In this document: piece after piece, positions 1 to 64,000 of the stretch
Numbering within the stretch: the first letter of the stretch is position 1
Layout of the letters: each line of letters starts with the position of its first letter
Assembly: GCA_964520615.1 (NCBI GenBank)
Contig: CAZFNL010000137.1
Span: forward strand, 7,140 to 71,139
Reading direction: 5' to 3'
From: an uncultured Gammaproteobacteria bacterium
GTDB taxonomy: Bacteria; Patescibacteriota; Microgenomatia; 2-02-FULL-39-11
DNA: 64,000 nucleotides
The notes under the pieces: generated by a model
The model's input: the letters and a program-made list of their open reading frames with translations, nothing else
Databases searched by the model: none
Told to the model about the DNA's origin: nothing
Made by a program: the position numbers and the translations under genes

Positions 1-1
1 C

Positions 2-256
2 AAAGCAAAGTATGGCTCAAGATGGCAAAATCAATCTGGAGGTATAAGCGGCGACGATCCGGATTTTAGAAGAATGTCTACACAGCAGATAGCTCATATC
101 TATAAAGAAACTCAAGGGAGGGTAGAAATCATTGGCATCGGAGGAATAAAAGACACAACTACTGCACTAGAAAAAATAAGAGCTGGAGCGAAAATAATTC
201 AGGTAGTAACTGCCATACGTAGTGAAGGCACAACTTTGCCTGGACGGATAAATTGA
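2..256 (+). CDS. pyrD: Dihydroorotate dehydrogenase, C-terminal fragment. The ORF is open from the window edge, so the gene starts upstream of the window.
   Basis: Frame open from nt 2. The translation ...RVEIIGIGGIKDTTTALEKIRAGAKIIQVVTAIRSEGTTLPG matches the conserved DHOD C-terminus (LPIIGVGGI...EKI.AGA..VQ.YTA...EGP). Confidence 0.55.
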   Translation, partial: KAKYGSRWQNQSGGISGDDPDFRRMSTQQIAHIYKETQGRVEIIGIGGIKDTTTALEKIRAGAKIIQVVTAIRSEGTTLPGRIN

Positions 257-353
257 GGGATAGTGGAATATATGGATCAGGAAGGGATAAATACTGTTAA
301 TCAACTCGTTGGTATAGGATTGAAAAAGGTATAAATATTCAAACAAAAGGGGA

Positions 354-1048
354 ATGTCCATAAAAAAGATAATCGACATTAAAGTACTTACATTTGATTG
401 TTACGGAACACTTATCGACTGGGATAGTGGGATCAAATCATTTTTCAGGGAAATCCTGTTTCAGGGAAATCCTGCCAAATACAGAGCAAAAAATATTGAT
501 GAAATAATAAAACGGTGGGAAACTATTCAATTCCAACTCATCAAGGAAAATATCTCCCCTATAAAGAACTACAGAATAAAAGCTTTACTTGGGTATTTCG
601 TGAGCACAATGTCACAGCTCAATTTGATGTAGGAAAAAGTTTCTTAGAAAAAATCTCTTCATGGAAGCCGTTTCCCGATGTTTATCCGGTTTTGTCTCAG
701 CTAAAAAGGCACTATAAACTTGTTCTTATTTCTAACGGTACCGCAGAAATACTGAAAAAGAATGCAAAAAAGATGAAGATCGAATTTGACAAAATTATAT
801 CTGCAGAATCGATTGGAGCTTATAAGCCTAGCGTAGATGTTTTTCGCTATGCTCTAAAACAACTACGGATACCAATATCCGAACTTCTTCATATAGCCGC
901 AGGATACAAATACGATATTATCCCCGCAAAAACTCTTGGGATTAAGACAGTCTGGGTAAAGAGAAAGAAAATGACCCAACCGGGTAAAATATCTCCTGAC
1001 TATGAAGTAACAAACTTAACTCCTTTGTCTAGAATCCTTGGTTTATAA
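354..1048 (+). pseudogene. HAD-superfamily hydrolase (haloacid dehalogenase-like), split across two frames by a -1 frameshift near 545-560.
   Basis: The N-terminal ORF (frame 0) carries HAD motif I, FDCYGTLIDWDSGI. The C-terminal ORF (frame 2, from ~545) carries WKPFPDV...YKLVLISNG...KP motifs. The switch is at a GGAAAA / CCCC homopolymer region. Confidence 0.6.
443..474 (+). repeat. Perfect 16-bp tandem duplication (tttcagggaaatcctg x2) inside the HAD gene.
   Basis: Read directly: 443-458 is identical to 459-474. The unit length is not a multiple of 3. Confidence 0.85.
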
Positions 1049-1504
1049 TTTCTTTTTCCAACTAGACCAATATTTTTCAACCGTTACCTTCATCTTTTTC
1101 TTTAAAATCTCCTTGGAAAAGCGGAGTGAATTTTTACGGCAAAGTGACGATGAGTAATAACCTCTCTGAAAGTTTTCAATAGCGGATATTAATGAATCTT
1201 CTGTTTGAGAATCGTATAATTCTCCGGTTTTGCCGGCAGTAACGCTTTCTTTGGCTCCTCCGGCGTTGAAAGCAATTACCGGCTTGCCGCAGGCCTGGGC
1301 TTCAATGGCGGTTAATCCAAAGTCTTCTTCTTGGGGAAAGACAAGAGCCTGACAGTTCTGATAGTATCTAATCAATTTTTCACCTCCTTTCCCTGACTTT
1401 TTCTGTAATTCTGCTTTTTCCCTTATATAGATCAGACGAACACGAGCCTCGCTTATCCCAAAAAGATCGGAGATTTTCCTAAATGTAGAGCCGTTATCAT
1501 ACAT
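1043..1504 (-). pseudogene. Remnant of a GT4 (GT-B) glycosyltransferase. Only the C-terminal ~150 aa are present.
   Basis: EKLIRYYQNCQALVFPQEEDFGLTAIEAQACGKPVIAFNAGG... aligns at ~60% identity to the C-terminus of the full-length GT4 at 35794..36909 (EKLCCYYQKSIALIFPGEEDFGLTSVEAQACGKPVV...). The ftsZ terminator lies immediately upstream, leaving no room for the N-terminal domain. Confidence 0.5.
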
Positions 1505-1597
1505 TTGGATGATTTTTTATTCCTTTCGACCTTTTCTTGTGGCATATTGATTTCCTTTGAAAAAAACCTTATAACGTTGGGTATATCTTAAAAGCCA

Positions 1598-1626
1598 CAA
1601 AAAAAGAGCGCCTTGTAAGGCGCTCC
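1598..1626 (-). terminator. Rho-independent terminator downstream of ftsZ.
   Basis: The minus strand reads GAGCGCC-uuacaa-GGCGCUC followed by UUUUUUUG, just 3' of the ftsZ stop. Confidence 0.6.
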
Positions 1627-1650
1627 ACGAGAAAGTCTTACGCTTTTTTG

Positions 1651-2787
1651 CTAATGTTGCTTACCTTGTCGAAGGAATGCGGGGATGTCCCAATCATCTT
1701 CTTCTGGAGACACATTATCATCTTGCTGTTGCTGCTGGTTTGAACTGACAGCAACACTTGAAGATGGAATTGACATGTCTTCGCGCATTACAGGAGATTC
1801 CATTTTTGCAGACAGCTCTTTTAATCTTTTCTTTGTTTCGTCAAACCCGGTCGCAATTACTGTAATTTTTACCTGATCAACCATTTGTTCATCAATTGTC
1901 GCCCCAAAAATGATATTGGCATCAGGATCCACCGAGGCAGCAATTAATTTGGAGGCTTCGTCCACCTCATTCATCGTCAGATCAGATCCGCCGGTAATAT
2001 TGTAAAGCACGCCTTTAGCCCCATCAATTGATAACTCCAGAAGAGGTGATGAAATTGCCATCCGAGCAGCGGCTGATGCCCTGTTTTCTCCTACCCCAGT
2101 ACCAATTCCCATCAGTGCACTCCCCGCATTGCTCATAATAGTCCTCACATCGGCAAAATCCACATTTATTAAACCCGGCAAGGTGATCAGATCAGAGATG
2201 CCGGTAACTCCTTGACCTAGAACAGAATCAACAATTTTGAATGCTTCAACTAGTGTCATTTTTTTATCCACTACATCCAAAATTCTCTGGTTAGGGATAA
2301 CAATAAGAGTATCCACTTTCTCCTTAAGATTGAGAATTCCTTCTTCTGCTGCCAGCATTCTTCTTGTTCCTTCAAAAGCAAAAGGTTTTGTGACCACAGC
2401 TACAGTAAGAGCTCCAATTTCTCTCGCAACTTCTGCAATAATTGGCGTCGCACCGGTTCCCGTACCTCCACCCTCTCCACACGTTAGAAAAACCATATCA
2501 GTCTCTAGAAGAGACTCTTTCATCTTTTCCCTGGATTCCTCAGCAGACTGTTTGCCAATTTCGGGGTTTCCACCTGCACCAAGCCCTTTGGTTATATCAT
2601 CACCGATCTGTATTTTAACTTGAGCAGCACACGTCAATAATGCTTGAGCATCTGTATTAACACCGATAAAATCCACCCCCTGTATCGTGGAAGCAGCAAT
2701 CATAGAATTAATTGCGTTACATCCTCCACCACCGATACCGATAACTTTTATTTTGGCAAAACGCGCAATATCAGGTTTGATCAACAT
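1651..2787 (-). CDS. ftsZ: Cell division GTPase FtsZ.
   Basis: Tubulin signature [11 protein letters not shown] and TGGTGTGA loops, plus the C-terminal DIPAFLR peptide. Confidence 0.95.
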
Positions 2788-2827
2788 GAATTAGAGTCCT
2801 TTCTGGGCAGAAAAATATGGAAACAGA

Positions 2828-4159
2828 TTAGGGTAAAAAAGATTTTACCAGATCGACTACTCTTCCAGCAACGCCTTGTATGGGTACTTTTCCCACAATC
2901 TTTGTCAATTTATTCAGATTAAACTTTTCCTTCATCACTACTCCTGTTTTTGAGGCATAAATTACAAGTCCAGAGGCCGTTGCGTAGGTAGGAGTAATGA
3001 TTTCATCCACCAACCCCGTAATATTGGTCGGTACTCCAACTCTCACCTGCATTGCAAGGTTTCTTTTGGCGGTTTCCACTATTCCCAAAGTTTCTGATCC
3101 TCCTCCGGTAATAACAATTCCTGCAGGCGTTAATCCTCCAAAACCGCTCTTTTTTATCTCAAGTCCTATCATGGTAAATATCTCATTCAATCGCGGCCTT
3201 ATGATACCTTCTATCAAGGTTTTTTTAGATACCTTGTTTAACCCTTCAGATAAGTGCAGATTTGATAAATCCATACTGTCATGATCGTCTTTCTCTTTAC
3301 CTTTTTTTGTATTATCGGATTGTATTGACTGTGGAAGAGTCATCTCTGGTTCCTTCTTATTTAGTGCCAACTTTATTTTTTCCGCACTTTCTAAAGAAAT
3401 TCTCAAACCTATAGCTAGATCATTTGTTATATTTCTAGCACCTACAGGCAAAACAGATGAATACGAAAGTGAACCATCTACAAACATACAAATATCAGTC
3501 GTTCCTCCACCTATATCAACCAGTACTACTCCTAATTCTTTTTCTGTTTCCGTTAATACAGCTGTACTAGATGCTAACCCACCAAAGACAAATCCGTCTA
3601 CATCAATCCCCACAAGCGACGCGCATTTTTCTAGGTTGCGAAGAGCAGTTCCTCCAGTAGTAATAATATGAGTATTCACTTCAAGCCTGACACCGGTCAT
3701 CCCCACAGGATCCTTTATTCCCTCTTGTGAATCCACAATAAATTCTCTTGGAAGAACATGAAGGATTTCTCGGGTTGAAGGAAGATTGACCGCTCTAGCT
3801 GCCTCCACAGCTCGATTTATATCTTCTGGTGTAATTTCTTTTTGTGGTTCGGCAACAGCCACTACTCCATGGGAATTCTGAGACATAATATGCGAACCAC
3901 CCACTGATAGAAACGCTGAGGAGATAGAATAACCCGCCATTCTTTCTGAGGCTTCAAGACTTTCTACAATAGCTGCAGTTGACTCTTCTATATCGACTAT
4001 TTGACCTTTTCTGATTCCTCTGCTTTTTACACTTGCCACTCCCATCACGTTTACAGTACCCTCTTCCCCCACAGAAGCTATAATAGTGGTAATTTTTGTT
4101 GTACCGATGTCTATTCCGGCAACTATTCTTTTACTCATAAACTTTTTTCTAATAAGCAA
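2828..4159 (-). CDS. ftsA: Cell division protein FtsA (actin-like ATPase).
   Basis: N-terminal IVAGIDIGTTKI and DIGGGTTD actin-fold motifs. Located immediately upstream of ftsZ. Confidence 0.9.
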   Translation of the reverse strand: MLIRKKFMSKRIVAGIDIGTTKITTIIASVGEEGTVNVMGVASVKSRGIRKGQIVDIEESTAAIVESLEASERMAGYSISSAFLSVGGSHIMSQNSHGVVAVAEPQKEITPEDINRAVEAARAVNLPSTREILHVLPREFIVDSQEGIKDPVGMTGVRLEVNTHIITTGGTALRNLEKCASLVGIDVDGFVFGGLASSTAVLTETEKELGVVLVDIGGGTTDICMFVDGSLSYSSVLPVGARNITNDLAIGLRISLESAEKIKLALNKKEPEMTLPQSIQSDNTKKGKEKDDHDSMDLSNLHLSEGLNKVSKKTLIEGIIRPRLNEIFTMIGLEIKKSGFGGLTPAGIVITGGGSETLGIVETAKRNLAMQVRVGVPTNITGLVDEIITPTYATASGLVIYASKTGVVMKEKFNLNKLTKIVGKVPIQGVAGRVVDLVKSFLP

Positions 4160-4216
4160 CAGTGTATCGCTTATTTTGGAGTTTTTCTATCTGATAATTG
4201 CGCCGGTTAATTTTAT

Positions 4217-4921
4217 TTATTTTGAGTAAATATTGTCTCCATTTGATAATACAACAATCGGCTTATCAAAGCGAAAATCCACCTTACTGACAAATTTACC
4301 CTCTATTCTAAACCTAGATATTATTACTTGTAAAGAGGCAGCTACCGAAGGAACATCTGCGGTAAATGATACCATCACTATGCTGTCATCTTTCATATAT
4401 GCAGTAAAATAATTTTCATTATTATTTATTTCTATTTTCCTAACTGTCAAACCGGCTTTATTCAAATCAACTATCATATCCACTGATTTTTGTATTCGCC
4501 AATCAGCTTTCTGATCTTTGTATATGGGTATACCACCAGCTTGAACAGTTGGCAGATTATTGTTAAGCGCATCAAGTGTATAGATTCCGTTAGAGTCCAC
4601 ATCTCCGCTTACATTGCCGCTAACCACGTGTACAAGAGGAATCCTCATATCTGTTTGAACAATAATAGTGTTTATATACCTCTTGTCCAATCTGATTTTT
4701 TTTAACACCATATTTTTCTCCAATAGGTTTTTTTCCAATCTTTCTGTATCCATAAATAGTAGATTTTGGCCAGCGAGCATATCTAAGTCCTTAAGGTTTG
4801 TATCATAACTAATAACGATTACCCTGCGTACTTCAAATAAACTGTAAGAAATATAAAGAGCGGTTAAAACTGTTAGAAAAACCATTAAAATTAATATTTT
4901 TATGGGAAGGTAACGTTTCAT
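4217..4921 (-). CDS. ftsQ: Cell division protein FtsQ/DivIB-like (single TM segment plus POTRA domain).
   Basis: N-terminal TM segment, a POTRA-like region (VRRVIVISYDTN...GQNLLFMD), and its position between murG and ftsA. Confidence 0.6.
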   Translation of the reverse strand: MKRYLPIKILILMVFLTVLTALYISYSLFEVRRVIVISYDTNLKDLDMLAGQNLLFMDTERLEKNLLEKNMVLKKIRLDKRYINTIIVQTDMRIPLVHVVSGNVSGDVDSNGIYTLDALNNNLPTVQAGGIPIYKDQKADWRIQKSVDMIVDLNKAGLTVRKIEINNNENYFTAYMKDDSIVMVSFTADVPSVAASLQVIISRFRIEGKFVSKVDFRFDKPIVVLSNGDNIYSK

Positions 4922-4978
4922 CTTGTAGAAATAATAGGTTTATAAACTTTCTAAATCAGGATTTGCTCAAAAGGAAGA

Positions 4979-6166
4979 TTATAATTTAATACATCTGTTA
5001 ATTACGTCAAGCATTCTTTTACTTCCGTCTTTTATCAACAATCTTTGCGCAGATAACGCATTTTTCTTATAGAATTTATAGTTATTTTTTACTTTCAAGA
5101 TCACTCTTAGCATATATTCAGGAGTATTATCCTGTTCAACAATTTCTGCCATACCAAGATCACTTAAATATTTTGCGTTATATTGCTGTTCATTGCCAGC
5201 AGCCCAAGGCAGTGGAATAAAAATTGAGGGCATTGCAAAATATTGGACTTCGGCTGTCGTGTTTGCGCCTGACCTACCCAATATCAAATCAGAGCAAGAT
5301 AAAATATTTTTTATTTCAAAAGGATCAACATGTTTTATAATTCTATAGTTATTTTGTAAATAATTTGGTAGACGACTTTTTAGTCTATCTAGAATTTCAA
5401 AATCTTTACCGTTATTCGCAGCCCCAGTCTGGTGTAATATCCTAAAGTTCTTCAATAATTCAGTCATAACTGGTCTAACCATATTGTTTACCGATCTTGA
5501 ACCAAGGCTGCCTCCCGTAATAAAAAGAAAAGGTAATTTTTCATCGCCAAATCCCAATGATTGTTTTTCTTTATTTATATCTTTTTTAGATTTTGAACTA
5601 TTTACAGATTTATTAGTAAAAGAGTTATGGTAGTTTGTACTATCTGAAAATTTCATAGGTAACCCGGTCATCTCCACTTTTATCCCCGTAGGAATTTTCG
5701 CTGTGTCACTCCAACTAACACAAACTTCTGTTGAGATTCTACTAATGATTCTGTTCGTTAATCCCATCACATGTGTTTGTTCATGAGTAACAATCGATAT
5801 ATCCAGTAGATTTGCCGCTAAAGAAATAGGCAAAGCTACATATCCTCCAAAAGAAAGTACTAATTTTGGTTTTACTCGTATTAATATCAATAGACTTTGT
5901 ATTATTGACATTGGAAAGCGTAGAAGTGACCTGAGTGTATAGATGGTAAACTTTCTCTGAAGCCTGGCTGGATTCAATTCTATAAATGGGATATTGTATG
6001 ATATGGCAGTTTGGTATTCCAAAGAAAAAGCACTATCCCCCTCCAATGCAATTTTTCTTCCAACATAATAAATCTTATATTTTTTTTCTTTCTGAATTTC
6101 GCAAATTACCGCCAGTGCTGGTGATAAATGGCCACCACAAATTATAATCGGAATTCTATCATCCAT
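4979..6166 (-). CDS. murG: Lipid II synthase MurG (UDP-GlcNAc:MurNAc-pentapeptide-PP-undecaprenol GlcNAc transferase), with a ~40-aa low-complexity insertion between domains.
   Basis: IIICGGHLSPALAV N-terminal G-loop. C-domain FITGGSLGSRSVN ... GRSGANTTAE ... PLPWAAGNEQQYNA. Confidence 0.85.
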   Translation of the reverse strand: MDDRIPIIICGGHLSPALAVICEIQKEKKYKIYYVGRKIALEGDSAFSLEYQTAISYNIPFIELNPARLQRKFTIYTLRSLLRFPMSIIQSLLILIRVKPKLVLSFGGYVALPISLAANLLDISIVTHEQTHVMGLTNRIISRISTEVCVSWSDTAKIPTGIKVEMTGLPMKFSDSTNYHNSFTNKSVNSSKSKKDINKEKQSLGFGDEKLPFLFITGGSLGSRSVNNMVRPVMTELLKNFRILHQTGAANNGKDFEILDRLKSRLPNYLQNNYRIIKHVDPFEIKNILSCSDLILGRSGANTTAEVQYFAMPSIFIPLPWAAGNEQQYNAKYLSDLGMAEIVEQDNTPEYMLRVILKVKNNYKFYKKNALSAQRLLIKDGSKRMLDVINRCIKL

Positions 6167-6202
6167 AAGTATACAAACAATATATTATATACATATATTA
6201 AT

Positions 6203-7315
6203 CTATCTAGAGGTTATATGACGATTAATATTGAGGACTATTCCCACTGCAGTAAGAGAAACGATAAGATTGGAACCTCCGAAAGAAACAAATGGCAAAG
6301 GTACACCCGTAAGAGGCAAAAGCGCAACGATTGCTCCCAGATTTATGGCTGCTTGGAATCCAAAAAATGCCAATATCCCGGATGCCAGAAGAAAGCTGTG
6401 TTTATCTGGAGCATTTCTCACCACTTGATAAATTTTGTATAAGAAAAAAAGATAAATTCCGATAAATATTATCGACCCGATAAAACCAAATTCTTCTCCA
6501 ATTATTGCAAATATTGAGTCAGTGGTGGCTTCGGGTAAAAACTGATACTTTTGCGTTGAAGATCCCAATCCTACACCAAACCATCCGCCCGATCCGAGTG
6601 AAATTAATATTTGTCGTATATGATATGACGCACCCAATGGATCAACGCTTGGATTTAAGAATGTAGTCAACCTACGAAATCTATATGGAGATGATATTGC
6701 CAGTATTACAACTGACAGAACTGTCGCTGGAACCAAAAGGATAAAATGCAATATTGAAGCTCCTGATAAAAAATACATTGCCACAGCAATACACGTAACA
6801 ATTATGGCCGTGCCCAAATCCGGTTGGACAATAATAAGACCTACAACCAAAAAAAGAAGGAGAAGAAAAGCCGTAAATCTACCCTTTTCTTTACTGGAGA
6901 ACCAAGCGGATAGATAAAAGATAAGAGTCAACTTGGCCAGTTCGGCAGGTTGGAAATTAAAAATGCTTCCTATTCCTATCCATCTATGAGCACCCAAAGC
7001 TCTTACACCTATTCCAGGAATAAATACAGCAATAAGAGTGGCGATTGTAACAAGCATGAAAATAACAGACCAGTTATAATATTTCTTATAAGGAATCATA
7101 AAAGCCACAAACATACCAACCATTCCTATTATAAAATTTATAAACTGTTCACGGACGAAATGATATTGATTACCAAAATCTTTGAAAGCGGTTACATTTG
7201 AGGACTCAAACATCATTAGAAGTCCAAATAAGGCTATAAATATAGCCAAACCAGCTATCCACCAGTCTAGTTGTCTTTTCTGATGGAGAAGTTTTACTCT
7301 TTCTTTTCTTACCAT
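6203..7315 (-). CDS. ftsW: SEDS-family peptidoglycan polymerase FtsW.
   Basis: 10 TM segments. SEDS motifs FQPAELAK, QPDLGTA, PEATTDSIFA and LPLTGVPLPFVSFGGS. Confidence 0.85.
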   Translation of the reverse strand: MVRKERVKLLHQKRQLDWWIAGLAIFIALFGLLMMFESSNVTAFKDFGNQYHFVREQFINFIIGMVGMFVAFMIPYKKYYNWSVIFMLVTIATLIAVFIPGIGVRALGAHRWIGIGSIFNFQPAELAKLTLIFYLSAWFSSKEKGRFTAFLLLLFLVVGLIIVQPDLGTAIIVTCIAVAMYFLSGASILHFILLVPATVLSVVILAISSPYRFRRLTTFLNPSVDPLGASYHIRQILISLGSGGWFGVGLGSSTQKYQFLPEATTDSIFAIIGEEFGFIGSIIFIGIYLFFLYKIYQVVRNAPDKHSFLLASGILAFFGFQAAINLGAIVALLPLTGVPLPFVSFGGSNLIVSLTAVGIVLNINRHITSR

Positions 7316-7437
7316 TTTTTAAAGCTTTGACAATATTACCGTCAAAAGAATTTATATAATACGCCTTGCAAAAAACTGCTTAGACCATCAAATAGTATTT
7401 ATCGAATGCGGATAAATCCATCAGAGCGATAAATATC

Positions 7438-7537
7438 TCAGCTTCGCTTGGTGAATTCCATTACGGCAGATTGAAACTCCCTCGACTTTACGGCTCACCT
7501 CGCTGACAAGCGGGTCAAGGAATTCCGCGAAGGCTGG
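7438..7537 (-). ncRNA. Candidate structured GC-rich RNA element, copy 1 of 2, in the 320-bp mraY-ftsW gap. Strand is uncertain.
   Basis: Nested inverted repeats: cagcttcgc/gcgaaggctg, gaattcc/ggaattc, cgct-gaca-agcg. The 29-nt core 7492-7520 is 26/29 identical to 26597-26625. Local GC is well above the window average. Confidence 0.35.
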
Positions 7538-7636
7538 TTAAAACACACCACAAATTTAGTCTGCTTCGGACTAAAGCAAGTTACTCCCTTACGAATAAAC
7601 TATTTTCCCTACCGACTTTCATATGGATTCCCTGAA

Positions 7637-8677
7637 TTAAACCACAAAAGTAATCCATAAGCCTACAATTGCAAAAACTAAACCTACGAGCCAAGCACGA
7701 AATACTATTGTCGATTCATTCCAACCCCTTGACTGCAACCATAAATGAAAAGGAGCTGCAGATATAATTTTTTTGCCCCGATATTTCTTACTGAGAAGTT
7801 GCGCAAATGAAGAGGCAACTTCAGCAACAAAAATCCCACCTATTATCACAAGAGAAAAAACTTTCCCCAATAGAAGACCAATTACGGCAAAAGTGGCGCC
7901 GAAGGATAGAGCCCCAACGTCTCCTAAAAATATGCGAGCTGGAAATATATTAAAGTACAAAAAAGCAACCACCCCCCCCAGCCATATACCTATAAACATC
8001 GAAAGAGTAGTATCCAAAATCGCGTGAGAAATTACCCAGAAAGAAACAAGCGCGATTAGAAGCGCTCCTGCGGCCAATCCATCCAAACCATCAGTAATAT
8101 TATATGCATTTGCAAATGCAGTAATAACAAATGCAGCAAAAGGGATATAAAATATACCCAAGTTAATTACTCCAACCACCGGTACATTAATTATTCCTAT
8201 TTTAAGTTCCGAAAAAAGCCAGTATGATACAACTAATGACAATATGATTTCCAATATCAACTTGTAATGCAACTTTAGCCCGAAAAATGTTTCTCCGCCA
8301 TGAGGTATAATTACTTTTCTTATATCATCAAACAATCCCACAAGACCAAAAGATATAAAAGTAAAAATCAATATTTTTAATTCACTCCCGATATTTGGAT
8401 AAATTGAGGTTATTGGCACCCAGAAATAATATAAAAGGGGAAAACTGAGAAAAAAAAGGAGGGAAGTTATCGTAATTATAAGCAAACCTCCCCCAACAGG
8501 AGTACCGGCTTTGAATTTATTTAGTTTATCAAAAATTGGAGTCGGGAGATTAAAAGCGTCTTTAGTCTTTTGATTTTGCCTTTGTACCTTAAATTTATAT
8601 AACAGATTTATAAAAGGTATCAACGTAATCGAGTGAATTATAAAGGATAAAATTAATAGACTTAAAATTAATCCCAT
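7637..8677 (-). CDS. mraY: Phospho-N-acetylmuramoyl-pentapeptide transferase MraY.
   Basis: NAYNITDGLDGLAAG motif, ten TM segments, dcw context. Confidence 0.9.
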   Translation of the reverse strand: MGLILSLLILSFIIHSITLIPFINLLYKFKVQRQNQKTKDAFNLPTPIFDKLNKFKAGTPVGGGLLIITITSLLFFLSFPLLYYFWVPITSIYPNIGSELKILIFTFISFGLVGLFDDIRKVIIPHGGETFFGLKLHYKLILEIILSLVVSYWLFSELKIGIINVPVVGVINLGIFYIPFAAFVITAFANAYNITDGLDGLAAGALLIALVSFWVISHAILDTTLSMFIGIWLGGVVAFLYFNIFPARIFLGDVGALSFGATFAVIGLLLGKVFSLVIIGGIFVAEVASSFAQLLSKKYRGKKIISAAPFHLWLQSRGWNESTIVFRAWLVGLVFAIVGLWITFVV

Positions 8678-8685
8678 AAAAAAGA

Positions 8686-9075
8686 CTACTTAATTAAAAA
8701 AGAATGAAAAACTATTAAAGAATAAATTCTTGGAAGAAAAACTAAACAACCCACAATTGTTGCTCCGATTGCTGTCAGAAGCATCATTCCTGCTGATACA
8801 TCCTTAGCGATTTTGGCTTGTTGATGCCATTCAGTAGAAATAAGATCAGTCATTGATTCGATGGAAGTATTGACCATTTCTACAGACAATCCAAATACTA
8901 TGGTTAGAACAATTAATATAATCTCTACAGTTGAGATACTTAAAGCTATAGAAAGAAATATGGCAATAGCTGAAAAGAAAACGTGAACTCTAAAGTTCGG
9001 TTGAGTCGAAAATGCCCATTTTATACCACTTGCCGCATTCTTGAACGATATATGATGGCGTCTTATAAGTCCCAT
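8686..9075 (-). CDS. dgkA: Diacylglycerol / undecaprenol kinase (DgkA family).
   Basis: 129 aa with three TM segments and the DAGK_prokar signature (SF.NA..G...NFR.H...E..NTSIE...D). Confidence 0.7.
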   Translation of the reverse strand: MGLIRRHHISFKNAASGIKWAFSTQPNFRVHVFFSAIAIFLSIALSISTVEIILIVLTIVFGLSVEMVNTSIESMTDLISTEWHQQAKIAKDVSAGMMLLTAIGATIVGCLVFLPRIYSLIVFHSFLIK

Positions 9076-9126
9076 GAATTTAATTATAACAGAATGTCAA
9101 ATTGATAATTTCAAAATATTTAGTTA

Positions 9127-10149
9127 TTAGTAACCCTTTAATATTTTTCTAGTTAATTCTACTGCATATGTCGCACAATAAAGTGGAGAAAGGGGAATAT
9201 CCTTTGCGTGGATATACTCCTGTATCCTTCCGCCAAATCCTTTCTTAAAAAGCGTCAGACCTTTCCATGGGTGACGGTCATTATTTTCAGGCGCTATTCC
9301 CCAGAAATTATATTGTTTCATACCCCTCCTCCTTGCTTCCCTAATTGCCTCCCACTGTAATAGATAATTGACTGGTATTTTGGAATCTAGTGAAGCACTA
9401 TGATGGTATATAGCCTGATGATTATAGAAAACAATAAGTGCGACCGCTAAAAGTTTATTGTTGTATAAACCTTTGAATAAAAGAATTTTATCCTCCTTTA
9501 ACATTTCACAAAATTCCTCCTCTATCCCCTGATGAGGAATAAAACGCTGTCGATGTGCTGTTTTTTTATAAATTTCCATAAAGAATTTCATATCTGACTG
9601 ATTTCTGCTTTTTTCTATCCTAATACCCATTTTTTCGCCTTGTTTAATAAGATAGCGGGTAGTCTTTCGCATACCAGATAAAAGAGACATTTCATCCTTA
9701 TCTATATCCAACACCCAGCAAATTTCTCCATCCATACGGTGTATTGGAGCATCAATAAACCCCTGTGATCTCAAAAGTGCCTGATTTTCTTTTGAATTCT
9801 CGATTAGAGGACTGATACGAATAAATTTTACTCCTTTACCAATTGGAGACGATTTCAAATAATCTAAGAGTGACTTGATATTTCCAGAATTCCACAAGCT
9901 CAGGATAGGTCCATGTCTTATATGAAGAAAAGTGCCTCTTTTAGCTCTTACTTTTTCAATTTGCGCTATGCCAATAAGATTGTTTTTTTCGTAAATACCA
10001 ATCCGAGTAAAATCCTGAGTCGCCAAACCATGTTTCTTCAATTTTTTCCTTATTTCACCCCAAATCCAGGCCTGAAATAGGCTTTGTGGTGCAGCTTTAG
10101 CTAGAAAATCTTCCCAGGTTCTTTTATTTTCCAAAGTTTTTATTTCCAT
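9127..10149 (-). CDS. FemAB-family peptidyl/aminoacyl transferase (peptidoglycan stem-peptide branching).
   Basis: Similar in length and pattern to FemX/FmhB (WEDFL...SLFQAWIWGEI N-terminus; LLQWEAIREARRRGMKQYNFWGI; KGLTLFKKGFGG). Confidence 0.55.
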   Translation of the reverse strand: MEIKTLENKRTWEDFLAKAAPQSLFQAWIWGEIRKKLKKHGLATQDFTRIGIYEKNNLIGIAQIEKVRAKRGTFLHIRHGPILSLWNSGNIKSLLDYLKSSPIGKGVKFIRISPLIENSKENQALLRSQGFIDAPIHRMDGEICWVLDIDKDEMSLLSGMRKTTRYLIKQGEKMGIRIEKSRNQSDMKFFMEIYKKTAHRQRFIPHQGIEEEFCEMLKEDKILLFKGLYNNKLLAVALIVFYNHQAIYHHSASLDSKIPVNYLLQWEAIREARRRGMKQYNFWGIAPENNDRHPWKGLTLFKKGFGGRIQEYIHAKDIPLSPLYCATYAVELTRKILKGY

Positions 10150-11401
10150 ATTGTTTTATAAGTTCTATTACTTTTTCAGCTTGCTTTATGCTCATAGCCT
10201 GATAGGTTGGCAAATTTACAGATTCTCTTGCGGCTAACTTTGCCTTAATATAATTGCCTTCTCTAAATCCTATCGCTTCCATACTTACACCATATGGATC
10301 AATTATACGATGATACCAATTTCCCAAAAGTATTCCTTCCCTTTTTGCATAAGTGAGTAAATCTGTAGCATTTTTTATAAAAATATTAAATCTCAAATAA
10401 ATAGCTCCAGGAGTTTCTTGTGGCAAAGTCAAACCTTTTACTTCCTTTAAGCTGGAAAAATAATAACGTGCAATTTCCTTCCTATGATTATTGAATTTCT
10501 CAAGCTTAGGTAACTGTATCAAAAGTAGCCTTGCTAAGGCATTTGGATATTTTGCAGGAAAAACTGAAGGTTTTTCCGCCTTCTTCTCGCAAGAATATAC
10601 GGGAAATGATAACAGATGCAGCCTCTGAAAAAAGTATAACAATATCTTTCCAATATAAATATTATAAAAGGGCAAAACAATAAAGAAAACTAAGGGATGG
10701 AGCAGTTGCTGGAAAATCCAGAAAATAGAAGGACTTGGAAGTTTCAGTTGATAGTGTTTTAGTTTACTGGAATCTATCTTAGAATGTTTATTTATAATTG
10801 CCATTCCACCAAATACTGATGATATCACTTTATCTCTTCCGAAACTAAAAAAAGCTGCGTCACCAAAAGTTCCCACTTCCCTATTTCCTACCTTTGCTCC
10901 CAAACTATGCGCACAGTCTTCTATAAGTATAAGTTCATGTTTTTGAGCAATTTTTTTGGTCTTTTCAATATTAGCAGGAATTCCAAAAGTATGTTGAACA
11001 ATTATTGCCCTCGTTTTAGAAGTTATGTACTGTTCTAGCAGATGAGGATCGATATTAAGACTATCATCAATATCAACATAGACAGGTTTTGCACCTGACC
11101 ATACAACCGGATCCGGTACAGCCACGCAAGTAAACGCCTGAATTATCACTTCATCACCCGGTCCTATACCTGCAGCCGACAGAATTGCCAAAAGAGCCGA
11201 CCGACCGCTATTAAACGATACAGAAACTTTTGCCCGAAAACGTCGATTAAACCAATTCTCCACTTTCTCAACAGCGCTTCCATGCTTCCAACTCAAAGGG
11301 GAGGAAATTATTTTTATTGCCGCCAGAACATCATCAATTCCTGTATTTGGAGACAATGAAATGGCGATCGGCCTTATCATAAATTTTATCCAGGAAATCA
11401 A
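10124..11401 (-). CDS. DegT/DnrJ/EryC1/StrS-family PLP-dependent sugar aminotransferase.
   Basis: GDEVIIQAFTCVAVPDPV, IEDCAHSLGA and FFSFGRDKVIS (catalytic Lys) motifs. Has a C-terminal extension. Confidence 0.8.
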   Translation of the reverse strand: MISWIKFMIRPIAISLSPNTGIDDVLAAIKIISSPLSWKHGSAVEKVENWFNRRFRAKVSVSFNSGRSALLAILSAAGIGPGDEVIIQAFTCVAVPDPVVWSGAKPVYVDIDDSLNIDPHLLEQYITSKTRAIIVQHTFGIPANIEKTKKIAQKHELILIEDCAHSLGAKVGNREVGTFGDAAFFSFGRDKVISSVFGGMAIINKHSKIDSSKLKHYQLKLPSPSIFWIFQQLLHPLVFFIVLPFYNIYIGKILLYFFQRLHLLSFPVYSCEKKAEKPSVFPAKYPNALARLLLIQLPKLEKFNNHRKEIARYYFSSLKEVKGLTLPQETPGAIYLRFNIFIKNATDLLTYAKREGILLGNWYHRIIDPYGVSMEAIGFREGNYIKAKLAARESVNLPTYQAMSIKQAEKVIELIKQYGNKNFGK

Positions 11402-13035
11402 AATAATTCCAACGCTTTTGTCGCTTCTTTTCCCTCAAAAACTGCTATTCCTTCCGGATCGTAATTCTTCTTCAAAATATTGACTATATTGGTTGGATCT
11501 GCCTCAACTTTAATTTCTAATTTTTTTTCCTCGGTTTCCTTTACTCCATCATTTATATCTGAATAAAAATTATTATTTGTCAAAATTATTTTATCGCATA
11601 TCTTTCCTGCTTTTCTACCTAATTCGTTGTGAATTCTCCTTGATTCTTTTCCCAATTCAATTAAGGGCGTCAGTACTAATATTTTTTTACCTTTATATAT
11701 TTTCATATAATCCAATGCAGCGGTTACTCCGTCCGGATTAGCATTAAATGTATCATCAATTACTGCCATTTTTTTCTCTTTAGAGATTATTTTCATTGTT
11801 TTATCAGCACTTTTGATACTTGTTATCAAATCGACAATTCGATCAAACGAAAGACCCAAATACATTGATGCTCCTGAGGCTAATAATAAATTTGGTATAT
11901 TTTGAACACCAGAAAGACTTGTACGAACAGTCCTGGTTTTATTCTTGCATTCCATGTCAAACGACAAAACATGAGGCTGCACCAGTTGATTAGTAGCCAA
12001 AATAGTTTCCCTCCCATTTTTTCTTAATTCTTGTACTTTGCTTTTATCTGTACTGCAAAAAATCATTTTCAAATCAGGTCTTCTTTTTTTCGTCCACTCT
12101 ACCATCTGCCTGACTAATTTATTATCATAATTGAAAATAATTACTCCTCCTTTTTGGATACTCAATACAAGTTCAAATTTGGCTTTCATAATATTTTCCA
12201 GACTACCAAATAGTTCCAAATGCTGGATGTTTACTCCCGTTATAATACCCACTTTTGGTTTAACAATTTTGCAAATGGCTGCTATTTCTCCTTTCTTGTA
12301 GGCTCCCATTTCAACAATAAAAAAGTCGTTATTGCTTTTTAAGTTTCTTATTACTGTTTTGGCTATTCCGATTTCAGTATTTTGAGAACCAATAGTCTTT
12401 AGCACTTTAAAGTCTTTTTCCAGTAATTGATAAAGAAACTCCTTAGTAGAGGTTTTACCAAAGCTTCCGGTAATCCCAATTGTGGTAAGTCTAGGGTTTG
12501 ACTTAATTTTTCTTTTAGCAATAACAATCGTAATCAACTTGTATACTCTTGAAGGAATGGCGGTTGCTGCAATGGAAAAAAGTATTATAAGTGGCAATAA
12601 ACGGTCAAAAAGTTGAACTTTTATAATCATATTCGCTTTGGTCAGAATAAATAAAAACAGCAATATTTGTGAAGTAAGAATAATTACAACAATTGATCTC
12701 AGAGTCAATTTAGGTATGACAAATGCATGAGTGCCCCGTCTTACAAAAACAGAAGACTCCATAATATAAATAATTAGTACTATAAATATCCAAAATGGAA
12801 CTCCTGTTGTCCCCAGTAAAACTAAGGATAAAACAAAAACTATCCACTTAATAAAAACAAGAGGATTAAATATGATATTTCGTCCCGCAAGAGTATTATG
12901 AATATGGGCGTACAACCTATCCCAACGATACTCCTTCAACTGCAAAAGATAAATCTCGTATAGAGAAACTCTGACGATATGCAAAAAGAATAATATGTAC
13001 ACTAAGGGAGTAGCAAATACAAATATTGTATTCAT
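11398..13035 (-). CDS. murF: UDP-MurNAc-tripeptide--D-Ala-D-Ala ligase MurF in which the canonical N-terminal domain is replaced by a ~180-aa polytopic membrane domain.
   Basis: The ligase core from ~aa 185 has GITGSFGKTSTKE (P-loop), GSQNTEIGIAKTVI (cf. NNxIGxP), MGAYKKGEIA and DDTFNANPDGV. The N-terminal 180 aa form about five hydrophobic helices. Confidence 0.75.
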   Translation of the reverse strand: MNTIFVFATPLVYILFFLHIVRVSLYEIYLLQLKEYRWDRLYAHIHNTLAGRNIIFNPLVFIKWIVFVLSLVLLGTTGVPFWIFIVLIIYIMESSVFVRRGTHAFVIPKLTLRSIVVIILTSQILLFLFILTKANMIIKVQLFDRLLPLIILFSIAATAIPSRVYKLITIVIAKRKIKSNPRLTTIGITGSFGKTSTKEFLYQLLEKDFKVLKTIGSQNTEIGIAKTVIRNLKSNNDFFIVEMGAYKKGEIAAICKIVKPKVGIITGVNIQHLELFGSLENIMKAKFELVLSIQKGGVIIFNYDNKLVRQMVEWTKKRRPDLKMIFCSTDKSKVQELRKNGRETILATNQLVQPHVLSFDMECKNKTRTVRTSLSGVQNIPNLLLASGASMYLGLSFDRIVDLITSIKSADKTMKIISKEKKMAVIDDTFNANPDGVTAALDYMKIYKGKKILVLTPLIELGKESRRIHNELGRKAGKICDKIILTNNNFYSDINDGVKETEEKKLEIKVEADPTNIVNILKKNYDPEGIAVFEGKEATKALELF

Positions 13036-13751
13036 TTGATGTAGCTCGGTAACTTATCCAGAAAATCATTTGGAGATTCGTATGGTAACTTGTGAGAGGC
13101 ATTTTTTACAACCACCAGCTTACTTGTGCTTATTGTTTTATTCATTTGCACTGCAACTGACAACGGGACAATTGCATCTCTTCCTCCCCAAACTAATATT
13201 GTAGGAATTTTCAAATTTTTCATTGGTAAAAGCAAATCCTCTCTTATAACTGACTTGAACGTATCTCTCATGTAACCGTCTGTATGCATATAATCCGAAG
13301 CTCCTGCCATTCTATATAATAACTTGCGCACAATTGACTGGATTTTACGTAATACGGGCATACTAAACACTACTCCACCAATCTTGCTTATAATATAGAA
13401 AAAATAAACTTTATACCTGTTTACTGGTATAAAACCGGGAACTCCGGTTAGAATAAGGTATGAAGCATATTTGGGGTATTTAGCACAATATTTCAGCGCA
13501 ACCCTTCCCCCAAAGGAATGCCCAATTATAATCGGATTCTTGATTTTATGCTGTCTTATATATAGAGAAAGAAAGCTTACGTAATCATCTAGTTGATAAG
13601 ACCTATTGACTTTACTATTCTTCCCAAATCCGGGTAAATCCGGAACATAAACCTTATTATTTTTTGCTTCAAGAAATTTAACTAACAAACCATATTTGCT
13701 GGAATATAATCTCCATCCGTGTAAAATAATTATTTCTTTGTTTTTTATCAT
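13032..13751 (-). CDS. Alpha/beta-fold hydrolase.
   Basis: GHSFGG nucleophile elbow (GxSxG) and a/b-hydrolase topology. Confidence 0.7.
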   Translation of the reverse strand: MIKNKEIIILHGWRLYSSKYGLLVKFLEAKNNKVYVPDLPGFGKNSKVNRSYQLDDYVSFLSLYIRQHKIKNPIIIGHSFGGRVALKYCAKYPKYASYLILTGVPGFIPVNRYKVYFFYIISKIGGVVFSMPVLRKIQSIVRKLLYRMAGASDYMHTDGYMRDTFKSVIREDLLLPMKNLKIPTILVWGGRDAIVPLSVAVQMNKTISTSKLVVVKNASHKLPYESPNDFLDKLPSYIK

Positions 13752-13803
13752 GTAACGAGATTGAATTTTTAGACTTTTAGAATTGCTTTTTGGGAAAAGG
13801 CAA

Positions 13804-15582
13804 TTATTTGACTGTTACAGACTTTGCCAGATTTCTAGGCTTATCAGGGTCAAGACCGCGTTTTATAGAAAGATAATATCCAAGGAGCTGTCCGACTATC
13901 ACTAGAGGAATAATTGAAGATAAACCACAATCCCTTACAGGTAAGTAATAATCAAAAACCTCATGCGGTTTATAGGATATGCCTATTATGTAACCGCCAC
14001 GGGCTTTCATCTCCATTGCTCCTGCTAGATTAGCGCCATAAGTTTCATCGTTAGGCAAAAACGCTATGCAAGGTATTCCATTTTCAATAAGCGCTATTAC
14101 TCCATGTTTTAATTCACCCGCAGCAAAGCCTTCAGCATGAATATATGAAGCTTCCTTTATTTTAAGTGCTGTTTCAAGAGCGATTGGATAAGAAAGGCCT
14201 CTCCCGATAACATAAATATCTCTGAATTTATAGATAATATCGACTAATTTTTTTATATTAATCAAATAAGCATCGCTTAATATCTCCTCAAGAGATATTA
14301 TCACTTTATCTAATTCTTTTTTTGCCTTATTTTTGTTTCCTGCAATGACGCTTGCCAATAAAATTAGATATGTTAATTTTGCGCTGAATGCTTTAGTGGA
14401 AACGACGGCCTTTTCAACACCAGCTCCTAATAATAGTTTATAGTCAGATAACCTGTACAATGTCGAGCCTAAAACATTTACTAATGCCCCAATTTTTACT
14501 CCGTGGGATTTTGCTTTCTTTACAGCGTCTATAACATCAATTGTCTCACCGGATTGTGATAATGCAATTACAAAACTTTTTGGAGTAAGAAAATCAGCAC
14601 TATAACCGAATTCACTGGCAGCAGCCCAATTAATATGTTTTTTTGCAATTTTAGAAAATATGTAGTTACCTGCAAGACAAGCATATGACGCGGTTCCTGA
14701 CCCGATTAGATACGTTCCATAAGACTTTTTAATCAGTTCTGAAAATTGCTCTATCTGCTTTTCGTTATTATCAACGATATCTTCAATGACTTTTGGTTGT
14801 TCAAATATTTCCTTAAGCATGTAGTAAGGAAATTTACCCTTATCGGCTATATTAATATCCCAACTCACTTTATTAAATTTCGCTTCCTTTTGAGAACCGT
14901 CTTTAGTACTATAAACAGAGATATTTTTGGAAGATACCGATATTATTTCTCCATCTTCAATAAAATAAATCCTATTCGTATGCGGTAAAATAGCGTGAGC
15001 ATCCGAAGCAAGAAAGTTTTCATCTTTCCCCTTACCTATTACTAGAGGGGAACCACTTTTCGCCGCCACAAATGTTTGTGTTAAACTATCCATAACTATA
15101 ATCGCATTAAGACCCTCAGACCTATTAAATGCTTGTCTTACGGCTTCCAATAAACCCATTTTCTTATAATTTTCTTCAATCATGTGGATAGCTACTTCCG
15201 TATCTGTTTCTGAAATTAATTTATGTCCTGATTTTATTATTTCCTTTTTCAGCTCATCATAATTTTCGATAATTCCGTTATGAATTATTGCTAGTTTCCC
15301 GCTACAGTCTAAGTGAGGATGCGCATTTATATCTGAAACTCCTCCATGCGTAGCCCATCGAGTATGTCCAAGCGCCATTCCACTCTCTGGCAAATCCGAA
15401 ACTGTCGCATTACCAATCTTTCCAACTTTCTTTTTAATCGCTATCTGATTTCCACTGATCCGCCGGTCTATGGTGGCAACTCCCCACGAATCATAGCCAC
15501 GGTATTCTAATGCTTTTAAACCATTCAAAACTATGTCCTTAGCATCATTTCTTATACCGATATACCCGAATATTCCACACAT
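13804..15582 (-). CDS. glmS: Glutamine--fructose-6-phosphate aminotransferase (isomerizing).
   Basis: MCGIFGYIG Ntn amidotransferase start, two SIS domains, C-terminal KSVTV. Confidence 0.95.
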   Translation of the reverse strand: MCGIFGYIGIRNDAKDIVLNGLKALEYRGYDSWGVATIDRRISGNQIAIKKKVGKIGNATVSDLPESGMALGHTRWATHGGVSDINAHPHLDCSGKLAIIHNGIIENYDELKKEIIKSGHKLISETDTEVAIHMIEENYKKMGLLEAVRQAFNRSEGLNAIIVMDSLTQTFVAAKSGSPLVIGKGKDENFLASDAHAILPHTNRIYFIEDGEIISVSSKNISVYSTKDGSQKEAKFNKVSWDINIADKGKFPYYMLKEIFEQPKVIEDIVDNNEKQIEQFSELIKKSYGTYLIGSGTASYACLAGNYIFSKIAKKHINWAAASEFGYSADFLTPKSFVIALSQSGETIDVIDAVKKAKSHGVKIGALVNVLGSTLYRLSDYKLLLGAGVEKAVVSTKAFSAKLTYLILLASVIAGNKNKAKKELDKVIISLEEILSDAYLINIKKLVDIIYKFRDIYVIGRGLSYPIALETALKIKEASYIHAEGFAAGELKHGVIALIENGIPCIAFLPNDETYGANLAGAMEMKARGGYIIGISYKPHEVFDYYLPVRDCGLSSIIPLVIVGQLLGYYLSIKRGLDPDKPRNLAKSVTVK

Positions 15583-15697
15583 ATAAAAATATATAACTCC
15601 GGAATCAAAATCCGTAGCTATATCTTAAGGAAAATATAATAATTACATAATAGTCGGTTAACATCCATATATTCCACCGAGGATTAAGACAGCTAAT

Positions 15698-17056
15698 TTA
15701 TGAGAATTTTAGACTGTTGCGTTCTCGTTTACGAGTTGAGTTAACAGTCTTCTGCAAATTATCTCTTATTACATACTCCTGTTTCGAAAGCAAACAATAT
15801 TTTCTATCCTCCAGATCTTTATCTAATACCACTCCTGCACCTATCAAACTGTCTTTTCCTACTTTTACTCCAGGCATAATCGAGGAGTTTACTCCGATTC
15901 TGACATTATCTCCTATAACTGCACCAAGTTTCACTTTACCCGTCTGAATTTTCTCATTTCTGACTTTAGAATTTATAATACCTTCATCGAGACGGAAATT
16001 GGCCAACACAGTACCAGATCCCATACTGACATTATCGGAAATGACACTATCTCCCACATAATTTGTATGAAACCAACAATTATTACCTATATGGCTTCGG
16101 GCTATTTCACTCCCGTTGCCAACTACACAACTTTCTCCAATCTCCGACTCTCTTACCAAAACGTTGTTACCAATAACTGTCCCTTTTCCGATATAAGCAG
16201 GACCAATTATCTTAGCATTCTCTAGAATTCGAACATTACTGTCTAAATAGACTTTTCCGGTGATTATGGCTGATTCTGATATTTGTACGTTATTAGAAGT
16301 TTTATTTTCAAGTTGATTTAAGAAATAGGCAGATAGATTCAATACGTGCCATGGATACTTTAAATAGCCCCAAAAACCGTTGTAGTGAAGAAATTTTAGT
16401 CTTAAGCCGTCTTTAACCATACCGTCAATTGCCTGTTCATAAACATCATCATAGTCTTTCTTAATTTTCTCTATTTTCTGAATTAAAAGAGTGCTATCCT
16501 TAAAATAGTCAAAAACAAATGTAACAATATTGCTGGGAAGTTTTTTGGGTGACGGCTTTTCCCTAAGACCTTTTACTTCATCTTTTAATATTTCCAAATA
16601 TCCTCCAGGAAAGTATGTTTCCATCGTGATACCAGAAATTATTCCATCTGCCTGATATTCACTTTTTGCCATCTTTTGAAATTTTGAAAACAATATATCT
16701 TCATACACATCTGATGGGCCAACTACAAGTATTGGTTTACCCGCAACAATGTCTTTCACAGATAACATCGCTCCTGCCATACCTTTCATATTTATCTGGT
16801 CAACAAATGTCACATCAATTGATGAAAATACACTTATCCATTTTTCTATAGTATGCCTGTTATCTTTATTGGTAATTATTATAAATTTCTTAAATCCCCA
16901 CCTGTTAAGTTTGGCAATTGTATGATAAATCAATGGCTTTCCTACAAAAGGAATTAGGTTTTTATCTCCCAGAGGCCATAATCTGGATGAATCTCCACCT
17001 GCAAGTAAAATGACATTAATATTTTCCATAAATGGATTTTTAATTTTTAATATCAA
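15698..17056 (-). CDS. Bifunctional sugar-1-phosphate nucleotidyltransferase / hexapeptide acetyltransferase (GlmU-like).
   Basis: N-terminal LLAGGDSSRLWPL nucleotidyltransferase G-loop. The C-terminal left-handed beta-helix has repeated [LIV]G hexapeptides. Adjacent to glmS. Confidence 0.6.
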   Translation of the reverse strand: MILKIKNPFMENINVILLAGGDSSRLWPLGDKNLIPFVGKPLIYHTIAKLNRWGFKKFIIITNKDNRHTIEKWISVFSSIDVTFVDQINMKGMAGAMLSVKDIVAGKPILVVGPSDVYEDILFSKFQKMAKSEYQADGIISGITMETYFPGGYLEILKDEVKGLREKPSPKKLPSNIVTFVFDYFKDSTLLIQKIEKIKKDYDDVYEQAIDGMVKDGLRLKFLHYNGFWGYLKYPWHVLNLSAYFLNQLENKTSNNVQISESAIITGKVYLDSNVRILENAKIIGPAYIGKGTVIGNNVLVRESEIGESCVVGNGSEIARSHIGNNCWFHTNYVGDSVISDNVSMGSGTVLANFRLDEGIINSKVRNEKIQTGKVKLGAVIGDNVRIGVNSSIMPGVKVGKDSLIGAGVVLDKDLEDRKYCLLSKQEYVIRDNLQKTVNSTRKRERNSLKFS

Positions 17057-18375
17057 TCTTTTACCCTTACTATATCTGCACCCAGTTTTTTTAATTTCTG
17101 CTCTATTCTTTCGTAACCACGATCTATATGCTCAATACCCTCAACAACACTTTCCCCTTGTGCGATTATTGAGCTAATCAGAAGTGATGCTCCAGCACGT
17201 AAATCCGTAACCTCCAAAAGCGCGTTATGCAGTTTCTGCGGTCCAAATATACGTACAGCATGGCAACTTCCCTTTTTCCGATCACTCCAGTTGAAATTAT
17301 AAGTATTTAGAGGATTTTTAACGTTAGGACTAAAAAGTTCAATTTTTGCTCCCATTTTTTGCAACTGTTCCACATAACCAAACCTATCCTCATATATAGT
17401 CTCATGTACTTGAGAAATTCCATTTGCTTGAGTCATAAGAATCACCCACGGTGCTTGCCAATCAGTCATAAATCCTGGATATACATCTGTCTGTACATTT
17501 GTTGGTAACAATCTTTTAGTAAAATAGAACCTGGTCTTATTACTTGAAATAGGTTCCCATCCGGCCCCAGTATCATCTAGCTTCTGCAAGAAACTCTTCA
17601 AATACTCGCGCTGGGTTCCCCCAACAATAACATCTCCTCCTGAAGCGATTGTTGCCAATGCAAACGTTACCACCTCATTTCTGTCTGGCATAATTTCAAA
17701 TTCAGCACCGGAAAGACATTTCACTCCTGAAATTATAATTGTTCTTTTCTGGCGCCTAATTCTTGCACCCATCAGATTTAACAATTTTATAAGATCATCT
17801 ATCTCTGGTTCTTGAGCTGCATTTTCTAGCACTGTCTCCCCATCTGCCAATACGGCTGCTAAAATAAGAGTTTCGGTGCCGGTATGAGTATTCTGTCTAA
17901 AAGTATAGTTGGTACCGTGCAATCCATCAGTTCGTGCGTAAAAATAGCCATCCTCATACGTTATAATTGCTCCCATTGATTTAAGACCCTCTATATGTCT
18001 GTCAATTGGTCTTCTACCAATTCTGCACCCTCCAGGATTTGGAACACGTGCTTTTCCAAACCTTGCGAGAAGTGGCCCAATTACCATAGTGGCGGTCCTA
18101 AATAGCCCACCTAATTCAAAAGGAACTGTATACGACTTTATCCCATCACCCCTTATAGTCATCGTATGATTTTCATTAACGTCCGCTTTTACTCCTAAAG
18201 GTTTAACAATATCTATCGTACCCAACACTGAAGATATATTTGGGATATTACGAACAACAATTGTTTTATCTGTAAGAAGTCCTGCCAAAACGATCTTCAT
18301 CGCAACATTCTTTGCACCGCTTACAGTAACTTCCCCTTTTAATTTGTGGCCACCTTTTATCAGAAATCTTTCCAT
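17053..18375 (-). CDS. murA: UDP-N-acetylglucosamine 1-carboxyvinyltransferase.
   Basis: EPSP-synthase fold. N-terminal KGGHKLKGEVTVSGAKN, length 440 aa. Confidence 0.9.
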   Translation of the reverse strand: MERFLIKGGHKLKGEVTVSGAKNVAMKIVLAGLLTDKTIVVRNIPNISSVLGTIDIVKPLGVKADVNENHTMTIRGDGIKSYTVPFELGGLFRTATMVIGPLLARFGKARVPNPGGCRIGRRPIDRHIEGLKSMGAIITYEDGYFYARTDGLHGTNYTFRQNTHTGTETLILAAVLADGETVLENAAQEPEIDDLIKLLNLMGARIRRQKRTIIISGVKCLSGAEFEIMPDRNEVVTFALATIASGGDVIVGGTQREYLKSFLQKLDDTGAGWEPISSNKTRFYFTKRLLPTNVQTDVYPGFMTDWQAPWVILMTQANGISQVHETIYEDRFGYVEQLQKMGAKIELFSPNVKNPLNTYNFNWSDRKKGSCHAVRIFGPQKLHNALLEVTDLRAGASLLISSIIAQGESVVEGIEHIDRGYERIEQKLKKLGADIVRVKD

Positions 18376-18416
18376 CTCTTTTTGAAATAGATTAAATATA
18401 CATGTATATCTGACGC

Positions 18417-19418
18417 TTAAAATTCGCCCACAAGGACTATTTCTTCTTTCAACTCTACTCCAAACGCATCTTTCACTCTTTTTTTTGCGGTATTTATCAA
18501 TTCTAACACATCTGACGCCTTTGCTCCGCCCGAATGGATAATAAAATTAGAATGATGATCGGAAAATCTTAATGGACCTTTGGAAAAACCTTTGAGTCCT
18601 GCTCTTTCAATAAGATATCCGGCGGAAACCGTCAAATTAGGCGTAGACAATCTTATTGCGTCACTCTTTTGTATATTGCGGAAGGTGCATCCCGAAGAAA
18701 AAACACCATGAGGCTGAGTGGTATTTCGATAATTTATAACCTCTGTCGCTTCCTGCCAAAGTTCTTCCCTATCACCGACGATAAGCTCTAAAACCACAGA
18801 AAGAACGATCTCACGGGTTTTCTGCAAAATAGAATAATCATATCCAAACTTAAAATACTCACCCGCAACTTCTTTTTGTTTGCCTTTTTTATCTATTAAT
18901 TTTGCTCCAACCAATCGTTCTCCGAAAAATTTACCTTTTTTCATATTATGAGCGTTAATATAAACTGCGCCTCCTACAGTACCCGGCTGTCCCAAAAAAT
19001 ATTGTAAACCAGAAAGTCCCTGATCCAGGGAATATCTCACTAATCTATTCAGACTAACTCCACTATCAACCTCAATATAAACAGTATGTACTCCGGTTCT
19101 TATCTTCCGACCCACAGGCTTTTCTTTTCCTCCTTTAGCCCCAACGAATTTTATTCTCTTCGTTTCGTTTTTAATAACCAGTCCCCTAAAACCCTTATCG
19201 GATATAAGAAGATTTGAACCTCCTCCTATCACAAAAAAAGGGGTATCAAATTGGGCAGCAAGATATATGGCATTAAGTAAATCCTGTGAGTCTTGGGCGC
19301 GAAAGAATAAATCTGCAGTTCCACCAATACGAAAGGTAGAATATTTATAAAGCGGTTCTGCTTCTAAAACTCTTGCTTCACCTAATGCTTTTTTTAATTC
19401 AGGATAAATAGCTTTCAT
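18417..19418 (-). CDS. murB: UDP-N-acetylenolpyruvoylglucosamine reductase.
   Basis: FAD-binding FRIGGTADLFF ... VIGGGSNLL, and the MurB C-terminal domain. Confidence 0.85.
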   Translation of the reverse strand: MKAIYPELKKALGEARVLEAEPLYKYSTFRIGGTADLFFRAQDSQDLLNAIYLAAQFDTPFFVIGGGSNLLISDKGFRGLVIKNETKRIKFVGAKGGKEKPVGRKIRTGVHTVYIEVDSGVSLNRLVRYSLDQGLSGLQYFLGQPGTVGGAVYINAHNMKKGKFFGERLVGAKLIDKKGKQKEVAGEYFKFGYDYSILQKTREIVLSVVLELIVGDREELWQEATEVINYRNTTQPHGVFSSGCTFRNIQKSDAIRLSTPNLTVSAGYLIERAGLKGFSKGPLRFSDHHSNFIIHSGGAKASDVLELINTAKKRVKDAFGVELKEEIVLVGEF

Positions 19419-19499
19419 TATGAATAATTTTGCCTTCAGTAACGATAATTTTATGTTTTTTGGTATAAAAGTACAAAAATATTCGTTTATCGAATGGAT

Positions 19500-20924
19500 T
19501 TATTTTTGTATTTCCTTTATTGTTGAAATCAGGTCGTTGCGCCACGTAAAAATGTCCCCTGCTCCCATAGCTATTATAAGATCATTATTACGGACAACTG
19601 ATTTTAGATAAGACAATATTTCTTCCTTGCTCTTTTTATAAATAACGTTGTTTCTCTGCCTGTTTGCCTCAATAATTAGCTGTTTGGAGTTTATCGCCGG
19701 ATCAAATTTTTCCCTAGCTGAAGGATAAATCTCGGATATTATCGCTAAATCAGCTTCCAAAAAAGATCGTGCAAAATCCGAAAAAAGCGCTTTTGTTCTA
19801 GAATATGTATGAGGTTGGAAAATAACTATAATTCTCCTCTCAGGAAACCACTGCCTGGCTGCAGAAATAGTAGCCTTTATCTCACTTGGGTGATGAGCAT
19901 AATCGTCATAAATGCTAATTCCGTCAATTTGGGAGAGTTTCTCAAATCTTCTTTTAGAGCCAATATAATGTTTCAACAATTCTCTAATCTTTTCCCACCC
20001 TATTCCGGTCTGATTTGCTACAATCGCTGTTGCAAGAGCGTTAAGAAGATTATGCTTTCCCGGAACTTTCAGCATAAATTCACCTAAATCCAAACCGTGG
20101 CTTTTTACCCTCATAAAACTTACGCCGTCACCGAAATAATGTTTAGTTATTTGATAATCAGCTAAGGGAGAAAACCCATAAGTCATAATATCCGCAGGAA
20201 TGTTTTTTAATGTATCCATTGCATTTTCATTATCAACGCATGTGATCACCAACCCATTTCTTGGTATTTTCATGGCAAATTTTCTAAAGGCTTCTTTCAC
20301 TTTATCAATATTTCTGTACGCGTCTGGATGGTCATATTCTATATTTGTAATAACCAGAAACTTTGGTGATTGCCAAAGAAATCTTGGAGTACTATCAGTG
20401 ATTGGACAAGTCATGTATTCGTCAGCTTCAGCGATAAAATAATCTCCTTTACCAAAATGTCCTGCAGGACCTAAACCGTTAATCTGAGCTGTGCCTATTA
20501 GGTATGAAGGGTCAAATCCTCCAAGAGTCATTACCGTGGCAATAAGAGATGATGTGGTAGTCTTACCATGGCATCCCGCGACTGATATGCCGGTTTTCCC
20601 TTTCATCAATTCGCCTATAAATTGACCATGCATGTACACAGAGAGCTTGTTTTTTTTAGCTTGCTGAGCTTCAGGATTAGTCATGCCTCCATGAGCTCCT
20701 GTGACGATGACATAATCATATTTACGTTGTCCTAAATTATCAGGCTTAAATCCACGCTTTATCTTTATTTTCAATTTTTTTAATACTGGATCTGTAGGAA
20801 AATGTTCATCTATATCAGAACCAGTAACATCAAACCCTTTCTCTACAAGATATACAGCAAGAGCGGTCATAGCTATTCCCTTGATACCGACTAGATATGC
20901 GGTTTTTTTCTTTTTGATTTGCAT
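19500..20924 (-). CDS. murC: UDP-N-acetylmuramate--L-alanine ligase.
   Basis: The MurC-type N-terminus YLVGIKGIAMTALAVYLVEKGFDVTGSD (cf. HFIGIGGIGMSGLA...GSD) and Mur ligase central/C domains. Confidence 0.85.
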   Translation of the reverse strand: MQIKKKKTAYLVGIKGIAMTALAVYLVEKGFDVTGSDIDEHFPTDPVLKKLKIKIKRGFKPDNLGQRKYDYVIVTGAHGGMTNPEAQQAKKNKLSVYMHGQFIGELMKGKTGISVAGCHGKTTTSSLIATVMTLGGFDPSYLIGTAQINGLGPAGHFGKGDYFIAEADEYMTCPITDSTPRFLWQSPKFLVITNIEYDHPDAYRNIDKVKEAFRKFAMKIPRNGLVITCVDNENAMDTLKNIPADIMTYGFSPLADYQITKHYFGDGVSFMRVKSHGLDLGEFMLKVPGKHNLLNALATAIVANQTGIGWEKIRELLKHYIGSKRRFEKLSQIDGISIYDDYAHHPSEIKATISAARQWFPERRIIVIFQPHTYSRTKALFSDFARSFLEADLAIISEIYPSAREKFDPAINSKQLIIEANRQRNNVIYKKSKEEILSYLKSVVRNNDLIIAMGAGDIFTWRNDLISTIKEIQK

Positions 20925-20946
20925 ATTGGATTTACAAAATATTATT

Positions 20947-21615
20947 CTAATTTATTAATCTTATCACGCTAATATTTCTTCCTGATTTATCCTTATCCCG
21001 ACGAAATGACGCAAATTCTTTATTACATTTAGTACAAACATCAAAGTTATCTATATTTTTTCGTTTGATACCCTTTGTTAAAATTGCGTTTACTGCAACC
21101 GATCCGATATCTAAATACCATCTGTCCTCTCTTTTTTCAGAAATTGCATGACCAATTCTGTCCTTAGTTTGGAAAGTTTTAATCCGTGCGTAAGGCACAT
21201 CATAACAACAATTTCCAATGTGAGGACCAATTACGCATATTATGTCTTTTACTTTCACTCCTTTACTAAGTAGTAAGTCAATGGCATTACTAATAATTCC
21301 AACCATAAGTCCCTTCCAACCAGCATGTAAAGCACAAACGATTTTTTTATCCGGCACAAATAAAAAAACTGGCATGCAATCTGCCGTTCTTATCTGTAAA
21401 TATATAGATTTATCTGTAATCATTCCGTCAAAACCATCAGGTTTTATCACCTTACTATCATTAAATTCCAATATTCTGTTTCCGTGAACCTGTTCAACTT
21501 TACAAACGTTTTTACTGAAAATACCGAATTTTTTCAGCGCCTTACTTTCGGTTTCATTGAAAAAATAATGACTAACCAGTTGAGAATATTTTTGTAGAAG
21601 ATTGGACTTGAGCAT
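20947..21615 (-). CDS. pgeF: YfiH/PgeF-family (DUF152) purine nucleoside phosphorylase / peptidoglycan editing factor.
   Basis: QVHG...DG...ADCMPV...HAGWKG motif set. This family is often found in or near the dcw cluster. Confidence 0.75.
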   Translation of the reverse strand: MLKSNLLQKYSQLVSHYFFNETESKALKKFGIFSKNVCKVEQVHGNRILEFNDSKVIKPDGFDGMITDKSIYLQIRTADCMPVFLFVPDKKIVCALHAGWKGLMVGIISNAIDLLLSKGVKVKDIICVIGPHIGNCCYDVPYARIKTFQTKDRIGHAISEKREDRWYLDIGSVAVNAILTKGIKRKNIDNFDVCTKCNKEFASFRRDKDKSGRNISVIRLIN

Positions 21616-21669
21616 AAAATAAACTCCCTAAATTATATTTATGAATAAGACGGCTTAAACTATGTATAT

Positions 21670-22944
21670 CTATCTCTTCCCGGATAAGGCTTTTTCAACA
21701 GCTAATTTTTCGTCCCATGGATATTCTATATTCCCATAACACATTGATTTTTCATGTCCTTTACCAGTGATAAGTATTGTATCTCCGCCACCAGCCAATT
21801 TTCGTATGGCAAAGTTAATAGCTTCCTGTCTGTCAGGAATTTTCCAAAAACTCCTCTTTACCTTTTTGTATTCAACTAACAATCTTTTTCTCTTATCAAC
21901 AAATGTCATGCCGCCAATTACACAACCCTTAGCGATTTCATCTATTATGTCTCTAACATCCTCAGTTCTGGGGTCTTCTGCAGTAAGAATAGCAACATCT
22001 GACAATTTAGATGCTATTTCTCCCATTATTGGCCTTTTAAGCCTATCTCTCAACCCCGCACATCCAAATACGACAATCAGTCTGTTTCGCGTCATTTCTC
22101 TGCAAGCAGCAAGCGCCTTTTCCAAAGCATCAGGCTTATGGGCAAAATCAATGAATATCCTGTAGTTTCTTCTGATTTTAATCTCTTCCATGCGTCCGGG
22201 AATTCCCTTAAAATCAGCGATCGCCATTTCAACTTTTGACTTCTCTAAACCTAAAATTGAAGCTACGGATGCAGCAGCAAGACAATTATAGAGATTAAAC
22301 TTTCCGGGAATAAGAGGTTTCATATCATAATCTTTCAGTGTAATATCTGCGGGACGATCTATTCCATACCTTACAATCTTTCCTGATGCCTTTTGTCTCA
22401 AAAAATGAAAGTTTGACTCGTCCATGTTTAATACGCTGAAGGAAGCCCCGTTCATAATTTTTGCTTTTATTTTCTTATAGTTTTCAAAACTCTTATGATA
22501 ATCAAGATGCTCATGGGTAATATTTGTCACTACAGCAATATCAATTGAAGTTCCCCAAACTCTATACTGATCAAGGGCGTGTGAAGTGACCTCAAGAATA
22601 AAATATTCACTTCCTCCCTTTTGGGCACTTTTAATAAACTTCTGCAAAGCCCAGGAAGAAGGTGTTGTAACATGAAATCCAGTATCATAAGTCTTACCGC
22701 TTATGTTTGCTTCAACAGTGGATACCATAGAAACCTTGTATCCCAAGCGTTGTAAAATATGATAGATAAGATGGGTAGTAGTAGTTTTGCCTGAAGTTCC
22801 TGTTACACCTATAATTTTCATTTTCCCGGCAGGAAATCCGTAAAAGATACATGCGAAGAATGCATTTAGAAAATGTAAATAATTTTTAAACTGTTGCAGC
22901 ATGAGTTTGTCTATAATCAGCTTATAGTATGCTATAAGGTACAA
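21670..22944 (-). CDS. murE: UDP-MurNAc-L-Ala-D-Glu--2,6-diaminopimelate ligase MurE, lacking most of the usual N-terminal domain.
   Basis: GVTGTSGKTTTT, LEVTSHALDQYRV, TNITHEHLDYH, FAHKPDALEKAL, FGCAGLRDRLKRP, ILTAEDPRTED (a DNPR-region variant) and ITGKGHE. Only ~40 aa precede the P-loop. Confidence 0.85.
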   Translation of the reverse strand: MYLIAYYKLIIDKLMLQQFKNYLHFLNAFFACIFYGFPAGKMKIIGVTGTSGKTTTTHLIYHILQRLGYKVSMVSTVEANISGKTYDTGFHVTTPSSWALQKFIKSAQKGGSEYFILEVTSHALDQYRVWGTSIDIAVVTNITHEHLDYHKSFENYKKIKAKIMNGASFSVLNMDESNFHFLRQKASGKIVRYGIDRPADITLKDYDMKPLIPGKFNLYNCLAAASVASILGLEKSKVEMAIADFKGIPGRMEEIKIRRNYRIFIDFAHKPDALEKALAACREMTRNRLIVVFGCAGLRDRLKRPIMGEIASKLSDVAILTAEDPRTEDVRDIIDEIAKGCVIGGMTFVDKRKRLLVEYKKVKRSFWKIPDRQEAINFAIRKLAGGGDTILITGKGHEKSMCYGNIEYPWDEKLAVEKALSGKR

Positions 22945-22983
22945 TTATAACAGAATTGAGGCAGTATATCCAAAAGTATAAAA

Positions 22984-24663
22984 TCAATCCGACGGTGATA
23001 TTTTCAGATATGAAAAAAGCTGTTTTGCAATCGAAAAAAACACAGGTGCGGCTGTTTCCGAACCCCACTGAGATGCTGTAGGCTCATCGAGTACTACCAG
23101 CATGACAAATTTAGGATTATCCACAGGGGCAAAACCAACAAATGAAGCAATTGTTTTTGAACTGTCGTAATGGCCTGAAATTGGAACCTGAGCTGTGCCG
23201 GTTTTACCAGCAATACGAAAGCCTGCCGGCTTGAGGTTTTTTGTTTCACCTTTATCCACCGCCTCAACCATCATTTCTTTCACCACATCCGTAGTCATTT
23301 TGGAGAAAACTGTCCTTACAATTTTTGGTGCTATTTCGATTTGGCTTCCATTATCAGTGCTTATACTTTTAACCACATGAGGTTCCATCAATTTTCCTCC
23401 GTTGGCAATTGCCGATACGGCAGTAACCATCTGTAATGGAGTCACGGCAACCCCTTGACCAAATGAGGCTGTAGCGTAATCAATCGGATACCATTTGTCT
23501 CTTGGACGTAAATCCGGTGATGATTCTTCCTGCAAATCTATTCCAGTTATACTACCGATACCAAGATTTTTCAGGTAATTTAAGAAGACCATTTTTTCCA
23601 ACTTTTCCTCAACAAATACCATTCCGACATTTGATGAATATTCTAGAATTTGAGTCATGGTTATCTTACCATGATATTGTCTATTCCATGTATTTATAGT
23701 ATAACCACCGATTTCCACCGGTCCTGATTCATCGTATAACATATCTGCAGTCACTTTACCTTCATTTATTGCTGATGACATTACAAGTACCTTAAATGTT
23801 GAACCCGGCTCATAAAAGGAAGCTACCGCAGGATTTTTATAATACTGCGTGGGATAATTATAAAAATCTGCCGGGTCATATGATGGATATGATGCCATAG
23901 CGAGTATTCCTCCGGTATTTGGATCCATAATTATGACTGACCCGCCTTTTGCACCGTATAATTCTATTCCTTCTTTCAGTTTAGTCTGAGCTATAAATTG
24001 AATAGTTTTATCCAAATATAAAGTCAAGTCTCTACCATCCTGAGCCAATATGACTTGCCTCTCGCCCGACAAGATAGGGTTTCCTTGCGCATCCTGATCC
24101 TGAACTATCATACCGTTCCTACCGCGTAACTGTTCGTCATAATAACCTTCAAGTCCAAAATATCCCTTATCTTTCCCATTGGCATCTTTACCTACAAAAC
24201 CCAAAAGATGAGCTGACATAGATCCCTCGGGATAATATCTTTTCTGTTCAGAAAGAAAATCAACTCCATTCAAATTAAATTTCTTTATACTTTTTACCGG
24301 ACTCTCATCCACCTTATGTGCTATAGGCACCCAAACAAGTGACTTGTTATCCAAACTAGCTGAAATGGTGGATATAGGAATATTTAAGGCTTCCGACAGT
24401 ACAGATTCTACTTTGGAAATATCTGTAATCTTTTTTGGCTCAATATAAACTCCATAAGCTTTTTTGTTTAAGACCATAGGACTACCATCTGAGGCAAAAA
24501 TCCTTCCTCGACTTGCCGATACTGCCAAAGAAGTCTGACTTTGATTTTGAGCCAACGCTCCTAGACTATCCGCTGATAAAACTTGCCAGTAAAAAAGTTT
24601 CATTGCCACTAACCCAAAAAAAATAAAAAGTAGCAAAAAGAAGAATTTTATCCTCAGGTTCAT
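22984..24663 (-). CDS. ftsI: Penicillin-binding protein (class B transpeptidase, FtsI/PBP2-like).
   Basis: N-terminal TM segment, STFK active-site serine motif, SSN and KTGTAQ motifs. Confidence 0.85.
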   Translation of the reverse strand: MNLRIKFFFLLLFIFFGLVAMKLFYWQVLSADSLGALAQNQSQTSLAVSASRGRIFASDGSPMVLNKKAYGVYIEPKKITDISKVESVLSEALNIPISTISASLDNKSLVWVPIAHKVDESPVKSIKKFNLNGVDFLSEQKRYYPEGSMSAHLLGFVGKDANGKDKGYFGLEGYYDEQLRGRNGMIVQDQDAQGNPILSGERQVILAQDGRDLTLYLDKTIQFIAQTKLKEGIELYGAKGGSVIIMDPNTGGILAMASYPSYDPADFYNYPTQYYKNPAVASFYEPGSTFKVLVMSSAINEGKVTADMLYDESGPVEIGGYTINTWNRQYHGKITMTQILEYSSNVGMVFVEEKLEKMVFLNYLKNLGIGSITGIDLQEESSPDLRPRDKWYPIDYATASFGQGVAVTPLQMVTAVSAIANGGKLMEPHVVKSISTDNGSQIEIAPKIVRTVFSKMTTDVVKEMMVEAVDKGETKNLKPAGFRIAGKTGTAQVPISGHYDSSKTIASFVGFAPVDNPKFVMLVVLDEPTASQWGSETAAPVFFSIAKQLFSYLKISPSD

Positions 24664-24977
24664 AAAGATGATTGAAGACTGTAGGCTACTGGAAGCGGCG
24701 TGTCAAGAGAAATGAGAATTGATGTTTTAACCAAACCAAACTGTCCGGCCTCTTGGGAAATAGTGGCGATTGCCGAGGCAGATGCTATTTTTTCTGTTAG
24801 CAAACTGTTATCATCCTGCAAACTCTGTATTTGACCGTTTAAGCTAGTTAGCTTAATCCCAACCGTAGAGAATTTATTTAAGAGTACTACCTGAATGACA
24901 GCGAAAAGGGAAACAGCTGCTAAAAGTAAAATGTTTATTTTAGACTGGTGATTGTTATTAATTTTCATCCTTTCCAT
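24660..24977 (-). CDS. ftsL: Small bitopic coiled-coil protein, FtsL/septum-formation-initiator-like.
   Basis: 105 aa with a single TM segment and heptad-like periplasmic segment. Conserved position between rsmH and ftsI. Confidence 0.45.
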   Translation of the reverse strand: MERMKINNNHQSKINILLLAAVSLFAVIQVVLLNKFSTVGIKLTSLNGQIQSLQDDNSLLTEKIASASAIATISQEAGQFGLVKTSILISLDTPLPVAYSLQSSL

Positions 24978-24986
24978 AATTTCAAC

Positions 24987-25940
24987 CTAAACTTTTTCAG
25001 CTATCCTCAGTTTTCCAGATTTTGACCGTTTATTTATACTTAATTCAGAATATTTAACAGTAATTGGTCTTTTGGTAACTATATTGAGTCTTTTCTCCCG
25101 GCTGTTCTTTCGAAAAAAGGTCTTTACCAGTCTATCCTCAAGCGAATGATAACTAACTACGCACAGTCTGCCTTTGGGGCTTAAAAGATCTATTGCCTGA
25201 GTCAACCCATTTACCAAATTTGTCATCTCTCCGTTTACTTCAATACGCAAAGATTGAAATATTCTTGCCAGGCTATTATTTATCTTTAACTCCAAATACT
25301 TATTTTCTAATCCCTTATGTAGACTTATTGAAACAATATCCACTAACTGTCCAACATTTATTATTGGTTTTATGGCACGGGCGAAAACAACAGCTGAAGC
25401 AATTGCCCCAGAATTGAGTTCCTCAGCGTATTTACTAAATATTTCATACAATTTTTCCTTTGAATAATTATTCAATATGTATGCGGCGGTCTTATCTGTA
25501 TCTGTATCCATTCTCATGTCTAAAGGCTCACTAGTTTTTCTGAAAGAAAATCCTCTGCCTGAACTTTCAAGTTGATGAGTAGACATACCAAGATCAAATA
25601 CTATTCCATCTACTTTGCTAAAATCGGCTTCTTTAGCCAAGCTTTCCAAATAGCCGAAATTACCTTTTGAAAGAACGATTTTTCCCTTAACACCGCTTTC
25701 TAATTTCTCTTTTTCGAGTCTTTCACTTACCCATTTCAAAGCATCGTTATCTATATCTACTCCCAGTACCTTTCCACCATTTTCTGCAATTGCGAAAGTA
25801 TATCCACCTCCACCAAGCGTCGCATCAATATACTTTGCTCCACACTTCACTCTTAACCCATCAAGCACTTCGGAAAGAAGTACCGGAGTATGATATGAGT
25901 CCGTCGGTTGTAAAATCATAGGCAGTGTGATTTTATCCAA
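24987..25940 (-). CDS. rsmH: 16S rRNA (cytosine1402-N4)-methyltransferase RsmH (MraW). It apparently starts at TTG, 8 nt downstream of a GGAGGT Shine-Dalgarno.
   Basis: HTPVLLSEVLDGL...YIDATLGGGGYT SAM-binding motif. Position after mraZ. Confidence 0.9.
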   Translation of the reverse strand: MDKITLPMILQPTDSYHTPVLLSEVLDGLRVKCGAKYIDATLGGGGYTFAIAENGGKVLGVDIDNDALKWVSERLEKEKLESGVKGKIVLSKGNFGYLESLAKEADFSKVDGIVFDLGMSTHQLESSGRGFSFRKTSEPLDMRMDTDTDKTAAYILNNYSKEKLYEIFSKYAEELNSGAIASAVVFARAIKPIINVGQLVDIVSISLHKGLENKYLELKINNSLARIFQSLRIEVNGEMTNLVNGLTQAIDLLSPKGRLCVVSYHSLEDRLVKTFFRKNSREKRLNIVTKRPITVKYSELSINKRSKSGKLRIAEKV

Positions 25941-26066
25941 GAATTATTACCTCCGGCACTCCTTCTTTCCGTATTCAGTTAACTTTCATTCTTTATAATC
26001 GATTCTATATTCCTCCCGCATTCATTTATTCCAAATCGCAAAATGAATCCATGCGCTCTTCAAACG

Positions 26067-26456
26067 TCATAATTTATTTCTGTAATCTTCCCAATTTCTT
26101 TTAGACCAAATCTCAAAATGGTCTCCTGCTCCAATAATCACCAAACTTTCAGATATGTCTGCATATCCCATCATTTCCTGCGGCAGGACGAACCTGCCCT
26201 GTGCATCCAAATCTATACTCACTGCACCGGAATACATTTTTCTCCTTAAATCTCTTCCCTCTTTGTCTGAAAATAAAGGCCTTGCCAATTCTGTTCTTGT
26301 CACTTCCTCCCACGATTTTTCCGGAAAGCCGAAAATACAATGCTCAAATCCGGTAGTCAACACAATTCTGTCTCCACCCAAAGAGTTTCTTATCTTTTTC
26401 GGCAATGCAACCCTGCCTTTATCCATCAAATTCGGTTCGTATGTGCCTAAAAACAT
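26067..26456 (-). CDS. mraZ: Transcriptional regulator MraZ.
   Basis: Two MraZ/SpoVT-AbrB half domains (GRVALPKKIRNSL and GRFVLPQEMM). First gene of the dcw cluster. Confidence 0.9.
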   Translation of the reverse strand: MFLGTYEPNLMDKGRVALPKKIRNSLGGDRIVLTTGFEHCIFGFPEKSWEEVTRTELARPLFSDKEGRDLRRKMYSGAVSIDLDAQGRFVLPQEMMGYADISESLVIIGAGDHFEIWSKRNWEDYRNKL

Positions 26457-26460
26457 ATTT

Positions 26461-26490
26461 CTACATTTATCACCACTTTACACCACTTTA
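26461..26490 (-). promoter_or_regulatory. Direct repeats of TAAAGTGGTG (two perfect copies, one degenerate third) immediately upstream of mraZ. Candidate MraZ operator.
   Basis: The minus strand reads TAAAGTGGTG TAAAGTGGTG ATAAATGTAG with 10-nt periodicity, ending 5 nt before the mraZ ATG. MraZ operators are direct repeats (TGGGN in E. coli, AAAGTG[T/G] in Mollicutes). Confidence 0.5.
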
Positions 26491-26494
26491 TTCC

Positions 26495-26523
26495 ATAATG
26501 CTACTGTAACCACCTCTTGTCAA
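26495..26523 (-). promoter_or_regulatory. Candidate sigma-70 promoter of the dcw cluster (TTGACA-17 nt-CATTAT), placed just upstream of the MraZ-box repeats.
   Basis: On the minus strand, TTGACA is at 26523..26518 and CATTAT at 26500..26495. The -35 sits inside an imperfect palindrome CCTCTTGTCAAGAGG. Confidence 0.4.
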
Positions 26524-26570
26524 GAGGCAACAGCAGCACTTATCCCTTCAATACAAGTGTCATTCTCGAG

Positions 26571-26632
26571 AAGGCGAGAATCCTGATTCCCAATCAGGCT
26601 CGCCTCGCTGGTGAAGCGGGTCGGGCCCGACA
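26571..26632 (-). ncRNA. Candidate structured GC-rich RNA element, copy 2 of 2, upstream of the mraZ promoter. Strand is uncertain.
   Basis: ggcgag-(cctgatt ccc aatcagg)-ctcgcc nested hairpin, cgct-ggtga-agcg, gtcgggcccgac hairpin. The core 26597-26625 matches 7492-7520, with a compensatory change between the ggtga/tcacc (copy 1) and ggcgag/ctcgcc (copy 2) helices. Confidence 0.35.
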
Positions 26633-26760
26633 AAACAACATTATCGAAGCAAAAAAAAGGATATCGAAATGAGTTCTAGCACTCAGGCAGGAAATAAATC
26701 TCAAGAGATGACTTAGAACCAAAAATGGGGGATAACAATGAATGAAACAATTTCGGGTTT

Positions 26761-28434
26761 TTAATTCTTACCTAGTATCACTACCACGTCATATTTACCG
26801 CTGTCAGATAAAGATTCGACAGTTGAAGTGTCTATTTTATCCTTCAAATCAGCTTTTATAAGAGGCAGGTAATCCTTTTTACCGTCTTTTATCTTCAGAA
26901 CGCTTTTGGCGTAATTCTGGTTATCCGCATTTGACTTTGCCACGTTCTTATAACCCAATCCTTCAAGATAAGTAGCTATATCGCCAGCGTAACCTGTTTT
27001 ATCTGTACCATTTTCTACCGACACTTTTAGATCACTTCTTTTAAGATTAGGATTTACTGTTGGAGTTGGAGTCAATGAAGGCATTACAGTGGGTATTGGA
27101 GTGGGAGTGGGAGAAGAAGAAAATGGCAACGATATTCCCGATTTTTTACCACGGACTATTGTAAACAAGCCTCCCAAGACTAACACAACTCCTACAAGAA
27201 CAAGAATTATTCTTACCATTTTATTGACAAGAAGTTTCCCTAATCCTGACCGTTGATACTGTGTAAGATCATTTCCAAGAAGAGCATTATCTGAATATCC
27301 TGTAGAGGATGTTTTAGCGGAAACAGTCTCAACTGGTTTCGATTTATATTCTTCCTTCTCGTTATTCACTACAGTCTCCATACTTCTAGATTCATACTTT
27401 GGCTCCTTTACCTCTTTTTCTGCCGTTTCTTCTTTTTCTTCCAGATCTTCCAAAGGATGTTTCTGTGCCATTTGTATCTCTGGCTCTGAAATATTTCCCA
27501 CTTCCTGTACGTCACGGGCAAAATTAGGTGGAGACTTTGTTCTGGAAAGAAAAATTAAGCCCAATGAATTTGAAAGAAGCATTTTAGGAATTCCGCCTGA
27601 CTCAAATCCCAATTTTTCCTTCTGCAAAACACCTTCCATGAAATCACCCATCTTTAGTGTTTGTAGGTTTAATGCTTCTGAAAGCTCGCTTGAATGAAGT
27701 TCCATTGATTCTATACCGTTTAATATCATTTTTGACACATGAATATCATGATTTTTTTCCAATTCCGCCAGAACACTTCTAGTTTCAGTAGCAAAACCCT
27801 TCCCGCTTAATTTCTTATGCATCGAACTGACAGGACCAAATTTGTCATAAATGATATACTCCGCTGTCTTCTTATCAATACTGGAGTAGAGAATTTTTTC
27901 ACTATCTCCAATCACATCCTTCACAAGCTCAAAAATCGCAAATGATCTTGATGAAATAAAAAGAGGACTAATTCCAATTGACAATAAAAACTTTGCAAAG
28001 TGGGCTATAGTGTTTTTGGCCGTAGCGGTATAGAGAATTCCTTTTTTTCCTCTCCCGTCGTTTACTATCCGGTAAAAATTATCCAGCTCAGATGGATCAT
28101 AAGGCAGTATTTTCTTAGCCTGATCAATAACTACATCTGAAATATCTTCCTCTCTTACCGAGCTGTCCAACGGGAATCTGTGCGTAATTACCTGTTTATC
28201 AGAGATAGTAATGGCGGCTTGCTTGTCATTTTGGGATCGAGGATAACCTGAAGCAAAAATGCTTTTCAATTCGGATTTTAGCTTTTCCGGATCAACAATA
28301 AGACCGTTTATTATAAGACCGTCTGATATCTCGTGCCTGGCGCAGCTTACAATTTTTTCTCCGCCCAGTATACTTTTGTTCGTTTGTATTGATTCAACAG
28401 AAGTATCATTGAAGTCTATATAAAGCATATTCAA
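26761..28434 (-). CDS. Membrane protein with a PilM/FtsA-like actin-fold N-terminal domain, a TM segment, a Pro/Thr-rich linker and a C-terminal LytR_C-like domain.
   Basis: N-terminus MLYIDFNDTSVESIQ ... AITISDKQVITHRFPLD ... SIGISPLFISSRSFAIF resembles PilM. TM segment LVNKMVRIILVLVGVVLVLGGLF, then SSSPTPTPIPTVMPSLTPTPTV, then VSVENGTDKTGYAGDIATYLEGLGYKNV (LytR_C pattern). Confidence 0.5.
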   Translation of the reverse strand: MNMLYIDFNDTSVESIQTNKSILGGEKIVSCARHEISDGLIINGLIVDPEKLKSELKSIFASGYPRSQNDKQAAITISDKQVITHRFPLDSSVREEDISDVVIDQAKKILPYDPSELDNFYRIVNDGRGKKGILYTATAKNTIAHFAKFLLSIGISPLFISSRSFAIFELVKDVIGDSEKILYSSIDKKTAEYIIYDKFGPVSSMHKKLSGKGFATETRSVLAELEKNHDIHVSKMILNGIESMELHSSELSEALNLQTLKMGDFMEGVLQKEKLGFESGGIPKMLLSNSLGLIFLSRTKSPPNFARDVQEVGNISEPEIQMAQKHPLEDLEEKEETAEKEVKEPKYESRSMETVVNNEKEEYKSKPVETVSAKTSSTGYSDNALLGNDLTQYQRSGLGKLLVNKMVRIILVLVGVVLVLGGLFTIVRGKKSGISLPFSSSPTPTPIPTVMPSLTPTPTVNPNLKRSDLKVSVENGTDKTGYAGDIATYLEGLGYKNVAKSNADNQNYAKSVLKIKDGKKDYLPLIKADLKDKIDTSTVESLSDSGKYDVVVILGKN

Positions 28435-28527
28435 TTAGGTTTATATAAATAAATATAATCCCCTTTCGCAAATAAAGCAATGCCTTTTTTGAGTCTACCA
28501 GCTCCAAACAAAGAATGCAACTTGTGC

Positions 28528-29166
28528 CTATTGCCAACGATTGTTTTTATATTGTGACAAAGTAAAACTTGGACCATGCCCTGGAAATACTGTAGTGTCA
28601 CCCGGCAAGCTTAAAATTGAATATATAGATTTTTGCAGAAAGTCACTACTGCTATAAGAGAAGTCCGTTCTACCTACTCCTCCTCCGGCAAACAAAAGGT
28701 CGCCGCCAAAAAGAGATTTTGATTTTTCTTGATAAAGGCAAACACTCCCTGGAGTATGTCCTGGAGTCTCTAGAATTTCTATATTTTCATTACCAACATT
28801 CAGAGTTTTTTTATCCGTCAGAAACCCGCTAATTTGAGGTGGAGGATCAATCTGAAGAATACCCAGGAAATGCCGGGCTGATTGCTGCATATTCTTCATC
28901 AAGAATACATCCTTCTTGTTTATATAAAATGGAATATCAAAAGCAAGTTGTAGCTCTAAAGCCGCCATAATATGGTCAAAATGACCATGTGTAGCTACTA
29001 AAGACACAGGTTTCAGACTCATATCTTTTAATTTTCTTATAATATACTCAACATCATCACCGGGATCAATAATTAAAGTAGACAATGTATCAGGGTCAGA
29101 AAGAAGATAACAGTTGGTCGCCATTTGACCTACCGTCAACACTGTAATTTGGAGATTTTCCTTCAT
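28528..29166 (-). CDS. MBL-fold metallo-hydrolase.
   Basis: HGHFDH (HxHxDH) zinc-binding motif, plus downstream His and Asp ligands (ETPGHTPGS, GGD, FPGHG). Confidence 0.8.
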   Translation of the reverse strand: MKENLQITVLTVGQMATNCYLLSDPDTLSTLIIDPGDDVEYIIRKLKDMSLKPVSLVATHGHFDHIMAALELQLAFDIPFYINKKDVFLMKNMQQSARHFLGILQIDPPPQISGFLTDKKTLNVGNENIEILETPGHTPGSVCLYQEKSKSLFGGDLLFAGGGVGRTDFSYSSSDFLQKSIYSILSLPGDTTVFPGHGPSFTLSQYKNNRWQ

Positions 29167-29624
29167 TACAGGGAATACGTTTTTTGAAACACGCTAATAC
29201 CACTAGATGAATTAAATTTCAAAGAAAGATCAATTGAGGTAACTCCCGTATCATAGACGCATTTTCCACTACTGCAGGTTCCCAGCACTATATCATCCCG
29301 TTTGACCTCTGAGTCTCCACTTTTAAGCGTAATTTTCCCCAAAACTCCGCGGGGAATTCCTGCTCCAGTTACATAAGTCATCTCATATTCTACTGATTGT
29401 GTATCGGAAGGTATCCTTTTTATATCCAAAGATAAAGACTTATTACCATCATTCGATGTTAGACTAACTTCAACACTGCTTGAAACTGTGGGAAACGCGA
29501 CTGTAGGAGTAGGAGTGACATCTGTTACGGCGGGTTTATTTGAAACCAAACCCTTAACCGCAAAAAAGACAACAACTATAATAACGATAATAGCGATAAT
29601 AACTCCTATAATAATCTTTTTCAT
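29166..29624 (-). CDS. Hypothetical membrane-anchored or secreted protein.
   Basis: N-terminal hydrophobic anchor (IIIGVIIAIIVIIVVVFFAV), Thr/Pro linker, beta-rich C-terminal region. No recognisable motif. Confidence 0.4.
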   Translation of the reverse strand: MKKIIIGVIIAIIVIIVVVFFAVKGLVSNKPAVTDVTPTPTVAFPTVSSSVEVSLTSNDGNKSLSLDIKRIPSDTQSVEYEMTYVTGAGIPRGVLGKITLKSGDSEVKRDDIVLGTCSSGKCVYDTGVTSIDLSLKFNSSSGISVFQKTYSL

Positions 29625-29639
29625 TTTCTTCTCCTTTTA

Positions 29640-30968
29640 TTAAACTAAAGATTTCTGAATTTCAGCTGATAAATTACTTATTTTTACCCTTATCTGTACA
29701 GTTGTATCGCGGTTTCGTATAGTCACCGTATCATCCTTTAATGTATCATAATCTACAGTGATACACCAAGGAGTACCAGCCTCATCCTGGGCGAAATATC
29801 TTTTACCTATATTTCCCCTAGCATCCCAGTATATCATCATTTCGCTTCTAAGCTCATTATAAATTTTCTTGGCTTTCTCAACAAGTTCAGGTTTGTTGGC
29901 TACAAGCGGAAAGACTGCAGCTTTATAAGGAGCAAGCCTTGGGTGAATCTTCATGACAACCCGGTCTTTTTCTTCATGATAAGCATCAATAAGGAAAAAA
30001 AGGGCGGACCTATCTACACCCGCAGAAGTTTCTATATCCCAAGGAATATATTTTTCCCCGGAAAACGGGTCCATATAGGACATATCCTGCCCGCTATATT
30101 TCTGATGTCGAGTCAAATCCCAATCTCCACGATGGTGAATACCCATAAATTCAGACCATCCCCACGGTGAATTATATTCAATATCTGTAGCTGCTCTGGC
30201 ATAATGTGCTCTTTCTTTATCCGTATGGTCTCTAAATCTCAAATTCCCCTTTATCATGCCCAATTTCAAATACCAATCCATTCTGTCTTTTTTCCAGAAA
30301 TTAAACCACTTCTCACCTTCTTTTTCATCAGGTTTTATATAAAATTGAACCTCCATCTGCTCAAATTCTCTCGATCTGAATGTAAAATTACCGGGTGTAA
30401 TCTCATTTCTGAAAGCTTTTCCTATCTGAGCAATACCAAAAGGTATTCTAACCCTTGTAGAATCAAGAACATTCCTAAAATTCACATGTACTCCATTTGT
30501 TATTTCTCCCCTCAAATATATTTCTGACTGCTTCCCCTCAATTACTCCCAAGTATGCCTTAACAAGAAGGTTGAATTTTTGGGGTTTGGTCCATTCCACT
30601 TTGATATTTTTTTCATTATTTTCTTTCGCGTGAGCTTCTTCATGTTCATTAATCTCTTCGCTCTTATCAGCCCTAAACCTTGCATGACAGATCTTACACT
30701 CTACTAACGGATCAACAAATGCCTCCACGTGTCCTGAAGCTACCCAAGCCTGAGGATTCATCATGATTGCCGCATCAATTCCCACAATATCATCCCGCAG
30801 TTGCACCATATCTTTCCACCAGAGATCTTTGATATTCTTCTTTAACAATACCCCTAAGGGTCCATAATCCCAAGTTCCGCCCAATCCTCCATAAACTTCA
30901 CTCCCGGGATAAATAAATCCCCTCCTTTTGCAAAGACTAACAATTTTCTCGAGTTGTACCATATACAA
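29640..30968 (-). CDS. glyS: Glycine--tRNA ligase (class II, alpha2 type). The likely true start is the ATG at 30962, because the ORF track starts at a TTG.
   Basis: LCKRRGFIYPGSEVYGGLGGTWDYGPLG N-terminal signature, class II motifs, the zinc-like insertion CKICHARF and a C-terminal anticodon-binding domain. Confidence 0.9.
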   Translation of the reverse strand: MYMVQLEKIVSLCKRRGFIYPGSEVYGGLGGTWDYGPLGVLLKKNIKDLWWKDMVQLRDDIVGIDAAIMMNPQAWVASGHVEAFVDPLVECKICHARFRADKSEEINEHEEAHAKENNEKNIKVEWTKPQKFNLLVKAYLGVIEGKQSEIYLRGEITNGVHVNFRNVLDSTRVRIPFGIAQIGKAFRNEITPGNFTFRSREFEQMEVQFYIKPDEKEGEKWFNFWKKDRMDWYLKLGMIKGNLRFRDHTDKERAHYARAATDIEYNSPWGWSEFMGIHHRGDWDLTRHQKYSGQDMSYMDPFSGEKYIPWDIETSAGVDRSALFFLIDAYHEEKDRVVMKIHPRLAPYKAAVFPLVANKPELVEKAKKIYNELRSEMMIYWDARGNIGKRYFAQDEAGTPWCITVDYDTLKDDTVTIRNRDTTVQIRVKISNLSAEIQKSLV

Positions 30969-31205
30969 ATAAAAAACCCGTCCTAATATAATTAGGGACG
31001 AGTTTAAATTACCCGCGGTTCCACCCTTCTTTTCCGAGTATTCATCGGAACACTTTTTGTATTTCTGCAGTTCACCTATGCCATTAGGATCATTACTGCA
31101 AATCTAATTATATCTATTATAAACGACCAACTAGCATTGTCAATAGAATTAAAACACGGCTGTCCATTTCAGAGATTAGTATATTAGATAAAATCATGAA
31201 CACTA
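30969..31205 (-). promoter_or_regulatory. T-box riboswitch leader (Gly-type, UGGA discriminator) with an intrinsic terminator, upstream of glyS.
   Basis: The minus strand contains AGGGUGGAACCGCGGG (T-box consensus AGGGUGGNACCGCG), then the terminator CUCGUCCCUAAU-uaua-UUAGGACGGG plus UUUUUU. An alternative antiterminator pairing is possible: AGGG/CCCU and GCGGG/CUCGU flanking the UGGAACC bulge. A GGC-A candidate specifier lies ~60 nt upstream. Confidence 0.55.
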
Positions 31206-31213
31206 AGGTTAGT

Positions 31214-31771
31214 TTACAACTTTCGTAAAAGACTATCACTCTTCAGGTTTTTCTCCATCACTTCGGAAAGAAATCTTTCAAGCTCCTCTCCTTTAACCAA
31301 GTTTTTCCTTGGTAAATACCCTAACTCAATAAGTAACTCCAATATAAAATCATCAACTAAGCTTTTTAGATTATCTCCTTGCAACAGGTTTAGTTGAAGC
31401 AACGTTTTTTGACAGAGTAAATAAACCTGGTAATGATCTTCTCTCTCAGGACAAAGCCTATCAATTACCTCAGCGATACGATAAGCAAATGCTACTTTAT
31501 TCAAGTCTGTCTTAATTTCTCTATACACTTGTATCGTCTGAACCTCCGTCAAGATATCAAAATTTCTTCCTTTAGTTGCGTAAGCTGATATATCATTAAA
31601 AAGTTCCAGATGGGGAGCACGACGGCTGTTTATTTTCCTTATTCCTTTGGCAATTAAGATTATCTTTCCTTGGTTTTTAGTCAACACCGTTACCAATTTA
31701 TCCGCTTCTCTATAATTCAGCCTTTTTATGACGATTCCCTCTATCTTATATGACTTGAAACTTCTATCCAT
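31214..31771 (-). CDS. recO: DNA repair protein RecO (compact form).
   Basis: N-terminal OB-fold pattern (EGIVIKRLNYREADKLVTVLTKNQGKIILIAKGIRKINSRR...LELFN) typical of RecO. Confidence 0.55.
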   Translation of the reverse strand: MDRSFKSYKIEGIVIKRLNYREADKLVTVLTKNQGKIILIAKGIRKINSRRAPHLELFNDISAYATKGRNFDILTEVQTIQVYREIKTDLNKVAFAYRIAEVIDRLCPEREDHYQVYLLCQKTLLQLNLLQGDNLKSLVDDFILELLIELGYLPRKNLVKGEELERFLSEVMEKNLKSDSLLRKL

Positions 31772-31934
31772 ATAAATATCATACCAAAGTGAATAACTCT
31801 TATATTCCTATTATAAAGTGAGGCTCCCCGTCCTTATGCCCGGGGCTTCCTCCAGAGAAAAAATTTGCATTCATCTCTATGGCTAAAGCCCAAAGATTTC
31901 TGCGAAGGATTAAATTTATATTTCAGGAGATGGA

Positions 31935-33890
31935 TTAGAGCTGAAAAGTGACTGTTTTATCAGTCAGAAGAAAAAACTGATCAATTTGTTTCCCATTATA
32001 ATAAATAGTATATTGCGGATTGTCGGTTCCAGGCTGCTTTTGTATCAATAGTTTATACACATCGCCTTTCTTTACCTTAAATGGAAGGTTATATTTGACT
32101 ACCACCTGAGCTGCACCTTCTGGCTTGACCGTCATAAATCCTTCAAAAACAGTCTTGCCCAACTCATCATAGGTTGAAGTGGTTTTTTCTGATCCCACAA
32201 AAGAAGTTAACTTTGAACCGGAAGGCACATAGAATCTCAACCAATTACGCAAGATTCCGTTAAGACAGAGTTGTCCTGCTTCCAAATTACAGTTGCTGGG
32301 AGGTGAAGGGTTTTTATAATTTATAGTTACTGTTTCAGCTACACTTCCATCATCTGTTACATTTATCTCCTGTTTCACCGAAAACTTTACGAACAAATTT
32401 GATTTGGCTCCTGCAAAATTCACATTACTGATGTGTAAATAATCACCATCAAACGGCACTATTCTACCGGCAAAATTTAGGGCTTCGATACCTTTTTGCG
32501 CCTCTTGGTTATGGAAATAAAATAAAACATGCTTTTGTTGCGCTTCAGTTAAAAACATTTCTATAAGTTGTCCCCAGTATTTGGAGGGTGAAACGCCTAA
32601 AGCTCTCTGCATTATCTGGTACAGTAATACTCCAATTATATCTTTCCTCTCCGTATTGAAAGTAGCCAAAGGCTTGGCTGAATAGTCTTCAAGCTCATAT
32701 ATAGCTTTAGGACAATCACACCTAGGATCATTCTGCGCACTAAATTGACGGCCTGCAATATTGAAATCTCCCAATATTTTTATCGCATCAACCAATACAT
32801 GCGTATCTACAGCCACGATACCATCAAATGGAGGTAAATCAGGTACCGAATCCTTCAACATACTTTCAAGTTTCTGCATGGACACAACATAATCTGGAGA
32901 TAGATTGCTATCTCGCAACTCAAGAGTGTTGACCTTAATATGATATTTCAGTATAGGCGGAGGCGCTGGAAATGTCTTAGTTTTTGCTGCATCAAGTTTA
33001 TATATATCATCAGCTTTTATGACTTGCATCTTACCTTTATCTACCTTAAAAAGGGCATAACCTGTAATGAATCCTCCTGTAGCACGAAGTTCAGCATCGT
33101 TTTGGAAAAGAACCATATAGGTTTTGGGGTCTTTATTGCCTAAAAGCGTGGGGAGTTCCTTCAAGAATGGTTGAGCGTCAACAAAGAGCTTGGCTGTTGC
33201 GGAAAAAAGATTCTTTGCCGCTACAATTCGGCCTCTTATCGGTAATGACCCTAATTGTTCCGGATAACGGTTTGGGTCGATCTGATCAAGTTCATTCCCG
33301 GTGATATTAATTTTGGCGGCAATATCCGATAGTTTAGGCGTCACTTTATCCAAAGTCTCCACAGCAAGTTTTATCCTATCGTCAGCACTCCCTTCTACAA
33401 AAGATGATTTACCCTTCAATCCCAAAAGATCAGCGTATGGAACAAGCGTTGTGACTGTAATCTGTGCTGCCTGAACCCCTGCAATTCCTCCTGTAACCAT
33501 ATGTTGGAAATCTTTTTCATATGATCCTAAAAAAGGAACGTAACTAACCCATGCGACTTTACCCAATTGGCTATTTACGTTTTCTAAGTTGGACTCCAAT
33601 TCAGTAAGTTTCACTTGAGACGAAGCTATATCCTTGCTTTTTATTGCGAAATAAGCTTCTTTAGCAGAATTGGCGGATTTCTGTACAGCAAAGTAGAGAT
33701 TTCTTCCCGGAATAATGAGTGCTGCCAGAAAAATTACTATTAGTATAAGAAATACTGCTAGGACTGTACCTATTATCTTTAATGTCTTTTTCTCTCCGGC
33801 AGAATTTCGACGTTTTGAAACTATTTCTTTTCTTGATGGTGTTTTTCCAAAAGTTACTTGTTTGAATCCATCCATATTACTAAACAGCAC
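31935..33890 (-). CDS. Large membrane-anchored extracytoplasmic protein of unknown function (possibly DUF4012-like). First gene of the glycosylation cluster.
   Basis: A single N-terminal TM segment (IIGTVLAVFLILIVIFLAALII) followed by a ~590-aa soluble region. Overlaps the priming sugar-transferase gene by 11 nt. Confidence 0.4.
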   Translation of the reverse strand: MLFSNMDGFKQVTFGKTPSRKEIVSKRRNSAGEKKTLKIIGTVLAVFLILIVIFLAALIIPGRNLYFAVQKSANSAKEAYFAIKSKDIASSQVKLTELESNLENVNSQLGKVAWVSYVPFLGSYEKDFQHMVTGGIAGVQAAQITVTTLVPYADLLGLKGKSSFVEGSADDRIKLAVETLDKVTPKLSDIAAKINITGNELDQIDPNRYPEQLGSLPIRGRIVAAKNLFSATAKLFVDAQPFLKELPTLLGNKDPKTYMVLFQNDAELRATGGFITGYALFKVDKGKMQVIKADDIYKLDAAKTKTFPAPPPILKYHIKVNTLELRDSNLSPDYVVSMQKLESMLKDSVPDLPPFDGIVAVDTHVLVDAIKILGDFNIAGRQFSAQNDPRCDCPKAIYELEDYSAKPLATFNTERKDIIGVLLYQIMQRALGVSPSKYWGQLIEMFLTEAQQKHVLFYFHNQEAQKGIEALNFAGRIVPFDGDYLHISNVNFAGAKSNLFVKFSVKQEINVTDDGSVAETVTINYKNPSPPSNCNLEAGQLCLNGILRNWLRFYVPSGSKLTSFVGSEKTTSTYDELGKTVFEGFMTVKPEGAAQVVVKYNLPFKVKKGDVYKLLIQKQPGTDNPQYTIYYNGKQIDQFFLLTDKTVTFQL

Positions 33891-34566
33891 CTTTGCCTGT
33901 AATCATTGCAAAAGGAGTTTTTAAGAGAATTTTTACATCATACCATAAAGAGCGATGATTTACATAATCCGCATCCATGGCTATTCTTTTATCAAAATTA
34001 ACCTCTGATCGCCCGGATACTTGCCAATAACCTGTAATACCGGGTCTTATTGACAATACTTTTTTAACTAGATCTCTTGTTTTGGGATATTTTTTTTGCT
34101 GGTTTACTAGTTCATCAGGATAATAAGCCCTAGGCCCCACTAAACTCATATCTCCACAAAGCACATTAAGAAGCTGAGGAATTTCATCCAGAGAATGTTT
34201 TCTTATCATTTTTCCTAAAGAGGTGACACGAGGATCTTCTTTCAATTTATAACTGTTTTTTTTATATTGTTCATAAAGCAATCTCAATTTTGGATCCTTT
34301 CGTAACATCTGGTGAGCATTGACTACCATGGAACGAAATTTATACATCTTAAATAATTTTCCCTGCCTACCTACCCTCTCGGGAGTATCGGCAAATACAG
34401 GTCCCTCCGAATCCATCTTGATTGCGAAAGCCAAAATTAGACATATTGGCGAAAATAAAACAAGCAGTACTAAAGAGCCAACGATATCAATAAATCTTTT
34501 GAGGGTATTATCGTATAAATCGTATCTGAATATATTCATAAACCGACTTTCCCGAACTAACTTCAA
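33880..34566 (-). CDS. Polyprenyl-phosphate sugar phosphotransferase (bacterial sugar transferase family, PglC/WbaP C-domain type). Priming enzyme.
   Basis: KRFIDIVGSLVLLVLFSP ... FKMYKFRSM ... DEIPQLLNVLCGDMSLVGPR ... ITGYWQVSGRS signature. Confidence 0.85.
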   Translation of the reverse strand: MKLVRESRFMNIFRYDLYDNTLKRFIDIVGSLVLLVLFSPICLILAFAIKMDSEGPVFADTPERVGRQGKLFKMYKFRSMVVNAHQMLRKDPKLRLLYEQYKKNSYKLKEDPRVTSLGKMIRKHSLDEIPQLLNVLCGDMSLVGPRAYYPDELVNQQKKYPKTRDLVKKVLSIRPGITGYWQVSGRSEVNFDKRIAMDADYVNHRSLWYDVKILLKTPFAMITGKGAV

Positions 34567-34620
34567 TACTCAGCCTAAACGGTTTTAAACATTTATTCGT
34601 TCACAGCTTGTAATATCTTT

Positions 34621-35703
34621 TCAAATCAGGTGTTCATTTTCAGATTTAGCAAGACTCTCTACCAGTTTTTTAATTTTCGGAACTGAATTTTTATGACAAA
34701 TGAGTACTACATCATTAGTATTTATAACCAAATAACCATTAAGATCAATAGTCACTACCATCTGATTGGTATAATTATATATAAGACTATCATGACAATC
34801 AGTTACTAATACTTTTCCCTGAATAACATTTTGCTCAGGGGATGACTGCAAAGCCTCTTTAAGCGCCTCCCAAGCACCGATATCACTCCAACCAAGATTC
34901 TCACATACCACTAAAGCGTCACTTTCGGATATATTCTCCAATATCGCATTGTCGAATGAAATCTTACTAAGTAAACCATAATTTTCTCTTAACACAGTCT
35001 GAAAACTCTTTGTCCCATAAGCTTTATAAACTTTCTCCAAAATCTTAAACATTTCGGGTTGAAACTTCTTATATAGTTCCCATAAAAATGAAGACGTAGT
35101 CACAAAGTAACCTACGTTCCATGAATAACTGCCATCTTTATAAAATTTTTCCGCTTTTTTGAGTTCAGGTCGATAATGGAATTTCTCGAAAGAATAAAAA
35201 TCAACACCCTCAAAAGTGCGCTTCTTCTCTCCGTATTTTATCCAACCCAGATTTTGACTGGCAAATCGGGGTTTCTGTCCTATAAAAATAATCTTATTTT
35301 TTTGTTTTCTGACTATCTCGGCGCATGTTTTTATAATTTTTTTGAAAAAATCCTCTTGACGCACGATATGATCGCTCCAAAGTATCACAATCGGTTCCTC
35401 GGGAAAATTTCTTAGCAAACTTAAAGTCATAAGTCCCACCGCTGGACCAACATCCCTGGTTTCAGGTTCTAGGATTAAATTTTCTTTTGGAATATTTGGT
35501 AATTGTGAAATTACTATATGTTCATATCTATCAGAGGTTGCAATATAAATATCTTCCCAATTCAAATCGGGTAAAAGTCTTTCAGCAGCAAGCTGAAGAG
35601 TCGACTTATCCCCTATAACTTTCTCGAATTGTTTAGGAGAACTGCGTCTTGACAATGGCCAAAGCCGTGTTCCTACTCCACCTGCAAATACGATAGCTTT
35701 CAT
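34621..35703 (-). CDS. manC: Mannose-1-phosphate guanylyltransferase (GDP-mannose pyrophosphorylase).
   Basis: MKAIVFAGGVGTRLWPLSRRSSPKQF nucleotidyltransferase motif, ~360 aa. Confidence 0.8.
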   Translation of the reverse strand: MKAIVFAGGVGTRLWPLSRRSSPKQFEKVIGDKSTLQLAAERLLPDLNWEDIYIATSDRYEHIVISQLPNIPKENLILEPETRDVGPAVGLMTLSLLRNFPEEPIVILWSDHIVRQEDFFKKIIKTCAEIVRKQKNKIIFIGQKPRFASQNLGWIKYGEKKRTFEGVDFYSFEKFHYRPELKKAEKFYKDGSYSWNVGYFVTTSSFLWELYKKFQPEMFKILEKVYKAYGTKSFQTVLRENYGLLSKISFDNAILENISESDALVVCENLGWSDIGAWEALKEALQSSPEQNVIQGKVLVTDCHDSLIYNYTNQMVVTIDLNGYLVINTNDVVLICHKNSVPKIKKLVESLAKSENEHLI

Positions 35704-35752
35704 AACTTACAAATTGGATAAAACCTCTTTGGTTATAACCGACTTTAAAAAC

Positions 35753-35790
35753 CGCCTGCAAATACAATAACCTTCATAACTTGTGTTTTA
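35753..35790 (-). repeat. Duplicated copy of the manC 5' end (38 nt, ~87% identical), forming a 10-codon uORF (MKVIVFAGGF-stop) 50 nt upstream of manC.
   Basis: The minus strand reads AGAGGU-n13-AUGAAGGUUAUUGUAUUUGCAGGCGGUUUUUAA. Compare the real start AUGAAAGCUAUCGUAUUUGCAGGUGG at 35703. Confidence 0.5.
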
Positions 35791-35793
35791 CCT

Positions 35794-36909
35794 CTATGAT
35801 ATTTTTTCCTTCCACCATTGGTAAACCTTCTTTTTTATATTTTCCTTAAAAAAAGATTGAGAAAAACGTAAGGCATTTTCTCGACAGTAAGATGGTAAGT
35901 ATTTTTTTTGTGAAAATCTCGATAAGGCCGAAATCAAACTGCGTTCGTCTCTATGATCATATAGCTCTCCCGTCTGTCCGGATATAACTGTTTCTGCCAG
36001 TCCTCCCGCATTTAAGCCAACCACGGGTTTTCCACAGGCTTGTGCTTCAACTGATGTTAAACCAAAATCCTCCTCCCCGGGAAATATAAGAGCTATGCTT
36101 TTCTGATAATAGCAACAAAGTTTCTCATCTGTCAAATTACTGGAAATAAAATCAATATTCTTACCTGCTATATTTTTCAGTCTTTTTTCATCTATTCCGT
36201 CACCGATAATCTTCAGTTTCCAACCAAGATGATTAAATACCCTTATCGCGTAATCAATTCCCTTATAGGGAACAAGCCTTGAAACTATCAGAAAATAATC
36301 GCCTTTACCAGTTATTTTCTTTTCCATTCTAAATATATCAGTTTTTACCGGCGGAAAAATGATTTCGGATTCTTTTCCATAATATTTCTTTATTCTAACA
36401 GCTACAGCCTTTGATATGGCTATATATTTATCCGGTCTTTGAGATGAAATATAATCCCATCGGCGAAATGACGGTGAAGTAACCTTCATTACAATCCTTG
36501 CAACAGGATTTAAAACACCCATCCCAGGCTCTTTCAGATATTCATCATAACCACTCCAAAGATATCTAGTTGGTGTAAGACAATAGCATATATGTAAAGT
36601 CTGTGGTTTGGTAATTATGCTTTTGGCATCAGCTGAGGAGATCGAAATTACCACGTCAAATTTATCAAAGTCAAAAGACTCAAACGTATATGCAGTTAAA
36701 ACAGGAAACAGTTCATGTTTGGTGGAAGAAAAAGGTAGACTATCCAAAAATGAAGTCTTCACTTCAAATGCATCCGCCCATTTTGCTTTTTTCTTATCAT
36801 AAACTGCAGTATAAAGCGGTGCATTAGGCCAAATCTGGTGAAGTGAAAGTAAAACTCTTTCAGCTCCGCCGAATTTATTCACCTTATCATAAACTAATGC
36901 AATTTTCAT
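35794..36909 (-). CDS. Glycosyltransferase family 4 (GT-B).
   Basis: C-terminal FPGEEDFGLTSVEAQACGKPVVGLNAGG...GQTGELY motif. Confidence 0.8.
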   Translation of the reverse strand: MKIALVYDKVNKFGGAERVLLSLHQIWPNAPLYTAVYDKKKAKWADAFEVKTSFLDSLPFSSTKHELFPVLTAYTFESFDFDKFDVVISISSADAKSIITKPQTLHICYCLTPTRYLWSGYDEYLKEPGMGVLNPVARIVMKVTSPSFRRWDYISSQRPDKYIAISKAVAVRIKKYYGKESEIIFPPVKTDIFRMEKKITGKGDYFLIVSRLVPYKGIDYAIRVFNHLGWKLKIIGDGIDEKRLKNIAGKNIDFISSNLTDEKLCCYYQKSIALIFPGEEDFGLTSVEAQACGKPVVGLNAGGLAETVISGQTGELYDHRDERSLISALSRFSQKKYLPSYCRENALRFSQSFFKENIKKKVYQWWKEKIS

Positions 36910-38033
36910 CAGACTTTGCCATTAAAAACATTTTCATAAAGTTCTAGTGTCTGGAAAGCAGTCTTTTTCCAGCTGTACTTTGAAAGTCTTCTTGAAGCTT
37001 TAGTTACAATTCCTCTATAAAGTTTAGAATTCATATCTAATACCCCTAAAATCCTGTCTGCAATTGCCTCGAAATTATAGGGATCAAAAAAAGGCAAATC
37101 TTTATCCCAGATTTCACGAAACACAGGTATATCTGAAATAACAGGTATCTTTCCGCAGGAAAGCGCCTCAAGCGTAGGCAAACCAAATCCTTCCATCAGT
37201 GACGGAAACACCAAACATGAGGAAAAGGTGTAAAGATTGATAAGTTGCTTATCGTTAGCCTCGCCAAAAAAAACCACGTCATTGCCTATCCCATGCTTCT
37301 GAGCGATATCTTTTAACCTTGGATAGAAGTATTTATCATCTCCTGCCAATACTAATTTATAATCTGGCTTATTTCTTTTTATTTTTTTAAAGGCAAGAAG
37401 TGTGCGCTCCAAATTCTTATGTGGATAAGCGTTACCAACATAAAGCACATATTGAAAAGTATAATATTTTTCCGGATGGTAATTTCTCAAAGTATTGGCA
37501 AAACTTCTATCCAAGGCATCGTAAGTGACGTGTATACGTTTTGGAGGAACCCTATAATGATCGATGATTTCTTGTTTCGTGGTCTTGGAAATCGCGACAA
37601 TCGTCTCTGCTCTTTTTATTCCCCTTGCTATGGAAAATCTATATCCTAAACGCTTTGCTTTATATAAAACCGTAGGCAATGTGCTGGCTCTCCCGGTATC
37701 GAAATGATCAACAATTAAATCATGTATAGTCAATATGTATTTTTTTGGGTATAAAACAGGAACATTAAAATAAGTAAAATGAGCGGCGTCAAGTCTGTCT
37801 GCCAAGAGTATTCTGGGCATGACATATTGTTCTTTTACTGTATGCCACGGGATATCAGCTAATCTTTTGTGCCAACGTATGTTAGGAGGAGAAAACTCGT
37901 TAAATTCTTTTCTTAGCAAATATACAAAATAGTCATTCTTAATATCAATTTGAGATAACTCCTCAATAAGATTTCGTATATATCTTCCTACTCCGGTTTG
38001 ATGATAAAGCCGTGCATCAATTCCTATGCGCAT
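36909..38033 (-). CDS. Glycosyltransferase family 4 (GT-B).
   Basis: FPSLMEGFGLPTLEALSCGKIPVIS motif. Start overlaps the previous stop by 1 nt. Confidence 0.8.
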   Translation of the reverse strand: MRIGIDARLYHQTGVGRYIRNLIEELSQIDIKNDYFVYLLRKEFNEFSPPNIRWHKRLADIPWHTVKEQYVMPRILLADRLDAAHFTYFNVPVLYPKKYILTIHDLIVDHFDTGRASTLPTVLYKAKRLGYRFSIARGIKRAETIVAISKTTKQEIIDHYRVPPKRIHVTYDALDRSFANTLRNYHPEKYYTFQYVLYVGNAYPHKNLERTLLAFKKIKRNKPDYKLVLAGDDKYFYPRLKDIAQKHGIGNDVVFFGEANDKQLINLYTFSSCLVFPSLMEGFGLPTLEALSCGKIPVISDIPVFREIWDKDLPFFDPYNFEAIADRILGVLDMNSKLYRGIVTKASRRLSKYSWKKTAFQTLELYENVFNGKV

Positions 38034-38052
38034 TTTTGAGATTTAAAACTTA

Positions 38053-38958
38053 TTAACCCAGTGCAGCAAGACTTAAATATTCTTTCAATTTAATTCCCCA
38101 AAGCACAACTGTCTTTATCCACACTGGATACTTTTTTTTATAATGCTTCTCGTAAAAAATCCTCATTACCTCAAATCTTGACCTTGTGGCCAAATATTTT
38201 ATTTTTTTATCAGCCAAGGACAAATGTTGGCTATGCTTTTTAATACCACCCGATACGCCTTTATAATGCAGTATAGAGGTAGTTGGCACGTACATAATCT
38301 TCCATCCTGCATTTTTTACTTTATAACAAAAATCTATATCCTCTCCATACCAGAAATAGTCCTCATCCAACCAATCCACTCTTTCCCCCACTTCTCTTCT
38401 TATCAAAAGGAACGCACCGACACAACTGTCTATCTCATGAACTTGCTCCATATTCCCAAAACCCAAGTGGTATCCGTTAAAAAATCTGCTGTAGGGAAAA
38501 AGTTTTGCCAGTCCGGCAAAATGACAAAAAGCGTTCCACGGAGTAGGAAATCCCCTATGGCAGGCATCATCTATCTGTCCTCCCGGAAGATTCACTTTAC
38601 ATGTGGCCGCTCCAACTTCAACATTCTTTTCCATAAATTTTAACATTATCTCAAGTGTATCTTTCTTAACAATCGTATCAGGATTAAGTAGAAGAACGTA
38701 TTTACCTAGGGATTTCTTTATTGCCTGGTTATTTGCTTTTGCGAAACCGATGTTTTCACTGTTTTTTATAAGATTGAGGTAAGAAAAAGTTTTTTTTATT
38801 CTTTCTGCTTCTTTATTACCTGAATTGTTATCAACGATGATGATTTCTATCTTCTTAAATATTATGTTGCTTCGTTCTATGGATTCGAGGCATTCAGACA
38901 AAAAACTGTAGGTATTAAAGTTGACAATTATTACAGATAAAATAATATCCCGTTTCAT
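38053..38958 (-). CDS. Glycosyltransferase family 2 (GT-A).
   Basis: LSVIIVNFNTYSFLSECLESI ... IIIVDNNSGN and DxD-type GT-A motifs. Confidence 0.8.
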   Translation of the reverse strand: MKRDIILSVIIVNFNTYSFLSECLESIERSNIIFKKIEIIIVDNNSGNKEAERIKKTFSYLNLIKNSENIGFAKANNQAIKKSLGKYVLLLNPDTIVKKDTLEIMLKFMEKNVEVGAATCKVNLPGGQIDDACHRGFPTPWNAFCHFAGLAKLFPYSRFFNGYHLGFGNMEQVHEIDSCVGAFLLIRREVGERVDWLDEDYFWYGEDIDFCYKVKNAGWKIMYVPTTSILHYKGVSGGIKKHSQHLSLADKKIKYLATRSRFEVMRIFYEKHYKKKYPVWIKTVVLWGIKLKEYLSLAALG

Positions 38959-39049
38959 AAACTTAAAAATTTACAAATTAAATCTATTTGATGTCCTTTT
39001 GTCTAATCTCAAGGTTTTTGATGATCTTTCGACTGTAAAGCATAATCTC

Positions 39050-40237
39050 TTATATATTTTTTGCGTCCTGATATATATGGTCAAGACTTTTACCGATTCT
39101 GCTCCAGTTAAATTTATCCTCTACAAGCTTTCTCCCTTTTTCAGCCAGACTATTGTACAACGCATGGTTAGTCAAAAGCCTTATTGATTCGTATGCCAAA
39201 TCAGAGGGCGTTTCACCTATAAGCACTTCCCTACCATGTTTTGCTCCAAGTCCCTCTATCCCTGTAGATGTGCTGACAACAGGAAGACCTGTAGCCATAG
39301 CTTCCAAAATCTTGTAGCGGGTACCACCAGGGCCATAAATCGGAGCAAGAAGTATGTCAGACTTCTTATAAGCTTCCCTTATATCTTCAACATTAGATGA
39401 AATCTGTATGTTTTTAGAACTATAAGAAGTAATCTTTGCAGTTGGAAACCTACCAACAATCCAAAGATTTATGTTCCCAAGCCTTTTTTTAATCACTGGC
39501 CAAATTTCCTCAACCAATATTGTCACGGCCTCCCTATTTTGTAACCATTTGAAATTACCTACAAAAAGGATAGTCTTTGTTTTTTGGGAATAAGATTGTT
39601 TTCTCACATTAAAAAAATCTGTATCTACTCCATTTGGCACCAAATCCACACTCAAACCAGGTACTAATTTATGCATTACCAGTCGGTCTGACTCAGACAT
39701 TGCCACCACCCGGGTTGCCTGATGCCAAAATTTTTTTTCCCAATAATGAATTTTTGTCACGTCAAAATTCATTAACCACTTAGCCGGTATAAATCTTATA
39801 TTTTCCGTATAGTGCTGGTAAACTAAATACTCGATCGTCTGCTCAACCAAAATAATAGGTATTTTTGTTGTGGGGATATTGGGCATGACATAAAAAGTTT
39901 CAGCATGTATTAGGTCAAAATGCTCCCTCTCTATAGCTCTTACTATCTTGTCTTTAAGATCTTTTTTCAGATACATACAGACAACCAGTGGATAAACTGA
40001 AATGGCTGATAATGTAAGACTTGTCGGAGACCATGGAGGACGTTTTAGAAATACCTGAACATCAGCACAGAATTCTTTGAGTTTTGGTATATAATCTTTC
40101 TCCTTTTCTTCTCTTATAAATGAATACAGTGTCACTTCATGCTTCTTTGAGAGATATTTCAAAAGATTATAACTTCTTATTTGCCCTCCTGAAAAAAGAG
40201 GAAAAGGCAAATATGGCGTCAACATGAGTATCTTCAT
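39050..40237 (-). CDS. Glycosyltransferase family 4 (GT-B).
   Basis: LAPIYGPGGTRYKILEAMATGLPVVSTSTGIEGL motif. Confidence 0.8.
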   Translation of the reverse strand: MKILMLTPYLPFPLFSGGQIRSYNLLKYLSKKHEVTLYSFIREEKEKDYIPKLKEFCADVQVFLKRPPWSPTSLTLSAISVYPLVVCMYLKKDLKDKIVRAIEREHFDLIHAETFYVMPNIPTTKIPIILVEQTIEYLVYQHYTENIRFIPAKWLMNFDVTKIHYWEKKFWHQATRVVAMSESDRLVMHKLVPGLSVDLVPNGVDTDFFNVRKQSYSQKTKTILFVGNFKWLQNREAVTILVEEIWPVIKKRLGNINLWIVGRFPTAKITSYSSKNIQISSNVEDIREAYKKSDILLAPIYGPGGTRYKILEAMATGLPVVSTSTGIEGLGAKHGREVLIGETPSDLAYESIRLLTNHALYNSLAEKGRKLVEDKFNWSRIGKSLDHIYQDAKNI

Positions 40238-40303
40238 ACTAAGAGGTAGTCAGAGTAATCTGTGATAGACGTATGGCAAATCAGTACCCGCAAAAAATCA
40301 TTC

Positions 40304-43300
40304 TTAATTTTTCGGAAGTTTACCATCAGGTACCAATTGAATTATGACATATTTATTTGTCAAATAGGCTATTTTGTATTTTCTTTTTGCAGGATCTGCA
40401 ATTTGAGCTTCTGCCATCAGCTGTTTTGTAAGATCGTCAAAATTGACGCTTACATAGTAATCTGCGCCCATATTAATCATTTTGTCAATTGATTCCTGCA
40501 TCACCGGCCAACCGGCTCTGTGTGTTTGATAAAGAAATGCTGTATCTCCGTCATATGGTGCAATAACCAAAGCGCTTTGGGGAGTCTTGGTGTCAACAGC
40601 TCTTCCGGCCTCCACAATTTCCGGGTGATTAATATTGTAATAGTCCCTGACAAAATACCAGCCGAACATTTCAGTAAATACAATCGTCACTCCGATAAGA
40701 CCAAAAACCAGTATTCCTGAACGGTATTTCCTTCCCATATCGGCAAAAAAGGTTATGCCTTTTGCCACAAATACCGCAATTATAGGAACAGTCAATATCT
40801 GGTAATAATCATGCCGTACGTTGCCTGTAGCAAAAACAGTGACATATGCCAATATTGCAATTCCCCACAAGTAAAAAAGAAACTTGTCCTTTTTGATAGG
40901 AGCAAGAATTCCAAGTATCAAAAAAGGTAAACCCCAATATCCCAAAATCAGTCTGGACAATCGGTCTGCAAAAAGCCAGTAGAAAAATGCACCCTTAAAT
41001 CTGATGCCGTCGCCGTTGAGAAGCCAAAGATTGGCTGGTACTCCTTCAGGAAAATGACTTATCCACCACCGCCACCATCCTAGAGGCAGCGAAGATATAC
41101 CAAAAAATAATACGAGTCCTAAAAAAGATTTAACAGAAAATCCCATTTTCCTGACCCAAAGATAAGACATCGGAAGGAAAAGAAATACCGCATACGGTTT
41201 TACCAAAAGTGCAGCAGCTGTGAAGACGCCCGCCAAAAATAGGTAGAGTATCACCTTCACGATTTCTACAATCCTTTTTTCTCCTGAAAGTTTTAATTTC
41301 TGCTTTGAATCTAAAAATAGATCAAGAAACCAAATCATGCCAATAGAAGTACATACTAGAAGCGGATCAGGCAGTATAGTGCGGGTAAAAAAAATGTTAT
41401 ATGGAAGAAAAGCAAAAACAGCAGCTGCTATTGCGGCTTCTCTTCTTCCCAGGTATTTCCTGACAAGAAGAAAAAGAAATATTATTGATCCCAAAGTGGC
41501 AAAGATCGAAGTTAATCTGCCGGAAACTTCTATATTCCAACCGACAAATATTTTATCGGTTACTACACTCAATACGTTGTATAAAGGGAATTCCACAAAA
41601 CGCAGTCCCTTGGGATTGTTTTTCCCAGAGGCCACATTGGAAAGATCATCGTATGTGGGAAAAAGTATATTAATCCCGTGCTTTACATAATTTCTAGTAA
41701 CAGCAGAAGTATCAGCCTGTCGCCATGAATGCCAATCAGCAAGAGGCTCATCTATCTTGTACAGTCTGACGGTAAACGCAAAAACCAGTATGACAAGAAG
41801 TATGAATTTATCGCTTTTTATGAAACTAACTGATTTATGGATTAGACCTGATATAAACTCGCTCAAATCCGGTATTCTCGGGAAAGGGATCTCTCTTTTT
41901 CTCTCTTTTCTCAACATTTCCACTCCAGCTAAGACAAATCCCGTTATACCCCAAAACATAAATGCTACCTTTGACGATTCGAAAACATCAATATATAGAG
42001 CGTTAACCATAAGCCCCATTAGCAATCCGGCAAACCCGATGTTTATACTGAATATAAAGGGATCAGCAAAGAGATTCAGATTACGCCAAATGATAAATAC
42101 GATAAAAAGCAGAGTTCCGAAAAACGTAATAAAACCCAAAACTCCAGTCTCACCCAAATTCCTCAAAAAATCATTATCTGTTGATTCCGCTTCTGTAAAT
42201 TGTGTTGGCTGAGTCTTATTTAATGTTGAATATCCGCTACCCAAAAGCGGGTTTCGTTCAAAACCTTTTATCGCCATTGGCCATAAAGCGTCAAATCTTA
42301 TGGCCGTTGATAAGTCGTATATAAAGGCCGTTTTGGAATAAGTACGAGGAACAGCCGCAAGAGAAGCGCTATTTGTACCCGTGGGCACCATAAGCGGTAT
42401 ATTCTTATAGACATCAATTGGCCGGTCTGGAGTGGGAGGCTGGTCACTTGATGAAGTGATTTGAGAAAGAGCTGCGTTTGGATTATTCTCCAAAAAGACG
42501 GCTTTGTCGGGCGGAGGCGGAGCACCAAGAGGAGTCAGAAGAAGTGATTTTACACCTGAAAGACGCTCATCAATCCTGAGAAATTTAGTAAATCTCTCAG
42601 ACAGATCACCAAAAGACAGCATTACTAGAATAGAAAGAAATATAACCGTAAACCAACGGGTAAGAGACCAGGACATTCCCTTTTTATATGCCCAAAAGAA
42701 GAATATGACAGTGATGCCAAATAGATATGCGATAAAAGAAGTTCTTGAGGCAGTCAGTATAAGCGTCCAAAAGGCGGCAGAGATTGTTAGAAATATCAAC
42801 AGTTTCAGTAATTTTCTTTTAACACCAAAAAACAAACTCCAAAGAAGCACCAACGCCATCATAATATAAGCTGCCAGATCATAGTGGCCCCCAAAAGTTG
42901 AAAGAACTCTTGCATGAGGAGTCAGATAAAGCATCCAACCCTTAGCAAATTCCCGGTTCATTGTCGAAAATGCAGGCCAGTAAAGATATCTTTGACCGAA
43001 GCCGTATATCGAAACAGCAACCACAGTAACAATAATAAGACCAATATATATCTTCAACTGCTTCAGACTTCTGACAGAAGAATAAAATATGAAAAAAAGG
43101 GAAAAGTACTCTATCCGTCTAGCGTAATGTAAAAACATCTTTTCAAGGTGTAATGGTATTAAAGGTACTGTATGCAGAAGAAAAACTGCAGATAGCATGG
43201 AGAGTACTCCTACTACAAGATAGGCTAATATCGGCTTAAAAAGAGGATTACCGGACAATCTTGTCTTCCCTCGTACCAACCACACTACCCACAGGAAAAC

Positions 43301-43486
43301 ACAAAAGCTGACTATGAAATCTTCCAGTCTGACTCTGACAATATAACCCGGGAGTATATCCCCGATGGGCAATTTAGGATAAAGAGGTATGAAAACCAAA
43401 AGAAAACCTGCTAATACTGAAAGGATGTTATCATCCAACCAACTTAAAAGCTTTGACATATAGTGAAAAACGCCTGGAGTTGCCAC
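40304..43486 (-). CDS. 1060-aa fusion of an O-antigen-ligase/polymerase-like domain (Wzy_C) with a GT-C ArnT/PMT-like glycosyltransferase domain.
   Basis: The N-terminal half has ~12 TM segments and the Wzy_C terminal signature DNDFLRNLGETGVLGFI, then a Pro-rich linker (GAPPPPDK...QPPTPDRP). The C-terminal half reads LVFAFTVRLYKIDEPLADWHSWRQADTSAVTRNY plus ~11 TM segments, typical of PMT_2/GT39-like GT-C enzymes. Confidence 0.6.
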   Translation of the reverse strand: MATPGVFHYMSKLLSWLDDNILSVLAGFLLVFIPLYPKLPIGDILPGYIVRVRLEDFIVSFCVFLWVVWLVRGKTRLSGNPLFKPILAYLVVGVLSMLSAVFLLHTVPLIPLHLEKMFLHYARRIEYFSLFFIFYSSVRSLKQLKIYIGLIIVTVVAVSIYGFGQRYLYWPAFSTMNREFAKGWMLYLTPHARVLSTFGGHYDLAAYIMMALVLLWSLFFGVKRKLLKLLIFLTISAAFWTLILTASRTSFIAYLFGITVIFFFWAYKKGMSWSLTRWFTVIFLSILVMLSFGDLSERFTKFLRIDERLSGVKSLLLTPLGAPPPPDKAVFLENNPNAALSQITSSSDQPPTPDRPIDVYKNIPLMVPTGTNSASLAAVPRTYSKTAFIYDLSTAIRFDALWPMAIKGFERNPLLGSGYSTLNKTQPTQFTEAESTDNDFLRNLGETGVLGFITFFGTLLFIVFIIWRNLNLFADPFIFSINIGFAGLLMGLMVNALYIDVFESSKVAFMFWGITGFVLAGVEMLRKERKREIPFPRIPDLSEFISGLIHKSVSFIKSDKFILLVILVFAFTVRLYKIDEPLADWHSWRQADTSAVTRNYVKHGINILFPTYDDLSNVASGKNNPKGLRFVEFPLYNVLSVVTDKIFVGWNIEVSGRLTSIFATLGSIIFLFLLVRKYLGRREAAIAAAVFAFLPYNIFFTRTILPDPLLVCTSIGMIWFLDLFLDSKQKLKLSGEKRIVEIVKVILYLFLAGVFTAAALLVKPYAVFLFLPMSYLWVRKMGFSVKSFLGLVLFFGISSLPLGWWRWWISHFPEGVPANLWLLNGDGIRFKGAFFYWLFADRLSRLILGYWGLPFLILGILAPIKKDKFLFYLWGIAILAYVTVFATGNVRHDYYQILTVPIIAVFVAKGITFFADMGRKYRSGILVFGLIGVTIVFTEMFGWYFVRDYYNINHPEIVEAGRAVDTKTPQSALVIAPYDGDTAFLYQTHRAGWPVMQESIDKMINMGADYYVSVNFDDLTKQLMAEAQIADPAKRKYKIAYLTNKYVIIQLVPDGKLPKN

Positions 43487-44345
43487 CGATTATACCAAAT
43501 ACGAGTATCCTCAGCAATGAACCGAATTTTAGAAGTAACTTCAAAGGAATTTGCTGCCAGTTTGGAAAATGTTTTTTATAGATATATATGAGTGAATTGA
43601 ACTCTTCAATAATCCCCGCCTCATCGCCCATACCCGAAGCTCCTTTATGATGCACAACTTTAATAGATGGAATATAAAGAATATCAAATCCTTCTTTTTT
43701 TATGCGGAAACACCATTCTACTTCTTCAGCATACATAAAAATTTTATCATCCAGATATCCTGCCTTTTCTATCACCTTCTTTTTCACCAATAGGCATGCT
43801 CCAGATACCCAATCAACACTCCTTTTCCTTCTATAAAAACTTTTGTCTGTGACGTGATAAGGCCTTATAAATGTAGACGAAAAGGGAACATCATCAATAA
43901 ATGTCATCCAGGCAAATATCTTTATCAATGTCGGGAAAAATCCGAGAGATTGCTGCAATTTACCATTAGGAAAAACCAATTTTGTTCCTATAACTCCCGC
44001 TTCACTTTCATCTCTTGCGACTGAAAAAAGCATTCCTAACGTATTCTCAGATATGGATGTATCACTGTTTAGAAGCAAAATAAAATCGCTATGTGCCTTC
44101 TTAAGTCCTATATTATTTGCCGCGGCAAAACCCAAATTTTCTTTATTCCTTACCAAATTTACATTTGGAAACTCTTTCTCAATCATTTCAATAGAACTAT
44201 CACTTGACGCGTTATCAATGACAATAACTTCTGACTGACCATCCTTATTCAACTCTGATTTTCCCAGAGATTTGAAGACAGACAAAAGACAATTCCTTAA
44301 TATATCACAGGTATTGTAACTGACAATGATTATGGAAAGTTTCAT
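43431..44345 (-). CDS. Glycosyltransferase family 2 (GT-A), possibly a polyprenyl-phosphate sugar synthase partner for the adjacent GT-C.
   Basis: LSIIIVSYNTCDILRNCLLSV ... VIVIDNASSDSS. The ArnC/DPM1-like function is inferred from context only. Confidence 0.75.
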   Translation of the reverse strand: MKLSIIIVSYNTCDILRNCLLSVFKSLGKSELNKDGQSEVIVIDNASSDSSIEMIEKEFPNVNLVRNKENLGFAAANNIGLKKAHSDFILLLNSDTSISENTLGMLFSVARDESEAGVIGTKLVFPNGKLQQSLGFFPTLIKIFAWMTFIDDVPFSSTFIRPYHVTDKSFYRRKRSVDWVSGACLLVKKKVIEKAGYLDDKIFMYAEEVEWCFRIKKEGFDILYIPSIKVVHHKGASGMGDEAGIIEEFNSLIYIYKKHFPNWQQIPLKLLLKFGSLLRILVFGIIGGNSRRFSLYVKAFKLVG

Positions 44346-44378
44346 TATTGGTTTAAGAAAGTGATAAGGCGTACTATA

Positions 44379-44981
44379 TTACTGAAACAACCTTGCCCTA
44401 CCCAATCTATAATGGGGATTTTTTATTGTTCTCTCTCCTATCACCTCTGCGGGTATCCCTCCGACAATTGAGAAGGGTTTTATATCTTTTGTCACAACAG
44501 CTCCAGCTGCCACAACCGCCCCATTTCCAATTTTTACTCCAGGCAGTATAGTTACTCTGGGACCAATAAATACAAAGTCCCCAATTTCTACATTTTTTGA
44601 AACCGCGTGAAAATCCTCACTATCTATATCGTGCTGGGAATTATAAATGAGGACATACGAAGCAATGTCTACATGGTTTCCGATAACAAGTTTTGCCCGG
44701 CCGTCCAAAAAAGCGTGATCGCCGATTATTGAATCTTCGCCAATTGAAATGTTTCGTGGATTAAAACAGTTAAACCACATATGTATTCTGGCACCAGTTC
44801 CTAGCTTTATACCAGCTGTCGCATATAAAACCAATCTCAGACTATGAAATGGTATATGGCCAAACAAACGTATTACCATCAGCTTAAAATCTAAAATTAT
44901 ACTATTTAGCCTGTTGGTAGATTTTTGAAAAACTTCTTCTCTTGTCAATTCCTTACCGTTTTTGTCTTTTAATACCACCAT
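44379..44981 (-). CDS. Hexapeptide-repeat (left-handed beta-helix) acetyltransferase, sugar O- or N-acetyltransferase type.
   Basis: Repeated [LIV]G[DN] hexapeptides: IGDHAFLDG, IGNHVDI, IGDFVFIGPRVTILPGVKIGNGAVVAAGAVV. Confidence 0.75.
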   Translation of the reverse strand: MVVLKDKNGKELTREEVFQKSTNRLNSIILDFKLMVIRLFGHIPFHSLRLVLYATAGIKLGTGARIHMWFNCFNPRNISIGEDSIIGDHAFLDGRAKLVIGNHVDIASYVLIYNSQHDIDSEDFHAVSKNVEIGDFVFIGPRVTILPGVKIGNGAVVAAGAVVTKDIKPFSIVGGIPAEVIGERTIKNPHYRLGRARLFQ

Positions 44982-44988
44982 AATGGTC

Positions 44989-46152
44989 CTATTTTATATC
45001 ACTAACTGTCTCTTGCAAAACTTTTAGAGTTTGAAGTGCGCATTTTTCCCAACTGAAAGCCTTTATTCTGTCATGTCCTTTTACTATCATTCTACTTCGT
45101 AACTTTTTATCATAAATGGCGCTTTTTATTCCCCTGGCAATATCCTTACTATCTTTCGGATCAACAAGTAAACCACTTTCCCCTATTATCTCAGGCATAC
45201 TTGAGTTGTTGCTTACAACTACCGGACAACCGCAAGCCATAGCCTCGACCACCGGTAAACCAAATCCTTCATACAATGACGGGAGGACAAAACATGAGGC
45301 CATATGGTAAAAAAGTGGCAACTCTAATGGTAAAACATAATCGGTTAAAATGATCTTTTGCACGACACGGCTTGTTCTAACAGCCTCTAAAATTTCCTCA
45401 TAAAGCCATCCTTTTTTACCAATAATAACTAATTGCAAATTAGTTTTATCTCCTGACATAATAATCCTTTCAAAAGCCTCGATCAATTTTCTTATATTTT
45501 TCCTCGGCTGTAGCGTACCAACAAACAGAATAAAATTGTCGCTTAAATGGTATTTTTTTTTCAACCTTTCCCCAAACCTCTCACTCCTTTTTTCATTTGA
45601 ATTAAAGACCTCACTATCGTATCCAGGATATGTCACTACTACCTTGTCGTCTTGGACTTTATAATATTCAACTATCGATTTTTGGGAATAGTAGCTGATT
45701 GTAAAAACCTTAGCTGCCTTTTTTACGGAATACTCTGTCCAACGGGTCAACTGATATAAATCCTTCTTTGTAAACATTTCCGGAAAATTAATAAAAGACA
45801 AATCCATAATTGACATTGCGCGCGGACAAGGTGCAAACCTGGGTGAATAGTGTGATGGACTGAAAAAAATATTTGGTCGTGGCCTTTGAAAATTCAGCTT
45901 TAACGGTAAAGCAAATTGAGTCCATGCTTTTTCAGGCCCAAACATTTCATAACTCCACCATTGATTTTCTTTCGGCAAATCATCCAATGGTTGATTTTTT
46001 AAGTATATTCTAAAACTTATGTCTGATAGATTCAGCTCTTTATACTTATTTTTCCTCAAAAGATATATGTGTCTTAAAAGTTGATAGGCGTATTGTCCTA
46101 TTCCCACCCTAAAATCCGTATTGGCTTCGTTAGCATCAATTCCTATTAGCAT
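44989..46152 (-). CDS. Glycosyltransferase family 4 (GT-B).
   Basis: LPSLYEGFGLPVVEAMACGCPVVVSN motif. Confidence 0.8.
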   Translation of the reverse strand: MLIGIDANEANTDFRVGIGQYAYQLLRHIYLLRKNKYKELNLSDISFRIYLKNQPLDDLPKENQWWSYEMFGPEKAWTQFALPLKLNFQRPRPNIFFSPSHYSPRFAPCPRAMSIMDLSFINFPEMFTKKDLYQLTRWTEYSVKKAAKVFTISYYSQKSIVEYYKVQDDKVVVTYPGYDSEVFNSNEKRSERFGERLKKKYHLSDNFILFVGTLQPRKNIRKLIEAFERIIMSGDKTNLQLVIIGKKGWLYEEILEAVRTSRVVQKIILTDYVLPLELPLFYHMASCFVLPSLYEGFGLPVVEAMACGCPVVVSNNSSMPEIIGESGLLVDPKDSKDIARGIKSAIYDKKLRSRMIVKGHDRIKAFSWEKCALQTLKVLQETVSDIK

Positions 46153-46155
46153 ATT

Positions 46156-47292
46156 TTATGAAATTAAACTTTCATATATTTTCAATATTTTACTTGCGGC
46201 ATCTTCCCATTTGAATTTTTCGGCCTGGGAAAAACCTTTCTTAATTATTTCCTTTCTAAGATTTTGGTCAATAAATAATTGCACCATTTTGACAGATATA
46301 TCTTCTTCATCATAAGGATCTATTTGTAACGCGCAATCACTTGCAATTTCTGCCAAACTTCCCATGTTTGATGTAACCACAGGACAGCCGCATGCCATGG
46401 CTTCTAATATAGGCAAACCAAACCCTTCGTAAAGTGAAGGAAAAACAAAAAAAACTGCCCCAGAGTAAATCGCCGGCAGGTCTTTTTTCTCAACCATGCC
46501 CAGAGGATACACAAACCTGACGTTTTTCAGCTTTTGTCCCCAACCTGTTCTACCCACGAGCACAAGATTTATTTCCTTATTCTGTGATGACACAAGTGGA
46601 TGACGTAAAAACCTGTCAAAAGCCAAAATCAGTCGCTGCAAATTTTTACGCGGCTCGCGTGTCCCGACAAATAAAATATATCTTTCTGGCAGATTATATT
46701 TTTGTCTCACACGTATAAATTCCTCCTCATCCTGAGGTATAAATTGTCTATCGATTCCCGGATAAACCACTATTACTTTATCAGGTTCCACATTCAGCGT
46801 CTCCAATATATCTCTTTTTGTCGAGACAGAATCAGCGATTATCGCATCACATTCCCTTTTTACCCAATACAGTCGTCTTTTTTGCGTAGCAACAATATCC
46901 GGATGGGAAATCTGCGGGTACTTATAAACTACCAAGTCATGAATAGTGGTAACCTTATTTACCCCTTTTATCGGAGGTTGGATCCAATCCGACGAATGAA
47001 ATATATCAGCATTGCCTATAAATCTGCCCAAATCAAATACATGATATCTGTTCCAGACAATATTCCCCAATGTTTGCGGCAGTCTGATAATCTTTGATTC
47101 CACATTGCTGTATTTTGTCTTTAATTCTGACGTGAAATTGGTCAATGCATCAATCTGCCGAAGTGATATTCCAAAAAGAAGATACTGATTATTTCTGTCC
47201 GTCTGTAAAAGCCTGCGCACCAAATTTTCTGTATATGATGCTACACCGCTTCCGGTATAAGCTATTTGTGATATGTCAATTGCTATTTTCAT
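46156..47292 (-). CDS. Glycosyltransferase family 4 (GT-B).
   Basis: FPSLYEGFGLPILEAMACGCPVVTSNMGSLAEI motif. Confidence 0.8.
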   Translation of the reverse strand: MKIAIDISQIAYTGSGVASYTENLVRRLLQTDRNNQYLLFGISLRQIDALTNFTSELKTKYSNVESKIIRLPQTLGNIVWNRYHVFDLGRFIGNADIFHSSDWIQPPIKGVNKVTTIHDLVVYKYPQISHPDIVATQKRRLYWVKRECDAIIADSVSTKRDILETLNVEPDKVIVVYPGIDRQFIPQDEEEFIRVRQKYNLPERYILFVGTREPRKNLQRLILAFDRFLRHPLVSSQNKEINLVLVGRTGWGQKLKNVRFVYPLGMVEKKDLPAIYSGAVFFVFPSLYEGFGLPILEAMACGCPVVTSNMGSLAEIASDCALQIDPYDEEDISVKMVQLFIDQNLRKEIIKKGFSQAEKFKWEDAASKILKIYESLIS

Positions 47293-48040
47293 TTTCTTTT
47301 ATTTTTACGAAAAACAATTGGCGGTAAAACGGCTCCCTATCCAAAATAAGAAGGAATTGTATAAAAAAAAGCATAATTTTGCGGAAAAAGAAATTTTTCA
47401 GAAGATTTTCTGTCATCCAGCCTTTCATAAGAAAATTTCTCATTTTCAAATTTTCGTTACCCTTTATTATTAAACTTATTTCCCTCCTGAATTTTTTTGC
47501 AGATTTTGATATCATTTTTTCAATTTCTTCTTTATCCGGTAGACCAAATCCTATTTGCTCCTCAAAAAAATCGTAGCTTTTTCCCAAATGCAGCTTGAAA
47601 TAATCATACAACACTTTATCCTGCCTATGCGAAAGCTCTCCGCAGGGTACGCCAATCAGTACTTTTTTTCTTGCTACTCTAACCATTTCATCAATGGCTT
47701 TTCCTCTTTTGTAGGAATCCAAATGCTCCAACATATCCATGCTTAGGACAATATCAAATGTTTCGTTATCAAATGGCAACTTTGTAACTGATGCTTTTAC
47801 TCTTTTAAGTAAAGGAGAAAACGGCGGCCGGAAACTTATATCAACACCCGTTACAGGCTTCTTCAAATACGGAGCAATTCCCAAACCTCCTGACCCCACC
47901 TCAAGAATTTTCTGTTTTTTTACACCTGAATCTCTAATCTCTTTTACAACCGGCAGATATCTTAAAGCGATCTCCGGATGCCATCGCGCAAAAAGAAAAA
48001 ATCCTGAAAGTTTGGCAATTAGTTCATTAGTAATCATCAT
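47276..48040 (-). CDS. Class I SAM-dependent methyltransferase.
   Basis: ILEVGSGGLGIA (motif I) ... GVDIS ... FDIVLSMDMLEHL pattern. Confidence 0.7.
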   Translation of the reverse strand: MMITNELIAKLSGFFLFARWHPEIALRYLPVVKEIRDSGVKKQKILEVGSGGLGIAPYLKKPVTGVDISFRPPFSPLLKRVKASVTKLPFDNETFDIVLSMDMLEHLDSYKRGKAIDEMVRVARKKVLIGVPCGELSHRQDKVLYDYFKLHLGKSYDFFEEQIGFGLPDKEEIEKMISKSAKKFRREISLIIKGNENLKMRNFLMKGWMTENLLKNFFFRKIMLFFIQFLLILDREPFYRQLFFVKIKENENSN

Positions 48041-48100
48041 CTACTCGGTACTAAATACCACAGTTCAAAAATCCAAAAACAGGATAATTTACTAATCAAT

Positions 48101-49516
48101 TCATTTTTTATCATACACGTATATAAAACCCACTCCCGGAAAATCCTTTGTAGATGTCAGACTATATCCCTCTTTGGATAAGTCTTTTCCTGTCTTATTT
48201 TCATTGTCAGTCAGACCAGTCAAGTACTGAAATAAAAATATTCTGTTTTTACCGGTTATCTGATTATTCATCTTGGCAATGTCTGAATCACGGATTATAA
48301 ATTTTGGAGCTATACCTACCCCCTCCACGTTACCCTTCTGATACCAAAGAAATGGAGCAAATGGAGTTGGGAAGACAAAAAGAGCTACACTGTCTTTAGT
48401 AGCATTCTTTTCCGCATAGGAGACAGCCTGCCTCCATTCTTCCCGTTGGGTATAGGGATCAGTATAATACTGGTAGATTCCGCCAAAACTTGTCGAAAGC
48501 ACAATCAAGAAGAAAATCGCCATGGAAAATTTTGGCAGACTGAGCACTCCTTCCGCAATAATAAGAAGAAAAAACGGGAGAAGATATATCAGCCTCTGTG
48601 GCGCGGCAACAGGTATAAAAATCGATATTACCAAAGCTGGAAGAAAAGAAAATGAAAACAAGGTCAATAAAATTCTGCCTGTTTCCTTTTGGGACAAGCA
48701 ATAAACGGAAATAAGAAATACGATTATTTCAGGAAATATAATAAAACCGTATAGAACTTTATCGGCTACTGTCCCGTGCCCTAAGGCAAATTTCGCCAAA
48801 GTCAAAGGTAGAAGCTTTAACCATGGTACTGAAACCACACTGGTCCATCCGGCAAATCCACCTCCTGTACCCAAGTGAATTTGGTTTATAAAATACGGTA
48901 ACCAGGGTAAAAAGGTAAAAGAAGCAATAATAAATGATTTTATTAGTCGCATGAGAGATTTCCGTCTAAAAATTAAAACATAGATAAAATGCCCAAAAAG
49001 AAGAAAAGGGGCAAAATAAAGACTATAAAGAAGTAGAATTATCTCCAGGGTGTATATCATCCATTTCTCTATAAGAAGGAAATAGGTAGAAACAAGTGAC
49101 AGAAGAACAAAAAGCATATATGGTCTTGCTTCCTGTGAATACCATAAATGGAATGGAGATATTGCCAGAAACAAAGCAGCCAAAACTGCAGTTTTTTTAT
49201 CAAAAATAATTTCTGCTATTCTGTAAAGGAAAAAAATGCTTAAAACGCCAAAAATAACTGATGGCAGGCGGAGCCATATTTCCGATTTTCCGAAAATCAT
49301 CCAAAAATGGAGTATCAAATGATAAAGTGGAGGATGAAAATCGGAAATTATATTAAGCTGTTCTCTCAAAGGTCTAGCTGATTCAATCGCCTGCGCAGCT
49401 TCATCCAACCAAAAGGACTGGTTCAAATTGGCCAGACGCAAAACAAGAGCAAGAAAAAGTATAGCAGGAAGGTTAAATATCTTATTTAATCGTGTTAATA
49501 GAGGTTTAGATTTCAT
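48101..49516 (-). CDS. GT-C fold glycosyltransferase, ArnT/PMT_2 (GT39/GT83-like) family.
   Basis: LRLANLNQSFWLDEAAQA ... DFHPPLYH ... LRLPSVIFGVLSIFFLYRIA N-terminal signature with ~11 TM segments. Confidence 0.7.
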   Translation of the reverse strand: MKSKPLLTRLNKIFNLPAILFLALVLRLANLNQSFWLDEAAQAIESARPLREQLNIISDFHPPLYHLILHFWMIFGKSEIWLRLPSVIFGVLSIFFLYRIAEIIFDKKTAVLAALFLAISPFHLWYSQEARPYMLFVLLSLVSTYFLLIEKWMIYTLEIILLLYSLYFAPFLLFGHFIYVLIFRRKSLMRLIKSFIIASFTFLPWLPYFINQIHLGTGGGFAGWTSVVSVPWLKLLPLTLAKFALGHGTVADKVLYGFIIFPEIIVFLISVYCLSQKETGRILLTLFSFSFLPALVISIFIPVAAPQRLIYLLPFFLLIIAEGVLSLPKFSMAIFFLIVLSTSFGGIYQYYTDPYTQREEWRQAVSYAEKNATKDSVALFVFPTPFAPFLWYQKGNVEGVGIAPKFIIRDSDIAKMNNQITGKNRIFLFQYLTGLTDNENKTGKDLSKEGYSLTSTKDFPGVGFIYVYDKK

Positions 49517-50373
49517 TTATATTTTGCTTCACCCGCAAATGATCTGCAAATGCTGACGTAAATTCCGCAATAATACACCAGCGCAAAAATCAGAAACCGT
49601 AATTCACGGTATATTAATATGATAAAAATCCCCCTAATTGATTGGATAATAAAGTTAAAACGTAAAAGGCTTACTATCCGTCGCAGAATATTTCCTGAAA
49701 TAAATTCATTTTTACCTATCCATCTTGCCTGTATATAGACCTCATTAAGTGTTGACGGATTTTTATGATAGCAAACGGCATTTTCTGCTATTCCCGCTTT
49801 ATACCCGAGTTTCCTTGACAGAGTCCAGTCGTCTGTAAAACCGATATTGTCAAACCCACCGGCCCTTTCAAATTCAGACTTTTTCAGAGCTCTGAATACT
49901 GGAGAATTATCGGGATAATCTGAAGGAATTCTCCTACTGTCTCCTATTCCCTGGTTATAATTCCAACATCTTGCCCAGACGTTATCCCAATTTGAAACAT
50001 ACTCCTCTTTGGTAAATGTACCTTTTAATTTTCCCTCATAAATCGGTTTCACAAGATTCTCTATAAATTTTCCGTCGAAGGTCATATCAGCATCAATAAA
50101 AACCAACACTTCACCTGACGCCGCTTTTGCTCCCAAATTGCGAGCTTTGGCCGGACCTTGATGAGTCTGGGAAATGAAGATTATATTTTTAAGTCTGTTT
50201 CCCAGTTTTTGCATCATTTCTTTAGCTTTTTCTAAAGAATTATCATCTGATCCATCATCAACAAGAATCAACTCAATTCTTTTAGAAATGGATTGTTCTG
50301 AGATTGAAAACAAACAATCCGATAAGACACTGCGTTCGTTATAGAAGACTATCACTACAGATATCATTTCCAT
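49513..50373 (-). CDS. Glycosyltransferase family 2 (GT-A).
   Basis: ISVVIVFYNERSVLSDCL ... ELILVDDGSDDNS ... IDADM. Confidence 0.75.
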   Translation of the reverse strand: MEMISVVIVFYNERSVLSDCLFSISEQSISKRIELILVDDGSDDNSLEKAKEMMQKLGNRLKNIIFISQTHQGPAKARNLGAKAASGEVLVFIDADMTFDGKFIENLVKPIYEGKLKGTFTKEEYVSNWDNVWARCWNYNQGIGDSRRIPSDYPDNSPVFRALKKSEFERAGGFDNIGFTDDWTLSRKLGYKAGIAENAVCYHKNPSTLNEVYIQARWIGKNEFISGNILRRIVSLLRFNFIIQSIRGIFIILIYRELRFLIFALVYYCGIYVSICRSFAGEAKYK

Positions 50374-50382
50374 AATTTACAA

Positions 50383-51489
50383 CTAATGAGTAACTTCCTC
50401 AAAAATCTTCAGATATTTCTCAGCTATCTTGTCCCAAGAATATTCTAAAGCCTTCTCTCTTGGTTTATTGCCAAACCGCATGTTTACAGCCTGTTCAAGA
50501 GTCTTTGCATAAGCGAAGCTATCTTCTGGATCACATTGCAATCCAGCATTCCCAATTATCGCCCTTCTATTTATATCATCAGGTCCCACGACCGGCACGT
50601 TGCATGCCATGGCTTCAATATAAACCATTCCGAACGCCTCTGTTGGTCTACTGGCCAAAGTAAACACGTCAGCCGCACGAAAGTAACCTGGCATTTTTTC
50701 ATGGCTTGCTTTTTGAATATGAACAAACCGTTTTCCAAGCACAGTTTGTCCCATCCCGTCGATTTCTCGTAAAAGAGGTCCTTCTCCTATAAGTAAAAGG
50801 CTGCCGTGTTTCATTTCTGCTACAGCCTTAATTACCAAATCCACCTTTTTATATGGTAAGAGCGCGCTTACACACAAAATAACCGGTTTTGGCAAATTTA
50901 TTCCTTCGGGCTTTATCATAGGATTAAACCTATCCGTATCTACACCATTAGGAATAAATTCCATCTTCTTTCTGTCATAAAATGACTGAGCCCAAATAAG
51001 AGTATTGGGAGAAAGTGCAATAAATTTATCAGGTCTGCCAAAAATAAGATTGAATTTGTCATCAGCACCTATTCCGGCATGTCCGCTTATAAGTAATTTA
51101 TATCCTTTAATTAAACGTAATGCTCTACATATTAATACTTGCCATCCTCCGTTTACAGGAATTACCCAATCATAATTTCCCCCTAAAATTAGAGGTATGC
51201 ATTTTATCGTAAAAAGAAGAACAGACAGATGGTAAAATTGATAATAAAGAAATGATTTAATACTGCCAGAAGTAGGTGCATCTTTTCCTTGAGGAATAAT
51301 TTTGGGAACACCGTCAATTTTGATTATTTTATAATCTGCCTCAATTTTTCCAACTCCCGTCTGCACCACATGTACCTCATATTTTTGGGCTAAACGCTTG
51401 GATAATTCCGCAACGAATACTTCTGAACCTCTTTCCACTTCCCCGTTAAATATGTTCAAAAAAACTATCTTCATGCGTTGATACTCCAT
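50383..51489 (-). CDS. Glycosyltransferase family 4 (GT-B).
   Basis: PTEAFGMVYIEAMACNVPVV motif. Confidence 0.8.
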   Translation of the reverse strand: MEYQRMKIVFLNIFNGEVERGSEVFVAELSKRLAQKYEVHVVQTGVGKIEADYKIIKIDGVPKIIPQGKDAPTSGSIKSFLYYQFYHLSVLLFTIKCIPLILGGNYDWVIPVNGGWQVLICRALRLIKGYKLLISGHAGIGADDKFNLIFGRPDKFIALSPNTLIWAQSFYDRKKMEFIPNGVDTDRFNPMIKPEGINLPKPVILCVSALLPYKKVDLVIKAVAEMKHGSLLLIGEGPLLREIDGMGQTVLGKRFVHIQKASHEKMPGYFRAADVFTLASRPTEAFGMVYIEAMACNVPVVGPDDINRRAIIGNAGLQCDPEDSFAYAKTLEQAVNMRFGNKPREKALEYSWDKIAEKYLKIFEEVTH

Positions 51490-52301
51490 AACTTTCTCTT
51501 GACCTTCTTTAGGGGTGTCACAAATCCTGCCTGAATTTCAAAATCTATAGCTCTTTTTCCTAAAACATCGGGCACGATTTGAGGATGGTCTTGAAAAAAG
51601 ACATCGGGAATGCTTTCTTTACTTGGAATTTTATTACCCGTTTCTATTTTATATTTACGCCGGTGAAATGTTTCTTTCAGGTTCTTTCCCAAAGAAGATC
51701 TAGAAAGATACATCGCATGAAAAAGATGTTTTCTGGTAAACATGTACTTTGTTTCTTCATGATGGGTTAATTCTACGCCGAAATTATCGTAATAACCCTC
51801 ATATGGATAAGTACCCTCTATATGTAATCCATCTATATTTCTTCTATTTATTAGACGCAAGGCAAAATGACCTCGTCTGCCAAAAAGATTATATTGTCCC
51901 GCCGATTCATCCTGAAAATGATAGATATCTCCCAAAAGGTCATATCGACCCACCGCAATCCCTTCTAATTTCGAGCCATAACTCTCAATAATTTCTATTA
52001 TCTCCTGACAGAGTTCATCCGTATAAATCTCATCACCATCCACCACCCAAATCCATTCTGTTTTGGTTTTCTCAATCTGTTCCTGTCTTATCTTCCCTAT
52101 ATATTTAGGATCATTTACAACTTTTGATTCAAACTTTATCCTCTTATCCCTGAAAGAATTTATGATATCTATTGTCTTATCCTGGGAACCGGTATCACAG
52201 ATTAATATTCTTTCTGCAAGATGAAGTACTGAAGAAAGTGCATACCAGATAAACCTGTCTTCATTTTTCACCACCATATGAATAGTAATATCCGGATTCA
52301 T
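51471..52301 (-). CDS. Glycosyltransferase family 2 (GT-A).
   Basis: ITIHMVVKNEDRFIWYALSSV ... ICDTGSQDKT ... VVDGDE. Confidence 0.7.
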   Translation of the reverse strand: MNPDITIHMVVKNEDRFIWYALSSVLHLAERILICDTGSQDKTIDIINSFRDKRIKFESKVVNDPKYIGKIRQEQIEKTKTEWIWVVDGDEIYTDELCQEIIEIIESYGSKLEGIAVGRYDLLGDIYHFQDESAGQYNLFGRRGHFALRLINRRNIDGLHIEGTYPYEGYYDNFGVELTHHEETKYMFTRKHLFHAMYLSRSSLGKNLKETFHRRKYKIETGNKIPSKESIPDVFFQDHPQIVPDVLGKRAIDFEIQAGFVTPLKKVKRKLWSINA

Positions 52302-53608
52302 AGGGAGTTTTTTTTGTTTCCAATTTTTCGGTAGTAATAAAAACTCATTATCGAAGTGAGAAAAAGTGTTATACCAAAAGCTAAAATAAGCGATATGGCC
52401 GGGCCCAACTTTCCGTATCTCGGGATAAACACTAGATTACCCGCAATTACAATAAAAAGCTGCAGGACGCTATTTGCGGTGATGATAAAAGGCTTACGCA
52501 AATAATAAATAGCCAAAGCTACTGAAGGGATTGATCCTACAAAAAACATCATAGCCACAAGTAAAAGCTGTAATACAGTTACGGCCGGCCCTCCCTTATC
52601 CGCGCCAAACAGAGTCACCATAAAAGGTTTGGCAACAATAATAAGGAGAATATTCGTACTCATAATTGCCAGTGTTGCCAATATCACCTTATATATATAT
52701 TTATTTATTGATTTACGATCAGTTGCAGACGAAAGACGAGGAGCAATCACGGTTGAAAAACTGCCCGTTAAAAGAGGGTAGACTGATATTATTCTTGAAG
52801 CCGTGGAATAAATCCCGGCCTGAACCGGACTGGTCATGGCTATAAGCATCAAAACGTCAAGCCGGCTGGCGATTGCAGTCAGGCCGCGCGCAATACCTAT
52901 AAAATAAGAGAATGACACAAATTTCCGCAATTCACCCGGAATTTTCTTAAATTTTAGAAATTCGACATCCACAAAAATAAAAGCTATGATAGCCGTTACC
53001 AAGAGATAAAAAACGTGAATCCATAAGACATTCTGCAGAAATACCATAGAGAAAAGTATCAGACTTACTAGTAACACCACTCTCATAAGACTACTAAAAG
53101 CTGAAAGGAAAGCCACCTGAAGAAACTTTTGTCTAGCTGAGAGTACATAAGTAAAAAATGTACCCATAATATTGAAAAATATCGCCAGAGTCGTAATTTT
53201 CACCAGCAGATCAAGCTTCACACTGTGGAAAAGGATATTGGCAATCGCATAAGAAAAAATAAATAATACCGCCGTGACTACCAAAGCAATAACAGTCTGC
53301 AATATGAAAGCCACTTTAAGAACGCTAAAAAAGCGCTTTTTATCATCTTCTAAAGGTGGCAGGAATGCCGATAAGGTACTGCCGATTCCGGTATCTGAGA
53401 CATCCGTTACCAGCATCATAAAGGAAAGTAGAGCTGAAAAGTAGCCGAAATCCGCCAGACTGACATTCCTGACAAGGGTAACAGTAAAAACAAAGGCCAG
53501 AAATGCCGACAAACCGTTGCCTACAAAAATCATATAAGTATTCATTGCCGTTTTGGACAGAAAAAGAGGAGTCAAGCGTTCTGTGATTATCTTATTAAAA
53601 CTTTTCAT
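52298..53608 (-). CDS. wzx: Polysaccharide biosynthesis protein / oligosaccharide flippase (Wzx, MOP superfamily).
   Basis: 436 aa, ~12 TM segments, typical Wzx/RfbX N-terminal region. Confidence 0.7.
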   Translation of the reverse strand: MKSFNKIITERLTPLFLSKTAMNTYMIFVGNGLSAFLAFVFTVTLVRNVSLADFGYFSALLSFMMLVTDVSDTGIGSTLSAFLPPLEDDKKRFFSVLKVAFILQTVIALVVTAVLFIFSYAIANILFHSVKLDLLVKITTLAIFFNIMGTFFTYVLSARQKFLQVAFLSAFSSLMRVVLLVSLILFSMVFLQNVLWIHVFYLLVTAIIAFIFVDVEFLKFKKIPGELRKFVSFSYFIGIARGLTAIASRLDVLMLIAMTSPVQAGIYSTASRIISVYPLLTGSFSTVIAPRLSSATDRKSINKYIYKVILATLAIMSTNILLIIVAKPFMVTLFGADKGGPAVTVLQLLLVAMMFFVGSIPSVALAIYYLRKPFIITANSVLQLFIVIAGNLVFIPRYGKLGPAISLILAFGITLFLTSIMSFYYYRKIGNKKNSL

Positions 53609-54834
53609 TGATATTTTTGAAAAACTTTAGCAACTCTGGTGATATCGTCTTCTGACAACGAAGTGCCTGATGGCAGATTGACGCCGTGTGCCGAGAGATA
53701 GATACTTTGAGCAAAATCTCCGAATTGTTTGTAGGGGGGAAGCGTTGAGACTGGATAAAAAAATGGTCTTGTTTCTATATTCTCTTTTTGCAATATATCC
53801 ATCATTTCGTCTCTTGTTTTCTGGTACGGTCTATCGATTAAAACGGAATACATCCAGTAAACGCCTTTCGACCAAGACAGTTTAGGCGCAAGAAATATGC
53901 CTTTTATCCCCTTCAAATATTTCTCATAACAACGAGCAATTTCTCTTTTTTTAGCAATCAGCTTTTCTATCCTTTCAAACTGAGCCATTCCGATTGCCGC
54001 CTGCATATTTGTCATCCGGTAATTAAAACCAATAACGTCATAATAATATCTTTTATCTGGATTTTGTCCGTGATCACGCAGGATTCTCATTTTTTGAGCC
54101 AGTTTTTCATCATCTGTTACCACCATTCCACCCTCTCCTGTAGTTATAATTTTATTTCCGTAAAAGCTGAAACAGCCAACTTTGCCCAGACTTCCAACTT
54201 TTCTCCATTCATAATCCTTAATTCTTAATTCTTGATTCTTGATTCTTAATTTCCCGCCATCAGGCGATATTCTACTGTGTCTGGACATACTTCTTGATTC
54301 ATTATTCATAATTCCTAATTCATGTTTCTTGACTCTCACTTCCGCTCCATGAGCCTCAGCCGCATCTTCGATAATGACTAAATTATTATTTTTGGCAATA
54401 TCAAGCAACCTCCCCATATCGGCCGGCTGGCCGTAAAGATGAACCGGCATTACCACTTTCGTTCTCTTTGTTATGGCTTTCTCTACAGCTGTCGGATTCA
54501 TTCCCCAAGTTTCTCTATCAACATCCACAAAAACCGGTTTTGCTCCGGTATAACGCACCACGTTTGCCGAAGCAACAAATGTCAAATTGGGAACAATGAC
54601 TTCGTCACCCGGTCCTAATCCCAACGCTGAGATGGCCAAATGCAATGCAGTAGTACCGTTTGATGTCGCCACTCCAAATCTAACCCCTATATATTTGGCA
54701 AAATTATATTCAAACTTTTTGATATATTCACCTTTTGAAGAGATCCACGACGAATCAAAACAGTCCAATAAATATTTCCTTTCATTGCCGCCTGTCAAAT
54801 CAGGATAGGAAACAGGAATAAATGGTTTGTTCAT
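53605..54834 (-). CDS. DegT/DnrJ/EryC1/StrS-family sugar aminotransferase carrying a ~45-aa in-frame low-complexity insertion before the catalytic-lysine region.
   Basis: GDEVIVPNLTFVASAN, IEDAAEAHGAE and CFSFYGNKIITTGEGG. The insertion VRVKKHELGIMNNESRSMSRHSRISPDGGKLRIKNQELRIKDYEW is encoded by degenerate heptanucleotide repeats. Confidence 0.8.
   Translation of the reverse strand: MNKPFIPVSYPDLTGGNERKYLLDCFDSSWISSKGEYIKKFEYNFAKYIGVRFGVATSNGTTALHLAISALGLGPGDEVIVPNLTFVASANVVRYTGAKPVFVDVDRETWGMNPTAVEKAITKRTKVVMPVHLYGQPADMGRLLDIAKNNNLVIIEDAAEAHGAEVRVKKHELGIMNNESRSMSRHSRISPDGGKLRIKNQELRIKDYEWRKVGSLGKVGCFSFYGNKIITTGEGGMVVTDDEKLAQKMRILRDHGQNPDKRYYYDVIGFNYRMTNMQAAIGMAQFERIEKLIAKKREIARCYEKYLKGIKGIFLAPKLSWSKGVYWMYSVLIDRPYQKTRDEMMDILQKENIETRPFFYPVSTLPPYKQFGDFAQSIYLSAHGVNLPSGTSLSEDDITRVAKVFQKYQ
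54213..54325. repeat. Two blocks of degenerate heptanucleotide tandem repeats (RATTCTT x6 at 54213-54254, TTCWTNA x5 at 54291-54325) inside the DegT gene.
   Basis: Read directly: aatcctt aattctt aattctt gattctt gattctt aatttcc, then ttcttga ttcatta ttcataa ttcctaa ttcatgt. Confidence 0.65.
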
Positions 54835-56417
54835 TATTTAGTTCCAAGAACGTAAATTTGCATTGTGCCAAAATTATTTTGAGCTATGATTCTATTCTCC
54901 AAAAGATAACTCAACTTTATATTTTCCCATTTAGAGAGTGTTTTCGCATCTTCCCGTGGATCTATGAGCGACAAAAGCACAGTCAAATTTGTGTTTTTAA
55001 TTCTTCCGGTTGGATAAAGCCAGCCAAAATAACTGTCCATATAGGAACTCACGGGTACACCTGCAAAATGGCCAAAAAGATATCTGTATCCACCAAATCT
55101 CGGACATTCTCCTACCGCTTCAAGAGAATAATTTCCTGCTGTCACATATTTTTTGGCAAAATTTACCGCCCCCATCTTCTCCTCATAAGGGAAACTGAAA
55201 CTAGCCGTAAAAAGTGATACCAGATTAAAAACGGCAAAAATCAGTGAAATCGATATAACCGAAATCCTGCCGTATTGATTTTGAGCTATATGATCAAGGA
55301 TTCTACCCAAAAGTATGGCCAGCCAGGGAAAAACAAATAAAAAGTAATATTCAAAAACTCCCCTGGTATAAAATACTGTAAACAGCAATGACAGGAAAAA
55401 AATAAAAACTATTACTCTGGAACCGGCAGAAAGTTCTACGGGTGGTTCCTTTCTTTTCCTTTTTAACACTTTCTCTACAAAAACATCGGCCCGGTATAAA
55501 TAAACAGTCAGAATCAGAAATAGAACTATAAAACCCAAAAGTATATCATCTTTTTTGTAACCTATGAGGCTAACGCATTGACCCGATTGCAAAGACAAAT
55601 CAGCAGCAAAGGGCAAAAGAACAAACCTGCCGACTGAGGATAAAAATATATTATTTCTTTGCAAAAATGTCTGTGTATTATTGGATTTTGCCGAAATGAC
55701 GGAGAATGCCGCCCTGGTATTGATAAAATTATGCCGAACTTCAAAAAATATTTGGGGCAATTGCAGGAGTATAAAAATCACAAGTGACCAAACAATAAGC
55801 CGCCTTCCCAATAATTTCCTTTTCTTAAATATGACGTAGACGACAAGAGGAAAAAATATAAGAAGAGAGAGATGTATATGAAATGATAAGCCTAGAAGTA
55901 CAGCCAGCCAAATAACAGATTTCTTGCTACTTTGCAAAAGACGAAAAGAAAAGAATCCGATAAGCAAAGAGAAAAGAGGCACAAACATGGGATTCCAGAA
56001 TTGTCTGTCATAAAATGCGGCTAGCATGGAACTCCCGTAAATAAATGACGCAAAAAGTCCGGTTTTCCCGTCATACATTCTTTTCCCCACAATGTAAATA
56101 GTAATTGTAGTTAAAATCCCCAATAACGACGCTGTTATACTCCAACCCAATGGATTGCCTCCTGACAGGAAAAAAGGTATGGCGGCAAAGTAGATAAAAA
56201 ATGGCCCAAGGTAAAGGCCGGTATCTGAGGCATTCACGCCAATCAGTGGAAAATGGTGACCGGTGACAATATTTTGGGATAGAAATGCTTCATATGCTTG
56301 ATCCATCCCGAAAAACTGCCATTGGTATAGATGATAAAATCTGAAAAATATTGCTATGATTAACGCAATTCCTAGCAATATATATTCCTTGTGGGATTTA
56401 TGCGGCTTTTTTATCAT
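54834..56417 (-). CDS. GT-C fold glycosyltransferase, ArnT/PMT_2-like.
   Basis: FFRFYHLYQWQFFGMDQAYEAF ... N-terminal loop motif with ~12 TM segments. Confidence 0.6.
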   Translation of the reverse strand: MIKKPHKSHKEYILLGIALIIAIFFRFYHLYQWQFFGMDQAYEAFLSQNIVTGHHFPLIGVNASDTGLYLGPFFIYFAAIPFFLSGGNPLGWSITASLLGILTTITIYIVGKRMYDGKTGLFASFIYGSSMLAAFYDRQFWNPMFVPLFSLLIGFFSFRLLQSSKKSVIWLAVLLGLSFHIHLSLLIFFPLVVYVIFKKRKLLGRRLIVWSLVIFILLQLPQIFFEVRHNFINTRAAFSVISAKSNNTQTFLQRNNIFLSSVGRFVLLPFAADLSLQSGQCVSLIGYKKDDILLGFIVLFLILTVYLYRADVFVEKVLKRKRKEPPVELSAGSRVIVFIFFLSLLFTVFYTRGVFEYYFLFVFPWLAILLGRILDHIAQNQYGRISVISISLIFAVFNLVSLFTASFSFPYEEKMGAVNFAKKYVTAGNYSLEAVGECPRFGGYRYLFGHFAGVPVSSYMDSYFGWLYPTGRIKNTNLTVLLSLIDPREDAKTLSKWENIKLSYLLENRIIAQNNFGTMQIYVLGTK

Positions 56418-58011
56418 TCGAATAACTGTTATATTTTATCAGAAATAATCCCATACAGATAATATATAACCCAAACAAGAAAACAACCCCATTTCCCTTC
56501 AACAGTGCCGGCTTATATTGACTGACCTGAAGAAGAAAAGTTGTAAAATTTGCAAAACTATAGTAGGTTTTCGCCACGGTGTATAAAGCAAATAAGTCAA
56601 GAAGTAGCATCAAATTTACCGCGAGCTTAACCATTTTATTCTGCAAGCTGGTTTTGGATGGAATTAAAGATTTTATTCCAATAAGGATAAATAACATATC
56701 AGAAGATATCAGAGGAAAAAAGTATCTTCCTTGAACACCAAGTTGAAATCCAGAGGTATACCAGGACATCCAATCGTAAGACGAAACTCCCATAAAGAAA
56801 ATAATATTGATAAAAATAAGGAAAAAGATAGCCTGTACTCTTCTTTCCAACCATCCTTTCCCGCGAAAAATAGTAACAAGATAAATCCCAAATCCCAGAA
56901 TTGAAATTGCCGTTAAGATATTTATTATTCTATGAACCACCCTCGGATAAGTGACGCCAAGCCAGTCATAAACTCCCCAATACCAGGGTAAAACCTCTTT
57001 ATAGGTATGAGAAACTGTATATTCGCGGAAAAATTTAACATAACTTGCAGGATTTAACTTCTGTAAAAAAACCAATATTTGTGCCGATATTGAGCTTTTC
57101 ATGTATAAAAATGAAACAATCAGCGCAGCCACCAGTAGAAGAAATGGTCGAACAAAAGACTGATGCCATACCTTTTTCATATCCCTGGCAAAAGCTTCTG
57201 CCAATAAAACAATAACGGCAGGAATCATCACAATAAACTGCGGCTTGGTATATAAGGAAAGAAATACGACTGTCAGAAGAATAATAAGTTTCCTGACGGT
57301 CAATCCATTTATAATAGTCTCGGAAACAAGAAGGATAAAAAAAGTGAAAAGAAAATTACCCAAAGAATCACTGTTAACACCGACATTTGAGAAAACCATC
57401 ATCGGTTGAAATGCGACCAGCGCCGCCAAAGTTATAGCGCTTAATCTATCCTTTGGAAAAAAAAGGGCACCAATCCTATATGTCAGATAAACCGTACTTG
57501 CGAAAATCAAAATTGACCACAGACGTACAGCATAAACCCTGACAAACAAACTATATCCCTGGAAAATTTTATAAACCAAACTTGCAGGAAAGTAATAAAG
57601 TATGGGATAAATGGTAGACTCACGGTGGACAAATGTTGATTGTGCTGAAGTTTTTGCTAAAGATGCTATACTAGCTTCATATTTTCCCTCCAGAGAATTT
57701 GTGAATTCAATTTTGTAATCAGGATGAAAAGTAAAAAGGTTATTTCCTGATTTATCTCTTGCTGTTCCCAAAAGTTTTTCTGATATATTAATTTCCTTAT
57801 TAAGGTTATATTTTTCTGTATAGTTAGGATTTCTTCCTTTTTGCGCAACAAATGCCACCTGCCCAAAATGAGCTTGTTCGTCCGGGAACTGCCAGAGGGG
57901 AACAATTATAATCCAAATTAAGGCATTAAATAATACTGCTGCGAAAAAAACCAGGTTATGTTTGGAATTAATCAAGTTTAACTTTTTGGAAATCTTATTA
58001 AATAATTTCAT
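56398..58011 (-). CDS. Polytopic membrane protein, GT-C-like (DUF2142-like PDEQxH loop motif). Putative glycosyltransferase.
   Basis: VPLWQFPDEQAHFGQVAF in the first extracytoplasmic loop, ~12 TM segments. Overlaps both flanking GT-C genes. Confidence 0.45.
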   Translation of the reverse strand: MKLFNKISKKLNLINSKHNLVFFAAVLFNALIWIIIVPLWQFPDEQAHFGQVAFVAQKGRNPNYTEKYNLNKEINISEKLLGTARDKSGNNLFTFHPDYKIEFTNSLEGKYEASIASLAKTSAQSTFVHRESTIYPILYYFPASLVYKIFQGYSLFVRVYAVRLWSILIFASTVYLTYRIGALFFPKDRLSAITLAALVAFQPMMVFSNVGVNSDSLGNFLFTFFILLVSETIINGLTVRKLIILLTVVFLSLYTKPQFIVMIPAVIVLLAEAFARDMKKVWHQSFVRPFLLLVAALIVSFLYMKSSISAQILVFLQKLNPASYVKFFREYTVSHTYKEVLPWYWGVYDWLGVTYPRVVHRIINILTAISILGFGIYLVTIFRGKGWLERRVQAIFFLIFINIIFFMGVSSYDWMSWYTSGFQLGVQGRYFFPLISSDMLFILIGIKSLIPSKTSLQNKMVKLAVNLMLLLDLFALYTVAKTYYSFANFTTFLLQVSQYKPALLKGNGVVFLFGLYIICMGLFLIKYNSYSNDKKAA

Positions 58012-60346
58012 ACATATCCCAGTAAATATCGTTTCGGGAACTGATTACTTTTTTCGAATATTCATTATTTCCCAATATATCAAATATTTTTGTCTTATCC
58101 CTCAATTTATCAAATCTTTTTACAGATGTACCATAAGTACTAATTAACACAAATTTGATGCGGTTTTTTTTATAAAAACTGTAAATATCCGAAAAATTTG
58201 ATGATTCGAAAACTGGATAAAAAAGCGATAATCCTCCCCCATATTCCACGTTATAAGTCTGCAAACCGGAATAATAAGAAAGTCCGCTAGGTGTACCAAA
58301 TACAACAATTCTATCTCCTAAGTGAGAATGACTTGCCAAATATGGTACCACTGTTGTACTTTGCCCCCAATAGTCAAACAACATATTTTGTTCCCTTTTA
58401 GTAAAGTTCAGTAGATTTATACCCCCTGATACGGCAATGAATATATAACCATATAATATTAAAATCGCTGCAGGAACTATTTTTTTCAAATAAAGTCTAT
58501 CAGACATAGCACCAATAACTACAACCGTAATCGACAGAAGAAAGGCTAAAATTATCATGAGGGGTATATCGCTTGGTGAAATTGATACGCGTGAGGCTAA
58601 AATATATAATGATCTAAGAACAACTTCTAATATGTCGTTTGGGATTTTAATTAAATCTGAAAAATGAGATTTCACCTCAGGAACCAATGCTTCACCGATT
58701 TGAAAATTAACGCCGTATTTTTGCACGGAATACCTTAATGTATTGTTTCCAATAGAATATGACCAGAAATTCCACAAAAGAAATTTGGATGAAAGAAAGT
58801 GAAAAAATACTCCTGCATATACTATATTTTCCACCATTTTTCTCCTGACAGACAATTTTTTTAGACCGTCTAATATCAACACTGCCAGAAAAGGAATTAC
58901 AGGTAGAAGCCACTTGGTATCAGCAGCACCTAAAAAAAGCACCCACCAGCTGTACCAGACAAAAAAAATATATACTGGGAGAAATTTAATTCCTCGGGAA
59001 AATCCTTTTAACACTCCTGTAATCTTCGGCAATAACCAAAAGACTGCTAGAGAAGAACCGAATATAAACGTAAGCGTCTCAAATGGAATACCTCCTTTTC
59101 CCACAACACCAATTGAACTGCCAATACTGGAAGCCCAATTATAACTTAATTTTTGTGAGGTAAAATTTCCAAAAAATAAATAATTTCGCAAAATAAAAAT
59201 AAACCCGGAAAGTGAAATCATCGCGGAAGCAACTAACTTGTAAAAATCTTTTTTATCGCTGTATATATTTATCCTCACTGACCAGAAAGCCATAAACAGC
59301 AAAACGGCAAAAAATATTCCAAAGGCAAAGCCCTGCGGTACAGTGTAAGGTTCTCCCTTAAAAAATATTTTGAGAAGAAATGGAACAAAAGGAACAGATA
59401 AATACAGAATTTTCCCCTTCCCTCTAAAGTATCTGAAGACGCCTAACCCAAAAACCAAGGCATAGAGGAATATCGCCTGGTATTTGATAAGAAGAGATGC
59501 TCCAAGAGATAAACCCAATAGTGCATATATTATCCATGAATATTTTTTCCTATGAGAAGAAATTAATTTCAACATAAACCAGAAACAGAACAAAGATAAA
59601 AAGGCAAAAATAAAATCGGGATAGAAACCGGCTTCAAATATAAATCCTTCCAGAAAAGGAATGACCAGTATAATTAGGACCCCTAAAAGTGAATATTCAC
59701 TAGGAAAGAAAAGGCTGAATATATAGTAGCTGAATAATAAAATACCTAGAAAGTAGGGAATATTGATAAATCTAAAAACTTCACCAAATATATTCCCTGA
59801 AATTGTATAGTAATAGGCAAAAAACGACGGTCCCCCCACGGGAGGAATTGCAAAAGGACTACCGTCATAATAGTTATATGCCGGAATTTTATCTGCCATG
59901 ACAATTGACCTTGCCAAAGGCAGGTAGCTATCGACAACATCGCTGTCAACTACCGGCCTGAGCGTAAAAATGAGGAGGAAAACCAATATAAAAATACCTA
60001 GAAAAAGGTATGTAACTTTGTTTCCCGAAAGTATTTTCGTCTTATTGTCACAGGTTTTAATACCTTTGCTAATCACGGAAAATAATAAATCCTTAAGCGT
60101 CACAATAGTTAATAAAACCAAAATGGCAAATAGAATCCTGGAGGTTACGATAAATCCTCTTGGAAAAACAATTCCCCAAAAACTTGAGAAAAGAACTGTA
60201 AAAGATGTGGTTGCAACAAGTGATAAACATAGTTTTAACAGAACTGAATATCTCTTTAATCTGGCAACACGGTTTAACACAGGATAAGCACCAAATATAA
60301 ATGACAAGGGAATAATAAACATGAGAATACTTTCCATATCTTTCAT
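57998..60346 (-). CDS. Large (782 aa) polytopic membrane protein, GT-C-like putative glycosyltransferase.
   Basis: More than 14 TM segments. An acidic first-loop motif (RPVVDSDVVDSYLPLARSIV) resembles the GT-C DxD/DExD loop. Confidence 0.45.
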   Translation of the reverse strand: MKDMESILMFIIPLSFIFGAYPVLNRVARLKRYSVLLKLCLSLVATTSFTVLFSSFWGIVFPRGFIVTSRILFAILVLLTIVTLKDLLFSVISKGIKTCDNKTKILSGNKVTYLFLGIFILVFLLIFTLRPVVDSDVVDSYLPLARSIVMADKIPAYNYYDGSPFAIPPVGGPSFFAYYYTISGNIFGEVFRFINIPYFLGILLFSYYIFSLFFPSEYSLLGVLIILVIPFLEGFIFEAGFYPDFIFAFLSLFCFWFMLKLISSHRKKYSWIIYALLGLSLGASLLIKYQAIFLYALVFGLGVFRYFRGKGKILYLSVPFVPFLLKIFFKGEPYTVPQGFAFGIFFAVLLFMAFWSVRINIYSDKKDFYKLVASAMISLSGFIFILRNYLFFGNFTSQKLSYNWASSIGSSIGVVGKGGIPFETLTFIFGSSLAVFWLLPKITGVLKGFSRGIKFLPVYIFFVWYSWWVLFLGAADTKWLLPVIPFLAVLILDGLKKLSVRRKMVENIVYAGVFFHFLSSKFLLWNFWSYSIGNNTLRYSVQKYGVNFQIGEALVPEVKSHFSDLIKIPNDILEVVLRSLYILASRVSISPSDIPLMIILAFLLSITVVVIGAMSDRLYLKKIVPAAILILYGYIFIAVSGGINLLNFTKREQNMLFDYWGQSTTVVPYLASHSHLGDRIVVFGTPSGLSYYSGLQTYNVEYGGGLSLFYPVFESSNFSDIYSFYKKNRIKFVLISTYGTSVKRFDKLRDKTKIFDILGNNEYSKKVISSRNDIYWDMYEII

Positions 60347-60361
60347 GCTTTGCTCTAACTA

Positions 60362-61318
60362 TTAACTTTGACTTAATCTTATTGAAATGCCGGAAAAATA
60401 AGTTATGTAACCCAAACACCAAACGATTGGACCCAGTCTTTCAACAATCCACCCACGAAATGTAAAGGAGTAAACAGGCGGTAAAACTATTTTTACCAGA
60501 CTTAGTATCAGAAACCCTATCGATTTGAGTAGATGGCTAAGTTTATATATTAGCTTTTTCCTGCCATATCTTGCACAGTGTGCCTGACCCGACGCAAAAT
60601 ACCGTTTCAGTCTGTATGATACCCTAGTTTTACTCGGAGGAACTAAATGATAAACTCTAAGACTAGGACTATAATAAAAAATTTCCCCAGATTCTTCCTT
60701 TTCCCAAACTCTTTCAAAAAAACCTGTTTCTTCTCCAACTGATAGTATTTTTCCTTTCATGCCGACTGCTTCCTCAAATCCCCCGAATCGGAGCAAGGTT
60801 GACCGGCAAACAAACATATTTGAACCGGAAAAAGATTCACCTTTGTGCAAATATCTGGATTTGTTTCCCTTAAAATCTGCCTCATAAAGGTCTGAAAACC
60901 ATTTGGGTTTTTGTCCGGAATAAAAAGGTATAATTGGACCACCGATAACCAGAGGATCGGGTTTAATCGAACCAAAGATTTTCAAAGCTGATTCTAACCA
61001 ATTCAAATCGGCTTTTGCGTCATCATCAAGAAAAGTGACAAATTTTCCTTTTGCACTTAAAAGTCCTGTATTTCGTGCTATTCCCAGCCCCAGTCTTTTT
61101 TCCTTAACCAAGTTGATAATATGATTCTTATATCGTCTCTGAAACGACCAGACAACATCACTAGTATTATCTGTTGACCCGTTATTTACCACTATAATTT
61201 CGTAATTTTTCTTTTCCAGTGTCTGGCAGACCAGACTTTCCAATGCCTGTGATAGCAATTCTGACCTGTTATAAGTACATATAATTACGGATAAAAGCAG
61301 GTTGGAATTTCGCTTCAT
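60362..61318 (-). CDS. Glycosyltransferase family 2 (GT-A).
   Basis: LLLSVIICTYNRSELLSQALESLVCQT ... EIIVVNNGSTDNTS ... LDDD. Confidence 0.8.
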   Translation of the reverse strand: MKRNSNLLLSVIICTYNRSELLSQALESLVCQTLEKKNYEIIVVNNGSTDNTSDVVWSFQRRYKNHIINLVKEKRLGLGIARNTGLLSAKGKFVTFLDDDAKADLNWLESALKIFGSIKPDPLVIGGPIIPFYSGQKPKWFSDLYEADFKGNKSRYLHKGESFSGSNMFVCRSTLLRFGGFEEAVGMKGKILSVGEETGFFERVWEKEESGEIFYYSPSLRVYHLVPPSKTRVSYRLKRYFASGQAHCARYGRKKLIYKLSHLLKSIGFLILSLVKIVLPPVYSFTFRGWIVERLGPIVWCLGYITYFSGISIRLSQS

Positions 61319-61362
61319 TTCTAAATTTTAGTAGATTCAAAGGTTTTTGCCTAGTAGATAGC

Positions 61363-62304
61363 CTATATTTTGAATTTATGCCTCACGGCAACAGATAAAC
61401 GCGTTAGGATCTCCTCTTCATTGGGAATTGTAACAAACTCCTTATTCTGCTTTAAGTTTTTATTTTTCTCCTCCCAATTTTTTATCTGATTAGCCATAAA
61501 AGGAAAAAACTGGTATTTCTCAAGAACTAGATTTCGAGCTTTTACAATTGCCTCACTGCTCTTTTGCCAAAGATTGCTTTGACTAACTTGGTCAATCTTT
61601 TTAGCTACATTTTTGTCGTTTATGTCAATCTGTACGAAAGAATTTTTTGGAAAGTAGTCCGATAAATTGGTACAACCGTAATATATGGGCATTGTGTAGG
61701 AGAGAAAACAATCGGCAATTTTTTCCGTCCAATAATCAGGACAGGAAAAATTCTCGATTGCCAGAGAATATTTGTATGGATAAAGACCATCCCATTTATC
61801 TTTTATTGGTAGAAAGCCAAAACCAAATAAGTCAAAATCCACTTTGTCTTTTATTTTATGAAGAAACATTAGTCTCTTTTTATGCCCTGAAAAATTATTT
61901 TTATTTGAAGTGATAAAAGAAAGTACTTTTGATTTAGATATTGATTTAATTTTTACCAACTCGTCGTATGTTTTTCCGATATGCCAGGGTAACGCCGGTT
62001 GTGTATGTATAAACCTTTCCTCTTTCAAGGAGCTATCCGTAGTAAAAACTCTGTAATAGATTTTATCGGCATTATGCCTCCTGTGGAAATACTCATTAGG
62101 CGGTTCTTGCTGAAGTGACCAAACATTTTCTTTAGAACAAGACACATTGTAATTCTGCCTGGCAAAATTGGAAACAATTACATAATCACATTCTGAAACA
62201 GGCTTGGTAGTAAACTGAACCCCATCCCAAATTCCCTTTCCTTTGGGTGATTGCCTGAAGATATCAGGATAATCCCAATTCTTTATTATTCTTACTAAAA
62301 TCAT
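61363..62304 (-). CDS. GT10-like alpha-1,3-fucosyltransferase-family glycosyltransferase.
   Basis: YKYSLAIENFSCPDYWTEKIADCFLSYTMPIYYG matches the GT10 FucT motif FxLxFENSxxxxYxTEK. Confidence 0.5.
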   Translation of the reverse strand: MILVRIIKNWDYPDIFRQSPKGKGIWDGVQFTTKPVSECDYVIVSNFARQNYNVSCSKENVWSLQQEPPNEYFHRRHNADKIYYRVFTTDSSLKEERFIHTQPALPWHIGKTYDELVKIKSISKSKVLSFITSNKNNFSGHKKRLMFLHKIKDKVDFDLFGFGFLPIKDKWDGLYPYKYSLAIENFSCPDYWTEKIADCFLSYTMPIYYGCTNLSDYFPKNSFVQIDINDKNVAKKIDQVSQSNLWQKSSEAIVKARNLVLEKYQFFPFMANQIKNWEEKNKNLKQNKEFVTIPNEEEILTRLSVAVRHKFKI

Positions 62305-63221
62305 TTTTTCCTTAACAATACCAATACTCCACCCTGAGGGTTGTACATTCTCTTACCTTCTTCTACATCAGTATAATATCCCTTAATTGTTTTACTCACC
62401 TTCTTACCTTCAATATCCTTCTGACTGCAAAAGCGGCCAAGCAGAGAATATTTTATTTCAACGGGAGTAAACCCTTTAATAAGTCTGACAAATCTTCCGG
62501 CATCATAAACTCTATGAAGATTATAAACGACCGTAGGATAACCATAAGGTATAGTTAGGATAAGATATCCTCCTTTTTTTAGTATCCTTTTTGCCTCTTT
62601 CATGGCTTTTATATCGCCATCTGGATCAAGAGGATCTCCGTAGCGACCCAAACCGACATGTTCTAATGTCGAAATTAATGAAACTACATCCATGGATTTA
62701 TCAGACAATTTCGTATCCATACAATCACCCACTATGTAATAAACACTATTTTTTGATTTTCGGGGAAAGTCCGAAACATCCAGGGAGTATACGTTAGTAT
62801 GTGCTTTTACCAAAAGCATTATGGTAATAGTTGAAAAACTGAATCCTCCGCCCATATCGATAATCTTCCTTCTCTCAATACCAATCCTGCTTAGGCAATC
62901 TGCCAGAAAAGAATATTCAAGTTTCCTAAGATGGTCGCTAATAAATCTTTTCTCAAGGTATTTTCCCACAGTAATGTGATTAATCTCTCCCCACCTGTTT
63001 GATATTTCATTCCGGATTTTTTCTAATTCACTATCATTGGGATTTCCGATATATTTCAAATATAAACGGCGCAAAAAATCATATAAAAAATTCTGGCGAA
63101 AATAATTCGAAAATCCGCCTACTTCATTCGTACACTGCATATATAATTCAGCATCACTGAAGCTACTAAAATCTTTTATAAAATCCTTCGGTTTGAAAGT
63201 GATATTTATTTTGTTCTTCAC
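62301..63221 (-). CDS. SAM-dependent methyltransferase (class I, DUF268/FkbM-like).
   Basis: IIDMGGGFSFSTI (motif I-like) ... YSLDVSD ... MDVVSLISTLEHV ... GGYLILTIPYG. Confidence 0.6.
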   Translation of the reverse strand: MKNKINITFKPKDFIKDFSSFSDAELYMQCTNEVGGFSNYFRQNFLYDFLRRLYLKYIGNPNDSELEKIRNEISNRWGEINHITVGKYLEKRFISDHLRKLEYSFLADCLSRIGIERRKIIDMGGGFSFSTITIMLLVKAHTNVYSLDVSDFPRKSKNSVYYIVGDCMDTKLSDKSMDVVSLISTLEHVGLGRYGDPLDPDGDIKAMKEAKRILKKGGYLILTIPYGYPTVVYNLHRVYDAGRFVRLIKGFTPVEIKYSLLGRFCSQKDIEGKKVSKTIKGYYTDVEEGKRMYNPQGGVLVLLRKK

Positions 63222-63237
63222 GTCATCAGGTTAATAT

Positions 63238-64000
63238 TTATATAAAATATTTTGTCATCTCATATGCCGTAATATCTACTAGCCGTGATTTCCTAAATAA
63301 ACAGGATAAACCTAATAAAATTTGTTTAGCAATTACCCACCGAGTATTTCGGGAAAGCTTAGACAACATATATCGATCAAAAACCTGCATTCCGTTATAA
63401 GAATTTCCCAAACATGTCTTGAACCAATAGCCTTTCAGCAATCTCTCAAAAAAAAGTGCGTCGTATCTTTTAACCTTCCTGTTAGAGTAAAAAATTCTCA
63501 AAAGCCACTTTTCCACCTTTCCGATTTCAGCTGTGGATAAATTTTGCCGCCCCGGTTCAAGCAGTCTATGTATTTCTATCTCCTCTGGTAAAGCATAAAT
63601 ATCCAGTTTTTTTAAATTCTCCTTCATTATCTTATCAGTACAATCATCTATCTCTTTTCTTATACCCTTGGACATGTTTTGGGAATGTTTCCTGTAATAA
63701 GTCAAGACAATAGGAATATTTGCTATCTTAAATTTATCGGCTAACCTGACCCATAGATCATAGTCCGGTGCAGGCCAATAATCGGAACGAAAATGTTCAT
63801 CTTTTAAGCAATCTTTTCTCAGAAGAACCGACGACTGAGTAATACAATTCCTAAACAAGAGTATTGCCTTTATCAATTCGGGAGACCCGGCATGACGCCA
63901 AATCTGCCCGGTCTTTTTTCCTGCGTTATCAATAATTTCTACCCATGACCCGGCTATATACACATCCTTATGACTATCAAGAAAAGATACCTGCGTTCCC
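63238..64000 (-). CDS. Glycosyltransferase family 2, 5'-truncated by the window edge. The ORF is open to nt 64000.
   Basis: The upstream in-frame translation GNAGIFLDSHKDVYIAGSW (GT-A DxD region) continues to the edge. PDYDLWVRL lies downstream. Confidence 0.6.
   Translation of the reverse strand, partial: GTQVSFLDSHKDVYIAGSWVEIIDNAGKKTGQIWRHAGSPELIKAILLFRNCITQSSVLLRKDCLKDEHFRSDYWPAPDYDLWVRLADKFKIANIPIVLTYYRKHSQNMSKGIRKEIDDCTDKIMKENLKKLDIYALPEEIEIHRLLEPGRQNLSTAEIGKVEKWLLRIFYSNRKVKRYDALFFERLLKGYWFKTCLGNSYNGMQVFDRYMLSKLSRNTRWVIAKQILLGLSCLFRKSRLVDITAYEMTKYFI

What the first reader, a model, noticed from the sequence alone, without database searches (positions are those of the whole stretch)
7438..7537. 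GC-rich structured element in the unusual 320-bp mraY-ftsW gap (copy 1 of a repeated motif)
The window is otherwise tightly packed, but mraY and ftsW, which normally flank murD, are separated by 320 non-coding bp. In the centre is a ~100-nt segment of high GC with nested helices: cagcttcgc/gcgaaggctg enclosing gaattcc/ggaattc enclosing a cgct-GACA-agcg hairpin. A further hairpin lies at 7557-7573. Its 29-nt core ggctcacctcgctgacaagcgggtcaagg is 26/29 identical to a segment upstream of the mraZ promoter (26597-26625). It does not match RNase P, SRP, tmRNA or 6S core motifs I can recall.
Basis: seen in the sequence. Interest (0 to 1): 0.65.

Follow-up and report, generated by a model that had tools for sequence, protein, structure and literature searches.

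The report
Decayed copies of a dispersed hairpin repeat
The GC-rich "structured element" between mraY and ftsW is not a conserved RNA gene: it is a lineage-specific, degenerate copy of a short GC-rich hairpin DNA repeat that is scattered through many uncultured low-GC bacteria and that sits, in its second copy here, next to a Neisseria-type NTS/SRM hairpin.

Summary
The sequence features are real: a 321-nt mraY-ftsW gap, a roughly 100-nt GC-rich segment and the nested helices. The fold is no more stable than shuffled sequence, and no Rfam family matches. The claimed 26/29 identity is wrong: it is 18/29 ungapped, and 24 of 30 alignment columns with one gap.

The sister species (coding DNA 93-95% identical) lacks the core at both loci. 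Other Gottesmanbacteria have mraY and ftsW almost abutting.

A metagenome scan with the shared core found at least 65 distinct low-GC contexts. They carry one consensus, GCTCGCCTCGCTGCGAAGCGG|GTC. About half lie in frame inside ORFs, and 36 of 43 scorable contexts are antisense to the genes, as are both window copies.

Filled and empty Hsp20 alleles differ by exactly 21 nt.

The copy upstream of mraZ (26558-26632) matches a roughly 85-nt composite repeat over its full length (E = 1.5e-9). The first hairpin of that composite is the Neisseria NTS/dRS3 type, an Ssn-related motif.

Verdict: these are relics of REP/NIME/SRM-like DNA hairpin repeats, not a non-coding RNA. The 21-nt unit itself appears undescribed and may deserve its own study.

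The parts
7316..7636 (.). mraY-ftsW intergenic gap (321 nt). It is lineage specific: 219 nt in the sister species and mostly 6-70 nt in other Gottesmanbacteria.
7493..7516 (+). Copy 1 of the hairpin repeat unit, GCTCACCTCGCTGACAAGCGG|GTC (21-nt unit 7493-7513 plus GTC). It matches the consensus at 21/24 positions and has lost the GCGAAGC apex. It is antisense to the genes.
7439..7447 (+). This side is present, in diverged form, in the sister species.
7527..7536 (+). 3' arm of P1 (gcgaaggctg). It lies in the 66-71-nt segment that the sister species lacks.
7453..7459 (+). 5' arm of helix P2 (gaattcc).
7519..7525 (+). 3' arm of P2 (ggaattc). It is absent from the sister species.
7555..7575 (-). 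AT-rich hairpin just downstream of mraY, followed on the minus strand by a U-rich run. The sister species keeps it through changes that stay paired only on the minus strand (G-U). It is too weak to be called a terminator by the scan.
26558..26632 (+). Copy 2: a full-length, diverged member of the 'class A' composite repeat (an SRM-like hairpin, a spacer, and a second hairpin carrying the unit). It is absent from the sister species.
   Evidence: (E=1.5e-9, 38 bits; the profile was built without window sequence)
26558..26585 (+). TGTCATTCTCGAGAAGGCGAGAATCCTG: an NTS/dRS3-like hairpin that is one substitution away from the published SRM search pattern.
   Evidence: PMC11893778
26598..26622 (+). 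Repeat unit within copy 2, GCTCGCCTCGCTGGTGAAGCGG|GTC. It matches the 5-nt-loop variant of the consensus at 24/25 positions.
26495..26523 (-). Likely mraZ promoter (TTGACA-17-CATTAT). Two AAAGTGGTG boxes lie at 26471-26489. This 79-nt stretch is 96% identical in the sister species, whereas the repeat just upstream is not conserved.
6203..7315 (-). ftsW (FTSW_RODA_SPOVE family).
7637..8677 (-). mraY (Glycos_transf_4 family).

Best explanation
Both GC-rich segments are lineage-specific, partly decayed copies of small GC-rich hairpin DNA repeats. They are of the REP / NIME / Ssn-related-motif kind and are not an RNA gene.

The shared core is a copy of a 21-22-nt unit. On the window's plus strand the consensus reads GCTCGCCTCGCTG(G)CGAAGCGG, usually followed by GTC. 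On the gene strand it reads CCCGCTTCGCAGCGAGGCGAG. The unit is dispersed in many low-GC uncultured bacteria.

The copy upstream of mraZ lies inside a roughly 75-nt composite whose first hairpin is an NTS/dRS3-type Ssn-related motif.

Shown:
- family membership of both copies;
- absence of both copies from the orthologous sites of the sister species;
- fast evolution of the gap;
- no Rfam match and no excess folding stability;
- in other genomes, the unit comes and goes as an exact 21-nt block.

Inferred:
- Such units act as single-stranded DNA hairpins. The consensus apex GCGAAGC, and the NTS apex GCGAAAGC, are 'mini-hairpin DNA' motifs.
- They are recognised in trans. For the SRM part the candidate is a GIY-YIG Ssn single-strand nuclease encoded elsewhere in the genome.
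- In this window they are passively transcribed within the dcw operon. At most they act incidentally, as REP elements do, by adding hairpins to the mRNA between mraY and ftsW.
For: 1. Family membership.
- 75 of the loci have GC below 0.55. They give 65 distinct contexts, nearly all with G at the R position and the loop GCGA.
- Conservation collapses within 1-3 nt of the 24-mer.

2. The window copies.
- They differ from the consensus at 3/24 and 1/25 positions. None of 100 shuffles of the window gave such a match.
- A profile built from five metagenomic composites, without any window sequence, matches window 26558-26632 end to end (E = 1.5e-9).

3. Link to the Neisseria NTS.
- The first hairpin of the composite is 100% identical over 26 nt to repeats in the Neisseria gonorrhoeae chromosome.
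- It fits the published NTS and SRM patterns, and the window version is one substitution off (PMC11893778).

4. Not conserved.
- The sister species lacks 66-71 nt, including the core, in the mraY-ftsW gap. The same gap allele is fixed in 5 contigs.
- It also lacks the composite upstream of mraZ, where a non-alignable 52-nt segment stands instead, although the flanks are 85-96% identical.
- No closer relatives exist in the protein database.
- Alignable gap DNA is 80-81% identical, against 93-95% for coding DNA.

5. Mobility of the unit elsewhere.
- Hsp20 alleles L186 (empty) and L117 (filled) are 98% identical over 1.1 kb and differ by a single 21-nt indel.
- A second Hsp20 lineage carries the unit at the same site.
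- 103 of the 105 homologues that could be scored are empty.

6. Orientation.
- The unit is antisense to the gene in 25 of 31 ORF contexts and in 11 of 12 contexts between co-directional genes. Both window copies are antisense as well.

7. No RNA signal.
- No Rfam match above curated thresholds; the only relaxed-threshold match near the finding lies beside the element and is far below its family threshold.
- Folding z-scores lie between -1.6 and +0.06.
- The sister species are predicted to fold the shared part of the gap differently.
Against: - Copy 1 matches the family only over the core. The covariance model gives 16.5 bits (E = 0.11) and nhmmer gives E = 0.035. Its flanking helices P1 and P2 are therefore not explained by family membership.
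- One arm of P1/P2 lies in DNA shared with the sister species and the other arm in window-specific DNA. This fits a deletion in the sister as well as an insertion here, so the direction of the change is unresolved.
- No GIY-YIG, HUH transposase or other transposase gene was found in the window or recurrently next to the unit. These tests were partial: Pfam covered only 40 of about 55 ORFs, and the phmmer queries were recalled from memory.
- Only 64 kb of this genome could be searched, so the genomic copy number is unknown.
- REP-like elements are sometimes co-opted, so a local regulatory role is not excluded.
Confidence: 0.75

Rival explanations
1. A cis-acting RNA structure in the dcw operon mRNA. 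On the minus strand the nested helices would act as an intercistronic stabiliser, processing site or attenuator that uncouples ftsW from mraY expression. This could be an exapted repeat, as with E. coli REP elements.
For: The element lies inside a co-directional operon and would be transcribed. The minus-strand fold is slightly better than the plus-strand fold (z = -1.6 against -0.8). A small hairpin followed by a U-rich run lies just after mraY and keeps its pairing in the sister species only on the minus strand. The family as a whole is strongly biased in orientation relative to genes.
Against: Half of the structure is missing in a sister species whose FtsW is 96% identical. That species nevertheless keeps the same operon. 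Most relatives have no gap at all. There is no significant excess stability. No promoter or terminator was detected in the gap. The gap evolves at a near-neutral rate.
Confidence: 0.15
2. A novel free-standing small RNA or ribozyme gene, present in two copies.
For: It is GC-rich in an AT-rich genome and has nested helices. No Rfam family explains it.
Against: The two copies share only about 25 nt. The rest of each element is unrelated. There is no promoter or terminator. It is not conserved in the sister species. The shared core also occurs in frame inside protein-coding genes of unrelated organisms.
Confidence: 0.04
3. A palindromic operator for a regulator of cell-division genes, bound as double-stranded DNA at both dcw-cluster intergenic regions.
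For: Both copies lie in the two largest intergenic regions of the dcw cluster, and one is 35 nt upstream of the mraZ -35 box.
Against: The spacing between the half-sites differs between the copies (4 nt against 5 nt). The same sequence occurs in ribosomal-protein operons, in Hsp20 genes and in other unrelated contexts in other phyla. It is absent from the sister species, which has the same genes.
Confidence: 0.03

Closest known systems
Ssn-related motifs (SRM) / Neisseria Transformation Sequence (NTS, containing dRS3); Chenal et al. 2025, Nat Commun, PMC11893778
   Same: The composite repeat to which copy 2 belongs starts with GTCATTCCCGCGAAAGCGGGAATCTA. This is an exact NTS. Its reverse strand reads as a second SRM whose loop carries the 21-nt unit. 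The window version, TGTCAT-TCTCG-AGAAGG-CGAGA-ATC, keeps the GTCAT leader, a hairpin and the ATC tail. Like SRMs, these are short hairpin DNA repeats found across phyla.
   Different: The window hairpin misses the published degenerate pattern by one substitution, and the window contains no strict SRM. No ssnA-like GIY-YIG gene was found in the window (weak test). The 21-nt unit itself has no GTCWY leader and does not fit the SRM pattern. Only 2% of NTS copies lie in genes according to the paper, whereas about half of the unit's contexts are inside ORFs.
REP / BIME elements of enterobacteria and NIMEs of Neisseria (mosaic intergenic hairpin repeats; REPs are associated with RAYT transposases)
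   Same: The units are short imperfect palindromes. They occur singly, as inverted doublets and in mosaics with other hairpin modules (classes A, B and C). They are non-autonomous, and their presence differs between close relatives.
   Different: There is no GTAG-type REP head. No RAYT/Y1 transposase was detected in any locus (weak test). In-frame occurrence inside genes is frequent, whereas REPs are mostly extragenic.
Rickettsia palindromic elements; GC clusters and hairpin-forming elements of fungal, sponge and placozoan mitochondria (comparison from general knowledge)
   Same: These are GC-rich palindromic elements that invade AT-rich genomes and can sit in frame inside protein-coding genes without destroying them.
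   Different: Those elements are 30-150 nt long and confined to one lineage. This unit is 21-22 nt long and is found with the same consensus in organisms of different phyla.
Mini-hairpin DNA, GCGNAGC / GCGNNAGC (PMC13037366)
   Same: The apex of the consensus unit (GCGAAGC) and the apex of the NTS (GCGAAAGC) are exactly these unusually stable DNA mini-hairpins. This argues for a role as single-stranded DNA.
   Different: Both window copies have lost the motif (their apexes read GACAAGC and GGTGAAGC). This is consistent with decay.

Membership tests
Any Rfam RNA family | Covariance-model score at or above the family's gathering threshold | tested here: not met
   There were 0 matches in the whole window at gathering thresholds. 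At E<=10 the only match in 7250-7700 was RAGATH-27, at 19.7 bits against a threshold of 76.1, and it lies outside the element. Related metagenomic loci also gave no match.
21-nt GC-rich hairpin unit (family defined here) | Match to the consensus GCTCGCCTCGCTG(G)CGAAGCGG followed by GTC | tested here: met
   Copy 1 matches at 21/24 positions and copy 2 at 24/25. None of 100 shuffles of the window gave such a match.
21-nt GC-rich hairpin unit (family defined here) | Orientation antisense to the surrounding genes | tested here: met
   Across the family, 36 of 43 scorable contexts are antisense. Both window copies lie on the plus strand among minus-strand genes.
21-nt GC-rich hairpin unit (family defined here) | Presence/absence difference between close relatives | tested here: met
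   The unit is absent at both orthologous sites of the sister species. Here the indels are larger than 21 nt, unlike the clean 21-nt Hsp20 case.
Class A composite repeat (inverted SRM doublet carrying the unit) | Full-length match to a profile built from the metagenomic copies | tested here: met
   This holds for copy 2: nhmmer covers profile positions 2-83 with E = 1.5e-9.
Class A composite repeat (inverted SRM doublet carrying the unit) | Full-length match, tested on copy 1 (the finding itself) | tested here: not met
   Only the core aligns: nhmmer positions 48-78, E = 0.035; covariance model positions 50-72, 16.5 bits, E = 0.11.
Ssn-related motif (SRM/NTS) | Match to HGTCWYN(0-2)YYVSBRHN(0-5)WNVSBRGN(0-2)RNCYNB | tested here: not met
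   The window has 0 strict matches (shuffles give a mean of 0.12). Window 26558-26585 matches with one substitution. Copy 1 does not match within the 2 substitutions tested.
Ssn-related motif (SRM/NTS) | An ssnA-type single-domain GIY-YIG gene in the genome, typically flanked by the motifs | tested here: inconclusive
   phmmer with GIY-YIG consensus sequences recalled from memory found no hit in the window's six-frame ORFs. Pfam on 40 ORFs also found none. Only 64 kb of the genome is visible.
Ssn-related motif (SRM/NTS) | Tens to hundreds of copies per genome | not testable with these tools
   The rest of the source genome could not be fetched.
REP/BIME (RAYT-associated) | A conserved GTAG-type head 5' of the palindrome and a RAYT (Y1 HUH) gene | tested here: not met
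   There is no GTAG head in the consensus or its flanks. No Y1 transposase hit was found in the window or in any locus, using queries recalled from memory.
MITE | Terminal inverted repeats plus a target-site duplication | tested here: not met
   The filled/empty Hsp20 pair shows an exact 21-nt insertion. The only junction feature is a 2-nt ambiguity (CC), with no clear duplication.
Intrinsic terminator | A GC-rich stem-loop followed by a U tract | tested here: not met
   No terminator-like site was found inside 7316-7636 on either strand.
Conserved cis-regulatory RNA / riboswitch | Conservation at the orthologous position with covariation | tested here: not met
   The element is absent or truncated in the sister species, and other relatives have no gap. 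The sister species give different predicted folds.

The most novel reading that the evidence does not exclude
The 21-22-nt unit (gene-strand consensus CCCGCTTCGCAGCGAGGCGAG) may be a previously undescribed, very small, non-autonomous mobile DNA hairpin.

It appears with one consensus in unrelated low-GC bacteria. These include a CPR Gottesmanbacterium, T9SS-bearing Bacteroidota and a lineage with Chloroflexota-like Hsp20 genes.

It enters or leaves sites as an exact 21-nt block without a clear target duplication. It recurs at the same Hsp20 codon in two lineages, and a different GC-rich hairpin occupies that site in a third. It tolerates all reading frames and is strongly strand-biased relative to genes.

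This pattern points to insertion into single-stranded DNA by an enzyme acting in trans. The candidates would be an Ssn-like GIY-YIG nuclease combined with repair, an HUH enzyme, or something unknown.
Probability: 0.35. Interest if true: 0.7.

Novelty: new variant of a known kind. Interest (0 to 1): 0.42.

Why it matters
For this window, the result removes a false candidate non-coding RNA. It also explains why two dcw-cluster intergenic regions are unusually long and GC-rich: they carry repeat insertions, not regulators.

More broadly, it places NTS/SRM-like hairpin repeats, so far characterised mainly in Neisseria and other cultured bacteria, in a Candidate Phyla Radiation genome.

It also exposes a 21-nt GC-rich hairpin unit that is shared across phyla and is polymorphic as an exact in-frame block inside genes. 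If that unit is mobile, it would be among the smallest mobile DNA elements known. It would also be a convenient marker of single-strand DNA transactions, such as transformation or replication-fork targeting, in uncultured bacteria.

Tried and rejected
- **Rfam.** I scanned the whole window at gathering thresholds, the gap at E<=10, and 15 related loci. Nothing relevant turned up.
- **tRNA/tmRNA scan.** No genes were found.
- **Folding stability against shuffles.** It was not significant on either strand.
- **Promoter/terminator scan of the gap.** No sites were found.
- **BLAST of the gap against 50 related dcw loci.** Only the sister species aligns.
- **Closer relatives.** None exist between 96% and 72% FtsW identity. 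Exact-protein look-ups returned only the same population or the sister species.
- **Copy 1 as a full-length class A composite.** I suspected this by eye (a possible CCTCGA/TCAAGG outer stem and GAATTCC/GGAATTC ends). Neither the profile nor the covariance model supports it, so I do not claim it.
- **The unit generally sitting at the apex of longer host hairpins.** Support is weak: 25% of contexts have a flanking stem of at least 6 bp, against 10% of control positions, and repeated composites partly drive that excess.
- **A protein gene recurrently linked to the unit.** All-against-all clustering of neighbouring ORFs found only orthologous synteny. GIY-YIG genes occur in 2 of 120 loci, about background. 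No Y1 transposases were found.
- **Viral, phage and plasmid collections.** There is no exact copy of the 24-mer. The only matches were chance near-matches in high-GC actinobacterial and Caballeronia plasmids.
- **Literature search by sequence and by topic.** No description of the unit was found.
- **High-GC hits of the metagenome scan.** These are chance coding matches of the L-A-S-L...R-V type and were set aside.

Full report
**Setting.** The window comes from a Candidate Phyla Radiation bacterium close to Candidatus Gottesmanbacteria. The FtsW and MraZ homologues that carry an organism name are nearly all named Gottesmanbacteria, Microgenomates or Patescibacteria. The genome is about 37% GC, and almost all genes lie on the minus strand.

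The region is an expanded dcw cluster. It runs from mraZ (26067-26456) through rsmH, ftsI, several Mur ligases, murB, murA, a FemAB-family gene and a diacylglycerol kinase. It then continues with mraY (7637-8677), a 321-nt gap, ftsW (6203-7315), murG, ftsQ, ftsA and ftsZ.

**Checking the observation.** The gap and its GC-rich centre are real. Three parts of the description do not hold.
- The 29-mers at 7492-7520 and 26597-26625 are 18/29 identical without gaps, not 26/29. The shared part is GGCTC-R-CCTCGCTG ... AGCGGGTC, around loops of different length.
- The fold is not more stable than dinucleotide shuffles. The z-score is -0.8 (plus) and -1.6 (minus) for 102 nt, and -0.46 and +0.06 for 181 nt.
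- In this lineage mraY and ftsW normally abut, mostly 6-70 nt apart, with murD elsewhere. What is unusual is the added non-coding DNA.

No Rfam family matches on either strand above threshold. The only relaxed-threshold match lies beside the element and is far below its family's cut-off. There is no tRNA or tmRNA. The scan found no promoter or terminator in the gap.

**Comparison with relatives.** The only close relative in the databases is a sister species with 96% FtsW, 98% MraY and 97% MraZ identity and 93-95% identical coding DNA.
- Its mraY-ftsW gap is 219 nt. Five contigs from different samples carry this same shorter gap.
- Upstream of mraZ its intergenic region is 217 nt, against 304 nt here. 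The segment holding the second copy is replaced by an unrelated 52 nt. The neighbouring promoter with its two AAAGTGGTG boxes is 96% identical.
- The alignable parts of the mraY-ftsW gap are only 80-81% identical, so they evolve about three times faster than the genes.
- The two species are predicted to fold the shared part of the gap differently.
- No relatives of intermediate distance exist. The next FtsW is 72% identical and has no gap.

There is therefore no conservation and no material for a covariation test.

**What the core is.** I scanned metagenome contigs with the part shared by the two copies, GCTCRCCTCGCTGN{3,4}AGCGGGTC.
- Hits on contigs with GC above 0.6 are chance matches in coding sequence.
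- The 75 loci with GC below 0.55 give 65 distinct contexts. Nearly all have G at the free position and GCGA as the loop, which gives the consensus GCTCGCCTCGCTGCGAAGCGGGTC. A minority has the loop GGCGA.
- Conservation disappears within 1-3 nt on either side.

The stems were fixed by my search pattern, so their exactness is partly due to how the hits were found. The uniform loop and the number of unrelated contexts are not.

The window copies differ from this consensus at 3 of 24 positions (copy 1) and 1 of 25 positions (copy 2). None of 100 shuffles of the window gave such a match. No further copies occur in the window or in 590 kb of related dcw loci.

**Behaviour of the unit elsewhere.**
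- About half of the contexts lie inside long ORFs, in all three frames. No frame of either strand contains a stop codon.
- The unit is antisense to the gene in 25 of 31 ORF contexts and in 11 of 12 contexts between co-directional genes. Both window copies share this orientation.
- In an Hsp20 family, 103 of the 105 homologues that could be scored lack the insert.
- At the DNA level, an empty allele (L186) and a filled allele (L117) are 98% identical over 1.1 kb. They differ by one indel of exactly 21 nt, CCGCTTCGCAGCGAGGCGAGC, at GAC^CGT.
- A second Hsp20 lineage carries the same unit at the same codon, and its protein-level relatives are empty. A third sequence has a different 24-nt GC-rich hairpin at that site.
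- Filled and empty comparisons within repeat arrays give the same 21-22-nt unit.

The hosts are not one clade. One set of contigs encodes proteins with T9SS sorting domains, which points to Bacteroidota. The Hsp20 group has homologues named Ktedonobacteraceae. The window itself is from the Candidate Phyla Radiation.

The exact 24-mer is absent from IMG/VR, and neither the phage nor the plasmid collection holds a copy. I found no paper that contains the sequence.

**The second copy and the link to known repeats.** Seven metagenomic instances share a composite of about 85 nt:

GTCAT-TCCCGC-GAAA-GCGGGA-ATC, a spacer, TCCCCGA-TCAG-[unit]-TCGGGGA-TGAC.

- A profile built from five of them, without any window sequence, matches window 26558-26632 over its whole length (38 bits, E = 1.5e-9).
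- The first hairpin of the composite is 100% identical over 26 nt to repeats in the Neisseria gonorrhoeae chromosome.
- It corresponds to the Neisseria Transformation Sequence, CGTCATTCCCGCGMAVGCGGGAATCYRG, which contains the dRS3 repeat. It also corresponds to the wider class of Ssn-related motifs. According to PMC11893778, single-domain GIY-YIG nucleases (Ssn) bind and cut these motifs as single-stranded DNA in many phyla.
- The metagenomic copies fit the published degenerate pattern. The window version, TGTCATTCTCGAGAAGGCGAGAATCCTG, misses it by one substitution. The window holds no strict match.
- Read on the other strand, the second half of the composite is a second such motif whose loop carries the 21-nt unit. 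The composite is thus an inverted doublet.
- In Bacteroidota contigs the unit sits in mosaics with other hairpin modules. One of those modules flanks a GIY-YIG gene inserted at a tRNA gene.
- The apex of the unit (GCGAAGC) and the apex of the NTS (GCGAAAGC) are the unusually stable DNA mini-hairpin motifs GCGNAGC and GCGNNAGC (PMC13037366). This fits a role as single-stranded DNA. Both window copies have lost these apex motifs.

**Limits for copy 1, the finding itself.** Only its core is supported as a family member: nhmmer gives E = 0.035 and the covariance model gives 16.5 bits, E = 0.11. By eye the flanks can be read as a decayed composite, but the models do not support this and I do not claim it.

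The arms of P1 and P2 straddle the boundary of the segment missing in the sister species. Similar direct repeats (GTTTTAACCAGCC and GTTTCAATCTGCC) also flank the indel. A deletion in the sister species is therefore as plausible as an insertion here. Either way, the structure is not maintained.

**Interpretation.** The best-supported reading is that both GC-rich patches are lineage-specific, partly decayed copies of REP/NIME/SRM-like DNA hairpin repeats (confidence 0.75). Any function at the DNA level would depend on an enzyme encoded elsewhere. None was found in the window, but the tests were weak.

In the mRNA the repeats are transcribed passively. A REP-like effect on transcript stability between mraY and ftsW remains possible (0.15), but conservation does not support it.

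A free-standing small RNA (0.04) and a double-stranded operator (0.03) are unlikely.

**Novelty.** As a repeat relic the finding is fairly ordinary. What is less ordinary is the 21-nt unit: one consensus shared across phyla, exact presence/absence as a 21-nt block, recurrence at one codon, frequent in-frame residence in genes and strong strand bias. I could not find it described. I rate it a new variant of a known kind, and I give 0.35 probability that it is a genuinely new type of minimal mobile hairpin.

Noticed in passing
L186 against L117, L146, L120, L060, L148, L187 and L188 (Hsp20 genes in metagenome contigs): There is an exact 21-nt in-frame presence/absence polymorphism of the hairpin unit at GAC^CGT; it adds the residues PLRSEAS. 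Two Hsp20 lineages carry it at the same codon, and a third sequence has a different 24-nt GC-rich hairpin there. Of the 105 homologues that could be scored, 103 are empty.
   Followed up: yes
L055-L174 (low-GC loci): The unit is antisense to genes in 36 of 43 scorable contexts. This suggests strand-specific insertion or strand-specific selection.
   Followed up: partly
L062 3388-3470; L138 4477-4559 and 5049-5131; L055 8402-8484; L064 3323-3407: Exact Neisseria-type NTS hairpins occur in environmental contigs that do not look like Neisseria (neighbouring genes encode LytR_cpsA_psr and DUF2298 proteins). Each forms an inverted doublet with a second SRM whose loop holds the 21-nt unit.
   Followed up: partly
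L073 8900-9740: A 95-aa GIY-YIG gene lies directly after a tRNA gene, and the tRNA 3' end is duplicated downstream, which suggests an integrated element. AT-rich hairpin repeats (CCGAAAAATAG...TTTTTCGAGC) flank it, and the same repeats abut the 21-nt unit in other contigs.
   Followed up: partly
L001 11640-11720; L002, L010 and L037 at about 11.4-11.5 kb (downstream of ftsZ; absent from the window at 1505-1650): Just after the ftsZ stop codon, four Gottesmanbacteria keep a near-identical segment of about 50 nt. It encodes, in another frame, a second copy of the FtsZ C-terminal peptide ([13 protein letters not shown] followed by a stop). It could be a small CTP-mimic ORF, a recoding site or a duplication relic. 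It has no Rfam match.
   Followed up: partly
window 26471-26523: The mraZ promoter (TTGACA-17-CATTAT) is followed by two AAAGTGGTG boxes spaced 10 nt apart, probably MraZ binding sites. The stretch is 96% identical in the sister species.
   Followed up: partly
L001-L050: In about 30 of roughly 43 patescibacterial loci, including nearly all Gottesmanbacteria, mraY and ftsW are adjacent without murD. In about a dozen others a gap of about 1.4 kb or more, large enough for murD, lies between them.
   Followed up: yes
L051 and L052 (Logan contigs of the same population): Both assemblies break inside the mraY-ftsW gap, 73 and 22 nt upstream of ftsW. This would fit repeat-induced or strain-heterogeneity-induced assembly breaks at this locus.
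   Followed up: no
L177 15835-16404 against L176: Within the sister species, a NYN-domain gene is present between ftsZ and ileS in one contig and absent in another. In the window, ftsZ is instead followed by glycosyltransferase and HAD genes, so synteny breaks there.
   Followed up: no
window 37153-37222, 45230-45299, 46388-46457: A 70-nt direct-repeat family (67-73% identity) lies inside or near glycosyltransferase genes (one copy in an annotated gene, two in ORFs not annotated here). This is most likely paralogous coding sequence.
   Followed up: no

What the first reader, a model, noticed from the sequence alone, without database searches (positions are those of the whole stretch)
11398..13035. 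MurF whose N-terminal substrate-binding domain is replaced by a five-helix membrane domain
The ligase core is clearly MurF-like (P-loop GITGSFGKTSTKE, NTEIG, DDTFNANP). The first ~180 residues are strongly hydrophobic (IVFVLSLVLLGTTGVPFWIFIVLIIYI...) and form several predicted TM helices in place of the usual cytosolic UDP-MurNAc-tripeptide-binding domain. This would tether the last cytoplasmic step of precursor synthesis to the membrane, next to MraY. MurE in this cluster also lacks most of its N-terminal domain.
Basis: partly seen in the sequence, partly recalled or inferred. Interest (0 to 1): 0.55.

Follow-up and report, generated by a model that had tools for sequence, protein, structure and literature searches.

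The report
Membrane-embedded MurF cell-wall ligase
This gene encodes the enzyme for the last cytoplasmic step of cell-wall precursor synthesis (MurF), but its usual nucleotide-binding head is replaced by a conserved five-helix membrane domain of unknown fold, a design shared by hundreds of ultrasmall (CPR/Patescibacteria) bacteria and some Chloroflexi and apparently not yet described.

Summary
The ORF at 11398..13035 (minus strand, 545 aa) has a MurF-type ligase core at residues ~180-545. MurF domain 1 is absent. In its place are ~180 residues with five hydrophobic helices.

This is not a gene-calling artefact. The ATG overlaps the stop codon of the upstream gene (ATGA). More than 115 full-length homologues at 36-44% identity cover 97-100% of the protein. 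The N-domain is as conserved as the core.

The domain carries an invariant motif, W-Q-x-K-E-Y-R-x-D-R, on the predicted cytoplasmic face. It matches no Pfam family and no solved fold. It defines a family of more than 1000 sequence clusters across CPR lineages and some Anaerolineae, always N-terminal to a MurF core in the hits examined.

The gene sits in the murF slot of the dcw cluster. It is usually flanked by an alpha/beta-hydrolase, a DegT-like PLP enzyme and a FemAB-like transferase, and fusion proteins link all four.

Best reading: the organism's MurF, built as an integral membrane enzyme whose membrane domain replaces domain 1. Biochemistry is untested. This is a new variant of a known enzyme, and I found no publication describing it.

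The parts
11398..13035 (-). Complete ORF of the membrane-embedded MurF (545 aa)
   Evidence: ORF list. More than 115 full-length homologues cover 97-100% of it. AF2 model has pLDDT 94.7 and pTM 0.91.
13032..13035 (-). ATGA overlap: the start codon of the MurF gene overlaps the stop codon of the upstream alpha/beta-hydrolase gene (translational coupling)
   Evidence: Sequence read. The same 4-nt overlap appears in the gene calls of relatives L001, L003 and L088.
12496..13035 (-). N-terminal membrane domain, residues 1-180. Five TM helices lie at roughly 2-26, 58-77, 79-100, 112-131 and 136-162. Helix 5 continues as a cytoplasmic stalk to residue 178.
12916..12948 (-). Invariant cytoplasmic motif, residues 30-40 (LLQLKEYRWDR here; family consensus L-W-Q-L-K-E-Y-R-x-D-R)
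   Evidence: Q32, K34, E35, Y36, R37, D39 and R40 are invariant in 117 of 117 sequences. The pattern Q.KEYR.DR occurs in 200 of 255 family proteins held.
12697..12714 (-). Second conserved cytoplasmic loop, residues 108-113 (P108 invariant; T111 and K113 at 90% or more)
   Evidence: Alignment A1; topology.
11869..12474 (-). Mur ligase middle (ATP-binding) domain, residues 188-389. It includes the P-loop at residues 187-199 (bases 12439-12477), E242, H272, and K286 (bases 12178-12180), which aligns with E. coli MurF K202.
   Evidence: Pfam PF08245, E 7e-37. Invariant columns. Alignment to 1GG4.
11434..11796 (-). Mur ligase C-terminal domain, residues 414-534, with the MurF-type DDTFNANP motif at residues 427-434 (bases 11734-11757)
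   Evidence: Pfam PF02875. Alignment to MurF structures, DDSYNAN in E. coli.
13032..13751 (-). Alpha/beta-hydrolase (239 aa, GHSFGG nucleophile elbow), the conserved upstream partner
   Evidence: Pfam. Directly upstream in 64 of 77 assessable loci. Also upstream in the large-genome relatives L085 and L086. MurF::hydrolase fusions P0308 and P0309.
10124..11401 (-). DegT/DnrJ/EryC1-family PLP enzyme with a hydrophobic insertion, the conserved downstream partner. The likely start is the ATG at 11380.
   Evidence: Pfam. Next gene downstream in 51 of 63 assessable loci. Fusions with the membrane MurF: P0261-P0267, P0269, P0270 and L046. Hydrophobic segment at residues 237-255. Sequence around the start.
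9127..10149 (-). FemAB-family transferase, third partner of the module
   Evidence: Pfam. Synteny. Triple fusion P0268, 1293 aa.
7637..8677 (-). MraY, the membrane enzyme that uses the MurF product
   Evidence: Pfam PF00953. It is the gene directly after the membrane MurF in 9 of 63 assessable loci and follows the module in most others.
21670..22944 (-). MurE lacking domain 1 (424 aa)
   Evidence: TIGR01085 murE scores 376 bits. NF001126 aligns residues 28-421 to profile positions 90-483. The PDB alignment starts at T. maritima MurE residue 85. Relatives are 398-430 aa without PF01225.

Best explanation
This is the organism's MurF, the ATP-dependent ligase that adds the terminal dipeptide (normally D-Ala-D-Ala) to the MurNAc-tripeptide precursor. 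It is built as an integral membrane protein.

Five transmembrane helices (N-terminus outside, ligase inside) replace the soluble domain 1, which in canonical MurF holds the UDP end of the acceptor. Helix 5 runs straight out of the membrane as a rigid stalk into the first strand of the ATP-binding domain. The active site is therefore held at the inner face of the membrane.

Two cytoplasmic loops of the membrane domain carry invariant charged and aromatic residues: WQxKEYRxDR, then P108/T111/K113. I infer that they take over part of the role of domain 1, binding the diphosphate-sugar end of the acceptor, and/or that they dock the enzyme to its partners. The product would then be made next to MraY.

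The enzyme works within a conserved module with an alpha/beta-hydrolase, a DegT-like PLP enzyme and a FemAB-like transferase.

Shown: the architecture, its conservation, the predicted topology, MurF-type sequence and fold, the gene position, and the partner genes and fusions. Inferred: the substrate, the role of the motif, and channelling to MraY.
For: - **MurF identity of the core.** The best NCBIfam model is murF at 230.7 bits, against 71.8 bits for the next distinct enzyme, murE. A family profile finds only MurF structures at the top of the PDB (1GG4, E 1e-54). Foldseek with the AF2 model ranks ten MurF entries first (4QF5, E 7e-29, TM 0.71 over about 385 columns). The P-loop, E242, H272, K286 (aligned with E. 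coli K202), NTxIG and DDTFNANP are conserved.
- **Domain replacement is real.** See the ATGA overlap and the full-length homologues. N-domain identity equals core identity. The AF2 model is confident, with pTM 0.91 for the whole chain.
- **Family size and architecture.** A profile of the N-domain finds 1073 clusters at 50% identity with E<=1e-3, and 600 at E<=1e-10. The best 150 are proteins of 490-570 aa with the domain at the N-terminus, or shorter entries. The shorter ones I read break off within the N-domain or the ligase core; some have unrelated-looking C-terminal ends, which I did not follow up.
- **Taxonomic range.** Record titles include Gottesman-, Levy- and Woesebacteria, Parcubacteria lineages, Dojkabacteria, Saccharibacteria, Gracilibacteria and Anaerolineae. 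The Anaerolineae contigs have 51-64% GC.
- **Gene position.** The gene lies between glmS or the hydrolase and mraY in dcw clusters. No second MurF-like ORF appears in any of the 80 loci. In two 4-6 Mb genomes the order is murE, hydrolase, a protein of the same layout (N-domain homology unproven), ddl, mraY, murD.
- **Topology.** The invariant motif falls on the cytoplasmic side.
- **Module.** Synteny counts and fusion proteins.
Against: - No biochemical or genetic data exist.
- The TIGR01143 score is below the curated cut-off (230.7 against 288.6).
- Only 64 kb of this genome is visible, so a second, canonical MurF elsewhere cannot be excluded.
- No Ddl gene is present in the window or in any of the 80 CPR loci, so the source and identity of the dipeptide are open.
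- I could not read model coordinates, so the closeness of the invariant motif to the acceptor pocket is not measured.
- The N-domains of the two large-genome relatives match the CPR domain only weakly (hhalign E 0.038). The argument from their dcw clusters therefore rests on shared layout rather than proven homology of the membrane domain.
Confidence: 0.7

Rival explanations
1. The enzyme acts on a lipid-linked acceptor. The membrane domain would bind undecaprenyl-diphospho-MurNAc-tripeptide (a lipid I type intermediate) instead of the UDP-linked precursor, so the dipeptide would be added after the MraY step. In this lineage MurE has also lost its UDP-binding domain, so the late peptide steps would be uncoupled from UDP.
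For: - Both MurE and MurF lack domain 1 here and in relatives.
- The invariant K, R, E and D residues sit at the membrane-cytoplasm interface, where a lipid diphosphate would lie.
- The partners include a FemAB-family enzyme. From my own knowledge, family members act on lipid II in staphylococci.
- The DegT-like partner has a hydrophobic insertion.
- From my own knowledge, the Mur-ligase relative that lacks domain 1, MurT, works on lipid II.
Against: - In the 4-6 Mb relatives with the same layout, MurE keeps a full domain 1 (PF01225). The order murE, murF-like, ddl, mraY is the canonical one, which fits a UDP-linked pathway.
- The short MurE has no membrane segment.
- No known MraY pathway transfers a tripeptide precursor as the main route (my own knowledge).
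- Nothing here tests substrate choice.
Confidence: 0.12
2. It is a paralogue with a different job: a Mur-type ligase of a lineage-specific envelope module (hydrolase, ligase, DegT-like, FemAB-like). It would add another amino acid or peptide to peptidoglycan or to another polymer, while a canonical MurF is encoded elsewhere in the genome.
For: - The four-gene module also occurs outside dcw clusters, for example in L087, L088 and several Parcubacteria-type loci.
- The fusions tie the ligase to the DegT-like and FemAB-like enzymes rather than to MraY.
- The murF model score is below its cut-off.
- Only part of the genome is visible.
Against: - The core is clearly closest to MurF in sequence and fold.
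- No other MurF-like ORF appears in the window or in 80 loci, many of which span mraZ to ftsZ.
- In 9 of 63 loci the ligase stands alone between glmS/glmU and mraY, without the other module genes.
- In large genomes it sits between murE and ddl-mraY.
Confidence: 0.12
3. It is a gene-call artefact. The true MurF would start near residue 180, and the upstream hydrophobic stretch would be untranslated or a separate small membrane ORF.
For: NCBI records of 87%-identical relatives are annotated as 383 aa (starting MVIVAKRK...) and 347 aa.
Against: - The window sequence has no Met at that position and none between M136 and M243.
- The 347-aa call starts after the P-loop and cannot be a functional enzyme.
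- The reading frame is open from the stop codon of the upstream gene.
- The N-domain has seven invariant residues in its first cytoplasmic loop and one more, P108, in the second. It diverges at the same rate as the core.
- Hundreds of homologues keep the fusion.
- There is no excess of promoter-like sites in the region: 33 found against 34 expected.
Confidence: 0.02

Closest known systems
Canonical MurF (UDP-MurNAc-tripeptide:D-Ala-D-Ala ligase; for example E. coli 1GG4, A. baumannii 4QF5, P. aeruginosa 4CVK, T. maritima 3ZL8)
   Same: The middle and C-terminal domains match, including the P-loop, Mg/ATP residues, the Lys aligned with E. coli K202, and the NNxIG-type and DDxYNANP motifs. It is the best hit in sequence and in fold. 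It occupies the same slot in the dcw cluster.
   Different: The soluble N-terminal domain 1 (about 80-110 aa) is absent. A 180-residue five-pass membrane domain with its own invariant motif takes its place. The protein is predicted to be integral to the membrane, whereas MurC to MurF are textbook soluble enzymes.
MurE-MurF fusion proteins (NF008896; Bordetella structure 8F5D)
   Same: They are another natural way of tying MurF physically to a neighbouring step of the pathway. The MurF half matches the query (198.6 bits; 116 bits).
   Different: Those fusions are soluble and keep the N-terminal domains (PF01225 in P0315-P0329). Here the link is to the membrane, and MurE is a separate, shortened protein.
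MurT of the MurT/GatD lipid II amidotransferase
   Same: It is a Mur-ligase fold without the UDP-binding domain 1, and it works at the membrane on a lipid-linked precursor (my own knowledge). It is detectable as a weak relative.
   Different: MurT is soluble, has a Cys-rich insert and a DUF1727 C-domain, and amidates rather than ligates a dipeptide. The scores are far below membership level: 24.9 bits against a cut-off of 800.
PgsB/CapB of the poly-gamma-glutamate synthetase complex
   Same: From my own knowledge (not tested here), it is a Mur-ligase-family amide ligase that is membrane-associated and works inside a membrane complex.
   Different: It has a different substrate (a glutamate polymer), and as I recall it (not checked here) only a short N-terminal hydrophobic anchor rather than a conserved five-helix domain. 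It has no MurF-type motifs.

Membership tests
Mur ligase superfamily (ATP-dependent amide ligases) | Middle ATP-binding domain (PF08245) with a GxxGKT/S P-loop | tested here: met
   PF08245 at residues 188-389, E 7e-37. GITGSFGKTS at 187-196. G190, G193 and K194 are invariant.
Mur ligase superfamily (ATP-dependent amide ligases) | C-terminal domain (PF02875) | tested here: met
   PF02875 at residues 414-534, 44.5 bits against a cut-off of 28.4.
Mur ligase superfamily (ATP-dependent amide ligases) | Conserved catalytic residues: a Mg-binding Glu and His, and the Lys that is carbamylated in MurD/E/F | tested here: met
   E242, H272 and K286 are invariant in 117 sequences. K286 aligns with E. coli MurF K202. 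Carbamylation itself is not testable here.
MurF (TIGR01143) | MurF is the best-matching Mur ligase type in sequence and fold | tested here: met
   murF scores 230.7 bits against 71.8 for murE. The top PDB hits are all MurF. The ten best Foldseek hits are all MurF.
MurF (TIGR01143) | Score reaches the curated family cut-off | tested here: not met
   230.7 bits against a cut-off of 288.6. Profile positions 1-70 are unmatched.
MurF (TIGR01143) | N-terminal domain 1 that binds the UDP end of the acceptor | tested here: not met
   There is no PF01225 hit. Alignments to MurF structures begin at query residue 173-187. Residues 1-180 are a helical membrane domain.
MurF (TIGR01143) | MurF-type motifs NNxIG (after the P-loop) and DDxYNANP (C-domain) | tested here: met
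   QNTEIG at 218-223 aligns with E. coli LNNDIG, and DDTFNANP at 427-434 aligns with DDSYNAN. N219, D427, D428, N431, N433 and P434 are invariant or at 90% or more.
MurF (TIGR01143) | Gene in the murE-murF-mraY slot of the dcw cluster | tested here: met
   In the window it lies within the mraZ-to-ftsZ cluster, upstream of mraY, with module genes in between. It is directly before mraY in 9 of 63 loci. In L085 and L086 the order is murE, hydrolase, this gene, ddl, mraY.
MurF (TIGR01143) | Ligates D-Ala-D-Ala to UDP-MurNAc-tripeptide | not testable with these tools
   This needs an enzyme assay or complementation. No ddl gene is seen in the window or in the CPR loci.
MurF (TIGR01143) | Only MurF-type gene of the genome | tested here: inconclusive
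   Only three Mur ligases occur in the 64-kb window: MurC, the short MurE and this one. None of the 80 loci holds a second MurF-like ORF. Whole genomes could not be scanned.
MurT (lipid II isoglutaminyl synthase subunit) | Sequence membership (NF052464 / NF045635) | tested here: not met
   24.9 bits against a cut-off of 800.

The most novel reading that the evidence does not exclude
In CPR bacteria the late peptide-adding steps are no longer UDP-based. On this reading the membrane domain of MurF binds a lipid-linked (undecaprenyl-diphosphate) MurNAc-peptide. MurF would then form a membrane-bound 'stem-peptide finishing' complex with the alpha/beta-hydrolase, the DegT-like PLP enzyme and the FemAB-like tRNA-dependent transferase. 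The DegT-FemAB pair sits where ddl sits in larger genomes and may supply or replace the D-Ala-D-Ala dipeptide. That would be a re-ordered peptidoglycan precursor pathway in a radiation comprising a large share of bacterial diversity.
Probability: 0.12. Interest if true: 0.9.

Novelty: new variant of a known kind. Interest (0 to 1): 0.62.

Why it matters
The Mur ligases are the textbook soluble, cytoplasmic half of peptidoglycan synthesis, and they are long-standing antibiotic targets. Whether these enzymes hand their products on through a membrane-associated complex has been debated for years without a clean natural example.

Here MurF is predicted to be hard-wired into the membrane by a conserved domain of unknown fold. 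That domain replaces the substrate-holding domain 1. The design is shared across the Candidate Phyla Radiation and some Chloroflexota.

Three consequences follow:
- It gives a directly testable system for substrate channelling to MraY.
- It defines a new membrane domain whose seven invariant motif residues can be mutated.
- It exposes a four-protein module, with fusion proteins as evidence of joint action, that may explain how these reduced organisms finish their stem peptide without a nearby ddl.

It also shows that current annotation sometimes clips the domain off, which hides the feature in public records.

Tried and rejected
- **Separate ORF or wrong start.** Rejected. See the ATGA overlap, the absence of an internal Met, and conservation equal to that of the core. 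There is no excess of promoter-like sites.
- **Known family for the N-domain.**
  - Pfam found nothing on the query, and nothing consistent on 29 N-domains at E<=1.
  - NCBIfam found nothing upstream of residue 166.
  - A PDB profile search found nothing upstream of residue about 161.
  - The afdb50 Foldseek library was not available.
- **Stand-alone versions of the N-domain.** The short hits I read stop within the N-domain or the ligase core. Several run on into GITGSYGKTS, and a few end in unrelated-looking sequence that I did not follow up. None is an evident stand-alone domain.
- **Literature.** Six full-text searches and five papers checked found no description of a membrane-embedded MurF. 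Subscription journals are not covered.
- **Second Mur ligase, MurD or Ddl in the window.** None was found by phmmer against all ORFs or by Pfam on the other genes.
- **Homology between the CPR N-domain and that of the 4-6 Mb genome proteins.** The HMM finds nothing. hhalign gives only E 0.038 over 39 columns, in the same register. This is left open.
- **Could not be done.** I could not read model coordinates or PAE to measure the distance from the motif to the active site.
Full report
**What is at the coordinates**

The minus strand carries one ORF from 13035 down to 11398, 545 aa with an ATG start. No ORF of 60 aa or more lies on the plus strand inside it. The only other ORF is a 61-aa out-of-frame stretch across the 5' end, which I regard as spurious.

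Pfam places a Mur ligase middle domain at 188-389 and a C-terminal domain at 414-534, and nothing before residue 188. Among NCBIfam models the best is murF (TIGR01143, 230.7 bits). It aligns residues 180-526 to profile positions 71-396 of 418. The part of the profile that models MurF domain 1 therefore has no counterpart, and the score stays under the 288.6-bit cut-off.

**Is the ligase core MurF?**

- A profile built from 117 family members hits E. coli MurF (1GG4) at E 1e-54, followed by four more MurF sequences. MurE, MurD and MurC come far behind.
- A confident AlphaFold2 model (pLDDT 94.7, pTM 0.91) finds ten MurF entries first in the PDB. The best is 4QF5, with E 7e-29 and TM-score 0.71 over about 385 columns. 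MurE comes after them.
- The residue-level alignment shows the P-loop, E242, H272, K286 (aligned with E. coli K202), QNTEIG against LNNDIG, and DDTFNANP against DDSYNAN. These positions are invariant or nearly so in the family.
- Every alignment to a solved MurF starts at query residue 173-187. That corresponds to residue 73-114 of the solved enzymes, which is the start of their domain 2.

**Is the hydrophobic N-terminus part of the protein?**

Four lines of evidence say yes.

1. The ATG at 13035-13033 overlaps the TGA of the upstream alpha/beta-hydrolase gene (ATGA). The same 4-nt overlap is seen in gene calls of distant relatives.
2. There is no Met between M136 and M243, so no ATG could start a soluble enzyme.
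3. The 120 best database hits are almost all 520-580 aa. They cover 97-100% of the query at 36-44% identity.
4. Residues 1-180 are 86.1% identical to the closest relative, against 85.8% for the rest of the protein. Both parts are therefore under the same constraint.

NCBI records for 87%-identical relatives are annotated as 383 aa, or as 347 aa with a start after the P-loop. Annotation pipelines can therefore clip this domain, which may help explain why the feature has gone unnoticed.

**Anatomy of the N-domain**

Hydropathy gives five hydrophobic stretches. AF2 models of the whole protein and of residues 1-180 alone (pLDDT 93.9) agree on the following helices:

- 2-33
- 38-47 and 49-55 (short)
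- 58-77
- 79-104
- 112-131
- 136-178, a single long helix that leaves the membrane and runs into the first beta-strand before the P-loop

Averaged over 117 sequences, K+R counts are 5.5 in loop 27-57, 3.7 in loop 100-113 and 6.1 in linker 163-183. They are 0.3 and 0.5 in the two short loops and 0 at the N-terminus. This fits a five-pass N-out/C-in topology with the ATP-dependent ligase in the cytoplasm.

The first cytoplasmic loop carries Q32, K34, E35, Y36, R37, D39 and R40, all invariant in 117 of 117 sequences. L30, W31, H44, T48 and G51 are nearly invariant. P108 is invariant in the second loop, and T111, K113, D144, P161 and A173 are at 90% or more. A plain anchor would not need such a motif.

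**Is the domain known?**

An exhaustive profile search finds 1073 clusters at 50% identity with E<=1e-3, and 600 at E<=1e-10. Among the best 150, the domain sits at the N-terminus of proteins of about 490-570 aa, or of shorter entries. The shorter ones I read stop within the domain or within the ligase core. A few end in unrelated-looking sequence that I did not examine. No evident stand-alone form was seen.

**Who has it, and where is the gene?**

A scan of one genome per species with WQ[LIM]KEYRxD gave 124 confirmed loci. Record titles include Gottesman-, Levy- and Woesebacteria, several Parcubacteria lineages, Dojkabacteria, Saccharibacteria, Gracilibacteria and a few Anaerolineae. Many other titles read 'uncultured Gammaproteobacteria'. 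The Anaerolineae contigs have 51-64% GC against 32-46% for the other loci checked, which argues against mis-binned CPR DNA.

I mapped the neighbours of 80 loci by phmmer with the window's own proteins.

- In Microgenomates-type loci the order matches the window: mraZ, mraW, PBP, short MurE, (YfiH-like), MurC, MurB, MurA, GlmU-like, GlmS, alpha/beta-hydrolase, membrane MurF, DegT-like, FemAB-like, (DAGK), MraY, FtsW, MurG, FtsA, FtsZ.
- The hydrolase is directly upstream in 64 of 77 assessable loci.
- The DegT-like gene follows in 51 of 63 loci. In 9 of 63 the next gene is mraY itself.
- No locus holds a second MurF-like ORF. The window holds only three Mur ligases.

In two genomes of 4 and 5.9 Mb, a 592-620-aa protein of the same layout sits in a classical cluster. 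The order there is mraW, ftsL, PBP, full-length MurE, alpha/beta-hydrolase, this protein, Ddl, MraY, MurD, FtsW, MurG, MurC. Its N-domain has LQLDGYKTTRY at the motif position, but it matches the CPR domain only weakly (hhalign E 0.038). I use it as support from layout and position, not as proven homology of the membrane part.

**The module**

Searching with a 1073-aa Anaerolineae ORF (L046) returned three kinds of natural fusion protein:

- membrane MurF + DegT-like: nine proteins of 773-963 aa
- membrane MurF + DegT-like + FemAB-like: P0268, 1293 aa
- MurF + alpha/beta-hydrolase: P0308 and P0309

I checked the domain order of each by phmmer. Together with the synteny and the overlapping or closely spaced genes, this argues that the four proteins work together. 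What the hydrolase and the PLP enzyme do is unknown.

No Ddl-like ORF occurs in the window or in any of the 80 CPR loci, whereas Ddl directly follows the MurF-like gene in the two large genomes. The DegT-FemAB pair thus occupies the place of ddl. I record this as an observation, not an explanation.

**How it most likely works**

The shown facts are these:

- a MurF-type catalytic core
- loss of domain 1
- a conserved five-pass membrane domain joined to the core by a continuous helix
- a confident single-body model (pTM 0.91)
- invariant polar residues on the cytoplasmic face
- the murF slot next to mraY
- conserved partners

From these I infer that this is the cell's MurF, working at the inner face of the membrane. 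I also infer that the cytoplasmic loops of the membrane domain replace at least part of the acceptor-holding role of domain 1, or dock partner proteins. The pentapeptide precursor would then be released next to MraY. I give this 0.7.

Two rivals keep about 0.12 each.

- **Lipid-linked acceptor.** This is suggested by the joint loss of domain 1 in MurE and MurF and by the interface position of the charged motif. It is weakened by the large-genome relatives, which keep a full MurE and a canonical gene order.
- **Paralogue with another ligation job inside the module.** This is weakened by the absence of any other MurF in more than 60 dcw clusters and by the loci where the ligase stands alone before mraY.

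The artefact reading is essentially excluded.

**Comparison with what is known**

The protein works like MurF and is most likely its orthologue. It fails two formal membership features: domain 1 and the curated score. I therefore file it as a new architectural variant of MurF rather than a standard member.

- MurE-MurF fusions are a soluble analogue of physical coupling.
- MurT is a Mur-ligase relative without domain 1 that acts on lipid II.
- PgsB is a membrane-associated Mur-ligase relative. The statements about MurT and PgsB come from my own knowledge and were not tested here.

I found no paper that describes a membrane-embedded MurF or this domain. The library searched lacks most subscription journals.

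**Verdict**

This is a new variant of a known kind. Interest is 0.62. The architecture contradicts the textbook picture of soluble Mur ligases, is conserved across a very large radiation, introduces an uncharacterised membrane domain with a clear mutational target, and comes with a fusion-supported partner module. Function remains inferred.

Noticed in passing
window 21670-22944 (-): MurE is only 424 aa and lacks domain 1. It aligns from its residue 24 to residue 85 of T. maritima MurE. Relatives are 398-430 aa without PF01225. Where E. coli-type MurE has the DNPR motif linked to meso-DAP (my own knowledge), this protein reads EDPR. Together with the FemAB gene, that hints at a Lys-type stem peptide.
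   Followed up: partly
window 9127-13751 (-); loci L005-L084: A four-gene module (alpha/beta-hydrolase, membrane MurF, DegT-like PLP enzyme, FemAB-like transferase) is conserved across CPR lineages, both inside and outside dcw clusters. Natural fusions link them: MurF::DegT, MurF::DegT::FemAB (P0268, 1293 aa) and MurF::hydrolase (P0308, P0309). The roles of the hydrolase and the PLP enzyme are unknown.
   Followed up: partly
window 1-64000; L005-L084; L085 11880-13097; L086 12156-13340: No Ddl-like ORF occurs in the window or in any of the 80 CPR loci. In two 4-6 Mb genomes ddl directly follows the MurF-like gene, in the position that DegT-FemAB occupy in CPR. MurD is found only in Parcubacteria-type loci (L069, L072, L082, L083). 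It is absent from the Microgenomates-type dcw clusters and from the window; the gap between mraY and ftsW at 7316-7636 is only 320 bp.
   Followed up: partly
window 10124-11401 (-): The DegT/DnrJ/EryC1-family protein has its Pfam match split in two by an insertion that contains a strongly hydrophobic segment (residues 237-255, LVFFIVLPFYNIYIGKILL). This suggests membrane association of a normally soluble enzyme type. Its likely start is the ATG at 11380 rather than the TTG at 11401.
   Followed up: partly
relatives of P0001 (MCL5798498.1, MCL4339002.1): Public NCBI records of 87%-identical proteins are annotated as 383 aa and 347 aa. These cut off the membrane domain, and in one case the P-loop as well. 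Homology-guided start selection appears to hide this architecture.
   Followed up: yes
window 20947-21615 (-): A Cu-oxidase_4 (YfiH-type) gene lies between MurE and MurC, and it recurs at that place in many related loci. From my own knowledge, YfiH/PgeF has been linked to editing of peptidoglycan precursors.
   Followed up: no
window 8686-9075 (-): A prokaryotic diacylglycerol-kinase-family gene lies directly upstream of mraY and is conserved there in Gottesmanbacteria-type loci. From my own knowledge, Gram-positive homologues are undecaprenol kinases, which would fit supply of the lipid carrier.
   Followed up: no
window 1-64000: All large ORFs of the 64-kb window lie on the minus strand, and GC skew is negative in every 2-kb bin (cumulative -4.66). 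A paper on a complete Microgenomates genome reports whole-chromosome G/C strand disparity in related lineages (PMC7143001).
   Followed up: partly
window 33880-56417 (-): A long run of glycosyltransferase genes (GT1, GT2, GT4 types) lies here. It also includes a sugar transferase, a nucleotidyl transferase, a hexapeptide acyltransferase, a methyltransferase, a PMT_2-type membrane glycosyltransferase and a Polysacc_synt flippase. This is a large surface-polysaccharide cluster next to the dcw cluster. The 1060-aa ORF at 40304-43486 and the ORFs beyond 53.6 kb were not examined.
   Followed up: partly
L085 10001-11863; L086 10001-11779: Proteins of 592-620 aa in 4-6 Mb genomes have the same layout: hydrophobic N-terminus, P-loop near residue 189, and the murF slot. 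They carry LQLDGYKTTRY instead of WQLKEYRxDR and match the CPR N-domain only at hhalign E 0.038. This may be a divergent or an independent membrane MurF.
   Followed up: partly

What the first reader, a model, noticed from the sequence alone, without database searches (positions are those of the whole stretch)
26761..28434. PilM/FtsA-like actin-fold domain fused through a TM segment and Pro/Thr linker to a LytR_C domain, directly upstream of mraZ
The domain combination (cytoplasmic actin-like ATPase module, membrane anchor, PT-rich linker, extracytoplasmic LytR_C-like module) is not a standard type IV pilus PilM. It sits at the head of the division/cell-wall cluster. It could be a division- or envelope-associated scaffold linking a cytoplasmic actin-like element to cell-wall-facing machinery.
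Basis: partly seen in the sequence, partly recalled or inferred. Interest (0 to 1): 0.55.

Follow-up and report, generated by a model that had tools for sequence, protein, structure and literature searches.

The report
PilM–PilN-like membrane protein with LytR_C ectodomain
This gene encodes a membrane-spanning relative of the type IV pilus platform protein PilM that carries a cell-wall-facing LytR_C domain; it belongs to an uncharacterised family of ultra-small (CPR) bacteria whose other members sit inside pilus operons, so its place next to the cell-division cluster is probably neighbourhood, not function.

Summary
ORF 26761-28434 (−) has five parts: a PilM-type actin-like domain, an acidic disordered tether, one TM helix, a Pro/Thr spacer and a true LytR_C domain. 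Both Pfam domains pass their gathering cut-offs, and fold searches confirm both.

The division-scaffold interpretation is only weakly supported.
- A canonical FtsA lies elsewhere in the window.
- A conserved promoter with MraZ-box-like repeats separates the gene from mraZ.
- In one orthologous locus, opposite-strand genes intervene. In another, the gene lies elsewhere in the genome.

An exhaustive profile search shows a CPR family with this architecture.
- More distant members (about 25-35% identity) occupy the PilM slot of PilB-PilC-pilin operons in four independent loci.
- Other CPR PilMs carry SH3b ectodomains after a TM helix.
- The target's invariant "PPNFA" aligns with PilN's PilM-binding "INLLP" motif.

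The gene is therefore best read as a PilM–PilN-type (GspL-like) fusion with a wall-facing anchor.

The Gottesmanbacteria clade holding the target has lost the canonical ATP-binding motifs. It has no pilus genes within tens of kilobases and lies between two envelope clusters. A repurposed envelope role is therefore not excluded. I could not establish whether Gottesmanbacteria carry another PilM.

The parts
26761..28434 (-). Whole ORF (557 aa from TTG; probable true start is the ATG at 28428)
27535..28428 (-). Cytoplasmic PilM-type actin-like domain (aa 3-300) with degenerate nucleotide-binding motifs
27517..27531 (-). 'PPNFA' motif (N304 and F305 invariant), which aligns with the PilN N-terminal 'INLLP' PilM-binding motif of CPR PilMs
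27244..27513 (-). Variable acidic/Lys/Ser-rich disordered tether (aa 308-397, pLDDT below 50)
27148..27210 (-). Single transmembrane helix (aa ~409-429). N-in/C-out topology is inferred from the lack of a signal peptide.
27043..27144 (-). Pro/Ser/Thr-rich extracytoplasmic spacer (aa 431-464)
26767..27033 (-). LytR_C domain (aa 468-556)
26471..26523 (-). Not part of the gene: conserved dcw promoter (TTGACA-17-CATTAT, 26523-26495) and two AAAGTGGTG direct repeats (26489-26471) upstream of mraZ. These separate the target from the dcw operon.

Best explanation
The gene encodes a bitopic membrane protein of a CPR-specific PilM–PilN-type fusion family, the same design as GspL of type II secretion.

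Anatomy:
- A compact cytoplasmic actin-like PilM domain comes first.
- It is followed in cis by an 'NF' version of the PilN peptide that docks into PilM.
- Then come a long acidic disordered tether, one TM helix and a Pro/Thr spacer that crosses the wall zone.
- An extracytoplasmic LytR_C domain takes the place of the PilN/PilO periplasmic domain.

Proposed mechanism (inferred): it acts as the alignment/stator element of a type IV filament machine. The PilM domain engages the PilB/PilC motor platform on the inside. On the outside, the LytR_C domain self-associates or binds wall-associated partners. This anchors the machine in the envelope of a monoderm cell that has no PilP/PilQ. Other CPR lineages appear to use SH3b domains in the same position.

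Shown: domain identities, folds, family membership and the pilus-operon location of relatives. Inferred: the topology, the cis docking of the NF motif, and a pilus role for this Gottesmanbacteria orthologue. That orthologue is encoded away from any pil genes and has lost the ATP-binding motifs, as GspL has.
For: - The N-domain is PilM by sequence and fold.
- The exhaustive N-domain profile search found 2962 hits at E<1e-3. About 75 of the top 158 have N-domain + one TM + LytR_C.
- Same-architecture members occupy one operon slot, [HK]-RR-RR-PilB-PilC-minor pilins-PilX-like-[fusion]-major pilin, in L015 and L022. In L018 and L019 they sit next to N_methyl pilin genes.
- A canonical long PilM (P0071) occupies the same slot in L020.
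- Canonical CPR PilMs end in 'INLL', and long forms continue into a TM helix plus SH3_3/SH3_4 domains. The target's invariant 'PPNFA' aligns with that motif.
- In a neighbour-joining tree (no support values) the target clade lies among other LytR_C fusions.
- ATP-motif loss also occurs in a pilus-operon member: P0100 in L022 has 'LEVNEK'. Motif loss is therefore compatible with a pilus role.
- LytR_C is a self- and LCP-interacting module located at nascent wall in M. tuberculosis VirR (PMC11832169).
- Type IV pilus genes including PilM are reported as widespread in CPR (PMC6744442, PMC12206443).
Against: - There are no PilB, PilC or pilin homologues anywhere in the 64-kb window. There are none within 6-10 kb in 12 orthologous loci either.
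- The target clade has degenerate phosphate-1, phosphate-2 and adenosine motifs and new clade-specific invariants such as 'TGGIP'.
- Two other motif-degenerate lineages (P0082, P0123) are also outside pilus operons.
- The gene is stably placed between a roughly 30-kb surface-glycan cluster and the dcw/peptidoglycan cluster.
- I could not show that Gottesmanbacteria have pilus genes, nor that they lack another PilM.
Confidence: 0.55

Rival explanations
1. Repurposed paralogue. In Gottesmanbacteria this PilM-derived pseudo-ATPase has left the pilus machinery. It acts as a transmembrane scaffold for envelope biogenesis or division, linking a cytoplasmic partner to wall-facing LytR_C interactions such as glycopolymer attachment or peptidoglycan remodelling.
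For: - The position immediately upstream of mraZ is conserved, and downstream of a conserved small TM protein, in 12 of 13 orthologous loci.
- Envelope clusters flank the gene on both sides.
- ATP motifs are lost while purifying selection stays strong and new invariant residues have appeared.
- LytR_C solo proteins control wall integrity in mycobacteria.
- No pil genes are nearby.
Against: - The target is separated from mraZ by the conserved dcw promoter.
- The adjacency is broken in L013 and L009.
- The synteny also includes unrelated housekeeping genes within a single lineage.
- A canonical FtsA is present.
- Motif loss also occurs in a pilus-operon member.
- No LCP catalytic protein was seen in the window.
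Confidence: 0.28
2. FtsA-like second divisome actin that tethers FtsZ to the membrane through a real TM helix.
For: The fold resembles FtsA at Foldseek E about 1e-14. The gene lies at the head of the dcw region.
Against: - PilM matches are better by five orders of magnitude.
- There is no FtsA or SHS2_FTSA Pfam hit.
- A genuine FtsA is encoded next to FtsZ.
- All closest relatives outside the clade are PilMs in pil operons.
Confidence: 0.04
3. Decaying remnant of a pilus gene with no function.
For: The nucleotide-binding motifs are lost.
Against: - dN/dS is 0.16.
- Mean column identity is 55%, with dozens of invariant residues among proteins only 33-50% identical.
- The ORF is intact in every locus examined.
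Confidence: 0.02

Closest known systems
PilM of type IVa pili (PF11104/TIGR01175; e.g. T. thermophilus PilM:PilN 2YCH, P. aeruginosa PilM:PilN1-12 5EOU)
   Same: - It is the best sequence and fold match for aa 1-300.
- A PilN-type N-L-L-like motif follows the domain.
- Relatives sit in PilB/PilC/pilin operons.
   Different: - The target is about 50 aa shorter.
- Its score is far below the TIGR01175 cut-off (38 vs 133 bits).
- The ATP-binding motifs are degenerate.
- It is fused to a TM helix and an ectodomain.
- It is not in a pil operon in this genome.
GspL/EpsL of type II secretion (and PilM-PilN fusion proteins generally)
   Same: - The design is the same: a cytoplasmic actin-like domain that does not need ATP, one TM helix and an extracytoplasmic domain.
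- Cyto-EpsL is a significant fold match (E 1e-10, TM-score 0.63 on the target).
   Different: - There is no GspL Pfam hit.
CPR 'long' PilMs with SH3b ectodomains (e.g. P0177, named PilM, Candidatus Buchananbacteria)
   Same: - The architecture is PilM + INLL motif + TM + wall-binding-type ectodomain.
- They occupy the same operon slot as the LytR_C fusions.
   Different: - The ectodomain is SH3_3/SH3_4 instead of LytR_C.
- The ATP motifs are canonical.
[quoted passage not shown]
   Same: - There is a weak NCBIfam Cei hit.
- Both are membrane-anchored with the domain facing the wall.
   Different: The mycobacterial proteins have only a short cytoplasmic tail and no actin-like domain. Their role is wall remodelling and vesiculation control.
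FtsA
   Same: It belongs to the same actin-like superfamily with a 1C-type subdomain and is attached to the membrane.
   Different: - The match is weaker than to PilM.
- The FtsA and SHS2 signatures are absent.
- The true FtsA is at 2828-4159.

Membership tests
PilM (Pfam PF11104) | Profile match above the gathering score | tested here: met
   30.4 bits vs 27, but only profile positions 2-162 of 340. The family profile hits PDB PilM at 7e-12.
PilM (NCBIfam TIGR01175) | Score above the curated cut-off | tested here: not met
   38.1 bits vs a cut-off of 133.
PilM | Actin-like fold closest to PilM structures | tested here: met
   Foldseek E 9e-20 to 5eou and 3e-18 to 2ych, ahead of FtsA.
PilM | Conserved nucleotide-binding motifs (phosphate 1 DxG/DISD, phosphate 2 DIGxxT, adenosine GG[GS][SA]) | tested here: not met
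   The target has IDFNDTS, SIDKKTAE and LNGIES. Pilus-operon relatives P0053, P0048 and P0056 keep the motifs.
PilM | Binds the PilN N-terminal INLLP peptide | tested here: inconclusive
   The invariant PPNFA aligns with the INLL/LNLA motifs of CPR PilMs. Actual docking was not tested, and model pLDDT there is about 66.
PilM | Encoded with pilB/pilC/pilN/pilO/pilins | tested here: not met
   No pil genes in the 64-kb window or in orthologous loci. The feature is met for more distant same-architecture relatives in L015, L018, L019 and L022.
FtsA | FtsA/SHS2_FTSA domain signatures | tested here: not met
   No such Pfam hit for the target. ORF 2828-4159 has both.
FtsA | Binds the FtsZ C-terminal peptide and polymerises at the septum | not testable with these tools
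   This needs experiment.
GspL (T2SS) | GspL cytoplasmic domain plus ferredoxin-like periplasmic domain | tested here: not met
   No GspL Pfam hit. The cyto-EpsL fold match is secondary to PilM. The ectodomain is LytR_C.
LytR_C (PF13399) | Profile match above the gathering score and the LytR_C fold | tested here: met
   [not shown]
LCP (LytR-CpsA-Psr) transferases | Catalytic LCP domain | tested here: not met
   Only PilM_2 and LytR_C were found at E up to 1.
dcw operon member | Co-transcribed with and inseparable from mraZ-ftsZ | tested here: not met
   A conserved promoter and MraZ-box-like repeats lie between the target and mraZ. Opposite-strand genes are inserted in L013. The orthologue is elsewhere in L009. 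Read-through transcription was not testable.

The most novel reading that the evidence does not exclude
In Gottesmanbacteria a PilM–PilN–LytR_C pilus platform protein has lost ATP binding and its operon. It has been recruited as a transmembrane scaffold that couples a cytoplasmic partner to wall-facing LytR_C interactions, at the junction of the surface-glycan and division/peptidoglycan clusters. That would make it an actin-fold envelope organiser distinct from FtsA and MreB.
Probability: 0.2. Interest if true: 0.6.

Novelty: new variant of a known kind. Interest (0 to 1): 0.35.

Why it matters
CPR/Patescibacteria depend on type IV pili for attachment to hosts and for DNA uptake. They are monoderm and lack the PilP/PilQ outer parts of the machine. 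How the pilus base is held in their envelope is not known.

This family suggests one answer: PilM and the PilN peptide are fused through a TM helix to a wall-facing module, LytR_C here and SH3b in other lineages. The library search found no paper that mentions PilM together with LytR_C. The only source-given name for a member is 'LytR C-terminal domain-containing protein'.

The Gottesmanbacteria branch has lost its ATP motifs and is stably placed between envelope clusters. It is a tractable case for asking whether a pilus part has been reused in wall biology. The result also gives LytR_C, a domain of unclear function, a new partner context.

Tried and rejected
2. ATP-motif loss marks members that left pilus operons. 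Rejected as a rule: P0100 in L022 has a degenerate phosphate-2 motif yet sits in a complete PilB-PilC-pilin operon. P0082 and P0123 fit the idea.
3. The conserved upstream small TM protein (29166-29624) as a relocated pilus component. hhalign against the PilX-like and major-pilin genes flanking the fusions in pil operons gave probabilities of 0.5% or less.
4. Pil gene homologues elsewhere in the window. None were found.
5. A structured RNA in the 304-bp gap. There was no Rfam hit, and folding was not better than shuffles (z = -1.2).
6. Taxon names for canonical PilM representatives. The listing of cluster members returned no names. The third homologue search returned only Parcubacteria and Saccharimonadia names among the top 120, so it is uninformative for Gottesmanbacteria.
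7. The homologue search with P0053 gave only 3 hits. The metagenome scan gave a single locus, after a first attempt failed because the alignment was too divergent.
9. Literature and supplement searches for pilus genes in Gottesmanbacteria found nothing usable.

Full report
**Observation**

The ORF at 26761..28434 (minus strand) is real. It is 557 aa from a TTG. All homologues begin M-[LI]-Y, so the ATG at 28428 is the likely start.

- Pfam finds PilM_2 at aa 6-167 (30.4 bits, cut-off 27; only the first half of the profile). It finds LytR_C at aa 468-556 (38.3 bits, cut-off 22.2).
- NCBIfam's pilM model scores 38 bits against a cut-off of 133. There is a weak hit to the mycobacterial envelope-integrity protein Cei.
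- A profile of the family hits M. xanthus PilM in the PDB at 7e-12.
- In the AF2 model both globular domains have pLDDT around 88. Residues 312-402 and 431-458 are below 50, and there is a helix at 405-428.
- Foldseek ranks PilM structures first (9e-20 to 1e-17), then FtsA (about 1e-14), then the cytoplasmic domain of EpsL/GspL (1e-10).
- The linker at aa 308-397 is rich in Glu, Lys and Ser. The spacer at aa 431-464 is rich in Pro, Ser and Thr.
- With no signal peptide and one TM helix, the topology must be N-in/C-out (inference).

**Surroundings**

Almost every gene in the window is on the minus strand.

- Downstream of the target is a 304-bp gap. Then come mraZ, rsmH, an ftsL-like ORF and ftsI. 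Next are several Mur ligases interleaved with peptidoglycan-precursor genes (murA, murB, glmU, glmS, a FemAB protein). The run ends with mraY, ftsW, murG, ftsQ, a canonical FtsA (FtsA + SHS2_FTSA domains) and FtsZ.
- Upstream are a metallo-beta-lactamase-fold protein, a 152-aa TM/Pro-Thr protein, GlyRS, RecO and a DUF4012 protein. Beyond them is a surface-glycan cluster of about 30 kb.
- No homologue of PilB, PilC or pilins exists in the window.

**Is it part of the dcw operon?**

- The gap holds a sigma-70-like promoter (TTGACA-17-CATTAT, 26523-26495). It is followed by two direct AAAGTGGTG repeats 10 bp apart, just before mraZ.
- The same CTCTTGACA-N17-CATTATGG element and two or three [AT]TGGTG-type repeats are conserved upstream of mraZ in all eleven orthologous loci examined.
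- From general knowledge of MraZ operators (direct GTGG-containing repeats downstream of Pmra), I read this as the dcw promoter with MraZ boxes.
- In L013, two opposite-strand genes lie between the target orthologue and mraZ.
- In L009, a Gottesmanbacteria genome, the orthologue lies among purine-metabolism genes.
- The target is therefore a neighbour of the dcw operon, not a member. Read-through transcription cannot be excluded.

**The family**

- The word-indexed search found only 12 relatives. The closest is 94% identical and named 'LytR C-terminal domain-containing protein [Patescibacteria group bacterium]'.
- The genome scan placed the clade in Candidatus Gottesmanbacteria.
- Within that clade, the order Bac_transf–DUF4012–RecO–GlyRS–smallTM–(MBL)–target–mraZ–rsmH–ftsL–ftsI is conserved down to 33% identity. 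This synteny includes unrelated housekeeping genes, so it says little about function.
- An exhaustive HMM search with the N-domain alone found 2962 proteins at E<1e-3, 709 at E<1e-10 and 56 at E<1e-30.
- Of the best 158, about 75 have the same N-domain + one TM + LytR_C plan. The rest are 350-aa PilMs, 500-745-aa PilMs with a TM helix near residue 380 but no LytR_C, and 300-aa forms without a TM helix.
- The long forms carry SH3_3/SH3_4 domains. Where named, they are called PilM, from Buchananbacteria, Wolfebacteria, Paceibacteria and Saccharimonadales.

**Context of the wider family**

Four independent, more distant LytR_C fusions lie in type IV pilus gene sets.

| Protein | Locus | Context |
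|---|---|---|
| P0053 | L015 | RR–RR–PilB–PilC–three pilin-like genes–PilX-like gene–[fusion]–major pilin |
| P0100 | L022 | Same order as L015, preceded by a histidine kinase |
| P0048 | L018 | Next to an N_methyl pilin gene |
| P0056 | L019 | Next to an N_methyl pilin gene |
| P0071 (canonical long PilM) | L020 | Occupies the same slot |

None of these operons has a separate PilN or PilO call. The fusion appears to be the only alignment-complex component, which is an inference from Pfam calls on short, divergent genes.

Two other lineages are outside pil operons. P0082 in L024 sits among gyrase and folate genes, and P0123 is in L023.

**Sequence features**

- Canonical CPR PilMs have GLDISDxSIE, DIGARTT and GGSS. 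The pilus-operon fusions P0053, P0048 and P0056 keep these motifs (DISD, DIGSK, GGGGS).
- The target clade has L[ND]xxDxS[IV]E, x[IV][DN]KKxxE and a variable LxGxxS. The nucleotide-binding signatures are therefore eroded. New clade-invariant residues appear, including TGGIP.
- P0100, inside a pil operon, also has a degenerate phosphate-2 motif. Motif loss therefore does not by itself imply leaving the pilus machine. GspL offers a precedent (general knowledge).
- Canonical CPR PilMs end in INLL, which is the motif by which PilN's N-terminus binds PilM. I know this from the literature on 2YCH and 5EOU, not from a test here. The target's invariant PPNFA (N304, F305) aligns with it.
- The protein is therefore best described as PilM + PilN peptide + tether + PilN-like TM + LytR_C.
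- The gene is under purifying selection: dN/dS is 0.16 and mean column identity is 55%.
- In a neighbour-joining tree without support values, the target clade is monophyletic and lies among other LytR_C fusions.

**Mechanism proposed**

By analogy with PilM–PilN/PilO and GspL, the cytoplasmic domain would contact the PilB/PilC platform. The TM helix and Pro/Thr spacer would carry the connection across the membrane. LytR_C would fix the machine in the wall zone or oligomerise it. In M. tuberculosis, VirR self-interacts and binds LCP proteins through LytR_C and localises at nascent wall (PMC11832169). SH3b domains in the same position in other CPR PilMs point to a wall-anchoring role for this position (inference).

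For this Gottesmanbacteria orthologue the pilus role is inferred, not shown.

**What remains open**

I could not determine whether Gottesmanbacteria carry pil operons, or whether those operons have their own PilM. Name look-ups, a third homologue search, literature and supplements were uninformative, and the AFDB library was unavailable.

The repurposed-scaffold reading keeps appreciable weight because of the conserved placement between two envelope clusters, the motif loss and the absence of pil genes nearby.

**Verdict**

The gene is a new variant of a known kind: a PilM–PilN/GspL-type platform protein with a LytR_C ectodomain, in an uncharacterised CPR family. Interest is moderate to low, at 0.35.

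Noticed in passing
window 26471-26523 (-); also L001, L003, L005, L007, L008, L010-L014 and L017 upstream of mraZ: There is a strongly conserved dcw promoter (CTCTTGACA-N17-CATTATGG). It is followed by two or three direct AAAGTGGTG-type repeats spaced about 10 bp apart, just before mraZ. These look like MraZ operator boxes conserved across Gottesmanbacteria.
   Followed up: partly
window 29166-29624 (-): A 152-aa protein has an N-terminal TM helix, a Pro/Thr linker and a highly conserved Cys-containing domain (…LPRGVLGKI…DIVLGTCSSGKCVYDxGV…LSLKFN). It lies immediately upstream of the target or MBL gene in nearly all orthologous loci and often overlaps the GlyRS stop codon. It has no Pfam family and no relation to the pilus-operon neighbours (hhalign probability 0.5% or less).
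   Followed up: partly
window 26573-26604 (-): A GC-rich nested hairpin (GGCGAGCCTGATT-GGG-AATCAGGATTCTCGCC) lies in the target–mraZ gap of a 37% GC genome. It has no T-tract and no Rfam hit. The gap as a whole does not fold better than shuffles, and the sequence is not obviously conserved in L007.
   Followed up: partly
window 1651-26456 (-): The dcw cluster is extended. It embeds murA, murB, glmU, glmS, a FemAB-family protein, a DegT-type aminotransferase, an alpha/beta hydrolase, diacylglycerol kinase and a Cu-oxidase_4 (YfiH/PgeF-like) gene between the Mur ligases. Nearly the whole peptidoglycan pathway is therefore in one co-directional block.
   Followed up: no
window 33880-64000 (-): A surface-glycan/glycosylation cluster of about 30 kb lies here. 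It includes a 1060-aa Wzy_C + PMT_2 fusion (40304-43486), several PMT_2 and DUF2142 membrane proteins, a GT10 fucosyltransferase-like gene (61363-62304) and a 782-aa ORF with no Pfam family (57998-60346).
   Followed up: no
L015 1116-9149; L022 96-9935; L020 180-12717: CPR type IV pilus operons share one order: (HK)–RR–RR–PilB–PilC–2-3 minor pilins–a conserved ~135-aa PilX-like protein (GYIA…EGCxEEALLRLR…GxCTI)–PilM-fusion–major pilin. No separate PilN or PilO gene was called.
   Followed up: partly
P0165-P0177 and other hits: Many CPR proteins named PilM are 500-630 aa. After the PilM domain and a TM helix they carry SH3_3/SH3_4 (bacterial SH3) domains. This parallels the LytR_C fusions and suggests that wall-binding ectodomains are a general feature of CPR PilMs.
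   Followed up: partly
P0047, P0059, P0061, P0064, P0066, P0067, P0076: There are stand-alone versions of the same N-domain, about 300 aa long. They end right after the LNL[IL]/INFV motif and have no TM helix or ectodomain. Their genomic context was not examined.
   Followed up: no
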